DNA from: Escherichia phage UPWr_E1
Sequence record: PP418985.1
DNA: 64,000 nt
Reading direction: 5' to 3' (one strand)
Shown here: positions 1-64,000 of the stretch, one piece after another
Layout: every line of letters starts with the position of its first letter
How positions within the stretch are numbered: position 1 is the stretch's first letter
Notes under the pieces: model-generated
Databases searched by the model: none
Told to the model about the DNA's origin: nothing
Seen by the model: the letters and a program-made list of their open reading frames with translations, nothing else
Program-made: the position numbers and the translations under genes

Positions 1-164
1 ACTTTGACCGCGTGCTGGATATGCTTACCACGGATAAAGTGGAAGAAGTGATCGACGAGCTAACAAGAAATCAAATCACGCTGGCAGTACCGATCAAGTG
101 CGAATGCGGGGAATCTGGTGTATATTCATTATCAGGTCTATCCAGTTTCCTTAAAATTCTTTGA
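1..164 (+). CDS. partial CDS (3' end) of upstream late gene; position of T4 baseplate hub gene 26
   Basis: Frame 3 open from window edge to TGA 162-164, directly upstream of gene 25; assignment by synteny only. Confidence 0.4.
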   Translation, partial: FDRVLDMLTTDKVEEVIDELTRNQITLAVPIKCECGESGVYSLSGLSSFLKIL

Positions 165-172
165 GGTATAAC

Positions 173-559
173 ATGGCAACTATTAATCAGATGTATACTG
201 ATTTGGATCTCAATATATCCAGATCGTGGAATAACGACGTTAAAAAGAACATAGGGATTAAAGCGGTTAAGGATTCTATTCTACTGATCGTTACTACTCG
301 CAAGGGATCTCGTCCATTTGATCCACTGTTTGGATGTGATCTCAATAAATCACTGTTTGAGAACATGAACCCACTGACAGTGGATACCTTATCAAAAAAC
401 ATCAATGAGGCGATCCGAAACTATGAACCACGGGTCCGAAACCTGACAGTAGAAGTAACCCCGCAGTACGACGATAATTCAATCATAGTATCAATCTACT
501 TTTCGGTAATAGATAACCCAGATGATCTTGAACAACTACGCATAAGACTTGCAAAGTGA
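173..559 (+). CDS. 25: baseplate wedge protein gp25
   Basis: GAGG RBS then ATG 173; MATINQMYTDLD...TTRKGSRPFDPLFGCDL...NYEPR...FSVIDNPDDLEQL matches recalled T4 gp25; ORF-track start 161 is a TTG extension. Confidence 0.9.
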   Translation: MATINQMYTDLDLNISRSWNNDVKKNIGIKAVKDSILLIVTTRKGSRPFDPLFGCDLNKSLFENMNPLTVDTLSKNINEAIRNYEPRVRNLTVEVTPQYDDNSIIVSIYFSVIDNPDDLEQLRIRLAK

Positions 560-606
560 TTTTGTGTGTGATATGATATAGGTCTTAGTGTGAATAAGGG
601 GATATT

Positions 607-1014
607 ATGGACCTAAACGATTTGAAAGAACAATTAGAAGCTGACATGAAGATCGATGCGACTAAATTGCAATGGGAGGCGCTGAATAATCCGGTAGTAT
701 ACTCAAAGTGGTTAAGGATTTACAGCGAGGCGAAGCGAGAGACGATTGCTCTTGAGGCTAAAAAGAAAAAGGCTATGAAAAATCGTCTTGACTTTTACAC
801 TAACCGTAGTGATGACTGGTGTCGCGCTGAATATGAGAAATCAGAATTGAAAGTTGTTATGGCAGCAGACGACGAGATATTACCACTTGATACGAAAATT
901 GCATATTACCAGATGGTAATGGATTTCGCTGGTCGCGCACTTGATATCGTTAAATCTCGTGGATTTGCGATCAAGAATGCTATAGAATTGCGTATGCTGG
1001 AATCTGGTCGCTAA
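607..1014 (+). CDS. uvsY: UvsY recombination mediator
   Basis: AAGGGG RBS; 135 aa; KLQWEALNNPVVYSKW...RLDFYT...KSRGFAIK matches recalled T4 UvsY. Confidence 0.9.
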   Translation: MDLNDLKEQLEADMKIDATKLQWEALNNPVVYSKWLRIYSEAKRETIALEAKKKKAMKNRLDFYTNRSDDWCRAEYEKSELKVVMAADDEILPLDTKIAYYQMVMDFAGRALDIVKSRGFAIKNAIELRMLESGR

Positions 1015-1034
1015 ATACATGCAGGAGGAATTTT

Positions 1035-1211
1035 ATGAAAATCTGTATTTGTTGTAAACAACCTGTCGAGGATGCGTTAGCCGTCCAGACAGAAAACGGC
1101 GTTGTTCACACTGGCTACTGCTTACAGCTAGTAACAGAACGTTCGATTAGTGAAAATGCGAACGGCGAAGAACAAGAACAACTCGTAGAGCAAACAATGC
1201 TGTTAATGTAA
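1035..1211 (+). CDS. small Cys-rich hypothetical protein (uvsY.-1/-2 position)
   Basis: AGGAGG RBS 6 nt before ATG 1035; 58 aa; below ORF-track length cutoff. Confidence 0.45.
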   Translation: MKICICCKQPVEDALAVQTENGVVHTGYCLQLVTERSISENANGEEQEQLVEQTMLLM

Positions 1212-1244
1212 TTTGTTGATAACCGATTTTAATTGGTTTATTTT

Positions 1245-1270
1245 GCCCCATCATTGATGGGGCTTTTTTA
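1245..1270 (+). terminator. rho-independent terminator
   Basis: GCCCCATCA-t-TGATGGGGC stem followed by TTTTTTAT between convergent uvsY operon and uvsW.1. Confidence 0.7.
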
Positions 1271-1274
1271 TATC

Positions 1275-1511
1275 TTAAAAATCCTCTTCTGGCTCTTCTT
1301 CTGGCTCGTTGTCCGCTTCCAATTGCTTACGGCGTCCAGCGATGGCGTCACGGATCGAAATATCATCAGCAGGTTTCAATTCTGTTTCTTTCTTGCGCTT
1401 CTCATAATATGCCTCAAGTTCATTTAATCCCTCGATAGTATTACAAGAATAAATCTTACTCATGAAACCATCAATAGCGGCCTCAACCAAAAAACGTTTA
1501 AAGCTAATCAT
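1275..1511 (-). CDS. uvsW.1: UvsW.1-like small acidic protein
   Basis: GGAG RBS; 78 aa immediately downstream of uvsW, as in T4. Confidence 0.7.
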   Translation of the reverse strand: MISFKRFLVEAAIDGFMSKIYSCNTIEGLNELEAYYEKRKKETELKPADDISIRDAIAGRRKQLEADNEPEEEPEEDF

Positions 1512-1555
1512 TTTTTAATCTCCGTAGAATAAAGGGGCATTAAAGCCCCTATTTA

Positions 1556-3058
1556 TTAAATCTCGATTGTTTTCGTGGCATATTCGAATCGATCGGTGTT
1601 GTAAATTTTTATTCTTTCAAGCGCGTGTTTAAGAGCATAATTAAGGTGGCTAAACTGTTTCTTAGCATTCTTGCTCTTTGTCTTAACCGCCAAATGATCG
1701 ATAAGATCCCAAACGGTAGCAATATCCTTAGAACCATGTTTACGCAATGCACGACCGATACTCTGACGAACGATAGTTGATTCCTTCACTGGATGACCGA
1801 AAATAACATGATGCAAGTTCTTGATGGAAACACCAGTAGAGAACACACCATAAGACGCAACACAAATGATCCCTGTTTCCCCTTCCGCTAATTTCTTAAA
1901 TTCATCACGTTCTTCTGTCTTAACTCCACCGTCAATATAATAAACCTTGTCGTGTACCTTCTGCAACGCATCATACATAAGTTTTCCGTGCTTAGTATTG
2001 CGGAACATCAGGAATACGTTTTCGCCCTTCTTAGCGAGTTTTAGCGCCAAATTGCAAGCAAACTTATTTCGTCGTGGGTTAGACGTAATATACTTGATCT
2101 CTTCCGCATATTCTCTCCCCTTAACCGCGCTACATTCCTCATCGGTATAACGAAGGAAAAGACAGTTAATTTTCAGTTTTGTCACTTGGCCTTCTTCCAT
2201 CAGGCGGTCAATACTCACGATCTTAGAAATATCACCGAAAAGCCCGACATACTGCATCATGTTAGCTTTCCCGTCACGAGGGGAACCAGTCATGCCGATC
2301 TTAAATTGGCAATGATCCATATCAGTAACGATGTTTAGCAGGTTTTTAGCAGTGGCCTTGTGACATTCATCAACAATCACCATCCCGAATTGTTTAAACC
2401 ATTCACGAGGTTGTTTACATGCTGATTGCCACGTACTAACAACGATCAGGCGATCTCCTACATTCTTAGTAGTACCACTCATGATAGTATGAATTGCCTC
2501 ATAAGGAAACTGGCGATAATCAACAAAATCATCACGCATTTGCAGCACTAGCGACGTGGTAGGAACGATGATCAGCACTTTCCCTTCGTAGTTCTCTAAG
2601 TACCAGCGAGACAACATACAAGCAATCGCAGATTTACCAGCGGACGTAGGCAAAACTAACATACGGCGTTTATGATGAATACCTTCAAAGACAGCCTTTG
2701 ATTGATACCAATGCGGGGTGATCCTGTTAGCACCGGAATATAATTCTAAGTCGTTACACCATTTTGTAATTTCTTCTTCTGTAACCTGTTCTTTCTCGAA
2801 TAAGCGAGGGTCTACCCATACGCTATAGCCCATATTTTTAGCGAATATTCCCACGGTTTTAGTTAGGCCGATTGGCAACTTTCCATTGTAATCTAAAAGA
2901 CGAATACGCCCATCCCATCCGCCGTATTTTACTCGTTTTTGAAACCGTGCACCTTCAACTTCAAAGCTAAAATAATCCCTCATTTCTAATAAAATTGAAT
3001 CGCTACATTCAATTTGAACATGGGAGTAGTTCAGAAAGTGAATTTTAATATCTTGCAT
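1556..3058 (-). CDS. uvsW: UvsW SF2 DNA helicase
   Basis: Walker A LPTSAGKS, DECH box, helicase C motifs; collinear with recalled T4 UvsW starting MQDIKIHF; ORF-track start 3073 is a GTG extension. Confidence 0.9.
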   Translation of the reverse strand: MQDIKIHFLNYSHVQIECSDSILLEMRDYFSFEVEGARFQKRVKYGGWDGRIRLLDYNGKLPIGLTKTVGIFAKNMGYSVWVDPRLFEKEQVTEEEITKWCNDLELYSGANRITPHWYQSKAVFEGIHHKRRMLVLPTSAGKSAIACMLSRWYLENYEGKVLIIVPTTSLVLQMRDDFVDYRQFPYEAIHTIMSGTTKNVGDRLIVVSTWQSACKQPREWFKQFGMVIVDECHKATAKNLLNIVTDMDHCQFKIGMTGSPRDGKANMMQYVGLFGDISKIVSIDRLMEEGQVTKLKINCLFLRYTDEECSAVKGREYAEEIKYITSNPRRNKFACNLALKLAKKGENVFLMFRNTKHGKLMYDALQKVHDKVYYIDGGVKTEERDEFKKLAEGETGIICVASYGVFSTGVSIKNLHHVIFGHPVKESTIVRQSIGRALRKHGSKDIATVWDLIDHLAVKTKSKNAKKQFSHLNYALKHALERIKIYNTDRFEYATKTIEI

Positions 3059-3094
3059 AGCGAATAGCCTCACTCAATAAATACAGTATACAAA

Positions 3095-3102
3095 TATTTA
3101 TA
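3095..3102 (-). promoter_or_regulatory. T4-type late promoter TATAAATA (uvsW)
   Basis: tatttata on plus strand = TATAAATA on minus, 37 nt upstream of uvsW ATG. Confidence 0.55.
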
Positions 3103-3128
3103 CAAACACCCCCAATCAGGAGAATAAC

Positions 3129-3854
3129 ATGTTTGATAAAGAATATTTCGAAGAACTCCGCGCTATTGCGGCGTCCGACGACAAAGAAGCACAGAAAACA
3201 GCTAAAACAGAATTAGCTGACTACGCAAAACAATTTGATATCAAGGTCAAAAAGACGTTATCACTAGAGAACATGATCGAGTTCGTAGAAACCGAATTAA
3301 CTAAACTGGCTTCCGAAATGGAAGAAGAAACTCCGGCAGAAGGAACCAGTATTAACGATCTTATTCTGGCAGCAGATACCGCAGATGATAAAGTGGTATT
3401 CGACGAAGTTGATCCGTCTCTGGTTGAAGCAATGAAAGAACCCGAGATCGTCATTGAAGAAACAAAAGAAGAATCTCCAGCAGTTGAACCAGTGGTCGAA
3501 GAAGTTAAGTCAGTTGTTGAAGAAGCGCCGGAAGTTAAAGTGGAATCTCCGGTAGCCAACATTTTCTCCGACGAAGCAGAGCATCGTTCCCCAGCACATG
3601 ACACTGATTCATTTTGTGATCTTACTGGTTTCCGTCCGACCATTTGCTTGATCGGTGGCGGTCGTGGTTACTACTCCTGCCCGTGGTGGATTTTCGACTG
3701 GATTGTTAATACTCCAGATTGGAAGAAGTACCCAGAGCGTTTCCCGCACGCGTATGTACACGACACCCTCAAGTCACTGATCTATTATATCAAACGCGAT
3801 GGGTCTGTCAAGGTGCGAGAGACTAAACACAGCCAATTCCACACTCTTAAATAA
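3129..3854 (+). CDS. hypothetical protein with acidic E/V-rich centre and Cys/Trp-rich C-terminal domain; occupies T4 inh/segD position
   Basis: AGGAG RBS; 241 aa; synteny between uvsW and hoc; no motif recognised. Confidence 0.6.
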   Translation: MFDKEYFEELRAIAASDDKEAQKTAKTELADYAKQFDIKVKKTLSLENMIEFVETELTKLASEMEEETPAEGTSINDLILAADTADDKVVFDEVDPSLVEAMKEPEIVIEETKEESPAVEPVVEEVKSVVEEAPEVKVESPVANIFSDEAEHRSPAHDTDSFCDLTGFRPTICLIGGGRGYYSCPWWIFDWIVNTPDWKKYPERFPHAYVHDTLKSLIYYIKRDGSVKVRETKHSQFHTLK

Positions 3855-3932
3855 TAAGAGTGTAAAAGTTGTGAAATATTTGTTATGTTTTTAATTGTAG
3901 TTCCGTTATGCAATTAAAAAAGAGGATATTAC

Positions 3933-6476
3933 ATGTCTAACAAAATCAATGTATTACATCAAACAGAAGGTCCGGTTTATGGTTCCGTTGGTCGTCCACT
4001 TCTGTTAAAGATTGTTGTCAGTACAGCAGATTTTAAAGATTTTATAGCAGAATGGAAGCTGAACGGTGTAAATGTGCCAGCAGAACAAATTTCCGACGCG
4101 GATCAGTCTCTGTATATTGAGGAAATGCGAGAAAATCAATTTGGTACATATACATGTCACATTAAACTGAAAGACGAACCACAGGTCGGTGTAGATATTA
4201 AGCCTATTCTTGTACAGCGTAGATTTTTTATTGCACCGCAAGATCAGTCTCCGACGTATATTAAAAAACGAATCGGCGAAGAATTAACCCTATTCGCAAC
4301 ACCAGCAATTGAACTAGGTCAACACCCAGAGTTTCAATGGTATCGAAATCATATTCCGGTAGAACCAGAAAAAATCGAGGACAACCGAACCGTTCATATT
4401 GCCCGTGTTGGTCTTATTGATTTTGGCAATTATACGTGTCGTGTTACTGTCCGTGGTGAACCAGCATCACAATATTGGATTAATCCAATTATTGTAGAAA
4501 AGAATGATACCCCTCCTGTAGTGCATCTTAGCGAAGAATATCCTAGCTCTATTACAGTAGCAGAGGATTCAGCGGTACATCTCAATGTACTTGTTACATC
4601 AGATGATAAAGTATCGCCTATTGAGTATACGTGGATTCATAACGGTAGGATTGTTATCGAAGAAAACGGAAACTCTTTGGCAATTCCGCATATTCGAAAA
4701 GATCAGGAAGGTATCTGGCGTCTTGAGGTAAAACAAGGTGACACTACGGTGTATTCTAAAGATTGTCATATTGAGGTTGATAGTCAACCATTCTTTAGGA
4801 TCACACGTCAACCGCAAACTCTTAACGTGTCTGGCGGTGCTTTGGGTTTATTCAGCGTTGATTATAGAACAAACTATTCACCTGTAAAGATCCAGTGGTA
4901 TCGTAAAAAGAATACAGAACAGGAGTTTACACCAATTGTAGGTGAGACTAATAAAGATCTTCATATTACACCAGCTACTACTGAATTAAACCGAGCACGC
5001 TACAAAGCTCGTATCACGTATGGCACAGACCAATACAGAGATTCAGAAGAAGCTGAATTGCTAGTAGGTGAAGCATTAACTATTAGAATCACCAAACAAC
5101 CACAAGCTCTACAAAACGTCCGAGTTTCTTCCTCACAGACGATCACTTGTGAAGCTGAAACAAACTATGAACATTATCGCTTAGATTATCAGTGGTATAA
5201 AGATAACGAATTAATGCCAGGCAAAACATCTAATGTATTGCACTTCTCATCAATCAAAAAGACAGATGAGGGGCAATATAAGTGTATTGCATCAATGGGT
5301 ATTTCTGGTCATCGAATTACCGCAGAATCATCACCAGCACAGGTGACAGTAGACAATTCAAAGGCATCACTGACTATCACTAAACAGCCAACTGGTGCAA
5401 CAATTCGCACTGGTGGGTCGTGGTCTATTTCGGTCGAAGCAACATCAAACGATGCACTACCGATTCGCTATCGCTGGTTTAAAGACGGCGAAGATCTATT
5501 CCCACAAGGCGTTGAACAAAAAAACGTTTACGGTGAAGACCATGCTCAACCTGATTCGACTGGTGTATATACTTGTCGCGTTTCGGTTGGTTTTGGTGAT
5601 CACCGAGCGTCTCAAATGTCACATCCAGCAAGGGTGCTAATTAGCGATAATGTGGAAATTGTGCCGAATGACTTACAGGTCACCGCACATCCTCATGATA
5701 ATGACGTTAAGTATAATCAGCGTGTTATCTTAACAGCAAGATCTCAAAATAGCATCGGGTTAAAACCACATATTCAATGGAAAAAGGATGGTGTTGCTAT
5801 TCCGGGTGCAAATTCAGAGACTTTAGTCATTGAGCACGCGAAACCATTGGATGCAGGGGTTTACACCGCAGATATTACCGCAGCAGAAAAAACGGTAACA
5901 ACCAATCCGGCTACAGTTACTGTAGCAGAGCACAGCAATATTAATATCTTAAAACATCCAGTGGATGTGGTTGCAAAAGAAGGACAAACCACCGACATTG
6001 TATTGGAAGCTCATGCGGAACATTCTGACGGTGAAACCGAAGTTAGTTATCAGTGGCATAAAATTAAAGATGGCGTAGACACTGAAATAAGAGATGCAAC
6101 AAATAAAACTTTAGTTATCCCTCATGCACAGATCAGCAAGCAAGCTCATCAAGCGACCTATTACGCCGAGATAAAAGAAGAGAATGGACACGTTAAACAT
6201 AGCGAAAAAGTTCGAGTGGTGTTTACTACCGCGAAATTAAAACGCTATGTTCACCCGATCCCGTGGCGACGTACATCCTTCCAGTATCAAGGCTATTGGG
6301 TTATGGATGAGATTGATCGCTGTAATCGTGAAGGGCTTAACTGGCTTGAGGACTTTACGCACACCAAATATCCAGAAGAGATCGAAACTATTGCTGCATC
6401 ATTGCATCATTATTCAAATACTCATGTATTAGAATCTCGTAATGGTTATCTGGTTGATGGTACTCAACTATTTTAA
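3933..6476 (+). CDS. hoc: Hoc-like capsid decoration protein with ~7-8 Ig-like repeats and a shared C-terminal domain
   Basis: AGAGGA RBS; repeated W-Y/F-[KR]...G-x-Y-x-C Ig-like motifs (GNYTCRVTV, GQYKCIAS, GVYTCRVSV); C-terminal RYVHPIPWRRTSF...ESRNGY; hoc position. Confidence 0.7.
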   Translation: MSNKINVLHQTEGPVYGSVGRPLLLKIVVSTADFKDFIAEWKLNGVNVPAEQISDADQSLYIEEMRENQFGTYTCHIKLKDEPQVGVDIKPILVQRRFFIAPQDQSPTYIKKRIGEELTLFATPAIELGQHPEFQWYRNHIPVEPEKIEDNRTVHIARVGLIDFGNYTCRVTVRGEPASQYWINPIIVEKNDTPPVVHLSEEYPSSITVAEDSAVHLNVLVTSDDKVSPIEYTWIHNGRIVIEENGNSLAIPHIRKDQEGIWRLEVKQGDTTVYSKDCHIEVDSQPFFRITRQPQTLNVSGGALGLFSVDYRTNYSPVKIQWYRKKNTEQEFTPIVGETNKDLHITPATTELNRARYKARITYGTDQYRDSEEAELLVGEALTIRITKQPQALQNVRVSSSQTITCEAETNYEHYRLDYQWYKDNELMPGKTSNVLHFSSIKKTDEGQYKCIASMGISGHRITAESSPAQVTVDNSKASLTITKQPTGATIRTGGSWSISVEATSNDALPIRYRWFKDGEDLFPQGVEQKNVYGEDHAQPDSTGVYTCRVSVGFGDHRASQMSHPARVLISDNVEIVPNDLQVTAHPHDNDVKYNQRVILTARSQNSIGLKPHIQWKKDGVAIPGANSETLVIEHAKPLDAGVYTADITAAEKTVTTNPATVTVAEHSNINILKHPVDVVAKEGQTTDIVLEAHAEHSDGETEVSYQWHKIKDGVDTEIRDATNKTLVIPHAQISKQAHQATYYAEIKEENGHVKHSEKVRVVFTTAKLKRYVHPIPWRRTSFQYQGYWVMDEIDRCNREGLNWLEDFTHTKYPEEIETIAASLHHYSNTHVLESRNGYLVDGTQLF

Positions 6477-6482
6477 TATTAT

Positions 6483-6502
6483 TGGTCGCCCTTCGGGGCG
6501 AC
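6483..6502 (+). other. stem-loop GGTCGCCC-TTCG-GGGCGACC between the two hoc-like genes (no T-run)
   Basis: perfect 8-bp stem with UUCG tetraloop; lies inside the ORF-track N-terminal extension of the next gene. Confidence 0.5.
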
Positions 6503-6520
6503 CTTAACGGAGTTATTTTT

Positions 6521-7753
6521 ATGGCATTTACAGTAGCACTAAAATCAAATAAAAAATGTTTCCTTGCTGGCGATACATTTAAATTAACGGCTACATTAGC
6601 TGGGGTGGAAGATGGTCCGGTCCCATCAAATGTTACCTATGCATGGACTAAAAATGATCAGCCAATTGAAAATGAATCAAATGTATTAACGGTCTCTAAC
6701 GCAACAGCCGAGAGCGCCGGAAAATATAAAGTATCCGTTACTGACACAGACACACAAGAAGTGGTAGAATCTGCGGTTGTGTCAATGGCAGAAGCAGAAT
6801 TAGTAGTTAAAATTAATCATCCATCTAGCTACGTCGCATTCGATGAGGCGGTAGAATTAACAACTACGGTTTCATATTCAACCGGATTTGCACCGTCTAG
6901 CAATTACCAGTTGCATTATAAATGGGAACAAGATCAAACAAATTTAAACCATAGCGAAAGCACATTATCGATCAGCAACTTCGTCGATGACAACAATGGC
7001 GTTTATAAGGTTACTGTATGGGGCGAGTCAGAAACATCAGCGGACAGCGCCAGTGTTAAACTTGCAGCAATCTCTATATCTGTAGTTGAAGATGTACCAC
7101 TGGCAAAAACCGTCGCAATGGGTAAACCGATCACACTACCTTATCGCACGATGGGTGTTTCTATCGGTGACACGTCAGGTCTTCCGGCATTATCAACTAA
7201 ACAGTCATGGTATTTGCAGCGAGAAGGACAACCGCGCCCGACACTGATCGGGAGTGAGGTTGGGGAGGCATTGGAAGGGTTTTCTATCATGCCTAACGGC
7301 TATTTGCACAAAGAAGCTGCAACAATGGACGACACCGCTAACTTTTGGTGTATCGTAGAGTTGCTTCAAGAAATTGACGGGCAGCCAGTACCAATCGAAG
7401 AAAAAGGTAGCTCTCATTGCGCACTGGAAGTTGTAGAATCACTTCATAAGATGTTCCGGTATGTGCACCCGATCCCGTGGCGCAAAACTTCGTTTATCTA
7501 TATTGGATGGTGGGTATTCGACGAGATCGTTAAATTCAATGAGGCAGGGTTAGAATGGAGAAACCGTGAAGTTTACGAGGATAGCAAATATGCAAGCGAC
7601 ATCGAGACGATCGCGGCAGCGGAAGAAAAATATAGTGATTGCACTTGCATGGAATCTCGCAATGGTTTCATGTATCAGTCCAAAGAGTTCCATAAACTGG
7701 ACCGAGAGACATTAGAGCGTGTCCTGCGCATTCGTGAAACGCCTCCTGCTTAA
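6521..7753 (+). CDS. Hoc-like paralog (shorter Ig-like array, same C-terminal domain)
   Basis: GGAG RBS then ATG 6521; Ig-like motifs (GKYKVSVTD, GVYKVTVWG); C-terminal FRYVHPIPWRKTSF...ESRNGF, paralogous to 3933..6476. Confidence 0.65.
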   Translation: MAFTVALKSNKKCFLAGDTFKLTATLAGVEDGPVPSNVTYAWTKNDQPIENESNVLTVSNATAESAGKYKVSVTDTDTQEVVESAVVSMAEAELVVKINHPSSYVAFDEAVELTTTVSYSTGFAPSSNYQLHYKWEQDQTNLNHSESTLSISNFVDDNNGVYKVTVWGESETSADSASVKLAAISISVVEDVPLAKTVAMGKPITLPYRTMGVSIGDTSGLPALSTKQSWYLQREGQPRPTLIGSEVGEALEGFSIMPNGYLHKEAATMDDTANFWCIVELLQEIDGQPVPIEEKGSSHCALEVVESLHKMFRYVHPIPWRKTSFIYIGWWVFDEIVKFNEAGLEWRNREVYEDSKYASDIETIAAAEEKYSDCTCMESRNGFMYQSKEFHKLDRETLERVLRIRETPPA

Positions 7754-7764
7754 TGAAATCTATC

Positions 7765-7795
7765 AGCCATCCTTCGGGGTGGCTTTTTTGTTTTT
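7765..7795 (+). terminator. rho-independent terminator
   Basis: GCCATCC-TTCG-GGGTGGC followed by TTTTTTGTTTTT. Confidence 0.7.
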
Positions 7796-7800
7796 AGTGC

Positions 7801-7828
7801 TTGACAGTGTGATTTAGTGGCTTATAAT
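7801..7828 (+). promoter_or_regulatory. sigma70-type early promoter (TTGACA-16-TATAAT)
   Basis: consensus -35 and -10 hexamers directly after the terminator; leader ACACACATC resembles the repeated leader of the 49-64 kb modules. Confidence 0.6.
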
Positions 7829-7948
7829 GACACACATCAACAGGGCGTTACCCTATGAGGAAAATATTATGAATATGGGGTTGAAAATGGCTTTAATAAC
7901 TGTTACTGTCCTATTCGTTGTTGTGTTTATGAATGTATGAGGTGAAGT

Positions 7949-8146
7949 ATGAATGAGATTGTACGATTGATCAAAGAAACACCAATCGAGATGTATTTTC
8001 TGGCTTTGGTTGCAACAATGGTCTATCAGCTAGTCGCATGTCATGTATGGAAATCAGAAAATGCGTTTATCCGGTTTTTTGGTACTGTCATGATCCAGTT
8101 TCCGGTACTGATCACTATCCTGTTAATCGTCAATGAGGCGAAGTAA
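7949..8146 (+). CDS. small hydrophobic membrane protein
   Basis: GAGGTGA RBS; 65 aa with hydrophobic core. Confidence 0.5.
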   Translation: MNEIVRLIKETPIEMYFLALVATMVYQLVACHVWKSENAFIRFFGTVMIQFPVLITILLIVNEAK

Positions 8147-8421
8147 TGGACAAGAAAACAGCGTTAATGGTTTACATGCTACGCGAAGACCACGGTCTTA
8201 ATTTTGTTGATATTGCTAAAAAGATTGGCGGGTTCAGCGGACAAGATGCGGCTAAGGCATGGTTGATGGTAAAAGATGCACGAGAGGCTTACGCCAACCG
8301 TGAAAAGGTTGTTTATCGTAAACACCACATCAACAAAAAATTTAAAAATAAAGTTCAAAAACGTGTTGACAAGCCAAATAACACTGTTATAATGGACGCA
8401 TTCAAACGGGCAATGTCCTGA
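8146..8421 (+). CDS. basic hypothetical protein (possible HTH)
   Basis: ATGA start/stop overlap with upstream ORF; 91 aa, Lys-rich C-terminus. Confidence 0.5.
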   Translation: MDKKTALMVYMLREDHGLNFVDIAKKIGGFSGQDAAKAWLMVKDAREAYANREKVVYRKHHINKKFKNKVQKRVDKPNNTVIMDAFKRAMS

Positions 8422-8467
8422 TTTGTAATTAATATTCTGAATAACTAATCAATAGAGGTGACTAATT

Positions 8468-8905
8468 ATGAAATTCCGCAAAAACCACGTAGCAATGAAA
8501 AAAGCAATGTTTGAAGCATTCAAAGCAGTTGATCAGGGCGGTGTTACTCTGATTGAGCAAATTAATGTTGATGTTTGGCAGTCTCCGGCGATCACTTGCT
8601 CACGTCTGGCGACGGCTGGTCTTCTGAATGTTCACAGCTCTACAGCATACGACGAAGCATTGCAAGTTATTAAGGCTTTCGCTGGCGACGTTACCAGCAA
8701 GTGGGTCTATGAGAATAAAGGTGAAATTGCGGTTGCTCACGTAGGCAACAATATCCAGATGGAAATCAAGATTAAGGAAGGGTCTAAACGCAATCAGATG
8801 CTTGTTCGCTTCCAGCCATACAAAACTAACGTAGTGCCGGATGATCTGGTCATCTCTAAGAGTAATGTTACCATTCGCCGAAATCAGATCGTTATCAACA
8901 AATAA
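8468..8905 (+). CDS. hypothetical protein
   Basis: AGAGGTGA RBS; 145 aa; followed by a strong terminator. Confidence 0.6.
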   Translation: MKFRKNHVAMKKAMFEAFKAVDQGGVTLIEQINVDVWQSPAITCSRLATAGLLNVHSSTAYDEALQVIKAFAGDVTSKWVYENKGEIAVAHVGNNIQMEIKIKEGSKRNQMLVRFQPYKTNVVPDDLVISKSNVTIRRNQIVINK

Positions 8906-8914
8906 TTAACATTA

Positions 8915-8938
8915 GCCGTCCTTCGGGGCGGCTTTTTT
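8915..8938 (+). terminator. rho-independent terminator
   Basis: GCCGTCC-TTCG-GGGCGGC followed by TTTTTTGT. Confidence 0.75.
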
Positions 8939-8992
8939 GTATATATCATTAACATAATTTTAGTTTACATATGCACATTATTAATACAGTTT

Positions 8993-9030
8993 GATTAAAT
9001 TATGATCAAAACGAAGAAAGATCTTTAGAA
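8993..9030 (+). repeat. intergenic repeat copy A (GATTAAATTATGATCAAAACGAAGAAAGATCTTTAGAA)
   Basis: 5' 25 nt repeated at 9142-9166; 3' part CAAAACGAAGAAAGATCTTTAGAA identical to 46843-46866. Confidence 0.7.
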
Positions 9031-9141
9031 CATAGAAAATGTATCTTTGATTAATTATTAATCACCACATATTGTAACGCAAATGTTATACTCCGTAGGA
9101 GTTCGCGAAGCGATATCCTTTTGTGTAGTTTTTACATATAT

Positions 9142-9197
9142 GATTAAATTATGATCAAAACGAAGACTTATCTTATAGAATAATAAAAATTTGTTTC
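9142..9197 (+). repeat. intergenic repeat copy B
   Basis: GATTAAATTATGATCAAAACGAAGA ... TAGAATAATAAAAATTTGTTTCG; 3' 23 nt identical to 46862-46884. Confidence 0.7.
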
Positions 9198-9319
9198 GAA
9201 CATTTATTAATCAATTACTAGAAGTGTTTTATTGCTCGCTGTGCTCGCTTCCGCTACGCGGATACTTGTATTTGTTATTAACTTGTAGTATGATATTGCT
9301 TTCTATGGAGGAAAATATT

Positions 9320-9907
9320 ATGTTTGACCAGTTACAAGATCTATTTGGAGTAAAACCACTTCGTAGATGTGCTTTAATCGGCTCTAGAAAAGCGCCTAGC
9401 GACATTTTGATAATGGCTAGTACCATTGGGAGGGTATTGTCAGAAAATCGCGTTGTAGCGCATTCTGGAGGGGCTTACGGTATGGACAATGCTTTCATGA
9501 AGTATTACGATCCAGATTATAGAAAAATTTTCATTCCAAATTGGAAGTTTTATGACCACAAGCATAACGGTCATGATGTGATTGCATGGCAAACCTTAGA
9601 ACAAAAGAATCTGGCGATGGATGAATTAGAACACGTTTATGATAATCCTCGTTCTATACCGTTATACATGCAAAATTTATTTTCTAGAAATGTTGCTCAA
9701 GTCTTAGGTGAGACACTTGATGATCCTGTAGATTGTGTGTTATTCTGGGCGAAAGAAGTTAATGGAATCGTTTCGGGAGGAACTCGAATTGCTGTTTATG
9801 TTGCCCGTAGACATGGGATACCATGTTTTAACTTATATCATCAAGAAAATAGATCCGCCGTCGAAAAAATCTTGGGCGGATCTGATTTGTCTTGGTTAGA
9901 TATTTAG
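9320..9907 (+). CDS. SLOG-superfamily (DprA/LOG-like) Rossmann-fold protein
   Basis: GGAGGA RBS then ATG 9320; GSRKAP ... HSGGAYGMDNAF resembles the DprA GSR/SGxAxGID motifs; ORF-track start 9191 has no RBS. Confidence 0.55.
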   Translation: MFDQLQDLFGVKPLRRCALIGSRKAPSDILIMASTIGRVLSENRVVAHSGGAYGMDNAFMKYYDPDYRKIFIPNWKFYDHKHNGHDVIAWQTLEQKNLAMDELEHVYDNPRSIPLYMQNLFSRNVAQVLGETLDDPVDCVLFWAKEVNGIVSGGTRIAVYVARRHGIPCFNLYHQENRSAVEKILGGSDLSWLDI

Positions 9908-11149
9908 TTAAGCGTTGTCAATCTCAAGTGGTGGCAGTTCGATTCCTAAAATGTAGGACATTTCAGAGCGTCCAGCCATTTTACCCCAATCGTCACCCTT
10001 GATGATCTGGTGTTCTTCCTGATCAACTTTTGATGTATATGGGTTGACAGAGAGTGAATAACGATTCATAATAGCTACATGATGCTGGAAGCTATTAGGA
10101 TCAATTACGCTCTTATACGCGCCAGCGCCATCGGCTTCTGTGTATGGGGAGTAGAACAGCGAACCTACGCTCTCCATATCACCGATCATGTGCTTACAGC
10201 CAACTAGCATATAATCGAACGGCGTTACCGTGTCTGCGTACACTTCCAGACCGCAACGTAGACGTCCTTCGCTTAGAGCGTTGTCGGTTTCTTCCATCCA
10301 TCCGGTAGACTGCAACAGACCAACTACGCGAGAAGATGCTAAAACGTATGTGCCAGCAAAGGAGGAAGTACGCAACATTTGATTGCTCATTTCGCAAGCA
10401 TAGCGGTAAAGTTCACGAGCTTGTTTTGGTGCATCCTGAACGCCAACGAGAGAAAGTACACCATCAGTGGTGATTCCTTTAATTTTATAGCGAGTTGATA
10501 CAGTGATCAACTTCTGCATAATATCTTTGTTGATCTCTTCGGAAGCGACAGTAGCCAGAAGGTCGATCACAGAATTTTCAGAATTGATTTGGCTTGCCTC
10601 AAGATCCTGCATTAATTCAGTGGTGAACGAGGTTTTCAGTTTACGAGAACCTACATTAACTTGCCACTTGTCAAACTGCATAGAGGTAGACGCAATTTCG
10701 GTGTTTTTATCTTCAAAGTATTCTACCGATGCACAATCGCTATAGAAACGAATTTTGTTTGTCATTACGCCTTTAAAGATCGCAGCTTCTGGAGTTGCGG
10801 AATCTTCGCTAACTCGACCAGCAACAACAGCTTGATAAACTACGTCGCCAGATTTAAACAGATCACCGATCTTGTATTCTTTTTCCTGTGAAAATTCTTC
10901 GATCTCTGTACGATCACCAGCCGCGCCACCGTAGGTTGCAGCAGTTCGGAAAGTCATCTGACCATCACGATTAAGATAACGTAGGCCGTACAATGCAGAT
11001 ACTGGTTGATCCGTTGGCTGGATTGCTACCAGATCAGAGAAAATCAGGTTGTTTACCGCGCGAGTTAATGATAATAGTTGCGGTCGCGCTGTCTGGTTAG
11101 CTACTGAGGAAGTAGATTCCCGCAACAGTTCAGTAAAAATATGAGTCAT
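9908..11149 (-). CDS. 24: head vertex protein gp24
   Basis: gp23-paralog fold signature; start MTHIF; late promoter TATAAATA 38 nt upstream; ORF-track start 11227 is an extension across the promoter. Confidence 0.9.
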   Translation of the reverse strand: MTHIFTELLRESTSSVANQTARPQLLSLTRAVNNLIFSDLVAIQPTDQPVSALYGLRYLNRDGQMTFRTAATYGGAAGDRTEIEEFSQEKEYKIGDLFKSGDVVYQAVVAGRVSEDSATPEAAIFKGVMTNKIRFYSDCASVEYFEDKNTEIASTSMQFDKWQVNVGSRKLKTSFTTELMQDLEASQINSENSVIDLLATVASEEINKDIMQKLITVSTRYKIKGITTDGVLSLVGVQDAPKQARELYRYACEMSNQMLRTSSFAGTYVLASSRVVGLLQSTGWMEETDNALSEGRLRCGLEVYADTVTPFDYMLVGCKHMIGDMESVGSLFYSPYTEADGAGAYKSVIDPNSFQHHVAIMNRYSLSVNPYTSKVDQEEHQIIKGDDWGKMAGRSEMSYILGIELPPLEIDNA

Positions 11150-11186
11150 GTTTATGAATCCTGTATTTGCCTTAATGGATATATCA

Positions 11187-11194
11187 TATTTATA
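11187..11194 (-). promoter_or_regulatory. T4-type late promoter TATAAATA (gene 24)
   Basis: tatttata on plus strand. Confidence 0.6.
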
Positions 11195-11205
11195 CAAAAA
11201 GAAAA

Positions 11206-11225
11206 GGGAATCCCGAAGGATTCCC
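11206..11225 (-). terminator. rho-independent terminator after the fiber-like module
   Basis: GGGAATCC-TTCG-GGATTCCC followed by TTTTCTTTTT on minus strand. Confidence 0.65.
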
Positions 11226-11233
11226 AAATAAAA

Positions 11234-11386
11234 TTACTTCTTCCTAGAAACATTATCAACGCTACGGTTAACTTTGTTTACAAGATTAATTGCATGATCA
11301 GAACGAATAATTGCATAAGCTAATGCTAACATCAATTCGTCGTATTCCTTACGAGTCATAACATAGCTGTTTTCTTTCTTACTCAT
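11234..11386 (-). CDS. small hypothetical protein (50 aa)
   Basis: AAGGAGG RBS 5 nt before ATG; last gene of the inserted module. Confidence 0.45.
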   Translation of the reverse strand: MSKKENSYVMTRKEYDELMLALAYAIIRSDHAINLVNKVNRSVDNVSRKK

Positions 11387-11396
11387 GCATTCCTCC

Positions 11397-12329
11397 TTAT
11401 GGAGAATTTGGGGTTAATTCAGGGAACAGCGTGCCAAAACCAAAATTACCGCTAGCGTCACGCTGGAATGTCATAACAAGGTCGACATAAACCGGATCTG
11501 TAAATCTATCAAATCTATCCGACCCAATATCAACCATGAACGCTAATTTAATCTCATTAGAATTTGAGATCGCAGCGTCAGCACATGCACCAAAAATTAC
11601 CTGAGTATCTTTTGCCGTATATGCATTGACCTGTATGTTGGTTGGTTTCATTACATCGTTAGACAAACCAGATAGTTCTACTCGTCCATTAAATGACGCC
11701 AGACTTTGACCACCGCCTAGATAATGAATATGACCACCTTGTGAAGATTGTGTCCAGTCCATTAGCATAACCTTAAATCTAGCCTCAAAACGCCCTTCCA
11801 CGTAATATCGACCAGTTTCAAAGTTTTGTCTAATTGGTGTCCATGTGATGTGTGGTTTTCCGCTTACAGGATCGACAAGAGTCACACCTACGGCTGGCTT
11901 AATACTGACACTATCAAATGAACGTGATAGCCAATTCCATGTTTGATTGTCTAGGTTTGGCAATTGTGGAATATTCAATCCATCTAATCGGCTGTGTGCT
12001 CGTGCTGCTTCCGATTCTGCGGTAGTCGCTTTAGTCAGTGCATCAGTTGCTTTGCTCATGGATTGCCCTGCCGTTCGATCGGCAACATCAGCAGTTGATT
12101 TTGCAATCTCTGCCGTTCGATGTGCTGAACTTGCTGTTTCTGTTATTACGTCATCGCACGCAATAACAAAATCAATTACAGGATCGATCAATTGAGTGTT
12201 GATTGAGTTGGAAATTCGTTCAACATCACTTTCCATTAGAGCATTAGATTCATTTCCTGTGAAATGAGTAATTTCACCTTGAACAAAATCATTTTGCAAC
12301 TTGCTGATCTTTGCTTTAATATCGGTCAT
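11397..12329 (-). CDS. fiber-like protein with Ala/Thr-rich helical N-terminal region and globular C-terminal domain
   Basis: GGGGTGA RBS; 310 aa; TAEIAKSTADVADRTAGQS...ATDALTKATTAESEAARAH resembles side-tail-fiber stalks; not in the T4 23-24 interval. Confidence 0.7.
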   Translation of the reverse strand: MTDIKAKISKLQNDFVQGEITHFTGNESNALMESDVERISNSINTQLIDPVIDFVIACDDVITETASSAHRTAEIAKSTADVADRTAGQSMSKATDALTKATTAESEAARAHSRLDGLNIPQLPNLDNQTWNWLSRSFDSVSIKPAVGVTLVDPVSGKPHITWTPIRQNFETGRYYVEGRFEARFKVMLMDWTQSSQGGHIHYLGGGQSLASFNGRVELSGLSNDVMKPTNIQVNAYTAKDTQVIFGACADAAISNSNEIKLAFMVDIGSDRFDRFTDPVYVDLVMTFQRDASGNFGFGTLFPELTPNSP

Positions 12330-12344
12330 GAATCACCCCGCTAA

Positions 12345-14063
12345 TTATTGTGCTTGCTCTGGAAGTGCTTGTATATTTTCTATAGTAGCACCCCATTTAA
12401 CGGCATTTAAACGAGCTTTGTGCATATCGTCTTCTCCGACTATTGCCGCAAAACCCTTTTTAGCGTGGAAATTCGCCCATGTGTTATATGCTAGTGCACC
12501 TACGCGTTTTGCTGTGTCGTGTTCAACTTCATCAACCATCAGCATTGTGCGGAAAGGTGCAAATGCTACATCTGGGTTATCGTCTTGTGTCCATGAACCA
12601 CCATTAAACGACACCTGCCACCTGAACATCTCACCAGACGGAATTTGATTAATTCTCAACTTTAGAGATCTTGTTTTCTGGTTTTTCTGAGTTACGTCTA
12701 GTGGAACCTGATATCTAGCCGCTTGTCGTTCTCTACCATCATTCATCCTATGCCATGCGGTAACAACAAGCATAACCGGAATTGTGTTTGATGTTTTAAT
12801 AAAACTAACATCAACTAAAAGTTCCATATCATAGCTACCAGATTTAGGCGCAACCCACCAATGGTCGGCATCAGCTTGTCGATCTGGCTCTTTAATCTGT
12901 GGTGTGCATCCATAGTTATCATGAATGACATACTTCCACGGAATGTAAAAAGCACCACCGCCAGTTCCTGGATTTGTAACTTCGAGTAGATTTTGTGCAG
13001 TGGTAAACACGCTTGACACGCGAGGGAAAGCATAAATGGTAGCACCACCAGTGTGATCGCTGATCTGTAACCATTCGGTCCATCGATCAGTTCTCTTTGT
13101 ATAGGAACGGTGATACATTACGCCATCAATGCTTGTTGCGATCTGCAATACATGATCTTTACATGCATGAACATCTACAGAACCATGTGTTTGTGTTCCA
13201 TTTGGACGGTTTGCCGACCCCTCAAAGTAACAGAAACGGCCTTGTTTAGTCAAGGTGTTTAGGTCTAGCGTTTCTGGCGAAATTTCCGGTAGACGTTTAC
13301 CCAGACTGGTTAACATCGCCTCCTGATCACCATTTAAACCACCGCCACCACTTCCTTCCCCGCTTTGAGAGTTCCACTCACGCCATGCACCATTGTGTCG
13401 GATGCGAGAGTAAACACCACCATCAATAGAACGGACCACTTGAAGAATGCTACCATCGACGACATATACATCTGCGGACCCCTTATTCGCCATCATTGGA
13501 GGTTTGCCATAGGTTGCATCACCTACCGGATAGCGTCCGGGTGATGTGGTTACATCCAGATTGTTAATTGGATTCGTCGTAGTCCATTTTACCTCAATTG
13601 CAGATAGACGCTGCGCAACGTTCGCTAATACTTCTGGTACTGGAAATACAAGAGATTCCTGTGTTCCGTCTGAGTACGTGACTTCTAGAGTCCAGTTGCG
13701 ATCGTCCTCGGACAAATTCGCTTCGATTCTAGCAATGCCACGACCATTTTCGCCCTTCTCACCAGGAATACCCTGTTCACCCTGAATAACCCAGGTCATA
13801 TCGACCCATTTTGATTTATCGTAGGGAGATTGTGCTGTTTTACCAGTCCATAATTGGAGTTTTTCGCCACAAACAATAATTGTTTTTAGTCTTTCCAATT
13901 CTGGAAAATGTTCGGTAAAATATTCATCCCTAGCTTCTTCATTTTCGAAACGGTGAGTATTTTTAATTCCGCTAGGTACGTTAGTTCCGATCTGAATACC
14001 ACCACCAGAACAACCACCACTCACGGAACCAGCATTAATGATAGCTTGTGGATTTAGCTTCAT
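12345..14063 (-). CDS. fiber-like protein with collagen-like Gly-X-Y run and two knob-like repeats
   Basis: GGGGGT RBS then ATG 14063; GEQGIPGEKGENGRG; two repeats of ...DG-x-x-Y-x-R...W-x-E-W (SIDGGVYSRIRHNGAWREW, SIDGVMYHRSYTKRTDRWTEW) typical of pyocin/tail-fiber knob domains. Confidence 0.75.
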   Translation of the reverse strand: MKLNPQAIINAGSVSGGCSGGGIQIGTNVPSGIKNTHRFENEEARDEYFTEHFPELERLKTIIVCGEKLQLWTGKTAQSPYDKSKWVDMTWVIQGEQGIPGEKGENGRGIARIEANLSEDDRNWTLEVTYSDGTQESLVFPVPEVLANVAQRLSAIEVKWTTTNPINNLDVTTSPGRYPVGDATYGKPPMMANKGSADVYVVDGSILQVVRSIDGGVYSRIRHNGAWREWNSQSGEGSGGGGLNGDQEAMLTSLGKRLPEISPETLDLNTLTKQGRFCYFEGSANRPNGTQTHGSVDVHACKDHVLQIATSIDGVMYHRSYTKRTDRWTEWLQISDHTGGATIYAFPRVSSVFTTAQNLLEVTNPGTGGGAFYIPWKYVIHDNYGCTPQIKEPDRQADADHWWVAPKSGSYDMELLVDVSFIKTSNTIPVMLVVTAWHRMNDGRERQAARYQVPLDVTQKNQKTRSLKLRINQIPSGEMFRWQVSFNGGSWTQDDNPDVAFAPFRTMLMVDEVEHDTAKRVGALAYNTWANFHAKKGFAAIVGEDDMHKARLNAVKWGATIENIQALPEQAQ

Positions 14064-14070
14064 ATAATAA

Positions 14071-14379
14071 TTACCCCCGTTTAGCAAGATACACGGTTAC
14101 AGTAGAATCATTGGAAACAGATTTTACTTTTGCCCTAATAAATGACCATAATGTTTCAAACGCTCCACCATCAGTTGCATATTCATTACCATCAGCTTTC
14201 AATTCTGAAATAGTGAACCAACCTTTGCCATCTAAGGAACCTTCTAACGAGGCTTCCGCAATGACTTTTTGCCCTTCCCGTGCACCCTCTACGGTCATCT
14301 GTACTGTCATGTGCGTACTATGAACGCAGTTTACCGACGCGGAAACGGCTGGAGTTTTGGTCTTTATAAGTGTGTGCAT
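14071..14379 (-). CDS. hypothetical protein (102 aa), first gene of the fiber-like module
   Basis: AAGGGGAG RBS; preceded by late promoter TATAAATA and the gp23 terminator. Confidence 0.6.
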   Translation of the reverse strand: MHTLIKTKTPAVSASVNCVHSTHMTVQMTVEGAREGQKVIAEASLEGSLDGKGWFTISELKADGNEYATDGGAFETLWSFIRAKVKSVSNDSTVTVYLAKRG

Positions 14380-14417
14380 CTAATTTTCGCTCCCCTTAGA
14401 ATATAGGCTTGCAACCT

Positions 14418-14425
14418 TATTTATA
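14418..14425 (-). promoter_or_regulatory. T4-type late promoter TATAAATA (fiber-like module)
   Basis: tatttata on plus strand, 39 nt upstream of the ATG at 14379. Confidence 0.6.
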
Positions 14426-14440
14426 ACGGGATATAATACG

Positions 14441-14470
14441 CAAAAAGGGAAGACCCTTTCGAGTCTTCCC
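14441..14470 (-). terminator. rho-independent terminator downstream of gene 23
   Basis: GGGAAGAC-tcgaaag-GTCTTCCC followed by TTTTTG on minus strand. Confidence 0.7.
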
Positions 14471-14540
14471 TTTGGAATTAACACTTTACACTGTCATAAG
14501 GTTTATGATAAGTCGGGCATTGCACCCGACCGGAGTTTAA

Positions 14541-16139
14541 TTAGCAACCTTTAACCCATACACGGCGGAAGTATGCGTTTTTACCTACGCTGTCTTTGCT
14601 CAACATACCGGAGGTGATGCGAGCGGACGGTGCCTGGGTTTTGCTGTCTGCAAACGGGTTAATACCGATGCCGTAGCGAGTCTTGAAGCCCAGAACCGGG
14701 TGGAAAGACTGCGGATCGGTTGCACGCAGCGGAGTCAGAGCAACATACGGCGCATAGTAGATACCAGCATCCATTTCGTTGTCGCCTTTGTAGCCTACGG
14801 TGAAGTAGTCCTGACGAGCATACTGGTCGATGAATACTTTGTACTTACCAGCCAGAACACCAGCGAAAACAGCTTTAGTGGTGTCGGTATTCAGACCTTT
14901 TGCAGCACCCTGCATAGCAACACTGATACCCTGATCAGCAGAAGCCAGAATGTTTACAACGTTACGGGAAGCGATAACAAAGTTACCAGCACCGCGACCA
15001 GTCTGACGAGCGATTTCAGCAGCTTCTTTGTCGATCTGGTAGATCAGAGATTTGAAGGATTCACCAGCCCAACGAGCACCGCGAGTATCGATCGGGTCTT
15101 GCAGGTCAAATACACCAGCTTTAGAACCAACGGTCTGAGTCATACCAGTCTTACCAACCTGTGCGGTAAAGTTGATAACGTCAACGATTTCACGGTTGAT
15201 TTCCAGCAGAACTTCGTTAGCCAGGATAGCATTCAGTTCAGCGTCAGCATCCATACCGTGTACAGCACGCAGATCCTGCGCAACTTCGATAGAATAACGA
15301 GCTTTCAGTTGGCGAGATTTCGCTTCAACAACCTGTTTGTCAATACGCATCGACATTTCAGCCCACGGGTTATTGCTGGAACCGTTAAAGCCTTCCTGAA
15401 TTTCGGCAATGGAAGTAGCCATACCGAAAGCGATTTCAGCCAGTTTACCTTCTTCCATCAGCTTCATGACCACTTCATCTTCGGATTCATCACCTGATTT
15501 CTGCGGAGTTACTGCGCTAGAAGTTACGTTTTGCAGATATGCAATACCAGTGTCTGCAAACGTGTGATGTACAATGTCTCCCGGTTGGATCTGGGTAGAT
15601 AATGCCAGTTTAGCGAATGCAGTACCAGTAGGAGAACCAGTCGTTGCATTTTTTGCTGCCAGAGAGCTATGGAACACATCTGGCGCATACATCGGGTGGA
15701 ATGCTTCACGAACATTTTTAGGATTACCACCAGCCAGCGGGTCTGGACCGTATACAGAACGGATTGCAAAGATCTGGCTAGTCGGGGTGCTCATAGGCTG
15801 AACGCCACAAATATCAAATGCAATCAGGTTAGGAATAGCACGGCGAACCATACCGATAACAGCCGGACCTACGTTAGTGATTGCACCGCTAGTCTGACCT
15901 GCCGCAATCTGGGATGCGTCGTAACCGTGGTCGCCAGCAACTTCGGCTTCGGCGATAAAACCACCGAATGCTTCAACAACTTTTTCATCCTTATAGATCG
16001 GATCTACAGCAAAATCCGCTTCCTGAGATTCCAGAATTTTAGCAACCAGTTTCTGCTTAGACGCAGTTGCGATTTCCGGCAGTTTTTCGTTCTCCAGCAG
16101 CGGGGACCATTTTTCCATCAGTTCTTTGGTAGTTTTCAT
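14541..16139 (-). CDS. 23: major capsid protein gp23
   Basis: 532 aa; long identical blocks with recalled T4 gp23 (RRAIPNLIAFDICGVQPM, IDKQVVEAKSRQLKA, GARWAGESFK, YFTVGYKG...DAGIYYAPYVALTPLR). Confidence 0.95.
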   Translation of the reverse strand: MKTTKELMEKWSPLLENEKLPEIATASKQKLVAKILESQEADFAVDPIYKDEKVVEAFGGFIAEAEVAGDHGYDASQIAAGQTSGAITNVGPAVIGMVRRAIPNLIAFDICGVQPMSTPTSQIFAIRSVYGPDPLAGGNPKNVREAFHPMYAPDVFHSSLAAKNATTGSPTGTAFAKLALSTQIQPGDIVHHTFADTGIAYLQNVTSSAVTPQKSGDESEDEVVMKLMEEGKLAEIAFGMATSIAEIQEGFNGSSNNPWAEMSMRIDKQVVEAKSRQLKARYSIEVAQDLRAVHGMDADAELNAILANEVLLEINREIVDVINFTAQVGKTGMTQTVGSKAGVFDLQDPIDTRGARWAGESFKSLIYQIDKEAAEIARQTGRGAGNFVIASRNVVNILASADQGISVAMQGAAKGLNTDTTKAVFAGVLAGKYKVFIDQYARQDYFTVGYKGDNEMDAGIYYAPYVALTPLRATDPQSFHPVLGFKTRYGIGINPFADSKTQAPSARITSGMLSKDSVGKNAYFRRVWVKGC

Positions 16140-16172
16140 GTTCTTTAAACCTTGTTTGTTGTTAACCTAAAG

Positions 16173-16180
16173 TATTTATA
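16173..16180 (-). promoter_or_regulatory. T4-type late promoter TATAAATA (gene 23)
   Basis: tatttata on plus strand 34 nt upstream of the gene 23 ATG. Confidence 0.65.
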
Positions 16181-16198
16181 AAGTAGATTTGAATTACA

Positions 16199-16993
16199 TT
16201 AGATGAAATTCAGGTAGCGGGATACGCCGGAATCTACAGTTGCCTTTTTCTCTGATTCTTCGACAGCTTCTGCAATAACATTCAGCTTGTCGGCATCAGT
16301 ATTTAGTGATTCTTCAATCTTCGCTGGTTTGTCTTCTTTCTTAGCAACCATTTCGACAATTGCAGTTAATTTCTTATCGAAAGTTTCGCTATATTCCAGA
16401 CCTTCAATCAGCGCGGTTACTTTTTCTTTCTGAGTATCGGAAAGATCACGAGTGCTTTCATTGATCGCTTGTTCGCGCTTCATACCACGAATTTCGCTTT
16501 CAAGTTGCAGTTTGGCATCAAAGAGTTCAGAGGTTTTTTCTTTTTCTTCTTTGAGTGCTTCGTCAAGTTCAGCAACAACGTCTACAGATTCTTCCGGTAC
16601 TACAACATTGTGAGTAACGAAAACATCTTTCAGAGAACCAATCAGGGATTCGCACAGATCCGCTTTAATATTACGGGTAACGGCTTCTTTATTTTCTGCC
16701 AGCCATTTAGCGCCTAAGTGATTCAGGAATTTATCCGCATCTTCGTACAGTTTGGTTTCAATCTCGGTGCGTGCTTCTTCGACCTTTGATTCTACCAGTT
16801 CATCGGCTTTAGCGGCGATTTTTTCAATGTGGCTTTCTGCCAGAGCAACAGCATTAGCTTTCACCGCTTGAGCGTAGATAGTACCAAAATTTTCTTTTAC
16901 TTCCGGCGACAGTTCGACGGATTCAAACAGGTCATCGAGAGCAACGTCTACGGTGATCTGTTTTGCTTCTTCGAGCAGCATTTCTTTAAGCAT
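16199..16993 (-). CDS. 22: prohead core scaffold protein gp22
   Basis: 264 aa, acidic coiled-coil; N-terminal MLKE..L..EA; VVPEESVDVVAE block as in recalled T4 gp22. Confidence 0.9.
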   Translation of the reverse strand: MLKEMLLEEAKQITVDVALDDLFESVELSPEVKENFGTIYAQAVKANAVALAESHIEKIAAKADELVESKVEEARTEIETKLYEDADKFLNHLGAKWLAENKEAVTRNIKADLCESLIGSLKDVFVTHNVVVPEESVDVVAELDEALKEEKEKTSELFDAKLQLESEIRGMKREQAINESTRDLSDTQKEKVTALIEGLEYSETFDKKLTAIVEMVAKKEDKPAKIEESLNTDADKLNVIAEAVEESEKKATVDSGVSRYLNFI

Positions 16994-17024
16994 GGTTATA
17001 ACCTTCTTGTTGATAACGACGTTA

Positions 17025-17720
17025 TTATTTATAGCGTTTAGATAACGCTTCTGCGAGCGCCATAAACGCGCTATTATTCGATTCTACGATGTTTTGTTGT
17101 GAGGCTGTAGGGTTAGTCACTTTTTCGGTTTTATCGCTTTCTGGTGCGTCTGACGCGCTAGAATCGCTATCCGTTGACTCAACCACCGGAGTTACCCACG
17201 CATCTGGTGCGCTCGGACCCCATACAACATCAACACCAACCGTCAACACAAAACCTTCCTGTACAATATTGTATCCGCGACCTGAGTCTTTTAAACGACC
17301 CAACCCACGGGATGAAACGCCAGGAATCCAGCCAGCGCGAATCAGTGCAGCAAGTTTATCACCTGCGCCTTTATCCCCTTCAATAACACGGGCTTTACCC
17401 ATCACGTTATTACCTTCCCACCACAATTTTTCAATTATGATGCAAGCGTTAGATGGATCTGGCATTGCTCTTGCTGGGTGATTAAGTTCGCCTAGAGCTT
17501 GATGTGTCTCAACTTGTTCATGTATGTATTTAGTAACCGCATTTTCTAGAACGCTGCGAGGATACCAGCGTTTATTACGGTTTACTGTTTCGGCTTGCAG
17601 GAAAATCCCTTGAATATAGAGATTTCCTGTAGCCTTATCATCAAATGATTCAAGCAATGACGAACTACCGCGAGCACAAGGAACGCCCCATTGTTCGATC
17701 AGTAATTCGTTCTTTTCCAT
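17025..17720 (-). CDS. 21: prohead protease gp21
   Basis: 231 aa; position and size match T4 gp21. Confidence 0.85.
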   Translation of the reverse strand: MEKNELLIEQWGVPCARGSSSLLESFDDKATGNLYIQGIFLQAETVNRNKRWYPRSVLENAVTKYIHEQVETHQALGELNHPARAMPDPSNACIIIEKLWWEGNNVMGKARVIEGDKGAGDKLAALIRAGWIPGVSSRGLGRLKDSGRGYNIVQEGFVLTVGVDVVWGPSAPDAWVTPVVESTDSDSSASDAPESDKTEKVTNPTASQQNIVESNNSAFMALAEALSKRYK

Positions 17721-17731
17721 GTTGTTTCCTG

Positions 17732-18139
17732 TTATAATCCTAACGCCTTACGTTTACGCATTGCTTTTTTGCGCTTACGTTCCGCATGACGTTCGATAGA
17801 TGGATTTGCACGTTTGGTTTTTGCAGCACGACGGGCAATTTGACGGCGTTTAGCTTTGCTTAGGCCAGTAGTCATGTAAGCATTACGCTCACGGGTTTTG
17901 CGATCTTTCTTACGTGCAACTTCCCCGCGTGCGTTTACATGTTTAACCATTGCTTCGTTTACAGTAATTCCGTCGATAATAGACAGCATTGCTACCGCCA
18001 ATTCCGGCTCATCCTCGGAGATACCTTCAACGATTTTCAATAGTTCTTCTGACTCAAACATAGCCAACATGTCCAATTTTTCCTGTGCTTCCGGCAGAAA
18101 AGTTTCCAAGTCAGCTTTAGGAGTAAAATCTTTAATCAT
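17732..18139 (-). CDS. 68: prohead core protein gp68
   Basis: 135 aa, basic C-terminus; synteny between 67 and 21. Confidence 0.7.
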   Translation of the reverse strand: MIKDFTPKADLETFLPEAQEKLDMLAMFESEELLKIVEGISEDEPELAVAMLSIIDGITVNEAMVKHVNARGEVARKKDRKTRERNAYMTTGLSKAKRRQIARRAAKTKRANPSIERHAERKRKKAMRKRKALGL

Positions 18140-18151
18140 GTTGGCTTCCTA

Positions 18152-18376
18152 TTATTCGTCGTCTTCTTTGTCTTTTTTATCGTCTTTGCGATCTTCGTCT
18201 TCGTCGTCCTCATCATCGCGGTCTTTTTCTTCTTCACCTTCGATCATGACACTGGATGCGATTTCGACACGCTGGGATTCGATGATCTGGGCTTTTTTAG
18301 CCTCCATGATCTTATCAAATTCTTTTTCGATCAGCGTTAGATCGCGAGTTTTAATTGCTTCGATAAATTGTTTCAT
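18152..18376 (-). CDS. 67: prohead core protein gp67
   Basis: 74 aa with poly-acidic C-terminal tail; synteny after gene 20. Confidence 0.7.
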   Translation of the reverse strand: MKQFIEAIKTRDLTLIEKEFDKIMEAKKAQIIESQRVEIASSVMIEGEEEKDRDDEDDEDEDRKDDKKDKEDDE

Positions 18377-19942
18377 TTAAAAATCCTCTATTTCATCGGG
18401 AGTTTGTTTAAAGCGCGGATCGTTCGCTTCTTCTTCGATCTGTTTCTTCTCGGTGTCCATCTGGTCATCGGTATATTTCAGAATGTCACGCATCACTGTC
18501 TGGTTAGAGAAATACTTACCAATGTAAGGGGCGATACGTTCGATTAGACCGATTCGACGTTCTAAAATTTCCGCGTCTTTAACTTCTGTATAATAAGAGT
18601 CCCGATGGAAAACCACCTTGATATTATTTATTTCACGATCCCAATCGTCTTCCGTAATTACATTTTTGAGAATCAGATTATATTTAAGCGGATCGCGCAA
18701 TACTTCCGAAAACTGTGATTGCAGAGTTCTAATGAATTTCGAAAATTCCAACTCATCGCGAGTAATTTCTGAACCGTCACCGCCAATAACCATATTAGCA
18801 TCGGAGAGATTGCTACGTGACAATGGCACACGCAACGCTTCATACAATTTACGGTTAAAGTAGCGAATATCATCGATATCACTCATACCAGATGCACCAG
18901 GTAAAGTAGTAACATCGGTGATTGCTTTACCATCTCGACGCTGTAACCAGTAGTCCTCTGTCATTGATAGGTTTGCTTGCTGGTTTTTAAGTTTACCAGT
19001 CGATGCATCATAAACAACGCGGTTTTTAAAAGACTGTGCCACTGAGTTCATGTGCTGTGCAGCCTTGCGGTTGTTCATGTTTCCGGTATCAATAAAGAAT
19101 ACTCGACGTTCCGGTGCACGCGTGATACGATAAACGACCATTGCGTCTTCAAGCAATTTAAGCTGGTTTGCTGGCTTAACCGCCCGATGCAAATAACCAA
19201 TGATATATTTATCATCGCAATCCATCAAGCCGCTGTGAGCGTATGTAATAGCACTACGCGGGATTTTAACGCGACTATTGGGAGAGAATACTTGACCACC
19301 CGCGCAATAAGAACTATTGCCTACGGTGTAAATGAAATATTCTTTCGTTGCTTTATAAATTTTACCTTCCGGTGTGTCTTCTGTAATGATCTCGCGAACA
19401 TATTCAAGATTTCGTGGATCAAGCTGGCGTAATTCTACGATACCATCTTTTGGATTTTTACCGATGATTTTATGGAAGAAAATACGCGAATCGACATACC
19501 AGCGACGGAACATATCCTGACCGCGCTTATCAAACTGGATAGTGTTTAAAAGATCTTTAAATTCTTCATGAATGCGCTCTTTCACAGATTCACTAAAACC
19601 AGTCGCCTCAAGATTTAATGAAACAACGTCATGACCTTCTTCAAATACAATCGCATCGTTAACGATATTCTGTACAGCGTTTTCGACTTCATGGTTATTC
19701 ATCAAACCGCGATATGTGTTAACCAATTGCTTAGTTGTACTGATTTTCTGGTCGGTGCTGTAAAATTGCTGGGTAAGAGAGTTCCACGCGCTAGCCGGAG
19801 AGTTATCATTAATTTCTACTTCCGTAGCACCATCATTGTTTTTAGGTGCGGCGATAGACTCTGCTTTATCTTTAATTTGTTCTTCGTATTTGTCGTTGTC
19901 AAAATCAGCCCAACGCGCAAGCATTTTTAATCTACTAAACAT
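18377..19942 (-). CDS. 20: portal vertex protein gp20
   Basis: 521 aa; blocks RRWYVDSRIFFHKII, IIGYLHRAVKPANQLKLLEDA, YRITRAPERR, MTEDYWLQRRDGKA match recalled T4 gp20. Confidence 0.95.
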   Translation of the reverse strand: MFSRLKMLARWADFDNDKYEEQIKDKAESIAAPKNNDGATEVEINDNSPASAWNSLTQQFYSTDQKISTTKQLVNTYRGLMNNHEVENAVQNIVNDAIVFEEGHDVVSLNLEATGFSESVKERIHEEFKDLLNTIQFDKRGQDMFRRWYVDSRIFFHKIIGKNPKDGIVELRQLDPRNLEYVREIITEDTPEGKIYKATKEYFIYTVGNSSYCAGGQVFSPNSRVKIPRSAITYAHSGLMDCDDKYIIGYLHRAVKPANQLKLLEDAMVVYRITRAPERRVFFIDTGNMNNRKAAQHMNSVAQSFKNRVVYDASTGKLKNQQANLSMTEDYWLQRRDGKAITDVTTLPGASGMSDIDDIRYFNRKLYEALRVPLSRSNLSDANMVIGGDGSEITRDELEFSKFIRTLQSQFSEVLRDPLKYNLILKNVITEDDWDREINNIKVVFHRDSYYTEVKDAEILERRIGLIERIAPYIGKYFSNQTVMRDILKYTDDQMDTEKKQIEEEANDPRFKQTPDEIEDF

Positions 19943-19969
19943 TATTCACCTCGAATTGGGAGAAATTAA

Positions 19970-19988
19970 GCGGGGAACTTCTCCCCGC
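19970..19988 (-). other. intercistronic stem-loop GCGGGGA-n5-TCCCCGC between genes 19 and 20
   Basis: 7-bp inverted repeat; similar GCGGGG/CCCCGC hairpin between genes 18 and 19. Confidence 0.5.
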
Positions 19989-20000
19989 ATGATAATATAT

Positions 20001-20495
20001 TTATTCTACCCAATCGATAGCAAAAGTAACTTCAAACGTTTCAACTTCGTTGTTTTGTTCCCAATCGAGGGTTACTTCACCAACGTTGGTCGGGAAAATA
20101 CCGTACAATGTTTTTTCGCTAGTTGATTCGGTGTTACGGTTAAGTTGACGAACAATAGCTTGTTTCTTATATTGTGCAGGAGTTGCACCAGTGATCGCCG
20201 ATCCAGTACCATGTGTTTGATCGCTCCACGCAACGATAGCATCACGGATCTTGTGTGCGTCATCGTTGAATACAGTGATGGTCCAGTCGTCATATACACG
20301 GTCGCCAGCGATGTTAATTTTACGGTTTTGATAACCTACAGAGATTTTTTCTACGGTTGCAGCCGGGACAGTTGCCGCTTTACACATCAGCTTAAAGTTT
20401 TGCCCCAGATAAGGGATCTCAACTTCAAACAGGTTAGGACGAGCAAAATCGCCAGACTCGAAACCGCGTGTAATATCATTCAAATCGAGTGCCAT
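20001..20495 (-). CDS. 19: tail tube protein gp19
   Basis: 164 aa; FESGDFARPNLF, NRKINIAGDR, DDWTITVFNDDAH match recalled T4 gp19. Confidence 0.95.
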   Translation of the reverse strand: MALDLNDITRGFESGDFARPNLFEVEIPYLGQNFKLMCKAATVPAATVEKISVGYQNRKINIAGDRVYDDWTITVFNDDAHKIRDAIVAWSDQTHGTGSAITGATPAQYKKQAIVRQLNRNTESTSEKTLYGIFPTNVGEVTLDWEQNNEVETFEVTFAIDWVE

Positions 20496-20737
20496 AATTG
20501 ATATTCCTTAATAGAGCGGGGATTTTATCCCCGCTTGATTTAACTTTTAATCTATGCTAATTTACTGATTATGCCTGGTTAGCTGGACCGATAATTTCGT
20601 CAAAATCAGCACCAGTTGCAACAGCAGTGAAATTGAGCATGATATAGTTGATCGATTTTGCTGGTTTGATGAACATACTAGCAACAAATTCGTTACGATC
20701 AATTACATCCGGCGTGTTGTTCGTGGTGTCGCATTGT
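20465..20737. repeat. tandem duplication copy 1 (273 bp, identical to 20738-21010)
   Basis: contains the real gene 19 start and a displaced copy of the last 56 codons of gene 18. Confidence 0.9.
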
Positions 20738-21010
20738 CGCGTGTAATATCATTCAAATCGAGTGCCATAATTGATATTCCTTAATAGAGCGGGGATTTTA
20801 TCCCCGCTTGATTTAACTTTTAATCTATGCTAATTTACTGATTATGCCTGGTTAGCTGGACCGATAATTTCGTCAAAATCAGCACCAGTTGCAACAGCAG
20901 TGAAATTGAGCATGATATAGTTGATCGATTTTGCTGGTTTGATGAACATACTAGCAACAAATTCGTTACGATCAATTACATCCGGCGTGTTGTTCGTGGT
21001 GTCGCATTGT
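20738..21010. repeat. tandem duplication copy 2 (273 bp)
   Basis: contains the real gene 18 3' end and stop plus a second gene 19 start codon that runs into an out-of-frame stop after 21 codons. Confidence 0.9.
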
Positions 21011-22848
21011 ACTCGGAAGTCATAAATGCCACCCAGAGAGCGAATCGTGCTGAGATATTGCGAAACCTCCATACGGAAGGAAGCGCGAGTAAAGTTATCG
21101 TTGTTTTCAAACAGTTTGTATTTGCTTGAATCGCCGATATTCTTTTTCAGCATGTTAAACAGACGACGAACGTTAATGCGGTCAAACGGGCTAGGAACAG
21201 TAGTAGCGGTTTTATCACCCATCAGGATAAACCCTTCACCACCAGCACCAATTACCGGGTTAATTGCAGCCTGATACAGACGATCACGGTGTGCCTTGCG
21301 AGGCTCAATAGCCAGTTTAACTACGTTCATGATCTGACCACGGTTATAACCTGCCGGACTCATCCACGGTTGAGATACCGCATCAGTGCGAGCACACAAA
21401 CCAGCAATATCAGCAGCCAACGGAACCCAGCGGTTTACATCGTTGTATTTGTCATACTGATATTTGTAGTTACCATCAATAACCGCGTAAGTGGTATTAA
21501 TGTTCATGTTGTTGTCTGAATAATTGCTCTTTCCTTCTCGCCATGCGATCAGGTTATCAATTGCGGTAGTGACCGGAATATTAACAACAGTGCTACGCGG
21601 CGGAGAAACCATCACTAAGCAATCCTGACGCTCATCACCGATGGAAACAGCATGTTTCTGTACGGTGGAGAATGCATCACCTTCACCCGCACACGCACCA
21701 GCAATCAGCAGGTTTACATGAATAGACTCACGTTCAGCAAACAGATCCCAGCCTTTCATCATTGCGCCAATAAACGGATCAGCACCAACACCAACACCCG
21801 CAGTTGCGGATTCGTTAGCAGAAACACCACCAACCAAAGAGATGATACCACTGAAACCATCTACCCAGCCCTGAGCGGTTGCATAGATGTACTGACTAGC
21901 ACCACGAGCAAAGAAGTCGTCCATATAGATAGAATTGCCGTAAACGTCTTTATCCCCTTTCAGAGTAGACAGTACATAGGATTCTACCACAACACCATCT
22001 CGACGAACAATAAACGCATATTGATTATCATTCTGCGGTGCATATGGAATCAGGTTGCGTGCTGCGGCACGAGTTCCACCGAACGGATACAGTGTCAATT
22101 CAGGTGCTGCCGCTCCGCTAAACGCGCTACGTGCCAGAATCTCAACTTCCAGAGAGTTACCAATCTCACCAGCATAGATTGCACTTACCGCTGGCATATC
22201 ATACTTTTTGAGCTTAGTCAAAAATTCTTGATTGGTGATATTGGCGCGGGAAGTCTCCAGATCCGTTAAGAGAAGACCGGAATCGGTAACAATTTTAGAA
22301 ATGGTGATCGCCGCATTTGAGTTACCAGTGCCGGAAGTGATTTCTACGGTAAACCCATCCAGATTAGGATACACGCCAACGGATTTAGCCAGAGCAATGA
22401 TTTTCCCGGTTGGGATGAAAATACCTTTAATTTTACCTTCTGTATCTACTTTGGTTACTTTACCAGCGGTTTCAACTTCCTGACGATTGTATTTTACTTT
22501 AATTGAATCGCCTACTTTGTAGTTAGAACCTTCGTTGGTAATATTAAATTCTACGTTACCCGCGAGAGTGGTGGAGTTTTTCGCTTTTTCTGTATTCAGT
22601 ACACGAACAACACGCAGGTCGTTACCATACTGGAGGAAGTTAGCCCCGCTCATGAAATAGTCTGCGGTGTTATTATCCGGCTGACCAAATTTATTAACTA
22701 ATTCAACTTCATTAGTTACTTGAATAATCTGGAAAGCTGGACCCCATTGAAATTTACCTACCAGCGCCGCGCGACCAGTCGCAGATTGTACAATGGTAGT
22801 GGAGAGAGTAGTTTCTTTCGTTTCGAAACCCGGTGATAATAGAGTCAT
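20842..22848 (-). CDS. 18: tail sheath protein gp18
   Basis: 668 aa; MTLLSPG start; GKFQWGPAFQI, NFLQYGNDLRVVR, RWVPLAADIAGLCARTD, VPSPFDRINVRRLFNMLK match recalled T4 gp18. Confidence 0.95.
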   Translation of the reverse strand: MTLLSPGFETKETTLSTTIVQSATGRAALVGKFQWGPAFQIIQVTNEVELVNKFGQPDNNTADYFMSGANFLQYGNDLRVVRVLNTEKAKNSTTLAGNVEFNITNEGSNYKVGDSIKVKYNRQEVETAGKVTKVDTEGKIKGIFIPTGKIIALAKSVGVYPNLDGFTVEITSGTGNSNAAITISKIVTDSGLLLTDLETSRANITNQEFLTKLKKYDMPAVSAIYAGEIGNSLEVEILARSAFSGAAAPELTLYPFGGTRAAARNLIPYAPQNDNQYAFIVRRDGVVVESYVLSTLKGDKDVYGNSIYMDDFFARGASQYIYATAQGWVDGFSGIISLVGGVSANESATAGVGVGADPFIGAMMKGWDLFAERESIHVNLLIAGACAGEGDAFSTVQKHAVSIGDERQDCLVMVSPPRSTVVNIPVTTAIDNLIAWREGKSNYSDNNMNINTTYAVIDGNYKYQYDKYNDVNRWVPLAADIAGLCARTDAVSQPWMSPAGYNRGQIMNVVKLAIEPRKAHRDRLYQAAINPVIGAGGEGFILMGDKTATTVPSPFDRINVRRLFNMLKKNIGDSSKYKLFENNDNFTRASFRMEVSQYLSTIRSLGGIYDFRVQCDTTNNTPDVIDRNEFVASMFIKPAKSINYIMLNFTAVATGADFDEIIGPANQA

Positions 22849-22879
22849 TAGAATTTCCTCATCTTTTTATGCATTATCG

Positions 22880-25206
<2,327 letters not shown>

Positions 25207-25219
25207 AATAAATTACCTC

Positions 25220-26053
25220 TTAAAATTCTCTTACAATACGTGGACCCGGTGGAGTCGGCGCAACTGGTACAGGAATATCACTAGAATATGATTCTTTGAT
25301 TGTTCCGTCCCATTCTTCTTGTTCAACGTCACGTTTAACGACTTCATGATCCACAGATTCAAAATTGCCACTAGGATTTAATTCACGAGAATTAGCATGA
25401 AAATCAAGATAAATCGTCCTAATCTCTCCTTTAACGTCGGTAGCGGGAGGATAGATAAACCCGATGAACTCAAACATAATGGTCCACTCAAGACGGCGAC
25501 GAGAAAACTTATCTTCGCCTACCTGTTCATCTGGGGTAATAGAACTAATTGTGACCTGAATATCTCGATCAATCCATACATCATTACCGTGTAGTTCTTT
25601 AATCTTACAGTTAAAATGAGGCTGGAAGTAAGGAAGAATCTGTTCAATTATCTGAAACATATCATCTTCGTTACGCGTATAAATCCCCAACTCGAAAGTA
25701 AACTTATATGGTACAGGGTTATATTGTGTCACACTCCTGATTCCATCAGCCGTATATTTTGGTACTGTCTTATTTGCGATATTGGTTTTAAAGTTCTGGG
25801 CGTATGTCATATCAATCAAAGAAAGACACATACGCGGTAAAATAGTTTCTACCTTTGCTACGTCTTCCTCACTTGAGATATTGTTATATTTGTCCAGACT
25901 CATCATGAATTTTTCTTTCTTTGCGTAGGTGATAGGAACTTTAATAAAACGCTCACCGTCACTACGCACCCTTTTAATTTGTACACCGGAAAATAAATTA
26001 CCCAGCAATACAATATACCGTCTAATTGACGAATTATAGTGCCAACCGAACAT
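25220..26053 (-). CDS. 15: tail sheath stabilizer/completion protein gp15
   Basis: start MFGWHYNSS after AAGGGGG RBS; QDVAKVETILPR, QILPYFQPHF, SRRRLEWT match recalled T4 gp15; ORF-track start 26083 is a TTG extension. Confidence 0.9.
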   Translation of the reverse strand: MFGWHYNSSIRRYIVLLGNLFSGVQIKRVRSDGERFIKVPITYAKKEKFMMSLDKYNNISSEEDVAKVETILPRMCLSLIDMTYAQNFKTNIANKTVPKYTADGIRSVTQYNPVPYKFTFELGIYTRNEDDMFQIIEQILPYFQPHFNCKIKELHGNDVWIDRDIQVTISSITPDEQVGEDKFSRRRLEWTIMFEFIGFIYPPATDVKGEIRTIYLDFHANSRELNPSGNFESVDHEVVKRDVEQEEWDGTIKESYSSDIPVPVAPTPPGPRIVREF

Positions 26054-26079
26054 TTGACCCCCTTGTTTATGAGTATTTA

Positions 26080-26820
26080 TCAAAAATCGGCGAAAGGTGA
26101 ACCCTTGCCATTAATAGGATCAAATGGGTCAATAAAATCTTGTCCTTCGCTTCTGAATTGCTTATCTTCTTTGTACTGGTCTAAGTTGATATCTGTTAAC
26201 CCGTCCAGATTAGTGATCGGTGCAAGATCCAGATCTGCGAACTCATCAACATTAATTCCCTCATTACGCTGTAATTCTGGTCGCAATTCCTCGCCGCTAT
26301 ACACGAATTTCTCTGCAATAATTTTACGCATGGCATTTTTGCCAGCCTGAAAAAACGGCTGATATGGCTCGACGTAATTGATTTCAAAGAGATCATTACT
26401 CATTGGAATATAAATCAAGTCACCTGATTTTGGCTCTTGATCATCTACTTGATGCTTGAATAGGTTGGGGTTAACCGTAAAAGTTAGTTCATCATTGGCT
26501 TGATAACCGAAACTAGAGAAGAAATTACCAGCACCTTCATAACCATCAAACGAGTTAATATAAGCCGCAAATTTCCATGCTTTAGTGAATTTGCTTTGAA
26601 CATCTTCACCAAAGATCATATCTGGCTTGACAAATTCGCGAGGGATGTAATATAATTCTACACCTCGCATCTGAATAGCTTCTGCGACCATAACGTCGGC
26701 TAACGTCTGAGTATTTGTATATTTGTGAAAGTTCACATAAGGATTAAGAATCTCTGTTTGTCGTGTATTCTCATAATCCTTTTGCGATTCAAGGCGAGCA
26801 AAAAGAGTGTTGTTAAACAT
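26080..26820 (-). CDS. 14: neck protein gp14
   Basis: 246 aa; [30 protein letters not shown] match recalled T4 gp14. Confidence 0.9.
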
Positions 26821-26856
26821 ATGTTACTCCAAATGGGGGAATACTCCCCCAATAAA

Positions 26857-27789
26857 TCAAATCATGAGGATGCCGAACGGAGGATCTAATAATTCTAGTT
26901 CTTGTCGTAATTTCTCAATGTCGGCGCGTGCTTCTTCAATTATTCGGATACCATCAACCGTTACGCCGCCAGGCAATTGTAGACCTTGATGTTTAGCCAT
27001 TATCGACCCCCAAACCTCCTTAGTGAAGGCTGTAGCCATATCTTTTACCCAACGGTTATTATATGCACCTTGCTTGTTTTCTCTAATTGGTCCCATTCCT
27101 GCCGAAATCCCGCTCAATCCTGCGGTTGGGTTATCATAAACAGCACTAATTCCGCCAGCGGTAGAGCATCCTCCAGCATGAGCATAGCCAGCGACCGCTC
27201 CCATCATATCAGGAACGTCTACATAGCTTTTAACATACAATTCAACTACAATGAGATCGCCTTCTCGAAAATTACCAGTGATCTTAAGTTGTCCGTTTGC
27301 GCTGTTATACCAGTAATCGGGAAGAGGATTAAGCATGTTTTGCATAGTTGCGCGATAGCTCATCAACTGAGCAAAGTAGCCTAAGTCACCGCCCATTGCA
27401 TTTGGACCGTAGAACTTACTACAGCCGGAACCTAAACCACCATTTACACCAGCCAGACCTAACAGAAAGTCAGTAAACCACGGATAAACGGCAGTACCAT
27501 CCATTGTAGCCGCGCTACCTACGTTTGTTCGAATTATTTTAGTTACTGCGAATACTCCAGAGTCGCTTAAATCAAATACCCCGTGTTGCGCTTGATCTGC
27601 ACTAACACGAAATACTTTATAACCTTTATTCACACCATCGAAATGATATTCCCCATAGAGTTCTAGTGCTCTCTGAATACAATCGTAAATCTGGTCTTCT
27701 GTGACTTCTACGTTAATTACCGGTGCGCCTAAGCGACGCAGAATAGCGTCTTTTAATTCTCTTGGGTTATTGGTTACATATCCTGACAT
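26857..27789 (-). CDS. 13: neck protein gp13
   Basis: 310 aa; [53 protein letters not shown] match recalled T4 gp13. Confidence 0.9.
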
Positions 27790-27806
27790 AATATCACCTA
27801 TAAACG

Positions 27807-27826
27807 GAAAAGGGGCTTAACGCCCC
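27807..27826 (-). terminator. terminator-like hairpin after wac
   Basis: GGGGC-gttaa-GCCCC followed by TTTT on minus strand. Confidence 0.5.
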
Positions 27827-27835
27827 TTTAATTTC

Positions 27836-29605
27836 TTATACCGGAGAAATTCCAAAGAGGAACTCTTTAATTTGTAGCGGTTGCGCTAATGCTTCTACAG
27901 ATACACCCTTAATACGAATATCGATCCGGTCGCCCTTTTCAATATTTAGGAAAGCACTGGTAGAATAACTGATTAATTCATCAGTTCCATAATGACCATT
28001 TCGTACCTCATGTACAATCTGACCATTTTTAGCAATACCAACTACTAAAGTAGCGTTATGTGCCGCATGTACCGAACAACGGAAAACACAACGGAATAAG
28101 CCTTTGTCGTTAACCGTGACAAGAGATTCGCTCTTAACCATTCCACGCACAGGAACTTCTGCGGTCATATCGTTTAACGGGATTCCTTTGTATTGATCTT
28201 GCCCGTCGAGAGTAACATCAATCTGAGCGGTGTTTTTAAATGCACCAGCCGCCCATGCGACCTGAACCCATTCCCCGTGCTTACGTAGATAATGGAAACC
28301 ATCATCAGGAACGTCTGTTACCTTGCTTGCATTTGATGTGCTCAATGCCTTAACAGTTTTCACGATCCCATCTTGTTCAAGCTGCGTGCTTCCTTCTGGA
28401 TTGCCGTACATGTCGCTTGACAGCTTAATAACCCCAGCGGTTAGACCGGAATCGCGATCGCCGATCATTTGCTCGATATCCTGCACGCTTGCTTCTAAAC
28501 GCCCCTGCGTGTTTTCTACGATTTTCAGGCGACCAGCGATTGTGTGACGCTCGCTATCCGTACCCACTGTATTTGTTATACGTGCAACTTCACCGCGTAG
28601 GCCATCTGCGCCGCTAACACCGACAATAGATTTGAGGTCCACAAATTCCCGTTCTTGATTAGTCAATCGATAATCAATACTTCCAGCGGCTTGAGGATTG
28701 CCAATCTTATTTTCCAAAAGAGTTAACCGAGGACGAATACCAGCATCAACTCCATTGACTTCATCATTAAGCTGAGTATAATCAGACTGCAATTTAGTTA
28801 CTTTAGTACCGATATCAGGAATTGATTCAAACAGAATTGCTTTCTTTACTTCCTGAACTTCGTTTGATATACTAGCAATATTTCGAGTGTTTGTGCGAAG
28901 ACGAAGATAAACATTGTCTTGTGTTGCTAGTGATGTGTCGCCTAGCTCACTGCGCATTTTGTTAACTTGTTTTGTTAGCTCTCCAACGTCAGAATCTTGC
29001 CAGTCGTTTTCCAATTGGCGGATTCTCTGACCGTGGTTGCTTAATGCTTCCGTATTCTGAATTACTCGATATTTGATCCCTGAACCGGAACTACCCGGTT
29101 CAGGAGAACCGTTGATATTGAAGTTAGGGAAAGCGCCTAATTCTTGTTTGATGAAAGAAATATCATCATAGATTGTTCGTGTGCTCGGATCTGCTGCCGG
29201 ACGAACACCAATTTTCTTTCCGGTTTCTGCCAGTTCATCTACTGTGGTTTGTAATGTCCTTGAAGTTTCTCCTAAATTTTCTTCTACAGACTCAACCTTT
29301 GCAATAGTCTGATTGACAATATCAATAATACTACCATCAGCAACCGCGCCTAAAGTAGTTTTAATATCATTAACTGCTGTAACAACTTCGTTAACTTTTG
29401 TTACCGTTGTCTTAGAATTTTCATCCAGACGAACAATATTTTCTTGAATAGCATGAGGGGCGCGGTTAAGCGTCCCCTCATGTCCGGTTTCTGTAGTTGC
29501 TGCGCTTAGACATTCACCATTTTTAATCCAGCTAATAGAATGTTGTCCCTCTCCAGGGACACCATCGACGTTAGGGATCTTTCGAATGTTTAATTGTTCG
29601 ATCAT
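27836..29605 (-). CDS. wac: fibritin (whisker antigen control) with extra C-terminal domain
   Basis: N-terminal VDGVPGEGQHSISWIKNGE matches T4 fibritin; foldon-like GFHYLRKHGEWVQV followed by a further 135 aa. Confidence 0.85.
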   Translation of the reverse strand: MIEQLNIRKIPNVDGVPGEGQHSISWIKNGECLSAATTETGHEGTLNRAPHAIQENIVRLDENSKTTVTKVNEVVTAVNDIKTTLGAVADGSIIDIVNQTIAKVESVEENLGETSRTLQTTVDELAETGKKIGVRPAADPSTRTIYDDISFIKQELGAFPNFNINGSPEPGSSGSGIKYRVIQNTEALSNHGQRIRQLENDWQDSDVGELTKQVNKMRSELGDTSLATQDNVYLRLRTNTRNIASISNEVQEVKKAILFESIPDIGTKVTKLQSDYTQLNDEVNGVDAGIRPRLTLLENKIGNPQAAGSIDYRLTNQEREFVDLKSIVGVSGADGLRGEVARITNTVGTDSERHTIAGRLKIVENTQGRLEASVQDIEQMIGDRDSGLTAGVIKLSSDMYGNPEGSTQLEQDGIVKTVKALSTSNASKVTDVPDDGFHYLRKHGEWVQVAWAAGAFKNTAQIDVTLDGQDQYKGIPLNDMTAEVPVRGMVKSESLVTVNDKGLFRCVFRCSVHAAHNATLVVGIAKNGQIVHEVRNGHYGTDELISYSTSAFLNIEKGDRIDIRIKGVSVEALAQPLQIKEFLFGISPV

Positions 29606-31008
29606 TATTGTACCCTTATAACGTAGTTTAATGCAAGGCTTTTAACGCGAGTTTCGCCAGACGTTCTAACCTGTCTTGCGCTGTCAAAGTCTACTATAGC
29701 ACCCCAATCATCGCCCTTACCGTTTTTATAGTTGGTGTTCCATTGACCACCAATGAGACTAAATGCGCCATTAGCCCATCCACGATAGCGGTTAGCTACA
29801 GGGAATTGACCATTTATCCTTTGCATGGTATCATCTTGATACGTACCAAATCCGCGACCTGGATCTAAGCCTCGACCCCAATCACATCCACGAGCAACAA
29901 GACCGCGCATATCTGGAACAGCGAAATGATCTCCACCATCACCGCCGTATGTAAATCCAATGCGAGAAAACAATACTGGATATTGGTGTTTATTCAACCA
30001 TTGCCCGTTACAGATTTTGAATGCACCGTGATCATTGCTATTGAATGCAGTTAGAATAATTGCACCAATTGGCATACACCATGCATCCATTTCGTTTTTA
30101 GTGGTAAACTGGTTTCCGTCGCCATGTCCATGACGATATACATCACCCGTAACTACACCACCGCTTAGAGACAACACACGAGCATTTGCAGATAGCGCCG
30201 AGTTAGGCTCACCAGAACCGGGATTGTCTGTTAGTTTAACAACGCCAAATTGTCCAGTTGTTGCTTTAGTGTTTGCAAATTTTTGTGCTGATACTACTAC
30301 AGTGTTATCATTACCATCAATCATTTGCTGGGATGATGCAATTTTTACAGTACCCGCCTGATTCTCATTTGCTCGTGCATTAGCAAATGCATAAGGGCTA
30401 ACAGCAAATCCTTCTCGAATAGTCCCGGCAAGCGTTTGTTGGCTTGTCGCGAGTCGTACTAAACCCTCGCGGGATTCTGACGCTGTGTTTTGCTCTGGAA
30501 TCAATCCAGGAACAATCTGAGCAATAGCAGCGTGCATCTTTTTAGGCGTAACTGCCATAGTGTCATCGCTACCGATTTTTGCCGCATCCATAGAACAGAT
30601 TTTAATTGTACCCTGTACGGTTTCAGTTGCTTTCTTCTTCGCGAAGACATGAGTTAATGTATCTGGACCAATTGCGATGTTTGGCGTATCTCCCATAGCT
30701 TCATCATTGTTAGCATAACGAGTGATACCCTTAACAAATTTTGTTGCGTCCGGTCTTGACAGTTTAACAGCTAATGTTTTTGGGGTAACAATTTTAGTTC
30801 CATCCAATCCGTCATCTACTTCTTTTTGCGTAGCAATTTCAGCAATACCCGCTGTTTCTTCGGTTGCCGTTGGAAGACCTGCAATAGCAAACCCCTGAAT
30901 AGCGGCTAATGCCGCTTGTACGTTTTTTATATTGCTAGGCCAATTTCCGGTAGGGTCAAACTTAACATACTGTGCATCGTCTTTTACGTGATTAATAGTG
31001 TTATTCAT
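29605..31008 (-). CDS. 12: short tail fiber protein gp12
   Basis: 467 aa; YVKFDPT, VPDMRGL, LNYVIRV match recalled T4 gp12. Confidence 0.9.
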   Translation of the reverse strand: MNNTINHVKDDAQYVKFDPTGNWPSNIKNVQAALAAIQGFAIAGLPTATEETAGIAEIATQKEVDDGLDGTKIVTPKTLAVKLSRPDATKFVKGITRYANNDEAMGDTPNIAIGPDTLTHVFAKKKATETVQGTIKICSMDAAKIGSDDTMAVTPKKMHAAIAQIVPGLIPEQNTASESREGLVRLATSQQTLAGTIREGFAVSPYAFANARANENQAGTVKIASSQQMIDGNDNTVVVSAQKFANTKATTGQFGVVKLTDNPGSGEPNSALSANARVLSLSGGVVTGDVYRHGHGDGNQFTTKNEMDAWCMPIGAIILTAFNSNDHGAFKICNGQWLNKHQYPVLFSRIGFTYGGDGGDHFAVPDMRGLVARGCDWGRGLDPGRGFGTYQDDTMQRINGQFPVANRYRGWANGAFSLIGGQWNTNYKNGKGDDWGAIVDFDSARQVRTSGETRVKSLALNYVIRVQ

Positions 31009-31018
31009 AATTTACACC

Positions 31019-31663
31019 TTACGCAATACGCTTGAAATAAAATAGTGTTGAACCAAATTTTTCTTCCGTTCCCATTCTGGACCATGCACCATAACCATAA
31101 CGAGCAGGGGAATTTATTTCCCCACGAACGCTAATACCATATTTTTCTACGACCGTTGCTTCGTGTGCGTTTGAATCAATATACTGAATCTCTATTTTAT
31201 CATTACCAGTACCTTTCCGTTCAACTTTAGAAAATAAGATACTTTTGTCTTTCAATTCAGTAAATTTTGCTGCAACTGTCTCGCACAATGCAACATTCGA
31301 CGTTCCAACATTAACAACAAATGGATAACCCAAAACTTCAATTACAACTTTTTTCGCGGCTGGATCGTGTTTATTTGTTACCGTTCCAGTGAAGGACAGA
31401 GTTTCTATTTGTCCTGCCGCTTCCGGCGGTGTTGAATTTGTAGTTACCAATACATCACCAACATTAAGCATAGAAATGCTATACAAGTCATCAATTGCCG
31501 ATTGTACGTTGTTAATAAAAGAACCTTTGCGAGATTGGTCTACGTTTAATCCACCGATTGGGCGAATGTCGCCAATAATGGGGTCTTTCGACCCCGGATC
31601 GTATGAAATGAATGCTGCGTCGCTAGAAAATACACTTGCCTTAGAACGTGTTTTAGAAATCAT
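31019..31663 (-). CDS. 11: baseplate wedge protein gp11
   Basis: 214 aa; C-terminal YGYGAWS...TLFYFKR as in T4 gp11. Confidence 0.85.
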   Translation of the reverse strand: MISKTRSKASVFSSDAAFISYDPGSKDPIIGDIRPIGGLNVDQSRKGSFINNVQSAIDDLYSISMLNVGDVLVTTNSTPPEAAGQIETLSFTGTVTNKHDPAAKKVVIEVLGYPFVVNVGTSNVALCETVAAKFTELKDKSILFSKVERKGTGNDKIEIQYIDSNAHEATVVEKYGISVRGEINSPARYGYGAWSRMGTEEKFGSTLFYFKRIA

Positions 31664-31666
31664 ATA

Positions 31667-33469
31667 TTAACCTACCCTTAACCAACGATGAACGGTGCGA
31701 TATGGAGGAAGAATACCCATCATTGATGGGTCGGCATTCCCAGCATTAACTTTTACGATATCTTCACGGTATTTTGTGAATGCTGGACCCGCTGCGTCTG
31801 GGTCAACTTGACAACCACCGATGATGATTGATCCGCTATCATCCTTCACCAAAACACGATCAGTTGATTGTAATTCAGGAATCATATCTTTCTTGATTTG
31901 ATATGCAACTTCACCACCATTACCGCCAGCAGTATGTGTTGGTTGCCCGTGAATATCAAGATCGTTATTGTTTAATGCAAAATTCTGATCGCTTGCGTCA
32001 GAAGACCAACCAGCTAAAAACTCACCTTCTGCATACCGAACCCAGATGCCAAACCCCATATAGGTCGCTGGATTAGCTGGGTTATGTGCGTTTTCATATA
32101 TCGTGCCGATCGGATGGAAAATATCAAACAGTGAATATATATCCATAATTCGACCTGAATACTCTTCTGCCGGACGAGTGTTTTTCTGGCTAGGATTCTG
32201 GAAGTCTGTATATTCAATCTGTTTTGTTAAATTAACTTCGTCTTCGTTATTGAGATAAATCTTGTCTGCTTTTTCTTTAATTCCGCCGACACCATCCCAT
32301 TCTAATAGAGTTCCGATATCGTTATTAAACCAACGAATTGTTATAGTATCTCTATTGTCCAACGCTTTAGCTAATTTAATCCCTGTTACAATGCTATTCT
32401 CATCAAATACCAGTGAATAATCTTCTCCAGACTGTACCCACTGACCGCCAGCAAGTGCGCAACTCTCTTCGGTTTCTCCGTCAGCACCTTCACAGACAAA
32501 CGAAGGAAGATCAGCATCACCAGCTTTAATCATTTGAGTACCATTTATTAATAACTCAAATGAATTTGGGTTAATTATATCACGTTTACTAACGCCCAAA
32601 TCAGCGTTGGTAAATTCTTTTTTCTTCGATAAATCACCTACCCACACTTCACCAGGAATAGTTTCGAGTGCTGTCATTCCGGTATCATACACTCTAATTG
32701 TGTGTGTGATATAACTAGATCGGAATGATGCAATTCCGTCCATATATGTAATAATTTGAACGGTGTCCCCAGCCGAACAAGGAAAACGAAGTTTTATGCT
32801 TTTGCCATCAAGTTCAACAAGTGATCCATCCTCACCAATTGAACCGTAGTTAGAGTCATTACTAAAAGACTTGCCATAATATAAAAGGTTTCCTCGATAA
32901 TATACTTCGACATTTCGAGTGTTATATGTGTTGGAACCAAATACATTAGGGAAATCTGTTTGCCCTTCTGTGGCAATATAAACTTCCTTAGCTACTGTGC
33001 TTAGATCAGACGTAGTAATAGTGTCAACACGCTTGTTTTCGATATATTCCCAGCGTCCAGGCGCACAATAAACCAATTCAACATCCATGAAATCTTTATA
33101 CAATTCTCGGTCGATTGGTGATCCTTTAATTGTATCGCCTTGTGCTGGCTTAAGTGTTACGTTATGAGACGCCCACGAGCGCCAAACATCACGAAGTTTA
33201 ATTGTCTTGTTATAATCACCAACTCCACCTTTAGGAAGCTCTACCGACACCGAGTTGTTTGTTGTATTGATAGCCCACGCATCACCAAAATTAGGCTTTA
33301 ATAATGGCGCTGTATGCGTTTTCCATGCACCGGACGCGTGGGGGGTATCACCATCCCCCAGCTTAGTATAAAGTTCAGAAAAGTTGGCGTTGATCTTTTG
33401 ACCGCCCTTTCTTAGATAATCACCCGTACCGTCATCTACAACGTTACCGATATTAATTAATTGTTTCAT
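31667..33469 (-). CDS. 10: baseplate wedge protein gp10
   Basis: 600 aa; MKQLINIGNVVDDGTGDYLRKGG, ELVYCAPGRWEY, PIGTIYENA.NP.NP.TYMGFG, FALNNNDLD match recalled T4 gp10. Confidence 0.9.
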   Translation of the reverse strand: MKQLINIGNVVDDGTGDYLRKGGQKINANFSELYTKLGDGDTPHASGAWKTHTAPLLKPNFGDAWAINTTNNSVSVELPKGGVGDYNKTIKLRDVWRSWASHNVTLKPAQGDTIKGSPIDRELYKDFMDVELVYCAPGRWEYIENKRVDTITTSDLSTVAKEVYIATEGQTDFPNVFGSNTYNTRNVEVYYRGNLLYYGKSFSNDSNYGSIGEDGSLVELDGKSIKLRFPCSAGDTVQIITYMDGIASFRSSYITHTIRVYDTGMTALETIPGEVWVGDLSKKKEFTNADLGVSKRDIINPNSFELLINGTQMIKAGDADLPSFVCEGADGETEESCALAGGQWVQSGEDYSLVFDENSIVTGIKLAKALDNRDTITIRWFNNDIGTLLEWDGVGGIKEKADKIYLNNEDEVNLTKQIEYTDFQNPSQKNTRPAEEYSGRIMDIYSLFDIFHPIGTIYENAHNPANPATYMGFGIWVRYAEGEFLAGWSSDASDQNFALNNNDLDIHGQPTHTAGGNGGEVAYQIKKDMIPELQSTDRVLVKDDSGSIIIGGCQVDPDAAGPAFTKYREDIVKVNAGNADPSMMGILPPYRTVHRWLRVG

Positions 33470-34320
33470 GTAGCAACCCCGATTTTAATAGTGTCTGTGG
33501 CTTTAACTGCTAAACGAATATTTTCGCCAGTAGCCTTATACTCTGCATATACTTTATCGCCGGAACCAATGAAATAACGAACCGTGTATAATTCGTCTTC
33601 TGTTTTCTGTAAAACCGCATATTCTGTCGCGTAAACTTTTCCGGCTCTGGCATCAATCATCAATAGAGTTTCGCTTGAGCGCATTTTTGACCCCGCCGTA
33701 TTGCTAGCGGTTGTTAATAGTTTAATTGATACATATTCTGTTTTTGCTGCAATAGCAACGTTGGTTGCAACTCCAGTTACATTAACTGTCCTATCTAATG
33801 GTGTGGTTGTGTCGGTAAACATACTTTCTATACCCAGCCGCCAGGTAACTCTATTACCTTCAACGGCAGTGCACCAGACGGTGACTTTTGAGAAAGGTTG
33901 TGTTATTGCTGCGTCACCGGAATACCCGCTAATAGAATCTCCTGCTTGAGTTCTAATGTTTAGTGGTGTTGTTGCCGAAAAGCTACCGTTACTATTTATG
34001 AACACAACACCCTCACCAACTTTAGCTTTAGGAAGGATTGCTATTAATGCGCCTTGAGTTGTGTCAATATCATGCAGACTACCAATCTCTACCGCCGTTC
34101 CTACATAATTTTGTCGTGGGTGTTTCTGATAGTATCCAGTGGCATGAATAACCATTCGACCAGCACCATGATCAATCTCTTTTAGACGTTGGTCCGCAAA
34201 TGCGTCATAGATCGAATCAAAGTTATCATTAATTTTAACGCCACCGTCATATAAGATATCACCAGTCGATGGATTGCCGACTGTACCTGTGTCTATTCTT
34301 TTCTTTGGAACTTGTGCCAT
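33466..34320 (-). CDS. 9: baseplate wedge tail-fiber connector gp9
   Basis: 284 aa; PKKRIDTGTVGNPSTGDILYDGG, HATGYYQKH, FINSNGS match recalled T4 gp9. Confidence 0.85.
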   Translation of the reverse strand: MAQVPKKRIDTGTVGNPSTGDILYDGGVKINDNFDSIYDAFADQRLKEIDHGAGRMVIHATGYYQKHPRQNYVGTAVEIGSLHDIDTTQGALIAILPKAKVGEGVVFINSNGSFSATTPLNIRTQAGDSISGYSGDAAITQPFSKVTVWCTAVEGNRVTWRLGIESMFTDTTTPLDRTVNVTGVATNVAIAAKTEYVSIKLLTTASNTAGSKMRSSETLLMIDARAGKVYATEYAVLQKTEDELYTVRYFIGSGDKVYAEYKATGENIRLAVKATDTIKIGVAT

Positions 34321-34347
34321 TGTTTAATTCCTCATGTTATGATGTAT

Positions 34348-34355
34348 TATTTATA
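34348..34355 (-). promoter_or_regulatory. T4-type late promoter TATAAATA (gene 9)
   Basis: tatttata on plus strand 28 nt upstream of the gene 9 ATG. Confidence 0.6.
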
Positions 34356-34364
34356 AAATACATA

Positions 34365-34389
34365 CAAAAAAGCCGCCCACGAGGACGGC
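34365..34389 (-). terminator. rho-independent terminator after the methyltransferase cassette
   Basis: GCCGTCC-tcgt-GGGCGGC followed by TTTTTTG on minus strand. Confidence 0.7.
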
Positions 34390-34395
34390 TTATAA

Positions 34396-35235
34396 TTAAA
34401 TGTCAAACAAGTCTGAGAGCGTCCCAGACGCTGTTTCATGTTCCGGTAAGGTAATCTCCTTACTTTCTTCTATTTGTTCGTTAGGACGCGATTTAGGAGC
34501 TTCTGTGGCTTCTTTCTCGTAATACCGAACCTCAACCACTTCTGTTAAAACGTTGGTGCTGTGCCATTCATCGCGATAGATTGATGTATCGATACCACAT
34601 CCGGCATAAGTCACTAAACCAGTTTGTTTGCTCCATTTTAGATATTTATTAGACTTCACGGTCCCGTCATAATAAGGTCTGCCGGAATAGGCAAAACCAG
34701 CGGAACCCGAAGGAACAATAAAATAGCCAACATCGGCAAACTTCTGGCCTAATGTCATAACCTTAAATTCAAACTCACCACCAGTATATTCAAATACATC
34801 CTTTGTGTCGGTAGTATTGATTTTCCCGAAAGGTGGATTGCTAATTACAACATCGAATTTTTCGTTTGACTCAAATTCGAATACATCGCTTGTGATCCAT
34901 TCTGCTTCCGGTAATAGTCGTTTACCGATCCGCGCAAATTCTGGATTGAGTTCGACGCATACGATCTTTTCTGGCTTACAACGATGTAACATACAAAAAG
35001 ATAAACGACCGATCCCAGCACAAAGATCCAATACTTTTCCGGTACAGTGTGCATCAATGGTAAAATCCCAGGCAAGACCTTCTGGTGTAAAGAATGCACC
35101 TGAACCGCCTAGACCATCGCCCTGATAGTTGTTATAGCAAAATTCTTTTTCTTCATATGTCAATGGACGATCTGAATTAATCAACTCCATTGCTCGGTCG
35201 TGTAATTTTTGTTCTTGTTTAGAAAGTCGTGCCAT
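34396..35235 (-). CDS. SAM-dependent methyltransferase (gamma-class, NPPF catalytic motif; amino-methyltransferase type)
   Basis: motif I VLDLCAGIGRLS upstream of motif IV VVISNPPFG; 279 aa; TAATG overlap with upstream ORF. Confidence 0.75.
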   Translation of the reverse strand: MARLSKQEQKLHDRAMELINSDRPLTYEEKEFCYNNYQGDGLGGSGAFFTPEGLAWDFTIDAHCTGKVLDLCAGIGRLSFCMLHRCKPEKIVCVELNPEFARIGKRLLPEAEWITSDVFEFESNEKFDVVISNPPFGKINTTDTKDVFEYTGGEFEFKVMTLGQKFADVGYFIVPSGSAGFAYSGRPYYDGTVKSNKYLKWSKQTGLVTYAGCGIDTSIYRDEWHSTNVLTEVVEVRYYEKEATEAPKSRPNEQIEESKEITLPEHETASGTLSDLFDI

Positions 35236-35564
35236 TATTTAACCTTTGCAGTGACGGTAACGCTATGCCCCAAATAAACATGAGACATAAAGAACACAAA
35301 GTTTTTAAATTGCGGATTCTTTCGAATAAACCGTTTCAATTTTCGAATACAAGTAATGTTATGGTCATAATTAGAGTAATTAAATTTGATACCCTGTTCC
35401 ATCATCGCATTAACTTCATCTTGAGAATGCCACTTCTTATCATGGTCACAAAACCAATAGTTATCATGCCATTTTTCTTGAAGATGCAAGCCCCAAAACA
35501 CTTTATGCATTGGATGTTTTGGTTTACCCATTGTGTAATGCAGTTTAATATTTACGCGTGCCAT
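35235..35564 (-). CDS. hypothetical protein (109 aa), His/Trp-rich
   Basis: translationally coupled within the cassette; starts MAR like its neighbours. Confidence 0.55.
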   Translation of the reverse strand: MARVNIKLHYTMGKPKHPMHKVFWGLHLQEKWHDNYWFCDHDKKWHSQDEVNAMMEQGIKFNYSNYDHNITCIRKLKRFIRKNPQFKNFVFFMSHVYLGHSVTVTAKVK

Positions 35565-35809
35565 TTTCTATCACTCCACATACCGAAAGTTGGATTATAC
35601 ACAAAATGTATAGCTTCATCAATAGTCTTGAATCGTTTGGTTACGTTAGCGCAATTAATACCCTCCCATAGTTCATCGGTGTAATCGGATAGTGATGAAT
35701 GAGTATGATCGATGATCTCTCCGATCTTTTCACCGTTCGCGATCACATCCCAACCGCAAGGGGATACCTGAATTGCTTCACAATTATCTGTAAATTTACG
35801 ACGTGCCAT
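35552..35809 (-). CDS. hypothetical protein (85 aa)
   Basis: GGAGGA RBS; first gene after the cassette promoter. Confidence 0.55.
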   Translation of the reverse strand: MARRKFTDNCEAIQVSPCGWDVIANGEKIGEIIDHTHSSLSDYTDELWEGINCANVTKRFKTIDEAIHFVYNPTFGMWSDRKWHA

Positions 35810-35838
35810 AATTTATCCTCCGTTGTTTAGATGTGAGC

Positions 35839-35866
35839 ATTATACCTTACCTGACAAGATTGTCAA
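35839..35866 (-). promoter_or_regulatory. sigma70-type early promoter (TTGACA-16-TATAAT) for the methyltransferase cassette
   Basis: consensus hexamers on minus strand inside the late baseplate gene cluster. Confidence 0.65.
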
Positions 35867-35876
35867 CACCCAAAAT

Positions 35877-35905
35877 GTAAAAAGCCAACTCTCTCGAATT
35901 GGCTT
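35877..35905 (-). terminator. rho-independent terminator after gene 8
   Basis: AAGCCAA-ttcgagagag-TTGGCTT followed by TTTT on minus strand. Confidence 0.6.
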
Positions 35906-35919
35906 TTAAAATCATACAC

Positions 35920-36915
35920 TTAGAACTCAAACAATACAGAAACAAGTTCTGTTTGATCTAATGACCGAACGATAGGTTGTCGGTTTTCCATATAGATCAT
36001 TTCGCCTGAGTGCGGCTCTAAGTCTTGCGGACGGTACTTATCTTTAACCGCTTTAACGTCTGGATCGCTAGGGCGTGCTTTCTTTTCCAATGGGTTAAGG
36101 ATAATGCTTAACTGACGGAAACCAGTATTACCCACTAACGCGGAAGTTGGGAATTGCGCAGAGTCCATATAAGCCTGAAAACGCAAAGTTACTACTTTCA
36201 GCCGATAAAGCAGATTATAGTCATTATACCAGGTGATCACATTGTCATAGCCCCAACGCGCCGGATCTTGTCTCAATTCATCCGGGAATGGAACAACAAT
36301 ATGTTCATTGGTGCAACGGTTGATCGCCGCATCAGGCGGAATTGTGTACAGGTATTCCCAACGATATCCATCACCCATATCAATAGAATCGCCCTTTCCT
36401 ACAGGTGGCGCAATTGATTCATGGGTAGGTGTCCACTTTCCTCCCAACTTCAAACACTCTACTTTAGCGTCAATGCTTGAAATAGAGCAGTAACCGCGAT
36501 CAGGAACATCTGTTACACGGTAAACCATCCAGCCGCTACCAACATCTGTACGGTTATATGGTGCTGAGTTTACGACAACAATGTCATTGATAAAGAACGT
36601 GCGCGGGTTATCCTGTCCGGTATCACCCCAATCTTTACGAGGGATAACCGCATCAAGAAGTGATTTGTTAATCTTAACCGCCCCCATCATATGGGTCCAC
36701 ATGTCAACAACACCAGCCGTTGAATCGGTCGGATAAGGTGGGGCAAAGCCCACCTCTTTTTCGTTTTCTGACCACGGCTCCGAACGTCCAAACGTTCCAT
36801 AAATTGTAATTTGATTTGCTCCATCGCCTACAGAATTATAGAAGTTCAGAAGTTTTTCTGTTCTGAATTTGCTAGTAATGATTGAGCGATAGATCACACT
36901 ATTTTCATTAGCCAT
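35920..36915 (-). CDS. 8: baseplate wedge protein gp8
   Basis: 331 aa; VIYRSIITSKFRTEKLLNFYNS, FGRSEPWS.NE.EVGFAPPYPTDS, HSGEMIYMENR match recalled T4 gp8. Confidence 0.9.
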   Translation of the reverse strand: MANENSVIYRSIITSKFRTEKLLNFYNSVGDGANQITIYGTFGRSEPWSENEKEVGFAPPYPTDSTAGVVDMWTHMMGAVKINKSLLDAVIPRKDWGDTGQDNPRTFFINDIVVVNSAPYNRTDVGSGWMVYRVTDVPDRGYCSISSIDAKVECLKLGGKWTPTHESIAPPVGKGDSIDMGDGYRWEYLYTIPPDAAINRCTNEHIVVPFPDELRQDPARWGYDNVITWYNDYNLLYRLKVVTLRFQAYMDSAQFPTSALVGNTGFRQLSIILNPLEKKARPSDPDVKAVKDKYRPQDLEPHSGEMIYMENRQPIVRSLDQTELVSVLFEF

Positions 36916-39900
36916 TAATTTTCCTCTGTGTCGGATTCTTCGGATCTCGTGGATTTCCTATATTATCCTTCAACCGTTTATCCACGAGTTCACGGAACAT
37001 AGAGAACGTTACCGCTGATTGGTCAAACAATGGACTCATATCAAACCGACGTTCGCTTGCTTTCAGACCGTGGAATAGTTCGCTATTTTCCTGATCGTAA
37101 TCAGGCGGTACAGGGAACTCTTCGCCAATTGTCGGTGACGTTAAGTATAATGGTTTCCCTGTTAGCGGGTCAATCTTAATATTTCCATCAACATCAAGGT
37201 CAGCAACACGATCAGGATACACTCTAGGTAATCCGCTGTCAAACTTATAGTTTTTAAGAGTTCTGATTATAGTTTCTACGTGTCTCATACTTAACCCGCT
37301 ATTAATAAACATTGTAAGAAGAGTAACACCTATGAAACCAAAACCCACAGGATGAACAAATCTCATAACGTCATTTGCATATCTGGAAGTAGGTAAAGCA
37401 CTCTTAATCTTCATGGTGTATTGGCTGCGTGAGCGGTTGATATAGTCGATTGAACTACTTAACAACTCTTTACCACGTACACCAACAAGGATCATCCCCT
37501 CGAATGCAGTTTTCTCTGACTTGATCAATTGACCTTCTTCGAACCTTCCGATCAGGTTATGAATGGTTATTCGCCAGCGTAGGCGACCTCCTTCATATTC
37601 CCTTTCAAGATACGTCACGTTAGCCCGTCCGGTTGGAGTATAGATCGTGCGTCCTACGATATCCTCATCAATATTCGTTGAACTAACAACAATATCATAC
37701 TCTAGTCCGGCTTGTGATTCAACCTCAATTTCTACATCTTCGTTATAAAGCAACTTAAACAGGAACTTATAAGAAGCCTCCACACCCTTAGTGGAATAAA
37801 AATCTGATTTACGGGATTCAAAGAATCTTACTACCGCATCTCGCTTGTTTTTGTCTGCATAGATATTTCGTTTGTTCATCTCTGACCAAAGATACTCATA
37901 TGCATCTTGTTCTCGTGGATATTTGTTTTTAATCAGATTTTTTAGTTTGTTATAGTATGTTCCTGAACCATCACTTAAGAATTGCAGATAATATTCAGAA
38001 AATTTTCTGAAATTTTCATTCTCCAGCAAGAAACTGTCTGGTGTCATCTTATTCAATAAAGGCCGTAAATCTGGATCTTGTTCTCTGTCATAGTGAACTG
38101 GAACCCAGGGCACTTCACGAACCTGATTCTGTAATTCTGCAACAAGTGCTACATTTGTAGGTTTCCAATATACACCGACCTGATCGCGAACACGATAATT
38201 AAATTGATAAAATCCTATGATCTCCCCTGTGTTTTTATGGAACATCACACCAGATGCATATTGTTTGAATCCTTCAAATTTAACGTTGTTCAGATAACAG
38301 GTTACGGTCCCTTTATCATATACTTCACGGTTAATTCTGTTTTTATCAAGAATGCCGGAAGTATCAACTTCCTGAGTATAGACAACTTCTGGATAAACAA
38401 CCAACGGGCGATTATCATTTGTGATCCATACACGAACACCGTTTCGACGCATCCATGTATAATCAGCCTCATTATAATACGCTTGCGGTCCTAATTCCCA
38501 AATACGCAAATCATCATAACTTGCTCTGAAAGTAGTTTGATGTATTTTCTTATCAGTTAGATAAGTTGGCTCCTGAGAATATTTTACTGCCTCGCTTAAT
38601 TCATATTTCGCGGCAGTTTCTGGATCAGGTAAAATGCTTTCGAAATGATGATTATAATGGCTTATGAATGCCTCATCACCATTGGTTGACATATTACTGA
38701 ACCCATGCTGAATATATTCCCTTTCTTGCGGAGTGTTGCCAAATACTCGCTGAAAAGATAATCCATCGCTCCCAATCAAGTATACCCCCGCATCGTCTGA
38801 CGGGACAACGTTTCCAGGTTTAGTCGGATCTTGATAACGCTGTTTAACTTCACCTGTAACAAATACCAGTAATTTTCCGTCAACAACATCCATTTTCTGA
38901 ATAACAGCTTTGTCATTTCCTGTTACCCGGATAATATCAGGGTCAAATATCTTTTCCCCAAATGTAGGCGAACCCTGAACGGTATCAACCGGAGTATTCT
39001 TAAGGCGAATCCGGCGAATAACATCCTTAGCACCAACCCACAAATAGTCATCACTACACGCCATAGCTTCGGCGTATTTTGTAGTGTCTCCTGTCAGTCT
39101 AGCAAGTACACCAAATACTTCAACATCAAACCCTAAATCGTTTTCGTCACCAACTTTTGCGAATGTGATAGTATCATCACTAAAGCGAACATCGTCGGCA
39201 CTCCATCGGGTATCGCTGGCTTGTCGTCCGTAAAAGATACGGTCATATCCTAAAACGTAAGTAGTAATCTTAGACTGATAAACGCATGTACGGGAAACCG
39301 GATTGCCTACACGGTCGTTAAACGCTTTATATGCTTTCCATGATTGGCCTTTATCGTTCGACACCTTCACAATTGGCTGGAATCGCTCAAAAAGATATAG
39401 CACACCGTTCATTTCCGCTAACATGGTGCGGTTTATGTCAGTACAGACTTTTTCTATATGATCTTGGATCTCGTGAAAGTTTTCATCAACAATAATTTTG
39501 TTAGAAATATTTGTGATGTTTGCATATTCAGGACTGAAAACAAAATCTTCCTGCATCAATGATGCTTGAATTAAATCAGTATTGAATTTAATATAATCAC
39601 GATTATCATATGTAAACTTTTGCTTAACAAATTCATTCGCCAGATTAAATTCTCGCATCGTTGAAAAGTTGTAAGCATTGGTCTTGAATGTCTGAAACTC
39701 TTCGGTTTCAATCCATTTACTTTGTTCAAATCCTTCTGCGGCTACTGCTACACGAAACTTGTAATAATATTCTGGAAAAAGGTTTTTATCTTCAAACCAG
39801 TTTTGATCGGCAGTATATCCCAGGTTTACCCAGCTTAACTCATCGACGGGGATGATCTCCCCGTCTCGCGTTCTGGTTTCGGCTAACTCCACAAAATAAA

Positions 39901-39994
39901 AGAAGTTTTCGCCTACGTCATCCCATGTGATATACGCCTGATTAGCAGACAATTTTTCTATTGTCAAGCTAGTTACACTAGGCGCTTTAATCAT
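36908..39994 (-). CDS. 7: baseplate wedge initiator gp7
   Basis: 1028 aa; size and position between 6 and 8; overlapping stop/start with both neighbours. Confidence 0.85.
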   Translation of the reverse strand: MIKAPSVTSLTIEKLSANQAYITWDDVGENFFYFVELAETRTRDGEIIPVDELSWVNLGYTADQNWFEDKNLFPEYYYKFRVAVAAEGFEQSKWIETEEFQTFKTNAYNFSTMREFNLANEFVKQKFTYDNRDYIKFNTDLIQASLMQEDFVFSPEYANITNISNKIIVDENFHEIQDHIEKVCTDINRTMLAEMNGVLYLFERFQPIVKVSNDKGQSWKAYKAFNDRVGNPVSRTCVYQSKITTYVLGYDRIFYGRQASDTRWSADDVRFSDDTITFAKVGDENDLGFDVEVFGVLARLTGDTTKYAEAMACSDDYLWVGAKDVIRRIRLKNTPVDTVQGSPTFGEKIFDPDIIRVTGNDKAVIQKMDVVDGKLLVFVTGEVKQRYQDPTKPGNVVPSDDAGVYLIGSDGLSFQRVFGNTPQEREYIQHGFSNMSTNGDEAFISHYNHHFESILPDPETAAKYELSEAVKYSQEPTYLTDKKIHQTTFRASYDDLRIWELGPQAYYNEADYTWMRRNGVRVWITNDNRPLVVYPEVVYTQEVDTSGILDKNRINREVYDKGTVTCYLNNVKFEGFKQYASGVMFHKNTGEIIGFYQFNYRVRDQVGVYWKPTNVALVAELQNQVREVPWVPVHYDREQDPDLRPLLNKMTPDSFLLENENFRKFSEYYLQFLSDGSGTYYNKLKNLIKNKYPREQDAYEYLWSEMNKRNIYADKNKRDAVVRFFESRKSDFYSTKGVEASYKFLFKLLYNEDVEIEVESQAGLEYDIVVSSTNIDEDIVGRTIYTPTGRANVTYLEREYEGGRLRWRITIHNLIGRFEEGQLIKSEKTAFEGMILVGVRGKELLSSSIDYINRSRSQYTMKIKSALPTSRYANDVMRFVHPVGFGFIGVTLLTMFINSGLSMRHVETIIRTLKNYKFDSGLPRVYPDRVADLDVDGNIKIDPLTGKPLYLTSPTIGEEFPVPPDYDQENSELFHGLKASERRFDMSPLFDQSAVTFSMFRELVDKRLKDNIGNPRDPKNPTQRKING

Positions 39995-41895
39995 TGAGCA
40001 ATTGCCTCCAGACTAATAGTTGTATACTGAGGACGGAGATCGTTTTCAAACACGATCAAAGAACCGTCTTTAGTAAAGATGTTATCAGCAATCGGTTTAG
40101 CTGTCAACTCAATATATGAACCAGTAAAGCGATCGCTATTGATATTCAGTTTACCCAGATCCCATGAAATAAGGTCTTCATAATGCTGAACCTCTCCAAC
40201 CTCAAAGTATAGGTCCGCACCGTCGATAATCTCTTTATCAAAATCAGTGCCGGAATAGTGCGGTAAAGCGATTGTAGAACCAACAGGGAAAGGTCCAACC
40301 AGCAATTTAGCTAAACCGGATTCTTTGTTCATTTCTGTACTTACATAATGGATCGGATATTGCTTGTCGTCCTTTTCGAAGTTGAATGAACTAGACTTAA
40401 TTCCGCTCTTATACTGGTTTAAAAACTTGATTCCAGCCATAGGTGCTTTATAGAAGTTGTCGATCTCTCGCACCATCTCGATTTCTGCACTAGAACCTAT
40501 CACAGACACGTCAGCTTTGTCAATACGAGCAAGCATTTTAGACTTACTAAATGTCTGGTTAAAAATTTCCACTTCGTCGGTATAATATGCATCAATCTGA
40601 TCAATAACCGCACCGCGCAACCACTGCTCTGATTCTGACAAGTCGTTGATTGAATAGGAAACTTTAATATTCTGTTTAATATACAGATAGTTAGGGTCAA
40701 TTATGCTCGGCGTGATAGGGGCAAGATTATATTTTGCCAGATAATCCCGCATATCTTCTTTTTGAACAGTTGTCAAACGCAAGCCAGATTTAGGCTTAAC
40801 AGCAACAAAAGCATAACCCGGTTTTTCTCGGTCGGTGAAACATTGTACAGCCTGAACAATACTACCAAAACGGCTAGACACAAAAGCCTCATAGTCGGAA
40901 GCAGTTACACAACGACGCTGAGATTCACGCATTACCGGAGCAAGTTCACGAATACGTTCGATTGATTCAGGATCACCACCACCATCTGCACCGACATAAT
41001 CACGATCATTTGTCGGATTCTCAATAATTTTAACAATAGAAATTGATGCCAATGTATCCGCATATGTAAAATTAACTGAACCGTTTGCTTCCGCGCCCTT
41101 AGTGCTGATATATTCAATAACAATATTAGCACCAGTTGACGGCTTAAGTCCACCAATATAATTTGCTTCCAGTGCACCGCCAGCAGCAGATAAAGTTGAT
41201 TCACCTTCACCAAAGAAGATTTCTGTATGTCCGTCTACGGTTTCACGCATATAGAAAATATTACTAGCGCCAGTTGCATTAACAATACTTTCTCGCGTCC
41301 AGTCTTTCCATTCAGCACCGTCTACCCACAACTTAACCTGAGCGCGGTCAATATCAGGGTCACGGATCAGAATTTGTTTCTTCGGATCAAATAACATTTC
41401 TGTACGAACAATACGACCTTGTGCGACTTTAAGCATAGGCGTATATAAACCATTTGAACCTAAAACGCTCACAACGTCTTCTGTAGTCACAAACGGATAA
41501 GACGTCTGGCGATCCACACTTGCAATAAATTTAGTTCCTCGTGGGATTCGAATACTTGCCGGATTTCGCGGATGTGATACATGCAACATAATTGTAGTTG
41601 ATGCACTAGTTTTACTTGCTGGCAAATATCCTAAATCTTGCGCGGCTTGAACCACTGAACTACGTTTAATTGCAGTTCTGATAAAAGATTCATATAGAGC
41701 GGCGTTAGCGAATTGCTGAATATACAGAGTGTTATATGCGAGCAAGTCCATCAATACGTTAATACCAGCACCATTAAAATCAAAATCTTTAAATTCTTCC
41801 TGGTTTCTCATCCAGTCTGTTAATGCGCTTTTAATTTCATCGAATGTAGCAGCATTAAAAATATCAGGAATTTGTGTAATCTTTTGCTTTGTCAT
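39991..41895 (-). CDS. 6: baseplate wedge protein gp6
   Basis: 634 aa; [48 protein letters not shown] match recalled T4 gp6. Confidence 0.9.
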
Positions 41896-42185
41896 TTTAT
41901 GAATACCTTCGGTGATGCCATAGCGACGGTATCGCCACAGCTAATACGATCTGCCATTTGAATTGCTTTCTTTCCGGTAACAAATACTTTCGGGGTACTG
42001 GCGACCGTAGTTCCCCCGTGTGTATCATAAGGCTTTGTTGTTTTTGTGTGTGGTGTAATTGGGTCTCCTTCGACTAATACAGGGATACCCTCAACAAATA
42101 CCTTAGATTGAGTTGCATTAATTACCGTAGGTGGGTAGTTTCCGTGCCCTGTAGTTTTAGCTTTATCGTAGGATAATCCAGCCAT
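41892..42185 (-). CDS. 5.4: PAAR-repeat spike tip protein gp5.4
   Basis: 97 aa; SGHGNYPP ... VFVEG ... CGD pattern typical of PAAR proteins; directly downstream of 5 and 5.1. Confidence 0.8.
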
Positions 42186-42751
42186 TAAACACCCCTATGT
42201 ACATAATCTCTTAGTTGCTGCGCCCACACATCCCAATTTCCAAAAACGGTTTGAGTATAAACTTTCTCTATTGTGTGCTCGGTTACTACCGGAGGCGGAT
42301 TAGTTTCACCAGCACCCTCTCGGCTATTGGAACCACCACTATTTCCTTCACCGGAACCACCAGAAGACTCTGAAACAGATTGGATATAGGTTAGGGTTAC
42401 TTTATAAGTATAAACCTCCTGTAGACGTGTAGGAGCGTTAAAATAATATAGATCTGCGGTAGTTGGATCTGGTAAATCATCAAAACTTCCGGCAGATTTT
42501 TTAATTCGATCTTTCGTTATATATTTAAGAGAATCCGCGCCAAGCGAAAAACTATCCCGATACTCACCAGATATTTTAGTTTCTTCAACGGTAACGCCCT
42601 TATTAGGGCGATACTCGCTGATCTTAAACTCTTTAATCGTGTATGTGGTATTTGCATCCGGTGGCGTTGCTTTATAAGAGAACACCACCTCAAAGATTTC
42701 TCGCTCGCTGATATCCTCCAATTTTGAACTCATCGGAAGAATTTCAACCAT
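42185..42751 (-). CDS. hypothetical protein (gene 5.1 position)
   Basis: 188 aa; synteny only. Confidence 0.55.
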
Positions 42752-42759
42752 TAGTTACC

Positions 42760-44559
42760 TCACCCAAGATCAATACGGCTACCATCAATTTTAACTGTAC
42801 CAGATGCAATATCTTTAACGCTTGCACCACAATTACGGGACCAGTCACCATTAACCTGATCGGATTTAGTGCCGTTGACGGTCATATTAAAATTACCCTC
42901 AACGGTTAAATCATAGTTACCTTTAATTGTCTCGGTAGTGTTACCCTCGATCATTAATTCAGCATTACCCTTGACATTAGCCGTCAAATTAGCGTCAAGC
43001 TGTGCGATAACATCACCGACAACATGCATATTAGCTGTACCTTCAACGGTCTGATTAACATTACCACGAATAAATTCAGTGACGTTACCATCAACGGTTT
43101 GCATCACATTACCCATATAATAAACTTGCGCGTCACCTTCAACAACAACTTGCAAATTACCCTTAACGTTTACTTTCCGGCCTTGTTTAACGATCAGATA
43201 ATCATCGCCTTCAATCTTTTCTACCCTCGTTCCGTCCGGTCTGGTTTCTTCAAATGTACCAGAAGGATGTTTGCGATGATATCGCTCATGAGAAGGAGTA
43301 TCATCAATCTCGATAATATGACCGCTCTCCGACTCGTACACATGGTTATAAGGATACCTTGCAGAATACGAACTCTTAGGCTCTTTAAACATGATTCGTG
43401 TGTCTTGTGGGGTAAACGGTGCTTCTGGGTCTTCTTCTGCTCTCTGCGTCTTATAGGCAGCAATACGGGCATTTCTCAAACGTGCTCGCGGATCATCAGA
43501 AATTGATTCCTCTTTCTTTGGAGCAATTACGCCATATGATTCTAAGTTACCAGTAAGAATAATTTTAGAAACACGGCTTGACCGTCCTGGAGTTTGGTTA
43601 GCCCATACCGATTGACGTAATCCATCATAGGCTTGTTTCCATTCTTCCGCCAGCATTGCAGCAAGACTATTCTTAAATTTACCCAATCCACCAACACCCA
43701 TTTGAAACGCCATATTTTCTAATGCCATACGACGAGAAGCATTACACTTATTATAGACAGGTGCAATTCGTGGATGTTTGCGCATATCACGACGAGTCTT
43801 TTCTATATCGTCAGCAAATACTTTACTAACTTCTTCGGCGGTAAGTCTTCCGTTTGTAACTTCACGCCCTACCAGCTTAGAAAGTTCATTATTGATAATA
43901 CCAAGATCACTGGTTTTCTTATAAATGATCAAATGCCCGATGCCTATTGTCGGATATCCTTCTGAATCAAGATACCATTTCTCGCGATATCCCTCATCGC
44001 CCCGCAGCATTTTTTCTATTGTATATTCTGGGTTATCATCAACCGGAATTTGGTCTAATGGCTCGTCGTCTGGATTTACTGCAACTCCAGTGTTTTCATC
44101 TCGAATATAGACACTATCAGGTTTTGTTGTTTGTCCGGTTTCTGGGTTAATACCGCCACGAGCAAGAATATTAACATCATTACCAATATAACGAGGATAT
44201 GCACCAGAAGGGTCGCAAAACCCTTCTGTAGTGAGTGGTTTCTCTGTATATTGTCCGGCAATAGTGCCAAGAATAACGCAGTTTAAATAACGTTCATCTA
44301 AAGCCAAACCAAACACCATTGAACCTTCAACAATACCAGTAGGGCTTTGACCTATACCGGAGATCGCCGCGCTTGTAATATCTTGCACTGGCGTAATCCA
44401 TAATAGATCTTCGGTTGGAAGACCTTGAATGTCACCGTGTGCGGATAGCGAAGGATGTATACCATGAATCCTAACCTGAACTCGGCCTAACATTAATGGG
44501 TCTTCCCTGTTTTCTACAATTCCGGTAAACCATTTAACGGAGTTATTAAACATTAGCAT
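42760..44559 (-). CDS. 5: baseplate hub and tail lysozyme gp5
   Basis: N-terminal FTGIVENREDPLMLGRVQVRIHGIHP; central T4-lysozyme-like domain (DSEGYPTIGIGHL ... MAFQMG ... WANQTPGRS); C-terminal V-x-G-N beta-helix repeats. Confidence 0.9.
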   Translation of the reverse strand: MLMFNNSVKWFTGIVENREDPLMLGRVQVRIHGIHPSLSAHGDIQGLPTEDLLWITPVQDITSAAISGIGQSPTGIVEGSMVFGLALDERYLNCVILGTIAGQYTEKPLTTEGFCDPSGAYPRYIGNDVNILARGGINPETGQTTKPDSVYIRDENTGVAVNPDDEPLDQIPVDDNPEYTIEKMLRGDEGYREKWYLDSEGYPTIGIGHLIIYKKTSDLGIINNELSKLVGREVTNGRLTAEEVSKVFADDIEKTRRDMRKHPRIAPVYNKCNASRRMALENMAFQMGVGGLGKFKNSLAAMLAEEWKQAYDGLRQSVWANQTPGRSSRVSKIILTGNLESYGVIAPKKEESISDDPRARLRNARIAAYKTQRAEEDPEAPFTPQDTRIMFKEPKSSYSARYPYNHVYESESGHIIEIDDTPSHERYHRKHPSGTFEETRPDGTRVEKIEGDDYLIVKQGRKVNVKGNLQVVVEGDAQVYYMGNVMQTVDGNVTEFIRGNVNQTVEGTANMHVVGDVIAQLDANLTANVKGNAELMIEGNTTETIKGNYDLTVEGNFNMTVNGTKSDQVNGDWSRNCGASVKDIASGTVKIDGSRIDLG

Positions 44560-44570
44560 AATTAATCACC

Positions 44571-45125
44571 TTACACATCAGCCTTTTCCATTTCTCGAAT
44601 GAATGCGTTAATAAATTGTTTAATTTGTGTAGGATCTATGATCTTGATCTTGCGTCGTTCCTCATTGCGGAGAATCGCATCTTCCAGTGTGTCTACTGCC
44701 GATAATGCACCATGAAACTGCAAATGACGATGATGAATATCTCCTTTATCATACCAATTGCTTGATCCTTTCGGATATTCTGTAAGATTCCAATACTTGT
44801 TTCCGTCAATATCAACGTGGTATAATACTTGATTTCCTCCTACATTTGCATATCGCTGTTCGGCTGACTCATATGCTGTCTCTTGATCGGTGATCCAGTC
44901 ATGGAACGGATCGTATACGTCATTAAGCATCAGCAAGATCCAGTAAAGTTGTTGGTTTCCGTATACTTCATATGCAACTTGTTCCGGTCGTGGACTACCT
45001 TGAATGTAATATGTTTGTATGTTATAATCAGAAATTATTGCGTTGAAATATGCGCGGTAATTGCGCACAATGTCAGTAATCATCTTGCCGTTGTATTCAA
45101 TGGCAGGGAAGAAAGAAAAGAGCAT
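44571..45125 (-). CDS. 53: baseplate wedge protein gp53
   Basis: 184 aa; MLFSFF start, YYIQGSPRPE, QLYWILLM.ND.YDP, NVGG.Q.LYHV match recalled T4 gp53. Confidence 0.9.
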   Translation of the reverse strand: MLFSFFPAIEYNGKMITDIVRNYRAYFNAIISDYNIQTYYIQGSPRPEQVAYEVYGNQQLYWILLMLNDVYDPFHDWITDQETAYESAEQRYANVGGNQVLYHVDIDGNKYWNLTEYPKGSSNWYDKGDIHHRHLQFHGALSAVDTLEDAILRNEERRKIKIIDPTQIKQFINAFIREMEKADV

Positions 45126-45157
45126 TTTAGCACCCTCAATTGATAAATAGTATTATG

Positions 45158-45165
45158 TATTTATA
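45158..45165 (-). promoter_or_regulatory. T4-type late promoter TATAAATA (gene 53) in a divergent intergenic region
   Basis: tatttata on plus strand; region flanked by a perfect 10-bp inverted repeat TTTAGCACCC/GGGTGCTAAA that supplies both RBSs. Confidence 0.6.
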
Positions 45166-45180
45166 ATAAAGGGTGCTAAA

Positions 45181-45654
45181 ATGGGAGGATCTAACACTTA
45201 TAAGGGCAAGTATGTTCCTGAGAATAAGGAAAAGTATAAAGGGGATATACGTAAAATCACATACCGTTCAAGCTGGGAAAGATGGATCATGCAGTGGCTA
45301 GACCGCAATCCTAGAGTTGCAAAATGGGGATCTGAGACCGTAGTAATTCCTTATGAGTCATCAACAGACGGAAAAAGACACAGATACTTTATGGACTTTT
45401 ACGTTAAGTTTGATGATGGCAAGGAGCATTTATGGGAAGTTAAACCAGCTAAAGAGACAAGGCCACCTGAAAAGCCAAAAAGAATGACCGCGAAGACAAA
45501 GCAACGGTATATGCATGAAGTATGGACGTACACAAAAAATACTGAAAAATGGTTAGCTGCCGTGAAATTATGCCAAAAGCATAACATGGAGTTTAAGATC
45601 ATCACCGAACATGCATTAAAGAAAGTATTTGGCTTTAAAGGGCTTAACAAATAG
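45181..45654 (+). CDS. 4: head completion protein gp4 (by synteny)
   Basis: 157 aa, divergent from gene 53 as in T4; sequence identity not verified. Confidence 0.55.
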   Translation: MGGSNTYKGKYVPENKEKYKGDIRKITYRSSWERWIMQWLDRNPRVAKWGSETVVIPYESSTDGKRHRYFMDFYVKFDDGKEHLWEVKPAKETRPPEKPKRMTAKTKQRYMHEVWTYTKNTEKWLAAVKLCQKHNMEFKIITEHALKKVFGFKGLNK

Positions 45655-45665
45655 AGGATAATATT

Positions 45666-46487
45666 ATGAGCGTATTTGAAATAATCACAGAAGACGAAAA
45701 GCCGTCTCCCCAAAAACGAAAGTCTAAACAGTGGGTCGAATTGGGTGTAGAATTTGCGAAAGCAAAAGCCAAAGGCATGACAGCTAAAGCATTTGCAGAT
45801 TCTAAGGGAATAGCCTATGCGACTTTCACTAAAAGTATGTCTCGTTATGCCAGCGAAATTAAAACAGCTATAGAAGTTGAAAAACTAAAAGGGAAAGGTG
45901 CAAAGGGTCTCAATAAGCAGCAACGCGCAATGATGATGATTAATGATTTTCGTGCGTCTATGCGTGCTGTATCAAAGAGTCGTCCTAAAGAAAAATCACA
46001 GGAGTGGTTTACTAAAACAATAAAAGCGGGAATAAAGGGACACCAGATTGTAAAACCGCAAGTAGGGCGAATCTATACCTTTATGTATGATGCGAAGTAT
46101 AAAGACACTTTGCCATATTGGGATGTTTTCCCGCTGATCATTTGTCTGGGTGATTCTAAGACAAAGGCGGGTAATACTGTAATGCTAGGTCTTAACTTAC
46201 ACTATGTAACGCCTAAAGCCCGTCAGCAGTTTCTGGAAGCACTTTTAAAGCAATATGCATCTACTCCTACCTTGAGCAATAAAACACGCTTAAAAATCAA
46301 ATGGAGCGATGTAAAAGGTATGCGTGGAAGTGATCACATGATCAAAGCATATCTACCAGGACACATTAAAACAAAACTTGTTGAGATTAGCCCGAAAGAC
46401 TGGAGCAATATTATCTATATGCCTACATATCAGTTTATGTCAAAAGGCAAGAAATACGACGCAAGGAAAGTTTGGAAGGATGCATAA
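45666..46487 (+). CDS. 2: DNA end protector protein gp2
   Basis: 273 aa; GRIYTFMYDAKYKDTLPYWDVFPL block as recalled for T4 gp2; synteny. Confidence 0.7.
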   Translation: MSVFEIITEDEKPSPQKRKSKQWVELGVEFAKAKAKGMTAKAFADSKGIAYATFTKSMSRYASEIKTAIEVEKLKGKGAKGLNKQQRAMMMINDFRASMRAVSKSRPKEKSQEWFTKTIKAGIKGHQIVKPQVGRIYTFMYDAKYKDTLPYWDVFPLIICLGDSKTKAGNTVMLGLNLHYVTPKARQQFLEALLKQYASTPTLSNKTRLKIKWSDVKGMRGSDHMIKAYLPGHIKTKLVEISPKDWSNIIYMPTYQFMSKGKKYDARKVWKDA

Positions 46488-46493
46488 GATTAA

Positions 46494-46516
46494 GCCCGTC
46501 AATGACGGGCTTTTTT
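46494..46516 (+). terminator. rho-independent terminator after gene 2
   Basis: GCCCGTC-aat-GACGGGC followed by TTTTTT. Confidence 0.7.
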
Positions 46517-46517
46517 A

Positions 46518-46772
46518 TTATAGATCGATAGCATGAGCATAACCATGTAAGAAGTCTTTTAATTCTTCCTTATTGGTAACACGCTGTAAAATCTCTAATG
46601 CCTTGTCGCGATCACGTAATGCACCTGAAAGGGATTTTATTTGGTCATCCCTTTCTGCAATCTGCTTAAGCAGATCTGTATTGCATTTAGACAAATAGAG
46701 AACTTCACCCCGCAATGTTGCCAATTCGTTGTCCAAACGATCATAGAGTTTTAACAAAATGTCTTCTGTCAT
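46518..46772 (-). CDS. hypothetical coiled-coil protein (84 aa)
   Basis: GAGGA RBS; convergent with gene 2; no homolog recognised. Confidence 0.4.
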   Translation of the reverse strand: MTEDILLKLYDRLDNELATLRGEVLYLSKCNTDLLKQIAERDDQIKSLSGALRDRDKALEILQRVTNKEELKDFLHGYAHAIDL

Positions 46773-46842
46773 AAGAAGTCCTCGTATAGTACCCGTTTTA
46801 TTTATTACTGTATAAAAATATAGTTATTGGTTAAAACATAAC

Positions 46843-46884
46843 CAAAACGAAGAAAGATCTTTAGAATAATAAAAATTTGTTTCG
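46843..46884 (+). repeat. intergenic repeat copy C (CAAAACGAAGAAAGATCTTTAGAATAATAAAAATTTGTTTCG)
   Basis: joins the 3' parts of repeat copies A and B at 9.0-9.2 kb; contains the 10-bp palindrome AAAGATCTTT. Confidence 0.7.
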
Positions 46885-46961
46885 GTTAAAAAGTAGTCAG
46901 TGCCTACGGCACGTCGCAAAGCGACAATTGTTAATAAATATTTTCATTTGAGGAATCAGTA

Positions 46962-47552
46962 ATGTCTAATCTCTTTAACTATGCTAACCCTAGCAACTGG
47001 CAGATCAATATTCCAGATGGACAACTAACAAAAGGCTTTACTTTAAATGCTCAAGGTGTTACACTTCCTGCTATAACCATTCCACCGACTAAGCAAGTTG
47101 CTGGTCAATATGGTTTGGCGGTCGCTGATTATCCGTCTAGTCATGTAGAGTTTGACCCGTTGGTAGTCCGGTTTATTGTCGATGAGCATTTGGAAAGCTA
47201 TCTAAACCTTTACACATGGATGCTTTCTATAGTAGACTACAATAACGGTAACTCCACTGCGTGGAAGGATTCAATGCCGGAAGCCGTTCAAGTTCACATG
47301 ATGGACAATGAACGCCGTAACATTGTATGCACCTTTAACTTTTATGGTTGTTGGTGTTCACAATTGGGGGAACTTGAGTTAACATACACCGATGATATGC
47401 ATGAATCTCTGGTATGTACTGCAATTCTTCCATTTAAAACAATGAGCATTGAACGTGATGGTCAACTGATCGTTCCTCGCCCTGCAATTCAGGCGGCGGA
47501 TCGTCAGCGAGTGGAAGGTATTAAAGCTATGCACCCTGCTTTTAGAAAGTAA
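46962..47552 (+). CDS. 3: tail completion/sheath stabilizer gp3 (by synteny)
   Basis: 196 aa between gene 2 and gene 1; GAGGAA RBS; identity not verified. Confidence 0.5.
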   Translation: MSNLFNYANPSNWQINIPDGQLTKGFTLNAQGVTLPAITIPPTKQVAGQYGLAVADYPSSHVEFDPLVVRFIVDEHLESYLNLYTWMLSIVDYNNGNSTAWKDSMPEAVQVHMMDNERRNIVCTFNFYGCWCSQLGELELTYTDDMHESLVCTAILPFKTMSIERDGQLIVPRPAIQAADRQRVEGIKAMHPAFRK

Positions 47553-47567
47553 TAAGAGGCTTATATA

Positions 47568-48224
47568 ATGAAATTGATTGCACTTTGTGGTAAAAAGCGA
47601 GTAGGAAAAGACACTGCCGCGTTAATCATTGATGGACATAGTTATCAACTGGCAGCACCGATCAAAGAAATCTTATGCGAATGTCAACCGGAATTAGGAC
47701 TGACTTATCTTGACTTTGACGGGTTGGGGCGTGACAGAGAAGCCGATCTAGGTATTGATACATATACCGCGCATAAGTGGTTTATTCAGTGTCTGCTTAT
47801 GCTAGATTCTAAGTATGGCGGTAGTTCCTTTACTTGTGATCGTCTGGCTGAGATTTACAAGGTCGTTAATGAGATCGGCGAAAAACATAATAACGTCTGG
47901 TCTATTCGTCTCATGTTAACCACTCTCGGTACTGATATAATGGTTAACTTGATCAATCCGCTTTATTGGTGTAATCTCTTCGTGAATGAGTTTATGAAGC
48001 GCAAAAATGAAGAAGGGTATTTTGTAGTGGTTGATGTGCGTCAGCCTATTGAAATTGCTCTCATGCGTTCTATGGGTGCTAAGGTGTTGCATATTCAGCG
48101 TGATACTGGTATTGTATCGACTCACTCAACCGAAAAAGGAATTGTGCCTATTGACGGTGAAACCATTATCATAAATAATGGTACATTAGAAGAATTTGAA
48201 AGCGCGGTTCTAGCGAACATTTAA
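47568..48224 (+). CDS. 1: deoxynucleoside monophosphate kinase gp1
   Basis: P-loop CGKKRVGKDT; LAAPIKE, WSIRLMLTTLGTD, YWCNLF match recalled T4 gp1. Confidence 0.9.
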   Translation: MKLIALCGKKRVGKDTAALIIDGHSYQLAAPIKEILCECQPELGLTYLDFDGLGRDREADLGIDTYTAHKWFIQCLLMLDSKYGGSSFTCDRLAEIYKVVNEIGEKHNNVWSIRLMLTTLGTDIMVNLINPLYWCNLFVNEFMKRKNEEGYFVVVDVRQPIEIALMRSMGAKVLHIQRDTGIVSTHSTEKGIVPIDGETIIINNGTLEEFESAVLANI

Positions 48225-48256
48225 TAAAAAGTTATCAACAAGTAGGAGATGTGAAT

Positions 48257-48508
48257 ATGTCCAATCAGCATGAGCAAATGATTAATGTCCTGAAAGTACG
48301 TCTGTTTGACACTCAAGAAAAGGCCGCATTCTTAGAAGGCCAACTGAAAGATCGTGAGCGTGTATTGATGGAACTGGTACGCATTCTTGGTATTCAGCCA
48401 GATGAAAATGGCACTGTTTCCCTTGATGCTATCGTCGAAGAAGTAAAAGCACTTCTCCCTAAAGACGAAGACGCAGAAGAGGAAGTAGAACTGATCACGG
48501 AGGCTTGA
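48257..48508 (+). CDS. 57A: tail fiber assembly chaperone gp57A-like
   Basis: GGAG RBS then ATG 48257; 83 aa acidic coiled-coil; position after gene 1. Confidence 0.65.
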   Translation: MSNQHEQMINVLKVRLFDTQEKAAFLEGQLKDRERVLMELVRILGIQPDENGTVSLDAIVEEVKALLPKDEDAEEEVELITEA

Positions 48509-48510
48509 TT

Positions 48511-48975
48511 ATGACCCCGTTTCGAGAATCCGTTAAAGGTACATATGCGGCGGTTAAATTCACTGAGGATACACTAGACCGCATTGAAAAATTGCAGGAG
48601 TTCTACGACCTGCCTAATGCCGTTCCTCGTGATAAACTGCATAGTACTATCTTATATTCTCGTGTTTATGTTCCGTTTATCCCAGAAGAAGGGGAGAAGT
48701 TCTTAGGCTCTCTATGCCATCTGAAAGTGTTTGAAACTCAATCCGGTACTAATGCGCTTGTGCTGGCATTTGAAAGCGACTACATGCAATTCAGACACGA
48801 TATCGGCACTGCTTTAGGTGCGACGTGGGATTATCCTGAATATGTACCGCATATCACGCTTTCTTATGATGTTGGTGCGCGTAAATTTGGCACTGACCTA
48901 GAGTTCGATTTAGAGATTGTCCGATCTCATGAGTATGTCGAAGATCTAGATCTGGAGTGGACGACCAAACTGTAA
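48511..48975 (+). CDS. 57B: 57B-position protein with two H-x-[TS]-x motifs (2H phosphoesterase-like)
   Basis: GGAGG RBS then ATG 48511; HSTI and HITL motifs about 85 residues apart. Confidence 0.6.
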   Translation: MTPFRESVKGTYAAVKFTEDTLDRIEKLQEFYDLPNAVPRDKLHSTILYSRVYVPFIPEEGEKFLGSLCHLKVFETQSGTNALVLAFESDYMQFRHDIGTALGATWDYPEYVPHITLSYDVGARKFGTDLEFDLEIVRSHEYVEDLDLEWTTKL

Positions 48976-48982
48976 TTCTATA

Positions 48983-49007
48983 CCCCGAAAATTTTTCGGG
49001 GTTTTTT
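48983..49007 (+). terminator. rho-independent terminator
   Basis: CCCCGAAAA-t-TTTTCGGGG followed by TTTTTTG. Confidence 0.7.
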
Positions 49008-49018
49008 GTTTTTATGTG

Positions 49019-49047
49019 TTGACAACCATAAACGACTATAGCATAAT
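49019..49047 (+). promoter_or_regulatory. PeSL-like early promoter module 1
   Basis: TTGACA-17-CATAAT, then conserved leader CATATCGAAACGAAACACAC and RBS AGGAGAATCAAA. Confidence 0.6.
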
Positions 49048-49084
49048 GCACATATCGAAACGAAACACACTTAGGAGAATCAAA

Positions 49085-49462
49085 ATGATGATGATGTTTA
49101 AAGATAAATTCGAATGTCACTACACCCGTAACTTTGACTTAGTATCCCGCTACTACATTCATAAAGAAACTGGAACGCAAGTAGTTCTTGAATCTCACAG
49201 CGAAGTAGGATTCGATTCAACAAAAGTAGCAATTAGTGCTCGCTTCTGGGATAACGGCAAATTTGCTTATATCGCTTGGAACGACGACGAAAATGTAATT
49301 ACAGTAGCTTTCGGTGATGACTACTACACTAAAAAGACTTTCGATAGTAAGCCATCAAATGAATACCTGAAAGCGTATGTGCAGCACATGTTCCAACGTG
49401 TTCTGACCGGAATGGAAATCAATGTCATGAAAGACATTGTAGACGAAGTAAAATATTCTTAA
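49085..49462 (+). CDS. hypothetical protein (125 aa)
   Basis: ATG 49085 after the conserved leader RBS; ORF-track start 49016 lies inside the promoter. Confidence 0.6.
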   Translation: MMMMFKDKFECHYTRNFDLVSRYYIHKETGTQVVLESHSEVGFDSTKVAISARFWDNGKFAYIAWNDDENVITVAFGDDYYTKKTFDSKPSNEYLKAYVQHMFQRVLTGMEINVMKDIVDEVKYS

Positions 49463-49468
49463 AAATAG

Positions 49469-49497
49469 TTGACAACATGAAACGGGGGTAGTAAGAT
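49469..49497 (+). promoter_or_regulatory. PeSL-like early promoter module 2
   Basis: TTGACA-17-TAAGAT; hairpin GGGGG-tagtaagata-CCCCC spans the -10. Confidence 0.55.
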
Positions 49498-49528
49498 ACC
49501 CCCACAAACAAACGAAAGGAGAATCAAA

Positions 49529-49687
49529 ATGAAATTTATCGGTAAAACTTTTATGTTCGTAGCTGGTACTCTGTTTACTGCAACTCTGTTAGCTGGTGGC
49601 TTAGATATCTTTACTGCCTTTGAAACTTTCGGGTATACTGTAGCATCGGGTGCTCTCTTCGGATTGGGTTTAGCGATTAGCAAATAA
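49529..49687 (+). CDS. small membrane protein (52 aa)
   Basis: AGGAGAATCAAA RBS; hydrophobic; below ORF-track cutoff. Confidence 0.5.
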   Translation: MKFIGKTFMFVAGTLFTATLLAGGLDIFTAFETFGYTVASGALFGLGLAISK

Positions 49688-49696
49688 GGTGATAAT

Positions 49697-49900
49697 ATGG
49701 AATTGGATATGGTTAAAGCAAAATTTATGGGTAAGGATAAGAGCGGTAAAACATTTGTTATTAATAGAACATTGTTTCGCTCTGACCTTAAGTGGGTAAC
49801 ACAACAATTTGCGGAAGTCAACGAGGCAGTTGTGACATGCTTTGTTGATGATAAAAAAGTTTTTGAAATTGATCGTCGTGGGGTGTCTAATGATCACTAA
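49697..49900 (+). CDS. hypothetical protein (67 aa)
   Basis: AAGGTGA RBS. Confidence 0.5.
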   Translation: MELDMVKAKFMGKDKSGKTFVINRTLFRSDLKWVTQQFAEVNEAVVTCFVDDKKVFEIDRRGVSNDH

Positions 49901-50087
49901 ACTGTTTAGCAATACTTTGTTTATGATTGCATTTGTTTTCTTTCTGTGTCTGATGATCGGTGTTGTTACAGTAGGTAGCTATTCCGGTGTTACCTTAGAT
50001 GATTTTTGCAAACTTGTTTTGATCTCGTTTATACCTAGTATTCTGCTCGCTTTATGTGGTGCTTTTAAATGGCTTTGTACGCTATGA
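49890..50087 (+). CDS. small membrane protein
   Basis: GGGGTG RBS then ATG 49890; hydrophobic. Confidence 0.45.
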   Translation: MITKLFSNTLFMIAFVFFLCLMIGVVTVGSYSGVTLDDFCKLVLISFIPSILLALCGAFKWLCTL

Positions 50088-50194
50088 ACGAAATAGAACG
50101 AATGATGTTGATAGGTGGACCTGAGTTCACTAAATTTGATGCAATTCTTATTGCGTTTGGTTTTCTTATGATCTTTTGTATGGTGGCGCTATGA
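50084..50194 (+). CDS. small membrane peptide (36 aa)
   Basis: ATGA overlaps on both sides (translational coupling). Confidence 0.35.
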   Translation: MNEIERMMLIGGPEFTKFDAILIAFGFLMIFCMVAL

Positions 50195-50415
50195 GTAGTA
50201 TAAAATATTTCGCTTTCTTGTGCTTTATGATGTTCTTTACATTCTTAGCATGTGTTTTCTTTACCTGGCTTGCTCATGTTGATAATGCAACCGGACCGTT
50301 TTACTTCTTCTGTGTATTGTCTGTGTTGACTGGTGCTTTTGTTACGTGGATGATTCGAGATTGTTACGGAATGTATAAGTTTGAAAAGACTCGACCGAAA
50401 TGGGGCAAACGATGA
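50191..50415 (+). CDS. small membrane protein
   Basis: GGTGG RBS; two hydrophobic segments. Confidence 0.5.
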   Translation: MSSIKYFAFLCFMMFFTFLACVFFTWLAHVDNATGPFYFFCVLSVLTGAFVTWMIRDCYGMYKFEKTRPKWGKR

Positions 50416-50594
50416 AATTATTTGCGTGGCTAATTATTTTAAATGTAATTGTTAAGACCTTTCTCGCTGGTCTGATGATGGCGCATAGCACCGAACCAGA
50501 AGAAGCATTAACGTATTTTGTTGCTTATGTGTTGGGATTCTTGCTTACTGCGTGGATGTGTGATGAATATCGAAGAATTGAGGTAAAACCATGA
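50412..50594 (+). CDS. small membrane protein
   Basis: ATGA overlap with upstream ORF. Confidence 0.5.
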   Translation: MKLFAWLIILNVIVKTFLAGLMMAHSTEPEEALTYFVAYVLGFLLTAWMCDEYRRIEVKP

Positions 50595-50809
50595 AAATGA
50601 CTTTTTATATCTTAGCAAGTATCATGCTTGTGATCTCTTCTGCACTATTTGCATTTCTTACCGTCTGGGGGATCTGTACTGATGCGAAGCCGTGGGATAT
50701 CGTAGAAAATGCGGTTATGTTCCTGATTAGTATCATGTGTCTTTTTGATGCCTTTGACTCTATAAAAGAAGAAGATCAAAAACGTCGCGAGAGAAAGCGA
50801 TATAAATAA
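50591..50809 (+). CDS. small membrane protein with basic C-terminus
   Basis: GAGGTAAAACC RBS; stop codon lies within a TATAAATA motif. Confidence 0.5.
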   Translation: MKMTFYILASIMLVISSALFAFLTVWGICTDAKPWDIVENAVMFLISIMCLFDAFDSIKEEDQKRRERKRYK

Positions 50810-50814
50810 TAGTG

Positions 50815-50984
50815 AACTAAAGACAGCGCGGTTAGAATGATTTGGACGTCACCTAGCCGCATTTATTACAGCGTATGGGATTGATCCGGTATGCTAAAGC
50901 ATTCACTTGCTAGGCCGCTAGCAGGTTGGAGACAAGGAAGATTCGCTACCTTCCCTATAAGCCACTCTTCGGAGTGGCTTTTTT
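50815..50984 (+). ncRNA. candidate small RNA (about 170 nt, no ORF)
   Basis: TATAAATA at 50801-50808 upstream, internal hairpins, ends at a strong terminator; no ORF longer than 15 codons; not tRNA-like. Confidence 0.25.
50961..50984 (+). terminator. rho-independent terminator
   Basis: GCCACTC-TTCG-GAGTGGC followed by TTTTTT. Confidence 0.75.
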
Positions 50985-51011
50985 ATTGCCTAAAATTTTT
51001 TAAAAAAGTTG

Positions 51012-51040
51012 TTGACTCCAGGTCCAGCCTATAGCATAAT
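51012..51040 (+). promoter_or_regulatory. PeSL-like early promoter module 3
   Basis: A-tract, TTGACT-17-CATAAT, leader ACACACATCGAAACGAAACACAC. Confidence 0.6.
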
Positions 51041-51086
51041 ACACACATCGAAACGAAACACACTTTCTTAAACGGAGAATCAAATT

Positions 51087-51272
51087 ATGGCACGTCGCAT
51101 CACTAAAGCACTGAAAGCAGTAAGCAAAGAAAACGTAGTAGCTATTCTGGTAATCTGGGGTTATAACGAAGAATCCGCTAAACAGAAAGTTGAAGCAGGG
51201 TTTGAGATGGCAGTAAAAGCAATGCCGAATGATGACTCTGTAGGGCTGGCAAATTATATCGCATATTTCTGA
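51087..51272 (+). CDS. hypothetical protein (61 aa)
   Basis: leader RBS GGAGAATCAAA. Confidence 0.55.
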   Translation: MARRITKALKAVSKENVVAILVIWGYNEESAKQKVEAGFEMAVKAMPNDDSVGLANYIAYF

Positions 51273-51281
51273 TAAAAAGTG

Positions 51282-51312
51282 TTGACAGGGGAGGATAAAC
51301 TCCCCTACAATA
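51282..51312 (+). promoter_or_regulatory. PeSL-like early promoter module 4
   Basis: TTGACA-18-TACAAT; hairpin GGGGAG-gataaa-CTCCCC in the spacer. Confidence 0.55.
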
Positions 51313-51340
51313 CAACCATCAACGAAACGGGAGAATCAAA

Positions 51341-51562
51341 ATGATTAACTTTAAAGACGCAGCAAAAGAAATTATCGACTTTGAGCGCGAACTGTTTGAA
51401 ATGGAACCTAATATGAGTAAACTGGAACTGGCTAACCAGATCTGGTGCTCTAAAATGAATCCAGCAGACCGCTTAGAAGTTGTGAACATCGTAGGTGAAG
51501 TGAAAGGTAGTGCATTAATGAAACTCCGCGCTTGTCACGCTTACATTGCTGATCAACTGTGA
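51341..51562 (+). CDS. hypothetical protein (73 aa)
   Basis: leader RBS GGGAGAATCAAA. Confidence 0.55.
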   Translation: MINFKDAAKEIIDFERELFEMEPNMSKLELANQIWCSKMNPADRLEVVNIVGEVKGSALMKLRACHAYIADQL

Positions 51563-51572
51563 GGGATATATC

Positions 51573-51767
51573 ATGGGAGATAAACCATTAGTACAACTAA
51601 GAGTACGCTATAACCAGATTTTAGCATTACTTAAAGCTGAGGGTGTAGATCCATCGGACCGCGAGGCTGTAAAAGCGTGTCTATCTGATACGGTACAACC
51701 AAAGCATAATTTTGCTTGTTATATGTACTTTTACAGTAGGTTGAATAGACCGTTTGAGTTTGAATAA
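51573..51767 (+). CDS. hypothetical protein (64 aa)
   Basis: GAGGGA RBS then ATG 51573. Confidence 0.5.
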   Translation: MGDKPLVQLRVRYNQILALLKAEGVDPSDREAVKACLSDTVQPKHNFACYMYFYSRLNRPFEFE

Positions 51768-51789
51768 CGTTAAGTGTTGAGGTGATACT

Positions 51790-51990
51790 ATGGATATTAA
51801 AGAGCAACTTGTATTAGTTCGAGAATCGGCTAAAGACCACGGCATGAGCGAAGAATTTGTTGAATGGTTTATTGATAACAAATTCAATCCAAGCCCAAAT
51901 TCGACTTTTAACTATTTGGCTATGTCCATTATGTGGGAAGGTTGGAAAGGCGCGGTAGAAACTGCCTTAAAAATTATGAAAAAAGACTAA
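51790..51990 (+). CDS. hypothetical protein (66 aa)
   Basis: GAGGTGA RBS. Confidence 0.5.
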   Translation: MDIKEQLVLVRESAKDHGMSEEFVEWFIDNKFNPSPNSTFNYLAMSIMWEGWKGAVETALKIMKKD

Positions 51991-51997
51991 AAAGTTG

Positions 51998-52026
51998 TTG
52001 ACACGCGAGAGGGTGTATAGCATAAT
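51998..52026 (+). promoter_or_regulatory. PeSL-like early promoter module 5
   Basis: TTGACA-17-CATAAT; hairpin GGGTGTA-tagcataa-TACACCC over the -10; leader CATCGAAACGAAACACAC. Confidence 0.6.
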
Positions 52027-52064
52027 ACACCCATCGAAACGAAACACACTAAGGAGTATCAAAA

Positions 52065-52391
52065 ATGAAACCAGTATCTGTTAAAGTTATCTTCTCTGAA
52101 TCTTCTGTATTCGCTAACGCAAACGAAGTATTCCACTTCGAAGACTTCGAGCGTAAAGCACAGGACGCGGCAGCAAAAGCCTATGAAAGCGAATATGACA
52201 AAACTCAAATCGAGGTTACTTTCGAAAACGGCACTACTTACGCTTGCCGCCTTGACCTGGGTGATCGTCTGTCTGGCTTCCGTCACCATGTAGAGAAGAC
52301 AATCGCTTTCTCTAAAACCGAAAAAGGAAAACACTACTTTTCTGTATTCGGTACTGAAAATCTGGATTTCTTGAAAACTGTTTCTTTCTAA
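52065..52391 (+). CDS. hypothetical protein (108 aa)
   Basis: leader RBS AAGGAGTATCAAAA. Confidence 0.6.
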   Translation: MKPVSVKVIFSESSVFANANEVFHFEDFERKAQDAAAKAYESEYDKTQIEVTFENGTTYACRLDLGDRLSGFRHHVEKTIAFSKTEKGKHYFSVFGTENLDFLKTVSF

Positions 52392-52399
52392 GGTACAAT

Positions 52400-52582
52400 A
52401 TGAAAAAGATTAATTGGTTAGCGAACATAGGCGCGGTATGCGCCTTTAACATCCTCGGATGGATAATGTTACATTTTGATGAGCGAGTTTCAAAATGTGA
52501 CGGTGCATTAATTCTCGGATCGGCTAGCATATTCATTATGCTGTATGCAATTGCTGTTGACTTAAGCCGCGAGGATTGTTAA
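52400..52582 (+). CDS. small membrane protein
   Basis: hydrophobic 60 aa. Confidence 0.5.
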   Translation: MKKINWLANIGAVCAFNILGWIMLHFDERVSKCDGALILGSASIFIMLYAIAVDLSREDC

Positions 52583-52583
52583 T

Positions 52584-52781
52584 ATGACGATCAAGAATAT
52601 GTTTTTCAACTTCGTAGGTGCTTCCATTCTTTCAATGCTATATCTTGTGATTGTATGGATGGGCGACTATGAATTAACTAACGATGAAAATCTGACAGTG
52701 TTTACTGTCTTGACGATGATCATTTACACTGTCTTTCTTGTCTTGGATTTTATTGTGTTTCTTTACAAAACGGTGACTTGA
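52584..52781 (+). CDS. small membrane protein
   Basis: hydrophobic 65 aa. Confidence 0.5.
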   Translation: MTIKNMFFNFVGASILSMLYLVIVWMGDYELTNDENLTVFTVLTMIIYTVFLVLDFIVFLYKTVT

Positions 52782-52978
52782 TGACGATTAGGAAAAATGA
52801 TATTGGTTTTGTTGCGGGTATCGCTAGCGTCTTTACTGTTGTTATTTTGCTAATGCTTTTACCCGGTGTATTCTCTGACCAGATTGAATTGTATATAGCT
52901 TTTATCTGTTGCATTTATACTTGGTTTGCAATGTTTGTGATTAGTCTAATTATGCAATTCGTAGTTAACAAATTTTAA
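52778..52978 (+). CDS. small membrane protein
   Basis: ATGA overlap with upstream ORF; hydrophobic 66 aa. Confidence 0.5.
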   Translation: MMTIRKNDIGFVAGIASVFTVVILLMLLPGVFSDQIELYIAFICCIYTWFAMFVISLIMQFVVNKF

Positions 52979-52999
52979 ATTTAATGTGAGGATTATATT

Positions 53000-53320
53000 A
53001 TGAGCAAACTGTTTGAAACTCCGCGTGAAATTCTGATTGACAAGCTGAAAGAACGTGGTTTTAAAATTAAAGATGCAACAAAATACAGCCGAATTGATGA
53101 AATTAAGTTGCATTCTCTTGATGAACTGGTAGAATATGTTGCGGCAGTTGCTGATCCGCAGTTTGATGTGATTGTAGGTGACGTTGAATATCTCGATAAT
53201 GTATATTCATTCTTCACTTATGGTAAAATTGTGTCTGTGAAAATTTCATTCTGTGAAAATGTGGAGGTGCTTGCTAGTGAACCAGAAGAACCAACTGACA
53301 ACGGTCCTACGGCAGCGTAA
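53000..53320 (+). CDS. hypothetical protein (106 aa)
   Basis: GAGGA RBS. Confidence 0.55.
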   Translation: MSKLFETPREILIDKLKERGFKIKDATKYSRIDEIKLHSLDELVEYVAAVADPQFDVIVGDVEYLDNVYSFFTYGKIVSVKISFCENVEVLASEPEEPTDNGPTAA

Positions 53321-53591
53321 CAAGGAAGACCGCCTGATTTATTCGCTGGCGGTTATCCTTGAAAAAGAATTGCCGGATCTTGAGGTAGTTTTTACTGACC
53401 GACCAGTCGGCCAACGTTACGGAGGATATGACAGCCTAGTTTATCCTTCATATAGCCTTGAAATGTGGTTAGAAGATTTTAAAAATCTGGCTGATACATC
53501 TAAACCGCTTTATTTGTGGGATGTTGAGTATAATTGCGATCCTAACTGGCCTGGTATTAATGTTTATGCGTCTATGACTTTAAAGGTGTGA
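53253..53591 (+). CDS. hypothetical ORF overlapping the previous one by 68 nt in another frame
   Basis: no convincing RBS; may be the continuation of 53000..53320 after a frameshift. Confidence 0.3.
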   Translation: MKMWRCLLVNQKNQLTTVLRQRNKEDRLIYSLAVILEKELPDLEVVFTDRPVGQRYGGYDSLVYPSYSLEMWLEDFKNLADTSKPLYLWDVEYNCDPNWPGINVYASMTLKV

Positions 53592-53593
53592 TA

Positions 53594-53752
53594 ATGGTTG
53601 AACAAATGTTAACTTCAATGGTAATGGCTTTCTGTATGGTTGTTGTTATGATTGCAATGATCCCTAAAGAGAGAATGAATCTGCTTGTCGCTGTCTGTAT
53701 GGGCGTTGTTTGTGGATGGTTTGGGATCGCGCTAGAACAAGCTCTGCGTTGA
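53594..53752 (+). CDS. small membrane protein (52 aa)
   Basis: AAGGTG RBS; Met/Val-rich hydrophobic. Confidence 0.45.
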   Translation: MVEQMLTSMVMAFCMVVVMIAMIPKERMNLLVAVCMGVVCGWFGIALEQALR

Positions 53753-53813
53753 TTAACAATGCGGGTAGTACATTCCACTACCCGCACTAATTTATCTCAC
53801 TGGAGGATTTTCT

Positions 53814-54002
53814 ATGGCGTTTTATCTATGGTTGCTTATAGTATGCTTTGTAATGGGTTTATGCTTCTATACTGGCGTATTCTGTTTTGTCGCCTGGATA
53901 GACGGCGGATTCTCTAATATCATTTTGCTTGCCGGATCAATTGCCTCGTTTCTGTTGATATGGCTTTTTTCTTATTTGTTTGGTGAATGGGGTTTATTAT
54001 GA
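53814..54002 (+). CDS. small membrane protein
   Basis: GGAGGA RBS; two hydrophobic segments. Confidence 0.5.
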   Translation: MAFYLWLLIVCFVMGLCFYTGVFCFVAWIDGGFSNIILLAGSIASFLLIWLFSYLFGEWGLL

Positions 54003-54178
54003 ACAAATATATGTTTTGGGCGACCCTTGCCTATGTTGTGATTGCGGTAGTCTGGGGATTCTGTGTTATTGTCGCTTCTCTGATCTGGTGGGAATCACTT
54101 GGCGCGGGTTGTCTTATTAGCGGCGCATCATGTCTTATCACTGGCGTGATTGTTGGTTTTCTTATTTGGGAGGATTGA
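53999..54178 (+). CDS. small membrane protein
   Basis: ATGA overlap with upstream ORF. Confidence 0.5.
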   Translation: MNKYMFWATLAYVVIAVVWGFCVIVASLIWWESLGAGCLISGASCLITGVIVGFLIWED

Positions 54179-54180
54179 CA

Positions 54181-54396
54181 ATGGTTTTCTTCGGTCTTAT
54201 TATAATGGTGCTTAATGTCATTTGTGGCGTTGCTATGTTAGCTATGGCCTTTACTGTTCCTATGTCTGTTGACAGCGCCGCATCCGTAGGTGTGTTGGGA
54301 ATTGTAAACCTGTTTACTGCCCTAGCATGTTGGATCACCGGACGCGATGAGGTAATGTATTACTTTTATAAACGTAAACAGAGAAAAGGAAAATAA
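54181..54396 (+). CDS. small membrane protein
   Basis: GGGAGGA RBS then ATG 54181. Confidence 0.5.
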   Translation: MVFFGLIIMVLNVICGVAMLAMAFTVPMSVDSAASVGVLGIVNLFTALACWITGRDEVMYYFYKRKQRKGK

Positions 54397-54397
54397 T

Positions 54398-54589
54398 ATG
54401 AGATTTGCATTTGGTTTTACCGTGATGTTGATTATTGCTCTGAGTATGTGTACCGGAATGCTTGTATTTGGTCTTGCAAACGGGTTTAGCATTTATAATA
54501 ATCAGTGGGTTGATTGGGGAATGGTTGTCGTTAATGCGATCCTGATTGGTGCTAATACAAGAACTCTATGCAGGATCGCCGGAATCTAA
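54398..54589 (+). CDS. small membrane protein
   Basis: GGAAAA then ATG; hydrophobic. Confidence 0.5.
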   Translation: MRFAFGFTVMLIIALSMCTGMLVFGLANGFSIYNNQWVDWGMVVVNAILIGANTRTLCRIAGI

Positions 54590-54617
54590 ATATTATCACT
54601 CACAAAGGGGGTGAATA

Positions 54618-55007
54618 ATGTTTAAATTATCTCAAAGAAGCAAAGATCGGCTTGTTGGTGTGCATCCTGATCTGGTAAAAGTCGTTCATCGTGCATTAGA
54701 ACTGACTCCGGTCGATTTTGGTATTACAGAAGGTGTACGTAGTCTCGCAACGCAAAAGAAATATGTTGCGGAAGGTAAATCTAAGACTATGAAATCTCGT
54801 CATCTTCACGGTTTCGCGGTTGATGTTGTAGCGTATCCGAAAGATAAAGATACATGGAACATGAAATATTACCGCATGATCGCTGATGCATTTAAACAAG
54901 CTGGTCGAGAATTGGGTGTTCCTGTTGAGTGGGGCGGGGATTGGACTAGTTTTAAAGATGGTCCTCATCTACAATTGCCACACAGCAAATACCCAGATCC
55001 AAAATAA
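54618..55007 (+). CDS. peptidase M15-type L-alanyl-D-glutamate peptidase (endolysin-like), no signal peptide
   Basis: zinc-site motifs SRHLHGFAVD and WGGDW...DGPHLQL as in VanY/T5-Lys-type peptidases. Confidence 0.75.
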   Translation: MFKLSQRSKDRLVGVHPDLVKVVHRALELTPVDFGITEGVRSLATQKKYVAEGKSKTMKSRHLHGFAVDVVAYPKDKDTWNMKYYRMIADAFKQAGRELGVPVEWGGDWTSFKDGPHLQLPHSKYPDPK

Positions 55008-55069
55008 AATATTAACCATCAACGGGGAGACAATCTAAGGATCTCTCCCCGTTCACTGGAGACTTGACA

Positions 55070-55555
55070 ATGAATATTGATGTAAAATTAGAAAGTAAAG
55101 ATTTGATTTATGCTGCATGTGTTTCTGCCGTAGATGGCATCATAGAACGCCGTAAGCGACGCAATTTTGCTGATGACCTAGATTCCATCGTCTCAATCAA
55201 TTTAGGGCGTCAAACAGGGCATACAGACGCTACAATCAAGTTATATGACCATTATACGCGAAAAGGATACAGTGTCTTTATCGTTTCGACAACGCGGGAA
55301 CATGTCAAAACGATCCGAGATCGCGGTCGCGGTGAAAATGTAAATATTTCAAATGTAGATTGTACGTCGATCCGAACTTTCCTGAATCCTATTACATGGC
55401 GAGGTCGTCGGCTTGACAAAACAATCTTTATCCTAGATACTACCATGCGCGGATTTACTGACAGCGTATTGCAGTTTTTAGAATTAAATCGACTTAGTGT
55501 TGGAAGGGGTAGTGTAGAAGACCAACCTATTTTCATTGGCTTAGGCATCAACTAA
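55070..55555 (+). CDS. hypothetical protein (162 aa)
   Basis: GGAG RBS then ATG 55070. Confidence 0.55.
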   Translation: MNIDVKLESKDLIYAACVSAVDGIIERRKRRNFADDLDSIVSINLGRQTGHTDATIKLYDHYTRKGYSVFIVSTTREHVKTIRDRGRGENVNISNVDCTSIRTFLNPITWRGRRLDKTIFILDTTMRGFTDSVLQFLELNRLSVGRGSVEDQPIFIGLGIN

Positions 55556-55690
55556 TGAAAAATAAAGATAGCGTAGCTCGTCGATTCCGTGCTACAATCA
55601 ATAAGAATCGTAAAGTCCAACCTGATAAACTCTATGGGGTTTTGGTTGGAAAAGTTAATGACGAACGTCCTGATCTATAAGAGGTGAATT

Positions 55691-56107
55691 ATGGAATTTA
55701 AAGCAATTCAAATCATGAAAGGTGAGCATAAAGGTACTATTATTGGTGGACATTTCGCGCCTATGATTCTGGTATCAGAACCGAAAGCACTGATCGGCGC
55801 TAAAGTAATTGTTAGTAAAACTTTCGCAGAAGACCATGTGATCACCGCAGAAGACGTAGATTCGCTGGCACTGCACACAACTAGCTTCCGTCCGGTGATT
55901 GTAGATAATGGTGCTCCTGTTGTCGAAGGTGGTCAGCACCTAAATGTTAACGTATTGTTACGAGAAATGTTACTTGACGCGGTTGAACATCCTGAGAAGT
56001 ACCCGCAGCTTACAATTCGCGTTTCTGGTTACGCAGTGCGCTTCAATAGTCTGACTCCAGACCAGCAGCGTGACGTTATCGCGCGTACCTTTACCGAATC
56101 TCTCTAA
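55691..56107 (+). CDS. grcA: autonomous glycyl radical cofactor GrcA/YfiD-like protein
   Basis: C-terminal [12 protein letters not shown]...[38 protein letters not shown] nearly identical to recalled E. coli GrcA, including glycyl-radical motif RVSGY. Confidence 0.85.
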
Positions 56108-56116
56108 TTTTTCATC

Positions 56117-56150
56117 AAGCCAATCCAAAAAGGGTTGGCTTTTTCTTTTT
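56117..56150 (+). terminator. rho-independent terminator after grcA
   Basis: AAGCCAA...TTGGCTT stem followed by TTTTCTTTTT. Confidence 0.55.
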
Positions 56151-56193
56151 ATGATGTTATGATGCAATCTCTTAATCAATTGAGGGTTTAATT

Positions 56194-56892
56194 ATGCATA
56201 CAATGGTTAAAATGGTCTTCGGATCTCACTTATACGGCCTTGATACTGAAAATTCAGATAAAGATTATCGTGGTATCTTTGTTCCGACTGCGAAAGAAAT
56301 TATCTTAGGATCGATGAAAGAACACTATGACCAAAGCACTAGCGGTCAAGGTATCAAGAACACCAAAGACGATATTGACGTTAATATGTTCAGTCTAAAA
56401 CGGTTTATTAATCTGGCATGTAAAGGTGATATTGGCGCTATTGATATGGTGCACGCGCCTAGTAACATGTTGATTGAATCCTCCAGAGAATGGGAATACA
56501 TCCGAACACATCGCGATAAATTCTATCATGTTGGGATGTGGGGTTTATCTGGTTATCTCAAAAAGCAGGTAGTCAAATCTGAAAAGTATTTCAGTAACTG
56601 GAAAGATCTTTCTCATGCTCTGCGTGTTGGTTATCAGCTACTTGAAATCTATCAGACAGGTGATCTACAATTCCCGCTCGCGCGACGTTCTTCTATTTTA
56701 GCGTGTAAGTTAGGAGAAAGAACCTTTGATAATGTGCGGGAAGAATTGAAAGATCTCTACGAACGTGTTAAACTCGCGCGTGAAGAGGCAAAGAAAAACG
56801 GTATGCCGGAAGAACCGGATGTTGACTTTTGGAAAGATTTATTAGAATATATTCATCTGACCGTTGTTCTGGAACACTATACCCGTGGTTAA
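56194..56892 (+). CDS. Pol-beta-superfamily nucleotidyltransferase-fold protein
   Basis: FGSHLYGLDTENSDKDYRGIF fits the G[SG]-x9-13-D-x-D nucleotidyltransferase signature; 232 aa. Confidence 0.55.
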   Translation: MHTMVKMVFGSHLYGLDTENSDKDYRGIFVPTAKEIILGSMKEHYDQSTSGQGIKNTKDDIDVNMFSLKRFINLACKGDIGAIDMVHAPSNMLIESSREWEYIRTHRDKFYHVGMWGLSGYLKKQVVKSEKYFSNWKDLSHALRVGYQLLEIYQTGDLQFPLARRSSILACKLGERTFDNVREELKDLYERVKLAREEAKKNGMPEEPDVDFWKDLLEYIHLTVVLEHYTRG

Positions 56893-56913
56893 TTAATATA
56901 GGAGATTAATAAA

Positions 56914-57108
56914 ATGCAAGTTTATACCAATAGTAATAAAGGCAATGATATCACACCGGGAAAGATGTATGATTTTACCCCAGCACGAGACGACGAACAT
57001 CCACCGACCATCGGATATATTGAAGATGATGCGGGGTTTCGTATTACGATCCTTCTTGATGGTGGATGTTCTCATCTTCGCGGTGATCATTGGGAGTTAG
57101 TACCATGA
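56914..57108 (+). CDS. small protein, paralog family member 1
   Basis: KMYDFTP ... DGGCSHLRGDHWELV. Confidence 0.5.
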   Translation: MQVYTNSNKGNDITPGKMYDFTPARDDEHPPTIGYIEDDAGFRITILLDGGCSHLRGDHWELVP

Positions 57109-57350
57109 AATATGTAATTGCACCTTATAGTAACCGCAAGTATATTACACCGAATACACTGTATGAATATACACCACATGAAAGATTTGCGAATAGTGGT
57201 TATATCCGTGATGATAAGGGACACCAGATTTTTATTTGCCTCAAAAATTGTGCACACTTAGACGGTCGAACATGGACACTGGTCGAAGAACCAAAACAAC
57301 CTGAGAATAAAGGTCTTTGGAACGCAATTAAAAAATTCTTGAAAAAGTAG
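57105..57350 (+). CDS. small protein, paralog family member 2
   Basis: ATGA overlap; TLYEYTP ... KNCAHLDGRTWTLV. Confidence 0.5.
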   Translation: MKYVIAPYSNRKYITPNTLYEYTPHERFANSGYIRDDKGHQIFICLKNCAHLDGRTWTLVEEPKQPENKGLWNAIKKFLKK

Positions 57351-57379
57351 TTGACACACATGTTCGGGGGTAGTAATAT
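57351..57379 (+). promoter_or_regulatory. PeSL-like early promoter module 6
   Basis: TTGACA-17-TAATAT; hairpin GGGGG-tagtaatata-CCCCC; leader CATCGAAACAACAAAGGAG. Confidence 0.55.
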
Positions 57380-57410
57380 ACCCCCATCGAAACAACAAAG
57401 GAGTATTAAA

Positions 57411-57749
57411 ATGAGTGTTAAAGAAGTATTTGTTTATACTGACTATGACGGGTGCGCCTATCTCACTGCCGGAAAACTTTACCATTGTGAGATTATTCAT
57501 GGTACGCTAGGTCGAATTATGTGCGATCCGATTACAAAATTGTGGAAAAACAATCCTAGTGAGCGAGAAACTATTATTAACCTAGATTCAGACGGTTGTT
57601 CACATTTGGACTATAGAAAATGGCATATCGTGACACATGATGCTTATGGTATTCATCTTGCTACTAAAGAATTAACTATAGAGAAATTCAAGTTTAAAGA
57701 AATCCCGTTTGTATACTGGCTTCGCAATTTGTTTAAGAAAGGAGAATAA
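57411..57749 (+). CDS. small protein, paralog family member 3 (duplicated module)
   Basis: KLYHCE ... SDGCSHLDYRKWHIV. Confidence 0.5.
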   Translation: MSVKEVFVYTDYDGCAYLTAGKLYHCEIIHGTLGRIMCDPITKLWKNNPSERETIINLDSDGCSHLDYRKWHIVTHDAYGIHLATKELTIEKFKFKEIPFVYWLRNLFKKGE

Positions 57750-57750
57750 A

Positions 57751-58173
57751 ATGGAAACAATTAACGTACATGTTCGCCGTAGCAAGCTGCGCAGATTCTT
57801 CGAAACTGAAATGCGTAAGACTAACGCACAAATCAAAGAAAAGTGCTTGAATAATGGTTACGGTGAGTATATTTTCATTCGCTTTAGTCCGCATATGATC
57901 GACCGTCTAACCGACCGCCATATCGATGAACATAAGACAATGGAACTATTCAATAAGGTAGAAACTCGTTTGCCGGAGATCTTCGACTTCCTGAAAATGG
58001 AAGACCGACCTAATCGATTAGAAATCACTGACGGTAACATGTGGATCGGGATGACAGTAGACCTAATTGAAGACGGTAAGCCATATCACGGTCTATGCTG
58101 TCGAATGATTATAGAGAATCCAAAACGACTGGCGGGTAAAATGTCGGCTGTTGTTTTGAAAGTGGACCAATAA
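57751..58173 (+). CDS. hypothetical protein (140 aa)
   Basis: GGAGAA RBS then ATG 57751. Confidence 0.55.
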   Translation: METINVHVRRSKLRRFFETEMRKTNAQIKEKCLNNGYGEYIFIRFSPHMIDRLTDRHIDEHKTMELFNKVETRLPEIFDFLKMEDRPNRLEITDGNMWIGMTVDLIEDGKPYHGLCCRMIIENPKRLAGKMSAVVLKVDQ

Positions 58174-58195
58174 TGGAGATTGGTTAAAATAATGC

Positions 58196-58224
58196 TTGAC
58201 TTTCTGGTGATAGGGCTATATTAT
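58196..58224 (+). promoter_or_regulatory. sigma70-type promoter (TTGACT-17-TATTAT)
   Basis: upstream of the secreted transglycosylase gene. Confidence 0.5.
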
Positions 58225-58258
58225 GGAATCAGAAAGTTAAGCCAAACAGGAGAAATTA

Positions 58259-58849
58259 ATGTTAAAAGTTCTAAAAGCGATAGTATTGAGTCTGTCACTA
58301 GCCGTTGGTGCTACACACGCATCGACTAGCGCACCGATCAAAAAAGCGCCGATAGACAACTTTACAGCACACCAACTAGATAATTTACATTTCGCCTATC
58401 AATATGGCGAACAATTCGAGAAAAGCGGTAAGTTGAAAAATGACCATCCGAATATTCGCTATGACGGAAAGGGTTTAGGCCACATCCTGGCGGGTATCGC
58501 ATGGCAAGAATCAAGCGCGGGTGCAAACTTAGCACCAAAGAAAAATCATCATGCTTATGGATTATTTCAAAATTACCTTAAAACGGTGAAAGCGAAAAAT
58601 GCAAAGCGCGGTGTTAAAATGAGTGATCGCCAGACTATCAAATTTATCATGAATCGCGAGGTTTCTGCATTCTACGCGATGGATGAGTTAGCATACTGGC
58701 TGGATGTTCGAAACGGTAATATCCGACTCGCGCTAGCTTCTTACAATGCAGGATGGAACTATAAAGCCGGTTTAGGTTATGCTGATGACGTACTAAAAAA
58801 GGCTAACCATCTAAAGAGTAAAGGCATTCTTAAAACTAAACGCTATTGA
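58259..58849 (+). CDS. secreted lytic transglycosylase (SLT-domain) protein
   Basis: signal peptide MLKVLKAIVLSLSLAVGATHA; SLT motifs AWQESS...YGLFQ and YNAG. Confidence 0.7.
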   Translation: MLKVLKAIVLSLSLAVGATHASTSAPIKKAPIDNFTAHQLDNLHFAYQYGEQFEKSGKLKNDHPNIRYDGKGLGHILAGIAWQESSAGANLAPKKNHHAYGLFQNYLKTVKAKNAKRGVKMSDRQTIKFIMNREVSAFYAMDELAYWLDVRNGNIRLALASYNAGWNYKAGLGYADDVLKKANHLKSKGILKTKRY

Positions 58850-58856
58850 GGAATAT

Positions 58857-59216
58857 ATGAAAAAGTTGACAATAATTGCTATGATTGCTATGATGTTCTC
58901 GGCTGGTGCGCTTGCTAGTAATGAGCGCCCTTATCCAAAGTTCGAATATAAAGGATTTGAGATCAACAAAAAGATCATTAAAACTTTCTGTGATGATGAT
59001 AACATGTGTAGTGATTTTATCGCGCTCGAACTTGATGAAGCATACAAACAAGGTCGAGACGAAAAACGAAAAAATCGAGCATGGGATCTGAGTATTGCCA
59101 GCTTTGCTAAAACAAAACGCAACCTATGTGATACTGCCCCTGATAAGCAATTATGCTTTGCTTATCGCGACACACTGTTAAGCCGTTTTATGGCTGGGTT
59201 GTCTTCCCGTGACTAA
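58857..59216 (+). CDS. secreted hypothetical protein with 4 Cys
   Basis: signal peptide MKKLTIIAMIAMMFSAGALA. Confidence 0.55.
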   Translation: MKKLTIIAMIAMMFSAGALASNERPYPKFEYKGFEINKKIIKTFCDDDNMCSDFIALELDEAYKQGRDEKRKNRAWDLSIASFAKTKRNLCDTAPDKQLCFAYRDTLLSRFMAGLSSRD

Positions 59217-59231
59217 TGAGAGGTTTATATT

Positions 59232-59687
59232 ATGATTATTGATACTGTAAAGGGCGATCTCATCGCCCTGTTTAAACAAGGAAACGGTCATTTAATTCAT
59301 GGTTGTAATTGTTTTCATACTATGGGCGCTGGTATTGCTGCAAAGATCGCGAAAGAGTTCCCGCAAGCGTTAGAGATTGACAAGCAAACTTCTCGCGGTA
59401 AGGTAGAAAAGCTGGGTGGGTTTAGTGTCTGGACGCATCAAGTTAATGGTTATAACTGGTGCGGGGTGAATCTCTATACCCAATTCCGACCGGGTCCAAA
59501 TGCTGAATATGGTGCTATCCTGAAAGGATTTGAGACTATCAATGATGTTTTTGAAGGTGCTATACAGCCTTTCTATATTCCTAAAATCGGTTGCGGTATC
59601 GGTGGCCTTGAGTGGGAATGTGTAGAAGAGATCATTAATATTGCTACTCCAGACATTAACATTGTGGTGGTTGAATATGACAAATAA
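59232..59687 (+). CDS. macro-domain-like protein (putative ADP-ribose binding/processing)
   Basis: LIHGCNCFHTMGAGIAAKI and IPKIGCGIGGL resemble macro-domain motifs (VNAAN..GGGV.GAI and P.IG.G..G); tentative. Confidence 0.4.
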   Translation: MIIDTVKGDLIALFKQGNGHLIHGCNCFHTMGAGIAAKIAKEFPQALEIDKQTSRGKVEKLGGFSVWTHQVNGYNWCGVNLYTQFRPGPNAEYGAILKGFETINDVFEGAIQPFYIPKIGCGIGGLEWECVEEIINIATPDINIVVVEYDK

Positions 59688-59871
59688 AAATGATCTATAT
59701 TCCGGTGATTGGGTGAAACGTCAGTCTGTAGAAAACGTAACTTGTTTTCGTTGTTTCACTGAATACAATATAAAAACCGCTCCTGTTAGTGTTCCAAAGA
59801 CAGACGGGTATTATATTAAAGAACCGCATTGCCCTAAATGTAAATGTCGATTATATTGGAGTCATCTATGA
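59677..59871 (+). CDS. small zinc-ribbon-like protein
   Basis: CFRC ... CPKCKC; ATG 59677. Confidence 0.45.
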   Translation: MTNKNDLYSGDWVKRQSVENVTCFRCFTEYNIKTAPVSVPKTDGYYIKEPHCPKCKCRLYWSHL

Positions 59872-60086
59872 AGAAGCCTAATACCGCTCACATGAAAGAA
59901 AACTGCCGATGTGTTAGATGTGGTTGGCCTATCATCTTCACTTGCTGTAACGACGATATGCAGCGTTTACCGTGGGGAATGTGGGATTGGTGGATGTATT
60001 GTAGCAATAAAGGATGCCTCCACCACGAAGGCGAAGGAGTATTTCAGGAAACGCCTGATTGGGTGGAGGTGATAGAAAATGCTTGA
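59868..60086 (+). CDS. small Cys-rich protein
   Basis: GGAG RBS then ATG 59868; CRCVRCGW ... CC ... C..KGC. Confidence 0.45.
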   Translation: MKKPNTAHMKENCRCVRCGWPIIFTCCNDDMQRLPWGMWDWWMYCSNKGCLHHEGEGVFQETPDWVEVIENA

Positions 60087-60372
60087 GACTATCATTAACC
60101 TTGTTATGTGGACTTTTAATTTCGTTATTGTTATTATGGCGGGTATTGAGATTGTCAAGCAATATCTGTTACAATCCAGAAATAAACATGTTGTAATTGA
60201 TATGGACTCTCAAGGAAATAAGCTGATCCGGTTAGAATATGGTCGGGAATATTGGGTAGGTTATCCAAAGACACTACGCGGATTTATCTTTGCTATGGGT
60301 GTTTGCTTCTTTTTCCTTTGTATCTGGGTTTATGTTGGTTTATGTCTTGCTGGATTTTTGGAGATTAATTAA
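60079..60372 (+). CDS. membrane protein (97 aa)
   Basis: two hydrophobic segments; stop overlaps tk start. Confidence 0.5.
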   Translation: MLETIINLVMWTFNFVIVIMAGIEIVKQYLLQSRNKHVVIDMDSQGNKLIRLEYGREYWVGYPKTLRGFIFAMGVCFFFLCIWVYVGLCLAGFLEIN

Positions 60373-60968
60373 TGGCGCAACTATATTTCTACTATGCATC
60401 TATGAACGCTGGCAAATCAACTTCCCTGTTACAAAGTGCTTATAACTATACCGAACGTGATATGCGAGTATTAATTCTTAAGCCAGCGATTGATAATCGA
60501 GATTCAGAAAGTGAAGTTGTTTCCCGAATTGGTCTAAGTGCTCCAGCGATCACCTTCACTAAATCGGATGATCTTTTCGACTTGGTTTATCGTGAATCAC
60601 TAGGTAAGCGTAGACCGGATCGCTGGCGTCCAGATGCTGTATTTGTAGATGAAGCCCAATTTATGACTAAAGAGCATGTTTTAGGCTTGTGTGCGCTTGT
60701 TGATGATGCAAATATCCCTGTACTGTGCTATGGCCTTCGCACTGACTTTCAGGGCAATCTATTTGAAGGATCTGCGGCATTGATGGCATTTGCTGATAAA
60801 CTGGTCGAAATGAAGGGTATTTGTCATTGCGGTAAGAAAGCAACAATGGTCCTTCGTGTAGATAAAGAGGGTAATGTTATTCGCGATGGTGCTCAAATAG
60901 AAGTTGGTGCAGAGGATAAATATGTTTCTGTGTGCCGTAAACATTTTATTGACGGCACTACCAACTAA
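60372..60968 (+). CDS. tk: thymidine kinase
   Basis: P-loop MNAGKSTSLL; VFVDEAQF; C-terminal CHCG...C zinc site; matches recalled T4 Tk. Confidence 0.9.
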   Translation: MAQLYFYYASMNAGKSTSLLQSAYNYTERDMRVLILKPAIDNRDSESEVVSRIGLSAPAITFTKSDDLFDLVYRESLGKRRPDRWRPDAVFVDEAQFMTKEHVLGLCALVDDANIPVLCYGLRTDFQGNLFEGSAALMAFADKLVEMKGICHCGKKATMVLRVDKEGNVIRDGAQIEVGAEDKYVSVCRKHFIDGTTN

Positions 60969-60995
60969 GAGTTAATCATAAATAAAGCCCCAGAT

Positions 60996-61003
60996 TATAA
61001 ATA
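60996..61003 (+). promoter_or_regulatory. T4-type late promoter TATAAATA (rI-like gene)
   Basis: exact TATAAATA 34 nt upstream of the ATG at 61037. Confidence 0.5.
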
Positions 61004-61036
61004 TAACTGAATATTTTCAATCTGGGGGAATGACTT

Positions 61037-61339
61037 ATGTCATTTATTCGTAAAACTCTAACAGCGGCAATATGCTTGACTGCGGTCGGAAGTGTCAGTG
61101 CTGATCAATATGATCCAACTGGTGACTTTACTGATTATTTCGACGGTGCAATGATAGTATATGTAAACAAAATATCTCCTTCCATTGAAACCAGCCAGAA
61201 ATTTCATGCCCATATTATGAAGATGTATGCTCGTAGTAAATGTATGGATTCTAAGCAGTGTTTTATTATGGGGGAATATGCCGCACAACAATTTGTTATG
61301 TTGCATAATGTGGAGAATCGAGAACATGAAATTCAGTGA
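61037..61339 (+). CDS. rI: RI-like lysis inhibition regulator (periplasmic)
   Basis: signal-anchor then DP...F...YV.K.S......F...M..Y....C.....C pattern as in recalled T4 RI; adjacent to tk as in T4. Confidence 0.5.
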   Translation: MSFIRKTLTAAICLTAVGSVSADQYDPTGDFTDYFDGAMIVYVNKISPSIETSQKFHAHIMKMYARSKCMDSKQCFIMGEYAAQQFVMLHNVENREHEIQ

Positions 61340-61724
61340 TTTTCGAAAGACGTCCGAAGAGGGAAAAGCTAATAAAGTTGACCGCTTTATCGGTGAATGT
61401 CTGATGAGTGTTACTTATATGCATTCTGCGCATTTTGGGGTAACTGGTCCTGGATCTTATGCAAAACATAAGGCTCTAGAAGAGTTCTATCTTGAAATGC
61501 AAGAATTGGTTGATAATTTCACTGAAACCAATATTGGGATCACTGGTCGTTATCAGCCAACGTTGGTCGTCCGCAAGGAGATTAGCGAAATTGCCTATTT
61601 GCAAGAGTTAACGCAAATGGCTAGTGAGATTTATAATGATGTTGATAGCTCGTTACAGAGCGTTTTAGACGATATAAAAGTTCTATGCTTTAAAACAATT
61701 TATAAACTCACTCGACTGGCTTAA
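61326..61724 (+). CDS. hypothetical protein (132 aa)
   Basis: GAGAA then ATG 61326; 14-nt overlap with rI-like ORF. Confidence 0.5.
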   Translation: MKFSDFRKTSEEGKANKVDRFIGECLMSVTYMHSAHFGVTGPGSYAKHKALEEFYLEMQELVDNFTETNIGITGRYQPTLVVRKEISEIAYLQELTQMASEIYNDVDSSLQSVLDDIKVLCFKTIYKLTRLA

Positions 61725-61745
61725 TGTCAGTCACAGGGGGGATAC

Positions 61746-63893
61746 ATGCCAGCAGAAATTAAAAACACTACAATTAACTCACAAATTTGGCTTCCTCATA
61801 CTTTTGAATGTTCTATTGTTGCTGAGTCGGAAGACCCAGAGAAAAGACGAAAAGGTTATTTGTGGAAAAAGAATGATAAGTTGATCACCATGACAGATGG
61901 TCCATCTTTTCCACTAAAATCTGTTAAAGAGGAAGATAAAACAGGTTGGTCTGTTAATGTTCGTGGTTTTGCTCAAGATGATGAAAATCTTTCTGGCGAA
62001 TCCGTAGATATCGGCACGGAAAACTTCACCTTTGAACTTTTTGATAATCCATATGTGGAACATGTATACCCGCCGACGTCTTTTAATATTGGTGATGAAA
62101 TCAAGGCAAAAATTGTTTTCCGTAGTCATATCCAGCCTAATATTTCGGTTGACCTTTATTATAATGATGGTTTGGTTGATTCCGTTGATGGTGATCTGGG
62201 GTTAGACCATCGTGAATTTAAAATTGCAAAATTCGCGTGGCCTGAATTTTCCGGTACATATAAAATGGAATTGAGTGATGAACATGGTGAGGTTAAATTT
62301 GTATATCCTTTCTATGCAAACATCACTGAAAATAAGGAAGTATTCAACGTACAAAAATATGCACCTGCCTATTTTACCGTAGATGACGATGCACCGAATC
62401 AGGCGGAATATACTATTGTCCGATATCGACTAGAGCGTAATGATGGTAGTTTGGTTTATGAGTCTAAAGATAAGACTTTGTATGTAACTAAACATGCTCA
62501 AGAGTCTGACGCCGGAGAATATGTTGCTTTTGTTCGTGCATATAAGGTTGTTAATGGTCCTGGTGCTGGGACCGAATATGTGGATGGTGAAAAACATCGA
62601 TTCACAGTTAACGTAAAAGAAAACGAATTTTTTAGCCGTGATTTTAGTGCTATTGATTTTCGTTATCCTTCTGGATCTACTGTAAACCTTGATATGCCAG
62701 TGATGCAAGCCGATAGCTCATGGAATCGTCATTATGGTATGCTTACTAACAACGTTTACTTTACGTGGATGCTTGGCGGTAAGAAACTACAAAGTAAAAA
62801 ATATGGCGATGAGGGTTATGACCGGATAACGCTATCTGGATTGCAATATGATAACAGCGTTGCGCTTCAATTGTTGGTTGCTCCTGCCAATCCAGCGGGT
62901 GAACAGGTGATTCCTAACGGTCGCCCATTATTTTATGATCGTCGTATGCTTGAGATTTATGATAAAGAGTATGATTATCGTAATATTGAAGTGGGTGAAC
63001 CTATTGTTCTCAAGATCGTAGATCCTGAACCGCCAGCTAGTGATGATCCTGAACAAACGCGAACTTTGGTTATCACCAAAAACGACGTTAAAGTAACGGA
63101 ACTTCCGCTAGGTACTAAGGAATATAAGATCACCGACTCTGCGGACAGAGACCATAACGGCATCTGGGCGCATGAATATCGTGATAGTCCGAGTAAAGAT
63201 CCATTTAGCGCACATACTGATTTTGATATTGCTGGTCGTTCGACCTATCATGTTGAAGTAGTGCCGAATATGGAGTTTGACGGTCCTCATCCGGTACAGG
63301 TTACGGAAGGTGATACCCTGACGCTAGAAGCAACCATGCTAAAACCGCCAGCCTCATATGTTCCGACTTATGAGTTTAGTAAAAACGGTGTTAAACTGGA
63401 CATGGAGGACTCACGAAGTCCGATTTACCGTAAAGCAAACGTTACGCTAGAGGATGCTGGTGTTTATCGATTTGTTGCATTTGCTGATAAAAACAGCAAC
63501 GATGAACTAGATCCTGGCGAGATTGTCGGGTATACAAAATATGTTCAGGTTGTAGTTAATAAACGTCCTGTGCGACCGGATGAACCTAGACCGGAAGTTA
63601 AAATTGTTACTATGTTTAACGAGTTTAGCAAAGGCCGATTTAGTCCGTGTCCGTATTGGGTGATTGATGAGCTTGTCGAATTGATGGAAGACCCGCATGG
63701 TTGGATGGATAAACTTGAAGATTCTGTCTACTATGACTGGCAAATCACTATCTTTAATGAGTTCCTAAAAGGTAAGGATTTGTATCTTCAAGATTCGTGT
63801 AATGGTTATTGGGCGATTGTCCGCCAGAAGGATATGTCTATTGAAACTGGCTATGGGCGATTCAAACACTACTATACAAATGGACGTGAATAA
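61746..63893 (+). CDS. large Hoc-like protein: Ig/beta-sandwich repeats plus Hoc-type C-terminal domain
   Basis: GGGGGG RBS; GEYVAFVRAYKV and GVYRFVAFAD Ig-like motifs; C-terminal PYWVIDELVEL...DSCNGYWAIV resembles the C-termini of 3933..6476 and 6521..7753. Confidence 0.6.
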   Translation: MPAEIKNTTINSQIWLPHTFECSIVAESEDPEKRRKGYLWKKNDKLITMTDGPSFPLKSVKEEDKTGWSVNVRGFAQDDENLSGESVDIGTENFTFELFDNPYVEHVYPPTSFNIGDEIKAKIVFRSHIQPNISVDLYYNDGLVDSVDGDLGLDHREFKIAKFAWPEFSGTYKMELSDEHGEVKFVYPFYANITENKEVFNVQKYAPAYFTVDDDAPNQAEYTIVRYRLERNDGSLVYESKDKTLYVTKHAQESDAGEYVAFVRAYKVVNGPGAGTEYVDGEKHRFTVNVKENEFFSRDFSAIDFRYPSGSTVNLDMPVMQADSSWNRHYGMLTNNVYFTWMLGGKKLQSKKYGDEGYDRITLSGLQYDNSVALQLLVAPANPAGEQVIPNGRPLFYDRRMLEIYDKEYDYRNIEVGEPIVLKIVDPEPPASDDPEQTRTLVITKNDVKVTELPLGTKEYKITDSADRDHNGIWAHEYRDSPSKDPFSAHTDFDIAGRSTYHVEVVPNMEFDGPHPVQVTEGDTLTLEATMLKPPASYVPTYEFSKNGVKLDMEDSRSPIYRKANVTLEDAGVYRFVAFADKNSNDELDPGEIVGYTKYVQVVVNKRPVRPDEPRPEVKIVTMFNEFSKGRFSPCPYWVIDELVELMEDPHGWMDKLEDSVYYDWQITIFNEFLKGKDLYLQDSCNGYWAIVRQKDMSIETGYGRFKHYYTNGRE

Positions 63894-63906
63894 AATATAA
63901 TCAAAA

Positions 63907-63930
63907 GCCATCCGAAAGGGTGGCTTTTTT
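63907..63930 (+). terminator. rho-independent terminator
   Basis: GCCATCC-gaaa-GGGTGGC followed by TTTTTTCG. Confidence 0.75.
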
Positions 63931-63942
63931 CGTTTTTAGGTG

Positions 63943-63971
63943 TTGACAACCGGAATAGGGTATAGCATAAT
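63943..63971 (+). promoter_or_regulatory. PeSL-like early promoter module 7 (gene start lies beyond window end)
   Basis: TTGACA-17-CATAAT, then leader CACACATCGACAACAAAGGAGAATCAAA. Confidence 0.6.
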
Positions 63972-64000
63972 GCACACATCGACAACAAAGGAGAATCAAA

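Follow-up and report, generated by a model that had tools for sequence, protein, structure and literature searches.

Escherichia coli GrcA (YfiD) and the bacteriophage T4 protein Y06I are both activated by PFL-AE and restore the activity of pyruvate formate-lyase (PFL) that has been cleaved by O2 (PMC8683613). Y06I, the product of T4 vs.6, was characterised biochemically in 2001, as recounted in PMC8683613, and according to that account of Wagner et al. (2001) it is one of just two biochemically validated PFL 'spare part' proteins. Residues 1-60 of YfiD are disordered in solution and aid both the binding to cleaved PFL and the installation of the radical; a duplicate of PFL 693-759 with the same fold is formed by residues 61-127, which enter the active site and carry the radical (PMC8683613). 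A full-text literature search on the evolution of phage vs.6 returned biochemical work on YfiD and Y06I only, and a description of the T4/RB69 chimera that we present below was not found among the texts searched.

Here we analysed a 64,000-nucleotide stretch of Escherichia phage UPWr_E1 (PP418985.1), referred to as the window, whose plus strand encodes at 55691-56107 (ATG to TAA) a protein of 138 residues that was recognised from the list of open reading frames and from profile and sequence matches as a GrcA/YfiD-family autonomous glycyl radical cofactor. Judging from the sequence, this gene is very probably the vs.6 of an RB49-like Krischvirus, orthologous to the gene for T4 Y06I and encoding a GrcA/YfiD spare part, which is long resident in the phage and under strong purifying selection and is not a recent capture. 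The gene as such is already known, having been annotated in RB49 since 2003 and named GrcA in many phage records.

The start codon of vs.6 is preceded at a distance of 3 nt by a strong Shine-Dalgarno sequence, AAGAGGTGA (55679-55687, plus strand; read from the sequence), which overlaps the stop codon of a preceding 41-aa ORF (55555-55680). Both RB49 and JK32 have this small ORF, RB49ORF100c, conserved in the same place as in the window, with vs.8 on one side and vs.6 on the other. On the other side of the gene, an intrinsic-terminator-like hairpin (56117-56141, 10-bp stem) followed by a T-run (together 56117-56151, plus strand) closes the vs.8-ORF100-vs.6 unit, and its stem is also present in JK32. 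Together with a promoter-like element that it overlaps, TTGGCT-17-TATGAT (with TG), located upstream of nrdC.11 (56194-56892), the hairpin falls within 56117-56163. A putative endolysin of the peptidase-M15 type (54618-55007) lies two genes upstream of vs.6. Within 55000-56600, Rfam yielded no matches at E<=1. Three antisense ORFs on the minus strand (55708-55878, 55775-55939 and 55970-56179) were discarded as chance occurrences, as both the homology and a 14:1 synonymous bias sit in the plus frame.

The vs.6 protein is 100% identical to the product of a gene of Escherichia phage vB_EcoM_Skers annotated as 'putative autonomous glycyl radical cofactor' (98.8% nucleotide identity) and 99.3% identical to RB49 Vs.6 (AAQ15354.1). 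We therefore assign the window to an RB49-like Krischvirus (Straboviridae) of E. coli, which bears out the enterobacterial host that the initial annotation had proposed. The RB49 and Skers genes are 97-99% identical to the window gene at the nucleotide level and share its neighbours vs.8, ORF100 and nrdC.11. RB49 Vs.6 differs from the window protein in a single residue, I instead of V86, while 14 further codon changes are synonymous, and this ratio of 14 synonymous to 1 non-synonymous change is indicative of a functional gene under purifying selection.

The RB49 gene order maps onto the window as putative endolysin, vs.8, ORF100, vs.6, nrdC.11, ..., regB, vs.1, vs, tk.4, tk, rI. T4 has the order vs.8-vs.7-vs.6-vs.5...regB-vs.1-vs-tk.4...tk-rI, and RB69 is arranged likewise. 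Lying downstream of vs.8 and ahead of the regB-vs-tk early-gene cluster, as members of the vs.6 group do, the window gene is the positional orthologue of T4 vs.6 (Y06I, NP_049730.1), the gene behind the earlier, correct statement that T4 encodes a YfiD homologue.

Two-part architecture of the vs.6 protein

Profile and sequence searches agree on the family of the protein. Residues 78-119 match Pfam PF01228 (Gly_radical) with 61.3 bits (cut-off 22.2, E=1.5e-16), and TIGR04365 ('autonomous glycyl radical cofactor GrcA', E=3.9e-39) leads the NCBIfam matches. With phmmer, residues 37-138 are matched by PDB 6OWR, the NMR structure of GrcA (E=5.8e-33), and the protein is also matched by the C-terminus of pyruvate formate-lyase in the PDB (E=5.5e-27), a resemblance well outside the range of chance. 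All of these family matches are PFL-type glycyl radical enzymes, and none is a class III ribonucleotide reductase. The identification as a GrcA/YfiD-like spare-part protein, made in the initial annotation, is thereby confirmed.

The protein also has the build of the family. It is a small standalone product of ~14 kDa with its own Shine-Dalgarno sequence, start and stop codon, followed by a terminator, and it possesses the features that TIGR04365 and IPR011140 associate with GrcA/YfiD, namely the radical-domain signature and a C-terminal stretch of ~60 residues that nearly duplicates the end of PFL. The signature that we used, [STIV]-x-R-[IVT]-[CSA]-G-[YWF]-x-[ACIV], is found at residues 108-116 (TIRVSGYAV). 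Its Gly113, encoded by the GGT codon at 56027-56029 (plus strand), corresponds to GrcA G102 and PflB G734, occupies an invariant alignment column and is the predicted radical-bearing glycine.

At the level of sequence, the one GrcA-family feature that the protein lacks is a score above the NCBIfam equivalog cut-off. TIGR04365 scores the window protein at 133.8 bits, T4 Y06I at 151.1 and E. coli GrcA at 234, with the equivalog cut-off set at 170. The proteins of Miro, JK32 and T5-like phages also remain below 170 bits, so that all phage GrcA homologues tested do. Since the validated T4 Y06I fails as well, the cut-off does not discriminate function; the line it draws runs between bacterial and phage members, not between proteins that work and those that do not. 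Its exclusion of phage homologues also accounts for the label 'hypothetical' that the gene bears in many phage records.

Comparison with E. coli GrcA (YfiD, P68066; PDB 6OWR), likewise a small standalone protein sharing the radical glycine, divides vs.6 into two parts at about residue 76-77, equivalent to GrcA 65-66. The C-terminal part is the glycyl-radical domain (codons 77-138, 55919-56104, plus strand; GrcA 66-127 and PflB 698-759), as delimited by identity counts and PF01228. Its 62 residues are identical to those of E. coli K-12 GrcA at 56 positions (56/61 when counted from V78). The statement in the initial annotation that the C-terminal ~65 residues match GrcA 'almost residue for residue' is thus right in the main and slightly generous, there being six differences (window/GrcA: V77/R, L90/R, M93/T, L95/E, E99/K and D124/E). 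At three of these six positions (M93, L95 and E99) the window carries the PflB state. E. coli PflB itself (residues 698-759, PDB 1H16) is identical to the vs.6 C-terminus at 50 of 62 positions; unlike PflB, however, vs.6 does not encode a complete enzyme, and the protein ends in a tail of the GrcA and not of the PflB type. With 81-90% identity to the solved C-termini of PFL and GrcA, the fold of this part can be predicted with certainty.

The N-terminal part (codons 1-76, 55691-55918, plus strand), which aligns as the counterpart of GrcA residues 1-65, is fast-evolving. Only 20 of 63 aligned positions (~32%) are identical to GrcA, in line with the N-terminal divergence remarked on before, and this part is 11 residues longer than in GrcA, although the motifs IQI.K and A..IV.K..AED.V are still discernible. 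It is nearer to T4 vs.6 (25/58 identical) than to host GrcA and carries the phage-type N-terminal pattern of the vs.6 group, M.KA.QI..G.HKGTI ... IVSKTF.ED. T4 Y06I shares the location downstream of vs.8 and the two-part architecture, with 54/62 identical residues in the C-terminal part; its N-terminal part, in contrast, is 18 aa shorter than that of the window.

The boundary between the divergent and the conserved part of vs.6 is the boundary between the disordered N-terminal and the structured C-terminal domain of GrcA. The N-terminal part is free to drift. In the C-terminal part, an alignment of window vs.6, GrcA, PflB and eight phage homologues contains 35 invariant columns, since both partners that the module has to fit, the enzyme and the activase PflA, are those of the host; the residues of the catalytic loop are all retained in the window protein.

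By tblastn, we detected homologues in 1,580 phage records, among them T4-like and T5-like phages and Klebsiella, Salmonella, Aeromonas and Vibrio phages. Their C-terminal matches to E. coli GrcA, out of 62 residues, amount to 59 for T4, 59 for Klebsiella phage Miro, 53 for Aeromonas phage 31, 49 for a T5-like phage, 49 for a Vibrio phage and 44 for JK32. The 56/62 of the window is therefore ordinary among phage homologues (44-59/62).

The vs.6 allele of Krischvirus JK32

Comparison with the sister Krischvirus JK32 revealed an empty site at 56157-56172 of the window, where JK32 has a 595-bp gene for the HNH endonuclease QEG05412.1; the window thus holds the endonuclease-free allele. The insertion in JK32 falls exactly at the junction of the hairpin and the promoter-like element between vs.6 and nrdC.11. 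Between 55895 and 56180 the window and JK32 are only ~60-65% identical at the nucleotide level, whereas the flanks are 97-100% identical (~99% up to 55895 and after ~56180), which marks an allele swap of the vs.6 3' half. The breakpoint again lies at the vs.6 domain boundary, as it does in T4 and RB69 (see below). The divergent tract in JK32, comprising the vs.6 3' half and the intergenic region, directly adjoins the inserted HNH endonuclease gene. Such a pattern is typical of homing-endonuclease-associated allele replacement, and it suggests either homing-endonuclease-linked co-conversion or target immunity within the coding sequence of the glycyl-radical domain.

Since the divergence is enclosed by near-identical flanks, one of the two alleles was replaced, and this raises the question of which one. 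If it was that of the window, its 3' half would have been imported from another phage by recombination, for instance through homing-endonuclease co-conversion, and the gene would be a phage-phage mosaic. The sharply bounded JK32 tract with the HNH gene at its end lends this reading some weight, yet we regard it as improbable. Among phage records at >=80% identity, the window-type allele outnumbers the JK32 type by 45 to 9 and is without endonuclease, so that it is more likely the resident allele. In addition, no donor of either allele exceeding 79% nucleotide identity was found elsewhere in the phage collection; for the 3' half of the window, the next best match outside the Krischvirus allele, in Klebsiella phages, reaches 79%.

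The JK32 module also alters positions that are otherwise invariant: GGQHLNVNV is changed and RISGYATRF is present, with the radical glycine kept. A loosened constraint or another partner might account for these changes.

Predicted role in host fermentation

We infer the function of vs.6 from the T4 and E. coli proteins. By this analogy, in an E. coli cell infected under microaerobic conditions, O2 would cleave host pyruvate formate-lyase (PflB) at Gly734. The N-terminal part of the phage protein would assist in binding to this cleaved PFL, the last 62 residues would stand in for the lost PFL C-terminus, and the host activase PflA would put the glycyl radical on Gly113. PFL activity would then be back, and with it the supply of formate/acetyl-CoA and of fermentative energy for phage replication. 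A host-like C-terminal half is explained by this role, since every residue has to fit the active site of host PFL as well as the host activase. Two points count against the spare-part reading: the N-terminal part exceeds its counterparts by 11 (GrcA) to 18 (T4) residues, and the TIGR04365 score is below the cut-off, though that of the validated Y06I is too.

Alternatively, the vs.6 protein might act as a decoy, by titrating PflA or by poisoning PFL, or serve as a spare part for another glycyl radical enzyme, such as host TdcE or phage NrdD. TdcE has the same C-terminus and its gene is the third-ranking E. coli DNA match, and spare parts for other glycyl radical enzymes have been speculated upon in the literature (PMC8683613). 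Nevertheless, we find this very unlikely, given that the T4 orthologue reconstitutes PFL activity (PMC8683613), that the catalytic-loop residues are all kept and that the family matches are confined to PFL-type enzymes.

Synonymous divergence from host grcA and the T4/RB69 chimeras

The close resemblance of the C-terminal half to GrcA had been taken in the initial annotation as a sign of a recent host-derived copy. At the DNA level, however, the 186 nt of the window 3' half agree with E. coli grcA at no more than 73.7% of positions and at 43.5% of third positions, and Nei-Gojobori counting gave a pS of 0.76, which is saturated, next to a dN of 0.11. At conserved degenerate residues, 25 of 56 codons are identical to those of grcA, compared with 19.5+-3.4 expected by independent codon choice (1.6 SD above expectation). 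Searching 5,426 complete E. coli genomes by blastn produced only matches of 60-80% and none above 80%; those to pflB, grcA and tdcE lie at 73-77%, and the best was pflB with 76.8% over 185 nt. A bacterial scan with the C-terminal 68 aa, one genome per species, gave at least 80 grcA/pflB loci with a median nucleotide identity of 72% among the matches listed, the best of which was Phytobacter ursingii grcA with 77.6%. Synonymous sites are saturated relative to E. coli grcA, to pflB and to every bacterial and non-Krischvirus phage homologue sampled.

Codon usage points in the same direction. The log-ratios of the N half (0.36) and the C half (0.25) are both mildly phage-like and lack the contrast of the T4 chimera. 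GC3 was considered as a sign of transfer and set aside as uninformative: it is 0.45 in the C half, and 17% of same-size chunks of the window are equally high. Overall, vs.6 falls a little short of the window average in how phage-typical its codon usage is, the C half ranking near the 6th percentile among chunks of the window, and an old foreign origin would fit with this. The combination that characterises a recently host-derived segment, i.e., high nucleotide identity, low synonymous divergence and host-like codons confined to the segment, is not found here. The BLAST and codon-usage comparison suggested along with the recent-copy claim thus uncovered ordinary phage-level divergence from grcA, the very outcome named in advance as speaking against it.

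LLDAVEH, otherwise a string of phage modules (Miro and the window), also occurs in the 131-aa-class GrcA of two bacterial assemblies, Phytobacter ursingii and 'Vagococcus sp. WN89Y'. As Vagococcus is Gram-positive and the grcA is of enterobacterial type, the latter assembly seems to be contaminated or mislabelled.

T4 and RB69 served as a positive control. Over the last 186 nt, their vs.6 genes share 95.7% identity with E. coli K-12 grcA at a dS of 0.08, and by BLAST the T4 gene reaches 98.4% over grcA nt 200-384. At conserved residues, 57 of 59 T4 codons are identical to those of grcA, compared with 18.6+-3.3 expected, and the codon usage of T4 vs.6 is phage-like in the N half (+0.95) and host-like in the C half (-0.20). 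The nucleotide alignment of T4 with grcA switches abruptly from unalignable to near-identical at ATTGAAGGTGGT. With 88.7% identity, Citrobacter is a more distant match to the T4 3' half than E. coli with its 95.7%, and 633 phage records are >=95% identical to that part of grcA, with Klebsiella phages at 87-89%.

The vs.6 genes of T4 and RB69 are chimeras in which the 5' ~175 nt are phage-specific and the 3' ~185 nt are 96-98% identical to E. coli grcA, the junction lying at the domain boundary.

A recent host-derived 3' half is hence genuine in T4 and RB69, where the same measurements detect it, and it is absent from the vs.6 of the window, whose 3' half is saturated. That the C-terminal half of the window gene is a recent copy or gene-conversion tract of host grcA, as its 90% amino-acid identity across 62 residues and the T4/RB69 precedent with its abrupt breakpoint might lead one to think, is scarcely credible in view of the saturated synonymous sites, a codon identity just 1.6 SD above independence, the absence of any match above 80% in the 5,426 E. 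coli genomes, a best value of 77.6% among the bacterial matches listed and two halves that, unlike those of the T4 chimera, are alike in codon usage.

Taken with the JK32 allele, these chimeras make vs.6 appear as a gene of two cassettes, the 3' one of which is repeatedly exchanged, a property that concerns other phages more than the window. We tentatively entertain, as a possibility that we rate as rather less than even, that the 3' cassette is a recurrent target of recombination, overwritten by grcA in T-even phages and replaced in an HNH-linked manner in JK32-type Krischviruses. The allele retained in the window would then be an old one, free of the endonuclease and adapted to the phage, with M93, L95 and E99 as the outcome of drift toward PflB-like residues, and the conserved coding sequence itself would possibly be the target of the endonuclease.

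In the interpretation of such genes, high protein identity to the host carries no information on the age of a transfer where the domain concerned is tightly constrained. It is the synonymous sites that tell the old allele of the window apart from the T4 and RB69 alleles with their recent grcA 3' halves. The contrast between them hints at repeated exchange of the vs.6 cassette, on the one hand with the host and on the other in company with a homing endonuclease. If it is indeed a recurrent target, vs.6 would provide a compact system in which to study gene conversion between host and phage as well as homing inside a metabolic gene.

Follow-up and report, generated by a model that had tools for sequence, protein, structure and literature searches.

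RlaP, listed in Pfam as PF10127 and described there as the 'RNA repair pathway DNA polymerase beta family', has been characterized biochemically in Pseudomonas. The enzymes of P. fluorescens and P. aeruginosa (PfRlaP and PaRlaP) add one or two NMPs onto the 3'-OH ends of RNA (Carruthers, Fatma & Huang, bioRxiv 2025 preprint, PMC12776372). They accept any NTP and also dATP, with little NTP specificity, prefer Mn2+ or Co2+ as the metal, and are inactive on 3'-phosphate ends, on DNA and on E. coli proteins (PMC12776372). Within total E. coli RNA they label rRNA-sized, tRNA-sized and fragment RNAs, and on a nicked-tRNA mimic they prefer the 5' half (PMC12776372). Aminoacylation of a tRNA missing one anticodon-loop nucleotide was partly restored when RlaP was used before ligation (PMC12776372). 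The crystal structure of PfRlaP consists of an N-terminal nucleotidyltransferase (NTase) domain and a C-terminal helical domain, with the final helix packing on the NTase domain (PMC12776372).

Among phage proteins, 'T4NrdC.11' has been assigned to the RlaP family, where it falls into cluster 5 of the sequence similarity network (SSN) and is labelled 'of unknown function' (PMC12776372). A survey of jumbo phages predicts that phage RlaPs restore nucleotides taken by RloC-like nucleases, before ligation (PMC7824862). The T4 gene nrdC.11 can be deleted under laboratory conditions, and this dispensability fits an accessory counter-defence gene, since such genes are expected to be deletable. CCA-adding enzymes and RNA-specific terminal NTases likewise use a Pol-beta NTase for template-independent addition to RNA 3'-OH ends and for tRNA end repair (PMC7824862). 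They differ from the protein described here in being much larger and multi-domain, give only weak structural matches to it (Foldseek E >0.1), and act at the acceptor 3' end, whereas the predicted RlaP-type role concerns an internal break. Gene, family and predicted role of the locus treated below are already known from databases and literature (RefSeq, Pfam, PMC12776372, PMC7824862). The sole new detail is the Krischvirus form of NrdC.11, which is secondarily insert-less and has the canonical length.

The nrdC.11 locus of Krischvirus

The window, which is the whole stretch of DNA analysed here (64,000 nt of Escherichia phage UPWr_E1, PP418985.1), belongs to a Krischvirus, an RB49-like T-even phage, and RB49 is 96% identical to it. 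A megablast search with positions 55000-58500 found 58 phage records, every one a Krischvirus (RB49, Phi1, GEC-3S, ECD7 and others), with identities of 90-97%. The gene studied here is present in 58/58 of these records with at least 95% protein identity throughout, and its product is 100% identical to the copy of Shigella phage JK32. A further ~1,555 phage records contain relatives that are less than 60% identical. In RB49, the ortholog bears the annotation gene nrdC.11, product 'nucleotidyltransferase', with the note 'similar to T4 tk.-11'; the name nrdC.11 is also carried by the orthologs of Phi1 and JS98, and RefSeq has already given the name 'nucleotidyltransferase' in RB49, Phi1, GEC-3S and ECD7. 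Because the best matches, the common PHROG 388 and the common gene name all point to T4, the gene is, as judged from sequence, the Krischvirus ortholog of T4 nrdC.11.

The features of the locus are compiled in Table 1. An open reading frame of 232 codons had been proposed by an earlier, sequence-only reading of this DNA, and the ORF listing, the ATG start and a Shine-Dalgarno sequence bear it out. Upstream lies vs.6, a glycyl-radical cofactor gene, which ends in a hairpin (56117-56141) followed by a T-run; the same hairpin is the annotated terminator in GEC-3S. A consensus scan found a sigma-70-like site with 9/12 consensus matches and an extended -10 TG, which may be regarded as a weak promoter candidate; the GEC-3S record carries no annotation for it. 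The gene regB lies ~0.8 kb downstream on the same strand in Krischvirus, and the other neighbors are small unknown ORFs. No RNA ligase, kinase or phosphatase was found near nrdC.11 in the window, and neither RNA ligase nor tRNA genes were found anywhere inside it.

Table 1. Features of the Krischvirus nrdC.11 locus, with positions given in the window.
Feature	Position	Strand	Remarks
Intrinsic terminator, 10-bp stem/5-nt loop/T-run	56117..56151	+	closes the upstream vs.6 gene
Sigma-70-like promoter candidate (weak), TTGGCT-17-(TG)TATGAT	56135..56163	+	overlaps the terminator tail
Shine-Dalgarno GAGGG	56182..56186	+	7 nt before the ATG of nrdC.11; direct sequence reading
nrdC.11 CDS	56194..56892	+	232 aa plus stop; ATG start; ORF listing
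N-terminal Pol-beta NTase domain (predicted), aa 1-96	56194..56481	+	
G10-S11, hG[GS] NTase motif	56221..56226	+	G10 in 100%, S11 in 98% of 154 relatives
D22-K23-D24, first two catalytic carboxylates (DxD), start of strand 2	56257..56265	+	
D60-I61-D62; D62 is the putative third catalytic carboxylate, start of strand 62-67	56371..56379	+	
C-terminal helical domain (predicted), aa 98-230	56485..56883	+	near-invariant W100, K137, H141, R144, P161, K172, G174
Junction K128/S129, site of the insert in T4-type NrdC.11	56575..56580	+	alignments with long forms

In relation to the RB49 and GEC-3S orthologs, the gene displayed 16-17 synonymous and 1-2 non-synonymous codon changes, corresponding to a pN/pS of 0.016-0.031. 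We take this ratio as a sign of a working gene under strong purifying selection. Its resemblance to T4 NrdC.11 comprises 44-47% identity over the shared regions, PHROG 388, the same catalytic motifs and the C-terminal domain, and both are early-region accessory genes of Straboviridae phages. They differ in genomic position, the T4-type gene lying in the mobD-nrdC region and the Krischvirus gene between vs.6 and regB, and in an insert that the Krischvirus protein lacks, as described further below.

Family, predicted fold and catalytic residues

The protein matched Pfam PF10127 with 52.9 bits (E=5.6e-14; gathering score 23), residues 7-191 aligning to positions 24-198 of the 249-position RlaP model, and PHROG 388 'nucleotidyltransferase' with E=1e-78. 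A HMMER search of 1.84 billion cluster representatives yielded 3,553 relatives at E<=1e-3, of which 177 reached E<=1e-30, and PF10127 was borne by all 120 among the homologs listed. When the NrdC.11-clade profile was compared with a canonical RlaP profile by hhalign, the alignment had a probability of 99.9% (E=1.8e-33) and comprised 237 columns, from query residue 1 to 227 and hence both domains. The canonical profile consisted of Bacillaceae RlaPs and two phage members, and its members themselves match PF10127 over 19-249 of 249; the identity between the query and the canonical RlaPs used for comparison, bacterial and phage, is ~26-28%. Given these Pfam, PHROG, HMMER and hhalign results, membership in RlaP is secure for both halves of the protein, the NTase and the C-terminal one, and it is nearly certain that the protein is an RlaP-family (PF10127) Pol-beta nucleotidyltransferase in both family and fold. 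Profile support for an NTase fold had been named beforehand as a test by the sequence-only reading, and PF10127, PHROG 388 and hhalign were all positive.

RlaP activity was measured in the Pseudomonas enzymes, and the likeness of the Krischvirus protein to them is drawn here via the Pfam model and the published description of PfRlaP. It includes PF10127, a similar length, the combination of an NTase with a helical C-terminal domain, and three conserved acidic residues. The two sides differ in SSN cluster, which is 1a for the Pseudomonas enzymes versus 5 for T4 NrdC.11 (PMC12776372), and in gene context: Pseudomonas rlaP is found within rtcB-rlaP-rtcA operons, whereas the phage nrdC.11 gene is here unlinked to any ligase.

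The same sequence-only reading had named the aminoglycoside NTase, CD-NTase and MNT/AbiEii families, which give way to PF10127. Models for MNT/NTP_transf_2, AbiEii, CD-NTase and ANT produced no match in Pfam, NCBIfam or PADLOC. NTP_transf_2 had no Pfam match at E<=1, the NCBIfam search gave zero matches, and the PADLOC search gave one spurious match only (E=0.03). The query thus differs from AbiEii and the CD-NTases of CBASS in matching no defence-system NTase profile. It also departs from MNT/HEPN-MNT pairs, in which an NTase of ~100-140 aa (PF01909-type) stands beside a HEPN toxin gene, by its 232 aa, its fused helical domain and the lack of a HEPN neighbor. No PF10127 member was detected in the PDB sequence set with either the single protein or the clade profile.

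An AlphaFold2 model calculated from a 44-sequence alignment reached a pLDDT of 91.6 and a pTM of 0.87. The modeled NTase domain comprises strands 2-9, 24-30, 44-48, 62-67 and 93-96 and helices 68-76 and 80-86, and the modeled helical domain closes with a long terminal helix (residues 210-230). According to this model the protein is a two-domain NTase and not a bare minimal one. A 'minimal' enzyme with no partner domain, as had been suggested, is therefore not what was found: residues ~98-230 constitute a helical domain that is homologous over its full length to the RlaP C-terminal domain.

The best match of a Foldseek search against the PDB was ANT(4')/kanamycin nucleotidyltransferase (E 5e-5), followed by Hailong HalB (E 1e-4). 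The TM-scores of these top matches reached only ~0.4, and an MNT structure appeared at rank 50 (E 0.16). The fold of the C-terminal domain was likened to the four-helix bundles of HEPN/KNTase-C. A library of predicted viral structures contained many phage proteins of the same fold, with a TMq of ~0.8 at ~20% identity, including those of Bacillus phage G and Rheinheimera phage Barba19A, as well as a same-fold match in Pseudomonas phage PaBG (TMq 0.72). Weaker same-fold matches (TMq ~0.5-0.6) came from giant viruses and from HE65 of baculovirus.

Residues 9-29 of the nrdC.11 product read FGSHLYGLDTENSDKDYRGIF. Together with the acidic residues further downstream, this N-terminal region displays the hG[GS], DxD and third-carboxylate pattern that is, at the level of sequence motifs, the signature of Pol-beta NTases. 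The Pol-beta assignment made earlier from a G-S ... D-x-D signature is upheld by Pfam, PHROG and hhalign as well as by the conserved carboxylates, whose conservation in homologs had likewise been proposed as a check. D22 is kept in 155/156 relatives and D24 in 154/156, while the position of D62 is acidic in 156/156 (Asp in 153, Glu in 3) and D60 is Asp in 151/156. D84 is less strict, the 156 relatives having Asp at this position in 143 cases and Glu in 9. Its place at the start of a beta-strand makes D62 the presumed third metal ligand. Conservation of at least 95% across 154-156 diverse relatives was found for G10, S11, Y14, G15, S21, D22, D24, P31, N56, D60 and D62 and, in the helical domain, for W100, K137, H141, R144, P161, K172 and G174. 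For the catalytic residues, conservation reaches as far as distant members from Bacillus phages and mycobacteriophages.

The short form and the T4-type insert

T4-type NrdC.11 proteins are ~336 aa long and contain an alpha/beta insert of ~95-105 aa that is absent from the 232-aa Krischvirus protein, so that the query aligns to them as two blocks flanking a gap. In the long forms, the insert is flanked by the GY...K helix and the DWK helix. A model of one long form (P0017, pLDDT 87.7) shows it as a discrete alpha/beta subdomain of three beta-hairpin elements flanked by helices. With the insert, the Krischvirus protein also lacks the motifs K-Y-G-x-K-G-S-R and Y-G-E-R-A, which are near-invariant in the long form. 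The substrate preference of the Krischvirus form could therefore differ, as both the insert and the K-Y-G-x-K-G-S-R motif are lost.

The Pfam model runs contiguously through short forms (residues 6-221 of P0002 align to HMM positions 23-229), and its alignment to T4-type proteins reaches only position ~142. Relative to canonical RlaP, the insertion thus belongs to the long form, since the HMM is contiguous on short forms only. Among the closest 150 cluster representatives, short forms number four (P0002, P0142, P0152 and P0236), and the insert is present in the other 146. One of the four, P0002, is 57% identical to the query and is encoded on a syntenic Krischvirus-like contig. Immediately upstream of its nrdC.11 gene, an HNH homing endonuclease has inserted into this contig.

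Collinearity with the Pfam model had raised the idea that the short form is ancestral. For the NrdC.11 clade we rejected it, because the short forms branch from three different points inside clades of long forms and differ in their deletion junctions; the nesting was seen in a rough neighbor-joining tree without bootstrap support, rooted with two distant phage members of canonical length. It is a moderately firm reading of these sequence comparisons that the Krischvirus short form arose by secondary loss of the insert and so returned to the canonical RlaP length.

For phages, the restoration of a nucleotide after RloC-type excision and before ligation is still a prediction, and the residual value of the locus is a practical one in this respect. 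Krischvirus NrdC.11 is a naturally minimised, canonical-length and confidently predicted protein, and the phage also encodes Pnkp and Rnl1. Since it is compact, of canonical length and accompanied by Pnkp and Rnl1 in the same phage, it would be a convenient construct for testing the repair prediction and the contribution of the T4 insert.

Proposed role in RNA repair and competing explanations

Based on the family assignment and the published Pseudomonas biochemistry, we posit that Krischvirus NrdC.11 is probably an enzyme that adds NMPs to RNA 3' ends. Its N-terminal NTase domain would use G10-S11, D22, D24 and D62 to bind an NTP and a pair of divalent metals, probably Mn2+. The conserved basic face of the helical domain (K137, H141, R144, K172) may form the second wall of the cleft and hold the RNA 3' end, to whose 3'-OH the enzyme would transfer one or two NMPs without a template. 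In an infected cell, the sequence of events might begin with a host anticodon nuclease that cuts tRNA, with RloC-type enzymes also excising a nucleotide. The phage Pnkp (pseT) would then produce 3'-OH and 5'-P ends, NrdC.11 would restore the missing nucleotide on the tRNA 5' half, and Rnl1 (rnlA) would seal the break. This placement in tRNA repair and counter-defence, between end-healing and sealing, is put forward tentatively, and we rate it slightly below an even balance. The whole explanation, that is an RlaP-family NrdC.11 acting by RNA 3'-end addition in phage tRNA repair, is the one towards which we lean, by a narrow measure. An anti-defence enzyme had also been among the suggestions of the sequence-only reading, and this part agrees with the published prediction for the family. 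Its companion suggestion of a toxin-like module did not hold up, there being no antitoxin or HEPN partner and the gene being conserved in the 58 Krischvirus records.

In support of such a pathway, the RB49 genome carries pseT and rnlA as well as a second kinase-like ORF, and the repair partners thus co-occur in the same genome; the distance of ~75 kb that separates pseT and rnlA from nrdC.11 speaks against it. Rnl1 is a 5'-P/3'-OH ligase (PMC12776372, also established knowledge). It is compatible with the product of RlaP because it needs exactly a 3'-OH end, and for the same reason the incompatibility with RtcB that is discussed for RlaP (PMC12776372) would be avoided. A further point in favor comes from one NrdC.11-clade member (P0118, 39% identical), whose gene shares its strand with the genes directly before it, which encode a P-loop kinase, an HD phosphohydrolase-kinase fusion and an Rnl1-family ligase. 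On the other side, linkage to a ligase was seen in this one only of the seven NrdC.11-clade neighborhoods sampled, and no ligase neighbors were found at two chromosomal Bacillaceae RlaP loci.

An enzyme with this activity could also serve as a general RNA 3'-tailing enzyme that places one or a few untemplated nucleotides on fragments of host RNA or early-phage mRNA, for instance on RegB or RNase products after dephosphorylation by Pnkp. The tails might offer a toehold to 3' exonucleases or protect the ends, and would contribute to decay or host shut-off instead of tRNA repair. The broad range of RNA classes labeled by the Pseudomonas RlaPs and their lax choice of NTP (PMC12776372) would suit such a function, as would the nearby regB gene on the same strand and the separation of nrdC.11 from pseT and rnlA in the RB49-type genome. 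However, the proximity to regB is not conserved, as the Tequatrovirus copy resides in the mobD/nrdC region, and RlaP adds just 1-2 nt and favors the nicked-tRNA 5' half (PMC12776372). Moreover, where RNA-related linkage is present in the clade, it is to the ligase and end-healing cassette of P0118. We consider general tailing unlikely. Still less probable, in our view, is a nucleotidylyltransferase for small molecules or proteins, which would adenylylate a metabolite or antibiotic in the manner of ANT or AMPylate a protein in the manner of MNT. The leading PDB matches to ANT(4')/kanamycin nucleotidyltransferase, the KNTase-C-like helical bundle and an NTase fold shared with MNT antitoxins speak for it, but this resemblance of fold is the sole support for a small-molecule, protein-modifying or toxin function. 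The query shares the NTase plus helical-bundle fold with ANT(4')/KNTase (PDB 1kny, 6un8), and it differs from these enzymes in showing neither a family-level sequence match nor a close superposition.

The closest solved structure is that of Hailong HalB, a DNA-synthesising NTase, an observation that stands against an RNA-repair role. HalB (PDB 9dbh/9dbi/9dbj) is a bacterial defence protein that is paired with the HalA channel and makes Tyr-primed poly-dA. By analogy, the phage protein might be a template-independent (deoxy)oligonucleotide synthase, possibly protein-primed, whose product acts as a signal or decoy, for instance to silence an oligonucleotide-sensing defence such as a DNA-gated effector of the Hailong type; we regard this as very improbable. 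HalB is 13% identical to the query, with no detectable sequence relationship, and was recovered neither by the single sequence nor by the clade profile in PDB sequence searches, whereas the RlaP assignment is far stronger. A HalA-like partner gene and a conserved priming Tyr are both missing, and RlaP halts after 1-2 additions and leaves DNA acceptors unused (PMC12776372). Tyrosine priming in the style of HalB through Y229 was considered and dropped, as its position is not kept among relatives: 14/156 have Tyr there, in a column that is mostly gaps, and distant members lack any Tyr among their final ten residues. A related proposal starts from the loss of the insert with its K-Y-G-x-K-G-S-R motif and from HalB as the closest solved structural neighbor, and holds that the 'mini' NrdC.11 is no longer a tRNA-repair helper. 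It would instead be an oligonucleotide synthase or RNA-end modifier acting as decoy or silencer against oligonucleotide-sensing host defence and, if true, a phage-encoded counterpart of a defence NTase; we give this version equally little credence. The missing ~100 aa, near-invariant long-form motifs included, could also mark the short protein as a decaying remnant, an inactivated deletion derivative of T4-type NrdC.11. Against this, every catalytic residue is kept, the fold is predicted with confidence, the protein is as long as canonical RlaP and collinear with it, and similar insert losses occurred independently in other lineages. With the low pN/pS and the high protein identity throughout the Krischvirus records in addition, a remnant has hardly any probability left, and the selection and conservation data effectively refute it.

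Genes flanking nrdC.11

The gene directly upstream of nrdC.11, vs.6, encodes a product that resembles a GrcA/YfiD-type autonomous glycyl radical cofactor, and it is closed by a terminator at 56117-56141. On the divergent Krischvirus-like contig L004, the source of the short NrdC.11 relative P0002, the glycyl-radical gene and the RlaP gene are separated by an inserted HNH/NUMOD4 homing endonuclease gene. Unlike on L004, no HNH/NUMOD4 homing endonuclease is present in this interval of the window.

Immediately 3' of nrdC.11 lie three small ORFs that are tandem paralogs of each other, with 34-42% identity and the common motif Y..T....I.L...C.HL....W..V. None of the three was matched in the Pfam search. 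Two small ORFs likewise occupy the position 3' of the RlaP gene on the P0002 contig.

Features in the neighborhood of nrdC.11 and on contigs carrying related genes
Feature	Location	Strand	Remarks
Hydrophobic small ORFs, four or five consecutive	window 53814-54589	+	62-88 aa each, very hydrophobic
Endolysin gene	window 54618-55007	+	Peptidase_M15_4
vs.6	window 55691-56107	+	PF01228, E=1.5e-16; stand-alone glycyl-radical domain protein
Small ORF 1	window 56914-57108	+	64 aa from ATG
Small ORF 2	window 57105-57350	+	81 aa from ATG
Small ORF 3	window 57411-57749	+	112 aa from ATG
regB (mechanical ORF)	window 57709-58173	+	PF10715, E=3e-48
SLT-domain protein	window 58259-58849		N-terminus signal-like
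Macro-domain protein gene	window 59232-59687	+	PF01661; ortholog of RB49 tk.4 'A1pp phosphatase'
HNH/NUMOD4 homing endonuclease	L004 3951-4547		between glycyl-radical gene and RlaP gene
RNA-repair cassette, P0118 contig (JGI 3300059473)	3859-8954 of listed locus

The mechanical ORF of regB begins at TTG 57709 and thereby overlaps the ORF before it. The 423-nt annotations of the related phages RB49 and GEC-3S imply that the start is instead the ATG at about 57751.

Genes with a possible link to RNA repair

The Macro-domain gene is located 2.3 kb downstream of nrdC.11. Macro domains process ADP-ribose derivatives, including the products of RNA 2'-phosphate removal, and it is therefore conceivable that this protein is tied to RNA repair.

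A complete phage RNA-repair cassette was observed on the contig of P0118, another relative of the NrdC.11 clade, with all genes on one strand except for one small ORF. It begins with a Zeta_toxin/AAA_33 kinase, followed by the oppositely oriented small ORF and then by HD plus AAA_33. After another small ORF comes an Rnl1-family ligase (PF09511), and RlaP stands last, separated from the ligase by two small ORFs.

Endolysin region and other contigs

Further upstream in the window, the endolysin is of the L-Ala-D-Glu / D-Ala-D-Ala peptidase type, unlike the e-type lysozyme of T4. The run of hydrophobic ORFs located just upstream of its gene looks like a series of tandem membrane peptides.

Two further phage contigs carry genes of the NrdC.11 clade. 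The jumbo-phage-sized L008 (256 kb) contains an extended tandem array of small paralog-like genes at 12711-16921, made up of about 20 successive ORFs of 67-91 aa with overlaps of a few bases between neighbors. Many small Lcl_C-domain ORFs are found nearby. L009 encodes a Gad2-family protein together with one of WGR-PARP_reg-PARP architecture (1053-2426 and 13362-14648), near an anaerobic ribonucleotide reductase gene.

What the first reader, a model, noticed from the sequence alone, without database searches (positions are those of the whole stretch)
58196..59216. Secreted SLT-domain transglycosylase and adjacent secreted protein with their own sigma70 promoter
Both proteins have cleavable signal peptides, and the first carries SLT motifs (ES..., GLFQ, YNAG). 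Periplasmic murein-remodelling enzymes made from a host-type promoter suggest modification of the cell envelope during infection (superinfection exclusion, lysis timing or injection support) rather than virion function.
Basis: partly seen in the sequence, partly recalled or inferred. Interest (0 to 1): 0.4.

Follow-up and report, generated by a model that had tools for sequence, protein, structure and literature searches.

The report
Phage vs.1–vs secreted gene pair
These are the already catalogued genes vs.1 and vs of an RB49-like (T4-type) coliphage: an early-made, exported cell-wall-cutting enzyme followed by a small exported protein. The one real puzzle is that databases label the small protein a modifier of a cytoplasmic host enzyme.

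Summary
The window is a Krischvirus (RB49/phi1/JSE-like) genome. ORF 58259-58849 is the ortholog of T4 Vs.1. It matches the SLT/GH23 lytic transglycosylase domain, keeps the catalytic Glu-Ser, GLFQ and SYNAG motifs, and has a Sec-type signal peptide. ORF 58857-59216 is the ortholog of T4 Vs, annotated "valyl-tRNA synthetase modifier". It too has a conserved signal peptide, plus four invariant cysteines. The promoter at 58196-58224 is an ordinary RB49-type early promoter with a stem-loop (PeSL).

None of this is new. The SLT similarity of vs.1 was published in 2006, and identical proteins are in GenBank.

My survey adds three points:
- vs always abuts vs.1, in 53 of 53 loci that have vs.
- The Vs family is tiny and phage-only.
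- Its features predict a periplasmic, disulfide-bonded protein, which conflicts with the cytoplasmic ValRS story.

T4 transposon data show fitness costs for both genes. The cost for vs is strongest in minimal medium.

The function in infection remains untested. Superinfection exclusion and lysis timing are guesses. Interest is low to moderate.

The parts
58194..58242 (+). PeSL-type stem-loop spanning the promoter (arms 58194-58208 and 58228-58242, 15 bp with 2 G-U pairs)
   Evidence: RNA fold dG -19.6 kcal/mol, z -2.42 against shuffles. The element class is described for RB49/phi1 in PMC2839356.
58196..58224 (+). sigma70-type early promoter: -35 TTGACT (58196-58201), 17-nt spacer, -10 TATTAT (58219-58224), with AT-rich DNA upstream (58180-58195)
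   Evidence: The hexamers are conserved in L081 and in the divergent L082. Such motifs are enriched in intergenic DNA. Activity was not tested.
58249..58252 (+). Shine-Dalgarno GGAG of vs.1, 6 nt before the ATG. GGAG in an SD is also the recognition sequence of the RegB nuclease encoded just upstream.
   Evidence: Sequence. RegB specificity from PMC3014915. Cleavage here is inference; the GGAG is not kept in L082 or T4.
58259..58849 (+). vs.1: 196-aa precursor of a secreted SLT/GH23 lytic-transglycosylase-like protein. Predicted mature form 175 aa, 19.7 kDa, pI 9.8.
   Evidence: The sequence is identical to GenBank WWT36722.1.
58259..58321 (+). predicted Sec signal peptide of Vs.1 (residues 1-21, cleavage THA|STS)
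   Evidence: Heuristic n/h/c-region test, passed by 20 of 21 homologs. pLDDT is below 60 for residues 1-30.
58508..58510 (+). codon of Glu84, the predicted catalytic acid (E-S motif)
   Evidence: Invariant in 21 homologs. It aligns with Glu64 of E. coli MltE. That Glu64 is the catalytic residue of MltE comes from my own knowledge.
58848..58852 (+). Shine-Dalgarno GAGGA of vs, overlapping the vs.1 stop codon (TGA 58847-58849). The layout suggests translational coupling.
   Evidence: Sequence. The gap between vs.1 and vs is -8 to +7 nt in all 53 loci that have vs.
58857..59216 (+). vs: 119-aa precursor of the Vs / PF26829 family ('valyl-tRNA synthetase modifier'). Predicted mature form is a 99-aa four-helix protein with two Cys pairs (C45, C51, C91, C100).
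   Evidence: The sequence is identical to the phi1/JSE proteins.
58857..58916 (+). predicted Sec signal peptide of Vs (residues 1-20, cleavage ALA|SNE)
   Evidence: Heuristic test passed by 50 of 54 homologs and seen in 10 further divergent members. pLDDT is below 50 for residues 1-28.

Best explanation
This is the conserved early gene pair vs.1-vs of a Krischvirus (RB49-like, T4-type) phage.

Proposed sequence of events:
1. Host RNA polymerase with sigma70 starts at a PeSL-type early promoter in the regB/vs.1 gap.
2. The transcript encodes Vs.1, and 7 nt later Vs, whose ribosome-binding site overlaps the vs.1 stop codon.
3. Both products carry Sec signal peptides and are exported to the periplasm within the first minutes of infection.
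4. Mature Vs.1 (about 20 kDa, basic) is a single-domain family-1-like lytic transglycosylase with Glu84 as the catalytic acid. It would cleave or remodel host murein from the periplasmic side.
5. Mature Vs (about 11.6 kDa) is a four-helix protein stapled by two local disulfides. It acts in the same compartment, most simply as a partner or modulator of Vs.1 or of the envelope process Vs.1 serves.

Shown here: gene identity, domain, motifs, fold, conserved export signals, strict gene linkage, and promoter conservation.

Inferred: actual export and cleavage, muralytic activity, disulfides, any Vs-Vs.1 contact, and the biological role (an accessory function that improves fitness rather than lysis itself).
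For: Identity:
- 97-99% nucleotide identity to Krischvirus genomes with gene order regB, vs.1, vs, tk.4, tk.
- 52% amino-acid identity to T4 Vs.1 and 27% (E 4e-8, all four Cys aligned) to T4 Vs.

Enzyme:
- Pfam SLT above the gathering score, and matched by 20 of 21 homologs.
- AF2 model with pLDDT 84.6.
- The best PDB matches are the lytic transglycosylases MltD, Slt and LtgA and a GH23 chitinase, with probability 0.97-1.0.
- E84, S86, AYGxFQN and SYNAG are invariant.
- E84 aligns with MltE Glu64.

Export:
- Signal-peptide features are kept in 20 of 21 Vs.1 and 50 of 54 Vs homologs although the sequence there is not conserved.
- They are also present in the Ackermannviridae and Ounavirinae Vs.1 homologs.
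- Four Cys are invariant in Vs.
- N-terminally His-tagged T4 Vs is insoluble in the cytoplasm.

Linkage:
- vs lies directly after vs.1, with a gap of -8 to +7 nt, in every locus that has vs, whether the loci were sampled through vs.1 or through vs.
- The pairing persists in Acinetobacter phages where regB and tk are absent.
- In some phages the pair sits in one string with e lysozyme and the rI antiholin.

Phenotype (T4 HIDEN-SEQ):
- Both genes are non-essential.
- Both have roughly 10-fold fewer insertion reads than their neighbours in LB.
- vs is the most depleted gene in M9 (log2FC -2.19). vs.1 is mildly depleted (-0.87, p 0.0055, adjusted p 0.155).

Promoter.
Against: - No experiment on Vs.1 exists in the searchable literature.
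- Classical T4 work assigns Vs to binding cytoplasmic valyl-tRNA synthetase, which a periplasmic location would contradict.
- Vs.1 occurs without Vs in Aeromonas T4-like phages, Ackermannviridae, Ounavirinae and Vibrio phages. Vs is therefore not required for Vs.1.
- A mirror-tree test found no co-evolution of Vs.1 and Vs beyond shared phylogeny (partial r -0.015 given RegB, p 0.62).
- The milder vs.1 insertion phenotype in T4 could be a polar effect on the translationally coupled vs.
- Foldseek E-values for the SLT fold are weak (0.02-0.1), and a profile search of PDB sequences found no SLT protein.
- Signal peptides were judged with a home-made heuristic, not SignalP.
Confidence: 0.65

Rival explanations
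1. The database annotation is right and sufficient. Vs stays in the cytoplasm, where it binds and alters host valyl-tRNA synthetase. Its hydrophobic N-terminus is not a working export signal. Its position behind vs.1 is operon packing without functional meaning. Vs.1 is an unrelated periplasmic enzyme.
For: - T4 genetics and biochemistry as cited by later papers.
- A vs knockout impairs plaque formation specifically in minimal medium, where amino-acid supply and tRNA charging are limiting.
- There is no co-evolution signal with Vs.1.
- Vs.1 exists without Vs in many phages.
Against: - Signal-peptide features and four invariant Cys are conserved across a family that is otherwise only about 40% identical. 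Conservation of these properties without sequence conservation is typical of export signals and is hard to explain for a cytoplasmic binder.
- Adjacency to vs.1 is strict in 53 of 53 loci.
- The primary papers linking this particular ORF to the tau factor could not be read.
Confidence: 0.2
2. Vs.1 is a lysis enzyme: a signal-peptide endolysin or auxiliary endolysin that is exported early and held in check (by Vs or by the energised membrane) until lysis. This would matter most in RB49-like phages, which lack T4 gene e.
For: - RB49 and phi1 have no gene e.
- In some relatives vs.1-vs sit between e lysozyme and the rI antiholin.
- rI lies within 2 kb in the window.
- Nolan et al. suggested 'some role in cell lysis'.
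Against: - The window encodes a cytoplasmic Peptidase_M15_4 protein at 54618-55007, the usual endolysin type of such phages.
- T4 has both e and vs.1, and vs.1 is non-essential there.
- If Vs merely restrained a toxic Vs.1, vs.1 insertions should be neutral. In T4 they are costly instead.
- Expression comes from an early, not a late, promoter.
Confidence: 0.1
3. Vs.1 is a catalytically dead murein-binding protein (for example a decoy or blocker at the wall, as in superinfection exclusion) rather than an enzyme.
For: - Weak scores against canonical SLT proteins.
- No homologs in plasmids or in 185,579 species genomes, so it is a divergent phage-only branch.
Against: The catalytic Glu and all three family-1 motifs are invariant across Straboviridae and are recognisable in Ackermannviridae and Ounavirinae homologs. 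This is the pattern expected of an active enzyme.
Confidence: 0.05

Closest known systems
T4 Vs.1 (UniProt 'Uncharacterized 20.7 kDa protein in vs-regB intergenic region'; PHROG 600)
   Same: Ortholog: 52% identity over the mature part, the same position between regB and vs, the same signal peptide and the same SLT motifs.
   Different: The window gene has a 15-residue longer N-terminal linker and its own promoter in an 85-nt gap. In T4 the gene starts 8 nt after regB.
T4 Vs, valyl-tRNA ligase modifier (VS_BPT4; Pfam PF26829 ValRS_modifier; PHROG 1256)
   Same: Homolog: 27% identity, four aligned Cys, the same C-terminal GLS(S/T)R, the same size and the same position after vs.1.
   Different: The family diverges fast (mean pairwise distance 0.60 against 0.36 for Vs.1). 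The ValRS function has never been tested for the RB49-type protein, and the predicted location (periplasm) does not fit it.
Family 1 lytic transglycosylases (GH23; E. coli Slt70, MltC/D/E; Pfam SLT PF01464)
   Same: Fold, catalytic Glu-Ser, GLMQ-like and AYNxG-like motifs, and periplasmic location.
   Different: A very divergent phage-only branch that sequence profiles do not link to solved LTs. It has no lipobox and no accessory domains.
'Specialised' small secreted lytic transglycosylases of secretion and conjugation systems (VirB1, P19 of plasmid R1, IagB, EtgA) - comparison from my own knowledge
   Same: Architecture: a signal peptide plus a lone SLT domain of about 150-180 residues, made to open murein locally rather than to lyse the cell.
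   Different: No trans-envelope machine is encoded next to vs.1. There is no detectable sequence match in 72,556 plasmids.
T4 Spackle (gp61.3), a small periplasmic helical inhibitor of the gp5 tail lysozyme (PMC7650644)
   Same: Like Vs, it is a small early phage protein with a signal peptide, all-helical and disulfide-containing, that acts in the periplasm on a muralytic enzyme.
   Different: There is no fold or sequence similarity. Foldseek of the Vs model against the PDB and BFVD returned only Vs family members. Inhibition of Vs.1 by Vs is not supported by the T4 fitness data.
PeSL (promoter-early stem-loop) cassettes of RB49/phi1 (Arbiol et al. 2010, PMC2839356)
   Same: AT-rich upstream tract, sigma70-consensus hexamers, a stem-loop overlapping the promoter, then SD and ATG.
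   Different: The stem is A/U-rich with no GGGG/CCCC tract, unlike the neighbouring PeSLs at 49469, 51282 and 57351.

Membership tests
SLT / GH23 family-1 lytic transglycosylase | Sequence match to the SLT domain model above the curated threshold | tested here: met
   PF01464, 25.9 bits against a cutoff of 21.3. 20 of 21 homologs match at E <= 0.01.
SLT / GH23 family-1 lytic transglycosylase | Lysozyme-like all-helical fold | tested here: met
   AF2 model with pLDDT 84.6. The top Foldseek PDB hits are MltD, Slt, LtgA, Cj0843 and a GH23 chitinase, with probability 0.97-1.0 and TM about 0.4-0.5, but weak E-values of 0.02-0.4.
SLT / GH23 family-1 lytic transglycosylase | Catalytic Glu in an E-S motif, plus GLMQ-type and AYNxG-type motifs | tested here: met
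   E84-S-S, G101-L-F-Q104 and S161-Y-N-A-G165 are invariant in 21 homologs. E84 aligns with MltE Glu64.
SLT / GH23 family-1 lytic transglycosylase | Non-hydrolytic cleavage of MurNAc-GlcNAc bonds giving 1,6-anhydroMurNAc | not testable with these tools
   Needs purified protein, sacculi and HPLC/MS.
Sec-exported periplasmic protein (both ORFs) | N-terminal signal peptide: a positive n-region, a 10-15-residue h-region and an AxA-type c-region, followed by a soluble domain | tested here: met
   Heuristic test passed by 20 of 21 Vs.1 and 50 of 54 Vs homologs. These are the only two soluble-domain ORFs of 87 in the window that pass. SignalP was not available and cleavage was not shown.
Vs / PF26829 ValRS_modifier | Sequence membership of the family that contains T4 Vs | tested here: met
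   Precomputed PF26829 assignment. PHROG 1256 at E 1.8e-33. BLASTP to T4 Vs at E 4e-8.
Vs / PF26829 ValRS_modifier | Binds and alters host valyl-tRNA synthetase | not testable with these tools
   Known only from T4 biochemistry as cited. The primary papers are not held.
Vs / PF26829 ValRS_modifier | Cytoplasmic location, which the ValRS function requires | tested here: not met
   A conserved export signal and four invariant Cys predict a periplasmic, disulfide-bonded protein. This is a prediction only.
PeSL early-promoter cassette of RB49-like phages | Intergenic position, AT-rich upstream tract, sigma70 -35/-10 with 16-18-nt spacing, associated stem-loop, then SD and ATG | tested here: met
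   Transcription was not tested.
Proteinaceous lysozyme/LT inhibitors (Spackle, Ivy, MliC/PliC, LprI) | Fold or sequence similarity of Vs to a known inhibitor | tested here: not met
   Foldseek against the PDB found no hit with probability above 0.23. BFVD returned only Vs relatives. There were no recurring weak Pfam hits in 54 members.

The most novel reading that the evidence does not exclude
Vs, which all databases list as a modifier of cytoplasmic valyl-tRNA synthetase, is in fact an exported, disulfide-bonded periplasmic protein. It works with the exported lytic transglycosylase Vs.1 as a two-gene envelope module of T4-type phages (three genes in some genera). If so, the classical ValRS 'modification' is secondary, arises in extracts after cell breakage, or was assigned to the wrong ORF. 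The minimal-medium defect of T4 vs mutants would then be an envelope phenotype.
Probability: 0.3. Interest if true: 0.6.

Novelty: already known. Interest (0 to 1): 0.3.

Why it matters
As it stands, this is routine annotation of two known accessory genes.

It would matter if followed up, for two reasons:
- T4-type phages would have a third, overlooked muralytic protein besides e and gp5. Even a 2020 paper states that T4 has only those two lysozyme genes. This protein is made early and sent to the periplasm, and it is conserved in more than 2,000 sequenced phages of three families.
- A 50-year-old textbook assignment (Vs as ValRS modifier) sits on a protein whose every conserved feature says 'periplasm'. 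A few simple fractionation and genetics experiments in T4 would settle both points.

Tried and rejected
- **Profile search of the Vs.1 alignment against PDB sequences:** no SLT hit even at E 10. The fold evidence therefore rests on Pfam, AF2 and Foldseek.
- **hhalign of the Vs.1 profile against E. coli MltE:** probability only 0.3. I used it solely to see which residues pair.
- **tblastn of Vs.1 against 72,556 plasmids:** no match.
- **Pattern scan of 185,579 species genomes:** no relative. There is no cellular or plasmid bridge.
- **Vs model against the PDB and BFVD:** nothing outside its own family. AFDB50 was not available.
- **Weak recurring Pfam hits among 54 Vs members:** none. The hits to Dr_adhesin and DUF4148 cover only the signal peptide.
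- **Exhaustive HMM search with the Vs profile over 1.84 billion representatives:** only 27 clusters, all stand-alone proteins of 77-134 aa. No fusion or alternative context was found that could hint at function.
- **Mirror-tree (partial Mantel) test for Vs.1-Vs co-evolution:** no signal beyond phylogeny.
- **'Vs restrains a toxic Vs.1':** rejected as the leading idea, because T4 vs.1 insertions are themselves costly.
- **Signal-anchor-release (SAR) endolysin reading of Vs.1:** rejected. The h-region is about 12 residues and is followed by an AxA site, which is typical of a cleaved signal peptide.
- **Better-scoring promoter-like site inside vs (58866-58894):** judged to be chance.
- **Primary papers:** the T4 genome review and the Müller & Marchin paper are not held.
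Full report
**What the window is.** The 2-kb stretch around the finding is 97-99% identical to 57 sequenced phages of the genus Krischvirus (RB49, phi1, JSE and relatives; Straboviridae). Their records annotate the gene order regB, vs.1, vs, tk.4 (macro domain), three small ORFs, tk, rI. The window has the same ORFs: regB 57751-58173 (Pfam REGB_T4, E 2e-48), ORF 58259-58849, ORF 58857-59216, a macro-domain ORF at 59232-59687 and tk at 60372-60968. Both proteins of the finding occur letter for letter in public records. There they are named 'transglycosylase SLT domain-containing protein' or 'hypothetical protein', and 'valyl-tRNA synthetase modifier'.

**The first protein, Vs.1.**
- It matches Pfam SLT above the curated threshold, as do 20 of 21 homologs.
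- In an alignment of 21 homologs with 41-89% identity to the window protein, E84, S86, H97, A99-Y-G-x-F-Q-N105 and S161-Y-x-A-G165 are invariant. These are the E-S, GLMQ and AYNxG motifs that define family 1 lytic transglycosylases (my own knowledge of Blackburn and Clarke's classification).
- An AlphaFold model built on that alignment has mean pLDDT 84.6.
- Its best matches among solved structures are the lytic transglycosylases MltD, Slt, LtgA and Cj0843 and a GH23 chitinase. The probability is 0.97-1.0, but E-values are weak and TM is about 0.4-0.5.
- Aligned to E. coli MltE, E84 falls on Glu64, the catalytic residue of that enzyme as I know it. The hhalign probability itself is negligible.
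- It is 52% identical to T4 Vs.1.
- I found no experimental study of the protein. A 2020 paper still states that T4 has two lysozyme genes, e and 5.

**The second protein, Vs.**
- It is the homolog of T4 Vs: 27% identity, E 4e-8, all four cysteines and the C-terminal GLS(S/T)R aligned. It belongs to PF26829 'ValRS_modifier' and PHROG 1256.
- In 54 diverse members, C45, C51, G66, C91, C100 and G114-L115 are invariant, while mean column identity is 38%.
- The AlphaFold model shows four helices at residues 28-45, 49-71, 76-86 and 97-115. pLDDT is about 90 there and below 50 for residues 1-28.
- The Cys pairs sit at the helix 1/2 turn and at the loop before helix 4, where they would form two local disulfide staples. 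This is inference.
- The fold has no relative in the PDB or among predicted viral structures outside its own family.
- An exhaustive profile search of 1.84 billion cluster representatives found only 27 clusters, all stand-alone proteins of 77-134 residues.

**Signal peptides.** SignalP was not available, so I scored three features: a positively charged n-region, a hydrophobic window of 10 residues, and a small-x-small site. 20 of 21 Vs.1 homologs and 50 of 54 Vs homologs pass. The failures are truncated sequences or lie just under the hydrophobicity cutoff. Ten more divergent Vs members show the same N-terminus and the four Cys. The residues in this stretch are not conserved; only their properties are. 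That pattern is typical of export signals. T4 Vs.1 and T4 Vs have the same feature, as do Vs.1 homologs in Ackermannviridae and Ounavirinae. In the window, 8 of 87 ORFs pass the test, and the other six are 60-79-residue membrane proteins. Predicted mature sizes are 19.7 kDa (pI 9.8) for Vs.1 and 11.6 kDa for Vs.

**The promoter.**
- TTGACT, 17 nt, TATTAT lies at 58196-58224, in the 85-nt gap after regB. AT-rich DNA lies upstream.
- A 10/12 match alone is not above chance: 35 found against 27.6 +/- 5.1 expected.
- Three things raise it above chance. TTGACN-N16-18-TANNNT motifs are enriched in the 6.9% of the window that is intergenic (5 of 24, p 0.02). Both hexamers are retained in a metagenomic relative whose Vs.1 is only 57% identical, while the spacer has changed. 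The region folds into a 15-bp stem-loop spanning the promoter (dG -19.6 kcal/mol, z -2.4).
- This is the anatomy of the PeSL cassettes that Arbiol et al. described in RB49 and phi1. They showed that representative cassettes act as strong sigma70 promoters and as attenuators.
- Sigma70-type promoters are the normal early promoters of this genus, so the 'host-type promoter' carries no special meaning.
- In T4, Gelderlandvirus and Jiaodavirus, vs.1 starts a few bases after regB with no promoter between them.

**Linkage of the two genes.**
- I collected 90 loci carrying a Vs.1 homolog from annotated phages, IMG/VR and metagenome assemblies.
- Vs was found in 53 of them. In every one it lies directly after vs.1, with a gap of -8 to +7 nt.
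- In the window, the vs ribosome-binding site overlaps the vs.1 stop codon.
- Loci reached through divergent Vs proteins also have Vs.1 immediately upstream.
- The pair stays together in Acinetobacter phages that lack regB and tk at this site.
- In several genera a third ORF (PHROG 4957), also with a signal peptide and cysteines, overlaps the end of vs.
- In one assembly the string reads e lysozyme, vs.1, vs, third ORF, a membrane ORF, rI antiholin.
- Against an obligatory partnership: Vs.1 stands alone in Aeromonas T4-like phages, Ackermannviridae, Ounavirinae and some Vibrio phages.
- Also against it: a partial Mantel test shows no co-evolution of the two proteins beyond shared ancestry (partial r -0.015 given RegB).

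**Functional data from elsewhere.** These come from the HIDEN-SEQ transposon study of T4 (bioRxiv 10.1101/2025.11.20.689424).
- Both genes are non-essential in LB.
- vs is the most depleted gene in M9-glucose, and a vs knockout plaques poorly there.
- In the LB versus M9 sheet of their table, vs goes from a mean of 26.6 to 5.0 reads per site (log2FC -2.19, adjusted p 0). vs.1 goes from 22.6 to 11.9 (log2FC -0.87, p 0.0055, adjusted p 0.155).
- In LB both genes have about ten-fold fewer reads than their neighbours: tk.4 289.6, regB 178.6, vs.3 652.
- Losing either gene is therefore costly. This argues against a simple model in which Vs only restrains a toxic Vs.1.
- It fits either a shared pathway or a polar effect of vs.1 insertions on the coupled vs.
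- Separately, N-terminally His-tagged T4 Vs was insoluble when made in the cytoplasm.

**Interpretation.** The best-supported reading is an early-expressed pair of exported proteins. One is a periplasmic single-domain lytic transglycosylase. The other is a small disulfide-stapled helical protein acting in the same compartment.
- In architecture Vs.1 resembles the small 'specialised' secreted transglycosylases of secretion and conjugation systems (my own knowledge), but it has no detectable sequence relatives in plasmids or cellular genomes.
- It is unlikely to be the endolysin. The window encodes a cytoplasmic Peptidase_M15_4 protein at 54618-55007. RB49-like phages lack gene e, but T4 has both e and vs.1.
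- What the enzyme does for the phage is unknown.

**The unresolved conflict.** The name 'valyl-tRNA synthetase modifier' requires a cytoplasmic protein, yet every conserved feature of the family predicts export. Mature T4 Vs would be 11.0 kDa against 13.1 kDa for the precursor. From memory, the purified tau factor was reported at about 10 kDa. I could not check this because the paper is not held. If tau is the processed form, it has passed through the Sec system. I rate the reading that Vs is really a periplasmic partner of Vs.1 at about 0.3.

**Verdict.** The genes are already known and annotated, so interest is low to moderate. What interest there is comes from the Vs localisation paradox and from the neglect of Vs.1 as a third muralytic candidate of T4-type phages.

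Noticed in passing
window 59232-59687 (+): The macro-domain ORF right after vs is the ortholog of T4 tk.4. A 2025 preprint names tk.4 AdfM and shows it is needed against the DarTG2 defence system.
   Followed up: partly
window 49469-49497, 51282-51311, 57351-57379 (+): Intergenic sigma70-type promoters whose -10 hexamer sits in the loop of a GGGG/CCCC hairpin. These are textbook PeSL cassettes of RB49/phi1 (Arbiol 2010).
   Followed up: partly
window 54618-55007 (+): A 129-aa Peptidase_M15_4 (VanY-like) protein without a signal peptide. It is probably the endolysin of this phage, since RB49-like phages have no T4 gene e.
   Followed up: partly
window 61037-61339 (+): The rI antiholin homolog (Pfam Antiholin, E 1e-23), another protein with an export-type N-terminus. 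It lies 1.8 kb downstream of vs.
   Followed up: partly
window 58866-58894 (+): A sigma70-like match (TTGACA-17-TATGAT with an upstream TG, 11/12) that scores better than the vs.1 promoter. It lies inside the signal-peptide codons of vs and is probably a chance product of AT-rich hydrophobic codons.
   Followed up: no
window 49848-50809 (+): Four consecutive small ORFs (64-79 aa) that are almost entirely hydrophobic: a cluster of tiny membrane proteins of unknown role.
   Followed up: no
L005:1824-2225, L006:1830-2255, L007:1740-2132, L010:1830-2255: A third secreted, Cys-containing ORF family (PHROG 4957, about 130-140 aa) always overlaps the end of vs in Gelderlandvirus, Jiaodavirus and Acinetobacter T4-like phages. 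It is absent from T4 and from the window.
   Followed up: partly
L086:998-3360: In one metagenomic T4-like phage the genes run e lysozyme, vs.1, vs, third secreted ORF, a membrane ORF and rI antiholin. All overlap, forming a compact envelope/lysis string.
   Followed up: partly
T4 (L002:3887-4772, - strand); HIDEN-SEQ Extended Data Table 6: In T4, vs and vs.1 insertion mutants have roughly ten-fold fewer reads than neighbouring non-essential genes even in LB. The preprint does not comment on this. regB insertions just upstream are not depleted.
   Followed up: partly
window 58249-58252 (+): The vs.1 Shine-Dalgarno is GGAG, the target sequence of the RegB nuclease encoded immediately upstream. 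This could shut off vs.1 translation after the early period. The GGAG is not conserved in T4 or L082.
   Followed up: no

What the first reader, a model, noticed from the sequence alone, without database searches (positions are those of the whole stretch)
59232..60086. Macro-domain-like protein followed by two small Cys-rich (zinc-ribbon-like) proteins
The 151-aa protein has LIHGCNCFHTMGAGIAAKI and IPKIGCGIGGL, which resemble the two ADP-ribose-binding loops of macro domains. Phage macro domains could reverse ADP-ribosylation-based host defense. The two overlapping downstream ORFs carry CxxC pairs. The assignment is tentative.
Basis: inference. Interest (0 to 1): 0.5.

Follow-up and report, generated by a model that had tools for sequence, protein, structure and literature searches.

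The report
Known phage anti-DarT macrodomain gene (Tk.4/AdfM)
This is the RB49-type phage copy of T4 gene tk.4, a macrodomain enzyme recently shown in T4 to protect the phage from the bacterial DarTG2 DNA-ADP-ribosylating defence. It is followed by two small zinc-binding phage proteins of unknown function, so the finding is real but already described.

Summary
The three ORFs exist as described. The window is a Krischvirus, an RB49-like T4-type coliphage.

**Macro domain.** ORF 59232-59687 (151 aa) scores above Pfam's Macro threshold. Its AlphaFold2 model (pLDDT 97.4) matches TARG1, Poa1p and DarG macrodomains. It is the syntenic ortholog (44% identity, between vs and tk) of T4 Tk.4. RB49 already annotates it as tk.4, and phage W115 as "macro domain protein".

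**Function.** A 2025 preprint renamed T4 tk.4 as adfM because its deletion sensitises T4 to DarTG2.

**Added detail.** The position of the DarG/TARG1 catalytic lysine holds a glutamine (Q84, in 96 of 97 relatives). Streptomyces SCO6735 has the same arrangement, and its Q85A mutant loses thymidine-ADP-ribose hydrolysis.

**Small ORFs.** Their likely starts are 59677 (64 aa) and 59868 (72 aa). They belong to Pfam Phage_zn_bind_2 and Phage_zn_bind, both of unknown function. They are not homologs of T4 tk.3, tk.2 or tk.1, and T4 lacks them. Their linkage to the macro gene reflects T4-like synteny plus one macro+Zn1 cassette shared with Vequintaviruses. Elsewhere their neighbours vary.

Interest is low.

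The parts
59232..59687 (+). tk.4/adfM ortholog: 151-aa stand-alone macrodomain of the ALC1/TARG1/DarG-like class. Candidate active-site residues are H23, N26 and Q84; the phosphate loops are M31-GAGIA-36 and I119-GCGIGG-125.
   Evidence: Pfam Macro 28.7 bits, above GA 22. 44% identity to T4 Tk.4, E 9e-45, with the same vs-to-tk synteny. RB49 annotates it as tk.4 and W115 as 'macro domain protein'. AlphaFold2 pLDDT 97.4. Foldseek matches: TARG1 E 4e-11, DarG TM 0.78-0.80. Best NCBIfam and PADLOC hit is DarG, N-terminal macro part only.
59677..59871 (+). Zn1: 64-aa four-cysteine zinc-ribbon protein (C23, C26, C52, C55). Pfam PF23903 Phage_zn_bind_2, phrog_4864. Function unknown. It overlaps the macro gene by 11 nt.
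   Evidence: PF23903 E 1.1e-23; phrog_4864 E 2.7e-34. Corresponds to RB49p090. Found in 233 phage records. Cysteines invariant.
59868..60086 (+). Zn2: 72-aa Cys/His- and Trp-rich protein (C15, C18, C27, C45, C50, H53 conserved). Pfam PF23895 Phage_zn_bind, phrog_2306. Function unknown. ATGA overlap with Zn1.
   Evidence: PF23895 E 8.2e-34; phrog_2306. Corresponds to RB49p089. Found in 786 phage records. AlphaFold2 pLDDT 77.5, mostly beta-strand, with no PDB fold match.
58857..59216 (+). Context: vs (valyl-tRNA synthetase modifier) homolog. It is the conserved upstream neighbour of tk.4 in T4-like phages.
   Evidence: phrog_1256 E 1.8e-33; RB49 and T4 annotation.
60079..60372 (+). Context: 97-aa hydrophobic protein (annotated 'putative membrane protein' in W115). 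It overlaps Zn2 by 8 nt and abuts tk.
   Evidence: phrog_16027 E 3.8e-59; W115 annotation.
60372..60968 (+). Context: thymidine kinase (tk), the conserved downstream anchor of the tk.4-to-tk interval.
   Evidence: Pfam TK E 9.6e-52.

Best explanation
The 151-aa protein is the Krischvirus ortholog of T4 Tk.4 (AdfM), a stand-alone macrodomain ADP-ribosyl glycohydrolase.

**Proposed mechanism.** It is made from the vs-tk.4-...-tk gene string, whose genes overlap or abut (the macro gene itself starts 15 nt after vs). It binds ADP-ribose attached by the host toxin DarT2 to thymidines in single-stranded phage DNA and hydrolyses the bond. This restores replicable DNA and neutralises the DarTG2 defence.

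**Shown here.**
- Macro fold.
- Orthology and synteny with T4 tk.4.
- Intact ADP-ribose-binding loops.
- A conserved H23/N26/Q84 constellation, with Gln at the position where DarG and TARG1 carry the catalytic Lys. SCO6735 has the same Gln-type site.

**Taken from the literature.**
- T4 tk.4 deletion sensitises T4 to DarTG2.
- PhiKZ AdfM and SCO6735 remove thymidine-linked ADP-ribose from DNA.
- SCO6735 Q85A is inactive.

**Inferred.** This protein has the same substrate and the same protective effect.

**The two small genes.** The two downstream zinc-binding proteins are separate accessory phage genes of unknown function. They occupy the variable tk.4-to-tk interval and are not required partners of the macrodomain.
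For: **Family and fold.**
- Pfam Macro above threshold.
- PDB sequence hits to Mtb DarG 5m3i (E 4.8e-8), BT1257, SCO6735 and TARG1. The profile search sharpens these to 1e-13 to 1e-16.
- AlphaFold2 pLDDT 97.4.
- Foldseek top hits TARG1, Poa1p and DarG, TM 0.76-0.80.
- Best NCBIfam and PADLOC families are both DarG.

**Orthology.**
- 44% identity over the full length to T4 Tk.4, in the same position between vs and tk.

**Function of relatives.**
- T4 tk.4 is the single significant hit in the DarTG2 screen, and a clean knockout is sensitive to DarTG2.
- PhiKZ AdfM removes T-ADPr in vitro.

**Active site.**
- N26 is present in 97 of 97 relatives and Q84 in 96 of 97.
- Q84 aligns with SCO6735 Q85, TARG1 K84 and DarG K80.
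- SCO6735 Q85A abolishes dT-ADPr hydrolysis.

**Independence of the zinc proteins.**
- T4 lacks both Zn1 and Zn2, yet its Tk.4 protects.
- Zn1 neighbours vary across phages.
Against: - No experiment exists on this protein or on any Krischvirus.
- The T4 evidence is genetic, comes from a preprint, and includes no enzymology of Tk.4.
- Identity to T4 Tk.4 is only 44%.
- The catalytic Lys of DarG and PhiKZ AdfM is absent. Activity therefore rests on analogy with SCO6735, whose longer Lys-bearing mobile loop is missing here (a 5-residue gap).
- Close structural neighbours also include Poa1p, an ADPr-1''-phosphate phosphatase, and TARG1, a protein de-ADP-ribosylase. Fold alone does not fix the substrate.
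- Iyer et al. (PMC9503650) argued that most phage macrodomains act on small ADPr derivatives.
Confidence: 0.7

Rival explanations
1. The macrodomain acts on small soluble ADP-ribose derivatives rather than on modified DNA. Candidates are ADP-ribose-1''-phosphate from RNA repair, O-acetyl-ADP-ribose, or ADPr-derived immune signals. This is the older 'A1pp phosphatase' annotation.
For: - RB49, T4 and PHROG annotate it as 'phosphatase, A1pp motif'.
- Poa1p, an ADPr-1''-P phosphatase, is among the best structural and sequence matches.
Against: - The annotation was transferred from motif similarity and never tested.
- The only functional data for the orthologous gene point to DarTG2.
- The best curated family matches are DarG.
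- The Gln-type site matches a proven DNA dT-ADPr hydrolase.
Confidence: 0.12
2. The macrodomain erases or tunes ADP-ribosylation (or RNAylation) written by the phage's own Alt/ModA/ModB-type transferases on host proteins.
For: - T4-type phages are known to encode ADP-ribosyltransferases (background knowledge; mentioned).
- TARG1 and SCO6735 also de-modify proteins.
Against: - No ART gene lies next to the macro gene.
- T4 tk.4 is dispensable on plain K-12 and was depleted in the screen specifically with DarTG2.
- I did not test whether this phage carries alt or mod genes.
Confidence: 0.06
3. The macrodomain and one or both zinc-binding proteins form a functional module. For example, a Zn protein could bind DarT2 or ssDNA and so substitute for the DarT-binding C-terminal domain that DarG has and the phage protein lacks.
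For: - The genes overlap, which suggests translational coupling.
- Macro+Zn1 is the only block in window 57001-62000 shared with Vequintaviruses, at 66-76% nt identity. This implies joint transfer.
- In 14 of 17 IMG/VR loci, a Tk.4-type macro gene ends at or within about 930 bp upstream of Zn2, and in 13 of them within about 360 bp. Salmonella phage S16 (overlapping) and RB14 (about 200 bp) show the same arrangement.
Against: - T4 lacks both Zn proteins, yet Tk.4 suffices there.
- Zn1 elsewhere follows an Acb1-like 2H enzyme, an HD hydrolase, tk, DnaB, Toprim or a P-loop protein. In four T4-like loci it lies about 1.1 kb downstream of tk.4, and in a fifth about 0.6 kb.
- Outside T4-like phages, Zn2 is not near a macro gene. 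The Zn2 linkage therefore looks like inherited gene order.
- Neither Zn protein matches the DarG profiles.
Confidence: 0.1

Closest known systems
T4 Tk.4 = AdfM (anti-DarT factor Macrodomain; bioRxiv 10.1101/2025.11.20.689424)
   Same: Full-length ortholog: 44% identity, 151 vs 155 aa. Same position between vs and tk. Same HGCNCFHTMG, NLYTQF and IGxGIG motifs, including Gln at the catalytic position.
   Different: The downstream small genes differ. T4 has tk.3 (DUF7202) and tk.2/tk.1 (DUF7438) instead of Zn1, Zn2 and the membrane protein. No functional data exist for the Krischvirus copy.
Streptomyces coelicolor SCO6735 (PDB 5E3B), ALC1-like macrodomain that cleaves thymidine-linked ADP-ribose on DNA
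   Same: Gln at the TARG1-K84/DarG-K80 position (Q84 vs Q85). His and Asn are also shared (H23/N26 vs H24/N27). Stand-alone macrodomain.
   Different: Only about 23% identity in the structural alignment. The longer mobile loop after the Gln, carrying K89 and K94, is absent here. G24 replaces the proposed catalytic V25. SCO6735 is a cellular protein, not a phage one.
DarG antitoxin of DarTG2 (Mtb 5M3I, T. aquaticus 5M31/5M3E; NCBIfam NF048014)
   Same: Best-scoring curated family. Same macro subclass, conserved Asn (N26 = DarG N22), and the same expected substrate.
   Different: There is no C-terminal DarT-binding domain; only profile positions 2-141 of 338 are matched. Catalytic Lys80 is replaced by Gln. 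There is no adjacent darT. The score of 48 bits is far below the 250-bit cut-off.
PhiKZ gp104 AdfM (chimallivirus DarG2-like macrodomain; PMC13309987)
   Same: A phage-encoded stand-alone macrodomain that counters DarTG2 by removing ADP-ribose from DNA.
   Different: PhiKZ AdfM keeps the DarG-type Lys (K78) and is imported into the phage nucleus. The Tk.4 family is Gln-type, so this is a separate lineage that shares the name.
Human TARG1/OARD1 (PDB 4J5R)
   Same: Best Foldseek match: E 4e-11, TM 0.76-0.82, 28-29% identity.
   Different: The TARG1 Lys84/Asp125 dyad is absent: Q84, and Gly at the Asp position.
Pfam PF23903 (Phage_zn_bind_2) and PF23895 (Phage_zn_bind)
   Same: Zn1 and Zn2 are full-length members, at 83 and 116 bits against a cut-off of 27.
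   Different: No difference: both are families of unknown function, so membership gives no mechanism.

Membership tests
Macro domain (Pfam PF01661) | Profile score at or above the curated gathering threshold over the whole domain | tested here: met
   28.7 bits vs 22; residues 22-135 cover profile positions 1-118 of 118.
Macro domain (Pfam PF01661) | Mixed alpha/beta macro fold that superposes on solved macrodomains | tested here: met
   AlphaFold2 pLDDT 97.4, pTM 0.91. 204 PDB matches at E<=0.001, nearly all macrodomains among the 50 listed. Top hits are TARG1 and DarG, TM 0.76-0.80.
Macro domain (Pfam PF01661) | Gly-rich ADP-ribose/phosphate-binding loops | tested here: met
   M31-G-A-G-I-A36 and I119-G-C-G-I-G-G125. 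G34, G120 and G122 are invariant in 97 relatives.
Macro domain (Pfam PF01661) | Binds ADP-ribose | not testable with these tools
   Requires ITC, a crystal structure or another binding assay.
T4 Tk.4 / AdfM (T4-type anti-DarTG2 macrodomain) | Orthology to T4 Tk.4: full-length similarity and conserved position | tested here: met
   44% identity, E 9e-45, over 150 aa. The order vs-tk.4-...-tk is the same in T4, RB14, S16, RB49 and the window.
T4 Tk.4 / AdfM (T4-type anti-DarTG2 macrodomain) | Loss of the gene sensitises the phage to DarTG2 | not testable with these tools
   Shown only for T4.
T4 Tk.4 / AdfM (T4-type anti-DarTG2 macrodomain) | Hydrolyses thymidine-linked ADP-ribose on ssDNA | not testable with these tools
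   Not yet shown even for T4 Tk.4. Shown for PhiKZ AdfM and SCO6735.
DarG antitoxin (NCBIfam NF048014 / PADLOC DarG) | Two-domain protein: N-terminal macro plus C-terminal DarT-binding domain, scoring above the equivalog cut-off | tested here: not met
   48.4 bits vs cut-off 250. Only profile positions 2-141 of 338 are matched, and the protein ends at residue 151.
DarG antitoxin (NCBIfam NF048014 / PADLOC DarG) | Catalytic lysine (T. aquaticus K80) | tested here: not met
   The aligned residue is Q84; Gln is present in 96 of 97 family members.
DarG antitoxin (NCBIfam NF048014 / PADLOC DarG) | Encoded next to a darT toxin gene | tested here: not met
   The neighbours are vs, Zn1, Zn2, a membrane protein and tk.
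SCO6735-type (Gln) ALC1-like DNA ADP-ribosyl hydrolases | Gln at the K84/K80 position, plus a conserved His-x-x-Asn in the first loop | tested here: met
   Q84 aligns with Q85, H23 with H24, and N26 with N27 in the phmmer alignment to 5E3B. Residue roles are taken from PMC9411070.
SCO6735-type (Gln) ALC1-like DNA ADP-ribosyl hydrolases | Extended Lys-bearing mobile loop after the Gln (K89, K94) that helps DNA binding | tested here: not met
   A 5-residue gap in the phage protein falls exactly there. The phage loop is RPGPNAEY.
TARG1 | Lys84/Asp125 catalytic dyad | tested here: not met
   Q84, and Gly in GCGIG where TARG1 has GCGLD.
Pfam PF23903 Phage_zn_bind_2 (Zn1) | Score above cut-off and four conserved Cys in two CxxC knuckles | tested here: met
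   83.3 bits vs 27. C23, C26, C52 and C55 are invariant in 8 homologs from 6 phage groups. Metal binding itself was not tested.
Pfam PF23895 Phage_zn_bind (Zn2) | Score above cut-off and conserved Cys/His ligand set | tested here: met
   115.9 bits vs 27. C15, C18, C27, C45, C50 and H53 are invariant. Metal binding itself was not tested.

The most novel reading that the evidence does not exclude
The small zinc-binding proteins may be working partners of the phage macrodomain rather than passengers. Zn1 travelled with the macro gene between Krischvirus and Vequintavirus, and Zn2 sits beside tk.4 in many T4-like genera. One or both could bind DarT2 or ADP-ribosylated ssDNA and so supply the toxin-binding function that DarG's C-terminal domain provides. 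More broadly, Zn1 also sits beside Acb1-like and Sir2/Nudix/NAD-salvage genes in GAP32-like jumbo phages, and beside an HD-family hydrolase in Mydoviruses. It could be a new anti-defence factor in its own right.
Probability: 0.1. Interest if true: 0.55.

Novelty: already known. Interest (0 to 1): 0.2.

Why it matters
**What the result achieves.** It confirms that a sequence-only reading correctly recognised a macrodomain and guessed its anti-defence role. The gene is, however, already annotated (tk.4 or 'macro domain protein'), and its T4 ortholog has been assigned to DarTG2 evasion. Related macro genes occur in 2731 of 50,697 phage records, so this is a common phage function.

**Two points that may be useful.**
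- T4-type AdfM proteins carry Gln, not the DarG/PhiKZ-AdfM Lys, at the catalytic position. The two phage protein groups called 'AdfM' probably use different chemistry, and SCO6735 rather than DarG is the better mechanistic model for the T4 type.
- Two widespread phage zinc-binding families of unknown function (233 and 786 phage records) sit in variable gene stretches next to known or candidate counter-defence genes (tk.4; for Zn1 also Acb1-like and NAD-salvage genes). They are cheap candidates for anti-defence screens.

Tried and rejected
- **Homology to T4 tk.3/tk.2/tk.1.** I tested whether Zn1 and Zn2 are the T4 counterparts. They are not: BLASTP E values were 2.2 and 16, and the T4 genes fall in other Pfam families, DUF7202 and DUF7438.
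- **Zn proteins as a split DarG C-terminal domain.** Neither the NCBIfam nor the PADLOC DarG model hits either protein.
- **Obligatory macro-Zn1 operon.** I examined 39 Zn1 loci. A macro gene lies within 4 kb in 15 of them, mostly T4-like or Vequintavirus. Immediate neighbours otherwise include an Acb1-like enzyme, an HD hydrolase, tk, DnaB, Toprim, Dam and a P-loop protein. The idea is rejected as a general rule.
- **Zn2-macro linkage outside T4-like phages.** It is absent in Dickeya phage JA11 and in loci L052-L054.
- **Fold assignment for Zn2.** The AlphaFold2 model has pLDDT 77.5. There is no PDB match at E<=0.001, and BFVD returned only its own homologs. The afdb50 library was unavailable.
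- **Deep homolog searches for Zn1 and Zn2.** The word-indexed protein database returned only 1 and 8 hits, some of them frameshifted. I used IMG/VR loci and phage tblastn instead.
- **Promoter and terminator scan of 57300-61400.** Counts were not clearly above the shuffled expectation: 17 vs 11.7±3.4 for promoters and 5 vs 2.6±1.5 for terminators. I make no transcription-unit claim beyond the gene overlaps.
- **Structured RNA.** No tRNA or Rfam match anywhere in the window.

Full report
**Where the window comes from.** Region 58200-61000 is 97-98% identical over its full length to RB49, FL04, kvi, W115 and about 55 other Krischvirus genomes, which are T4-type coliphages of the Straboviridae. 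The local gene order matches the T4 regB-vs-tk-rI block:
- regB (57751-58173)
- vs.1, an SLT-domain protein (58259-58849)
- vs (58857-59216)
- the 151-aa ORF (59232-59687)
- two small ORFs
- a 97-aa hydrophobic protein (60079-60372)
- tk (60372-60968)
- rI and rI.-1

**Observation.** All three ORFs are present. The quoted peptide motifs lie at residues 21-39 and 116-126 of the 151-aa protein.

The mechanical longest ORFs for the two small genes start at TTG 59641 and ATG 59844. These probably overstate them. The RB49 and W115 annotations use ATG 59677 (64 aa) and ATG 59868 (72 aa).

With those starts, every gene from the 151-aa ORF to tk overlaps or abuts the next (11, 4, 8 and 1 nt), the usual arrangement in T4-like phages. 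The 151-aa ORF itself starts 15 nt after vs, behind a GAGAGG Shine-Dalgarno-like motif.

Zn1 has two CxxC knuckles (C23/C26 and C52/C55). Zn2 has C15-x2-C18, C27, C45-x4-C50 and H53. All of these residues are invariant in homologs.

**The macrodomain.**
- *Profile evidence.* Pfam Macro is matched end to end above the curated threshold, at 28.7 against 22 bits. PHROG 335 ('phosphatase') matches at E 1e-61.
- *Solved structures, by sequence.* The single sequence finds Mtb DarG (5M3I, E 4.8e-8), Bacteroides BT1257, Streptomyces SCO6735 (5E3B) and human TARG1. A profile of 97 relatives raises these to E 1e-13 to 1e-16 and adds yeast Poa1p and T. aquaticus DarG.
- *Predicted structure.* An AlphaFold2 model built on that alignment has mean pLDDT 97.4. 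Foldseek against the PDB ranks TARG1 first (E 4e-11, TM 0.76-0.82), followed by Poa1p and the DarG macrodomains (TM 0.78-0.80).
- *Curated families.* The best NCBIfam and PADLOC families are both DarG, but only the N-terminal macro part is matched and the score is far below the equivalog cut-off.

The protein belongs to the ALC1/TARG1/DarG-like class.

**Identity with a known gene.** The protein is 44% identical over its full length to T4 Tk.4 (E 9e-45) and occupies the same slot between vs and tk. RB49 annotates it as 'tk.4, phosphatase, A1pp motif' and W115 as 'macro domain protein'. Phage FL04 encodes a 100% identical protein.

**Function, from the literature.**
- A transposon-sequencing study of T4 found tk.4 as the single significant hit on hosts expressing DarTG2. 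It confirmed this with a clean deletion and renamed the gene adfM (bioRxiv 10.1101/2025.11.20.689424). No enzymology of Tk.4 was reported.
- Independently, PhiKZ gp104, also called AdfM, was shown to remove DarT2-installed ADP-ribose from DNA and to protect chimalliviruses from DarTG2. It retains DarG-like N23 and K78 (PMC13309987).

**Active-site detail.** In alignments to TARG1, DarG and SCO6735, the residue at the TARG1-K84/DarG-K80 position is Q84. Gln is found there in 96 of 97 family members, and N26 in 97 of 97.

SCO6735 has Gln85 at this position. Q85A abolishes its hydrolysis of thymidine-linked ADP-ribose on DNA, and a water-mediated mechanism has been proposed (PMC9411070). H23 and N26 of the phage protein align with SCO6735 H24 and N27. 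The Lys-bearing extended loop of SCO6735 is missing.

The T4-type AdfM family is thus a Gln-type enzyme. It differs at the catalytic position from DarG and from PhiKZ AdfM. This is a sequence-level observation, and its mechanistic meaning is inferred.

**The two zinc-binding proteins.** Zn1 is a full-length member of PF23903 (E 1e-23; phrog_4864). Zn2 is a full-length member of PF23895 (E 8e-34; phrog_2306). Both are families of unknown function.

Neither is related to T4 tk.3, tk.2 or tk.1, which fall in DUF7202 and DUF7438. T4 lacks both.

*Zn1.* It occurs in 233 phage records.
- It directly follows the macro gene only in Krischviruses.
- In Vequintaviruses (FV3 and relatives) it follows the macro gene with one small ORF in between.
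- Macro+Zn1 (window 59227-59874) is the only part of a 5-kb stretch shared between these two unrelated lineages, at 66-76% nucleotide identity. This indicates joint horizontal transfer of the pair.
- In GAP32-like jumbo phages, Zn1 lies between an Acb1-like 2H phosphoesterase and a Sir2 plus Nudix-cREC pair, close to NAMPT and NMNAT genes.
- In Mydoviruses it follows an HD hydrolase.
- In other T4-like phages it lies downstream of tk.
- In further contigs it follows DnaB, Toprim or P-loop genes.

*Zn2.* It occurs in 786 phage records.
- In 14 of 17 IMG/VR loci a Tk.4-type macro gene ends at or within about 930 bp upstream, and in 13 of them within about 360 bp. S16 (overlapping) and RB14 (about 200 bp) show the same arrangement.
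- These 14 contigs are 116-175 kb (one is a 14-kb fragment), a size typical of T4-like phages, and S16 and RB14 are T4-like.
- In a Dickeya jumbo phage and in three divergent contigs, no macro gene is nearby.

The Zn2 model (pLDDT 77.5, mostly beta-strand) has no structural match outside its own family.

I conclude that the adjacency reflects inherited gene order in the variable tk.4-to-tk interval, plus one cassette transfer. It is not a demonstrated functional unit. A partnership cannot be excluded, and I give it about 10%.

**Verdict.** The most likely mechanism is removal of DarT2-installed ADP-ribose from thymidines in phage ssDNA by a Gln-type macrodomain hydrolase, with confidence about 0.7. 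The main alternative is action on small ADP-ribose derivatives, as in the old 'A1pp phosphatase' label. The small zinc proteins remain of unknown function.

Noticed in passing
window 61746-63893 (+): A 715-aa ORF lies directly after the rI.-1 homolog. Only 5 of 58 Krischvirus records align over 80% or more of the queried stretch 61700-64000 (Brandy 98.4%, SSG23, SFHK24, G2248, JK32). RB49-type genomes such as Phi1 and JEP8 align over only 14-20%. The only family signal is a sub-threshold Ig_3 hit. It is a strain-variable accessory gene of unknown function.
   Followed up: partly
window 59227-59874; L004 1785-2695; L014 3101-4198; L015 3286-4198: Macro+Zn1 is the only stretch of window 57001-62000 shared with Vequintaviruses (FV3 and two IMG/VR contigs), at 66-76% nt identity. 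This looks like a two-gene cassette exchanged between Straboviridae and Vequintavirinae. The Vequintavirus copies carry an extra small ORF (56 aa as annotated in FV3) between the two genes.
   Followed up: yes
L008 (Cronobacter phage GAP32) 1-6211; L007 (Erwinia phage pEa_SNUABM_44) 3523-5913: In GAP32-like jumbo phages the Zn1 homolog sits between an Acb1-like 2H phosphoesterase (PF23474, E 6e-16) and a Sir2 protein followed by a Nudix-cREC protein. NAMPT and an NMNAT/ADP-ribose pyrophosphatase lie about 2-4 kb away. This is an NAD/ADPr-centred, probably counter-defence, gene cluster.
   Followed up: partly
window 58259-58849 and 58857-59216 (+): Both the Vs.1 homolog (SLT lytic-transglycosylase domain) and the Vs homolog ('valyl-tRNA synthetase modifier') begin with signal-peptide-like hydrophobic N-termini: MLKVLKAIVLSLSLAVGATHAS and MKKLTIIAMIAMMFSAGALAS. 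That is odd for a protein said to modify a cytoplasmic tRNA synthetase.
   Followed up: no
alignment A1 (97 Tk.4-type macrodomains), column of window residue 84: One of the 97 relatives has Lys instead of Gln at the catalytic position. This could be a natural intermediate between the Gln-type (SCO6735/Tk.4) and Lys-type (DarG/PhiKZ AdfM) sites.
   Followed up: no
P0121, P0129: Metagenome-derived 'homologs' of Zn1 and Zn2 turned out to be frameshifted reads of the same genes. The C-terminal halves translate in another frame. They should not be used as evidence of sequence diversity.
   Followed up: yes
window 1-64000: There are no tRNA genes and no Rfam family above its gathering score anywhere in the 64-kb window.
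   Followed up: yes
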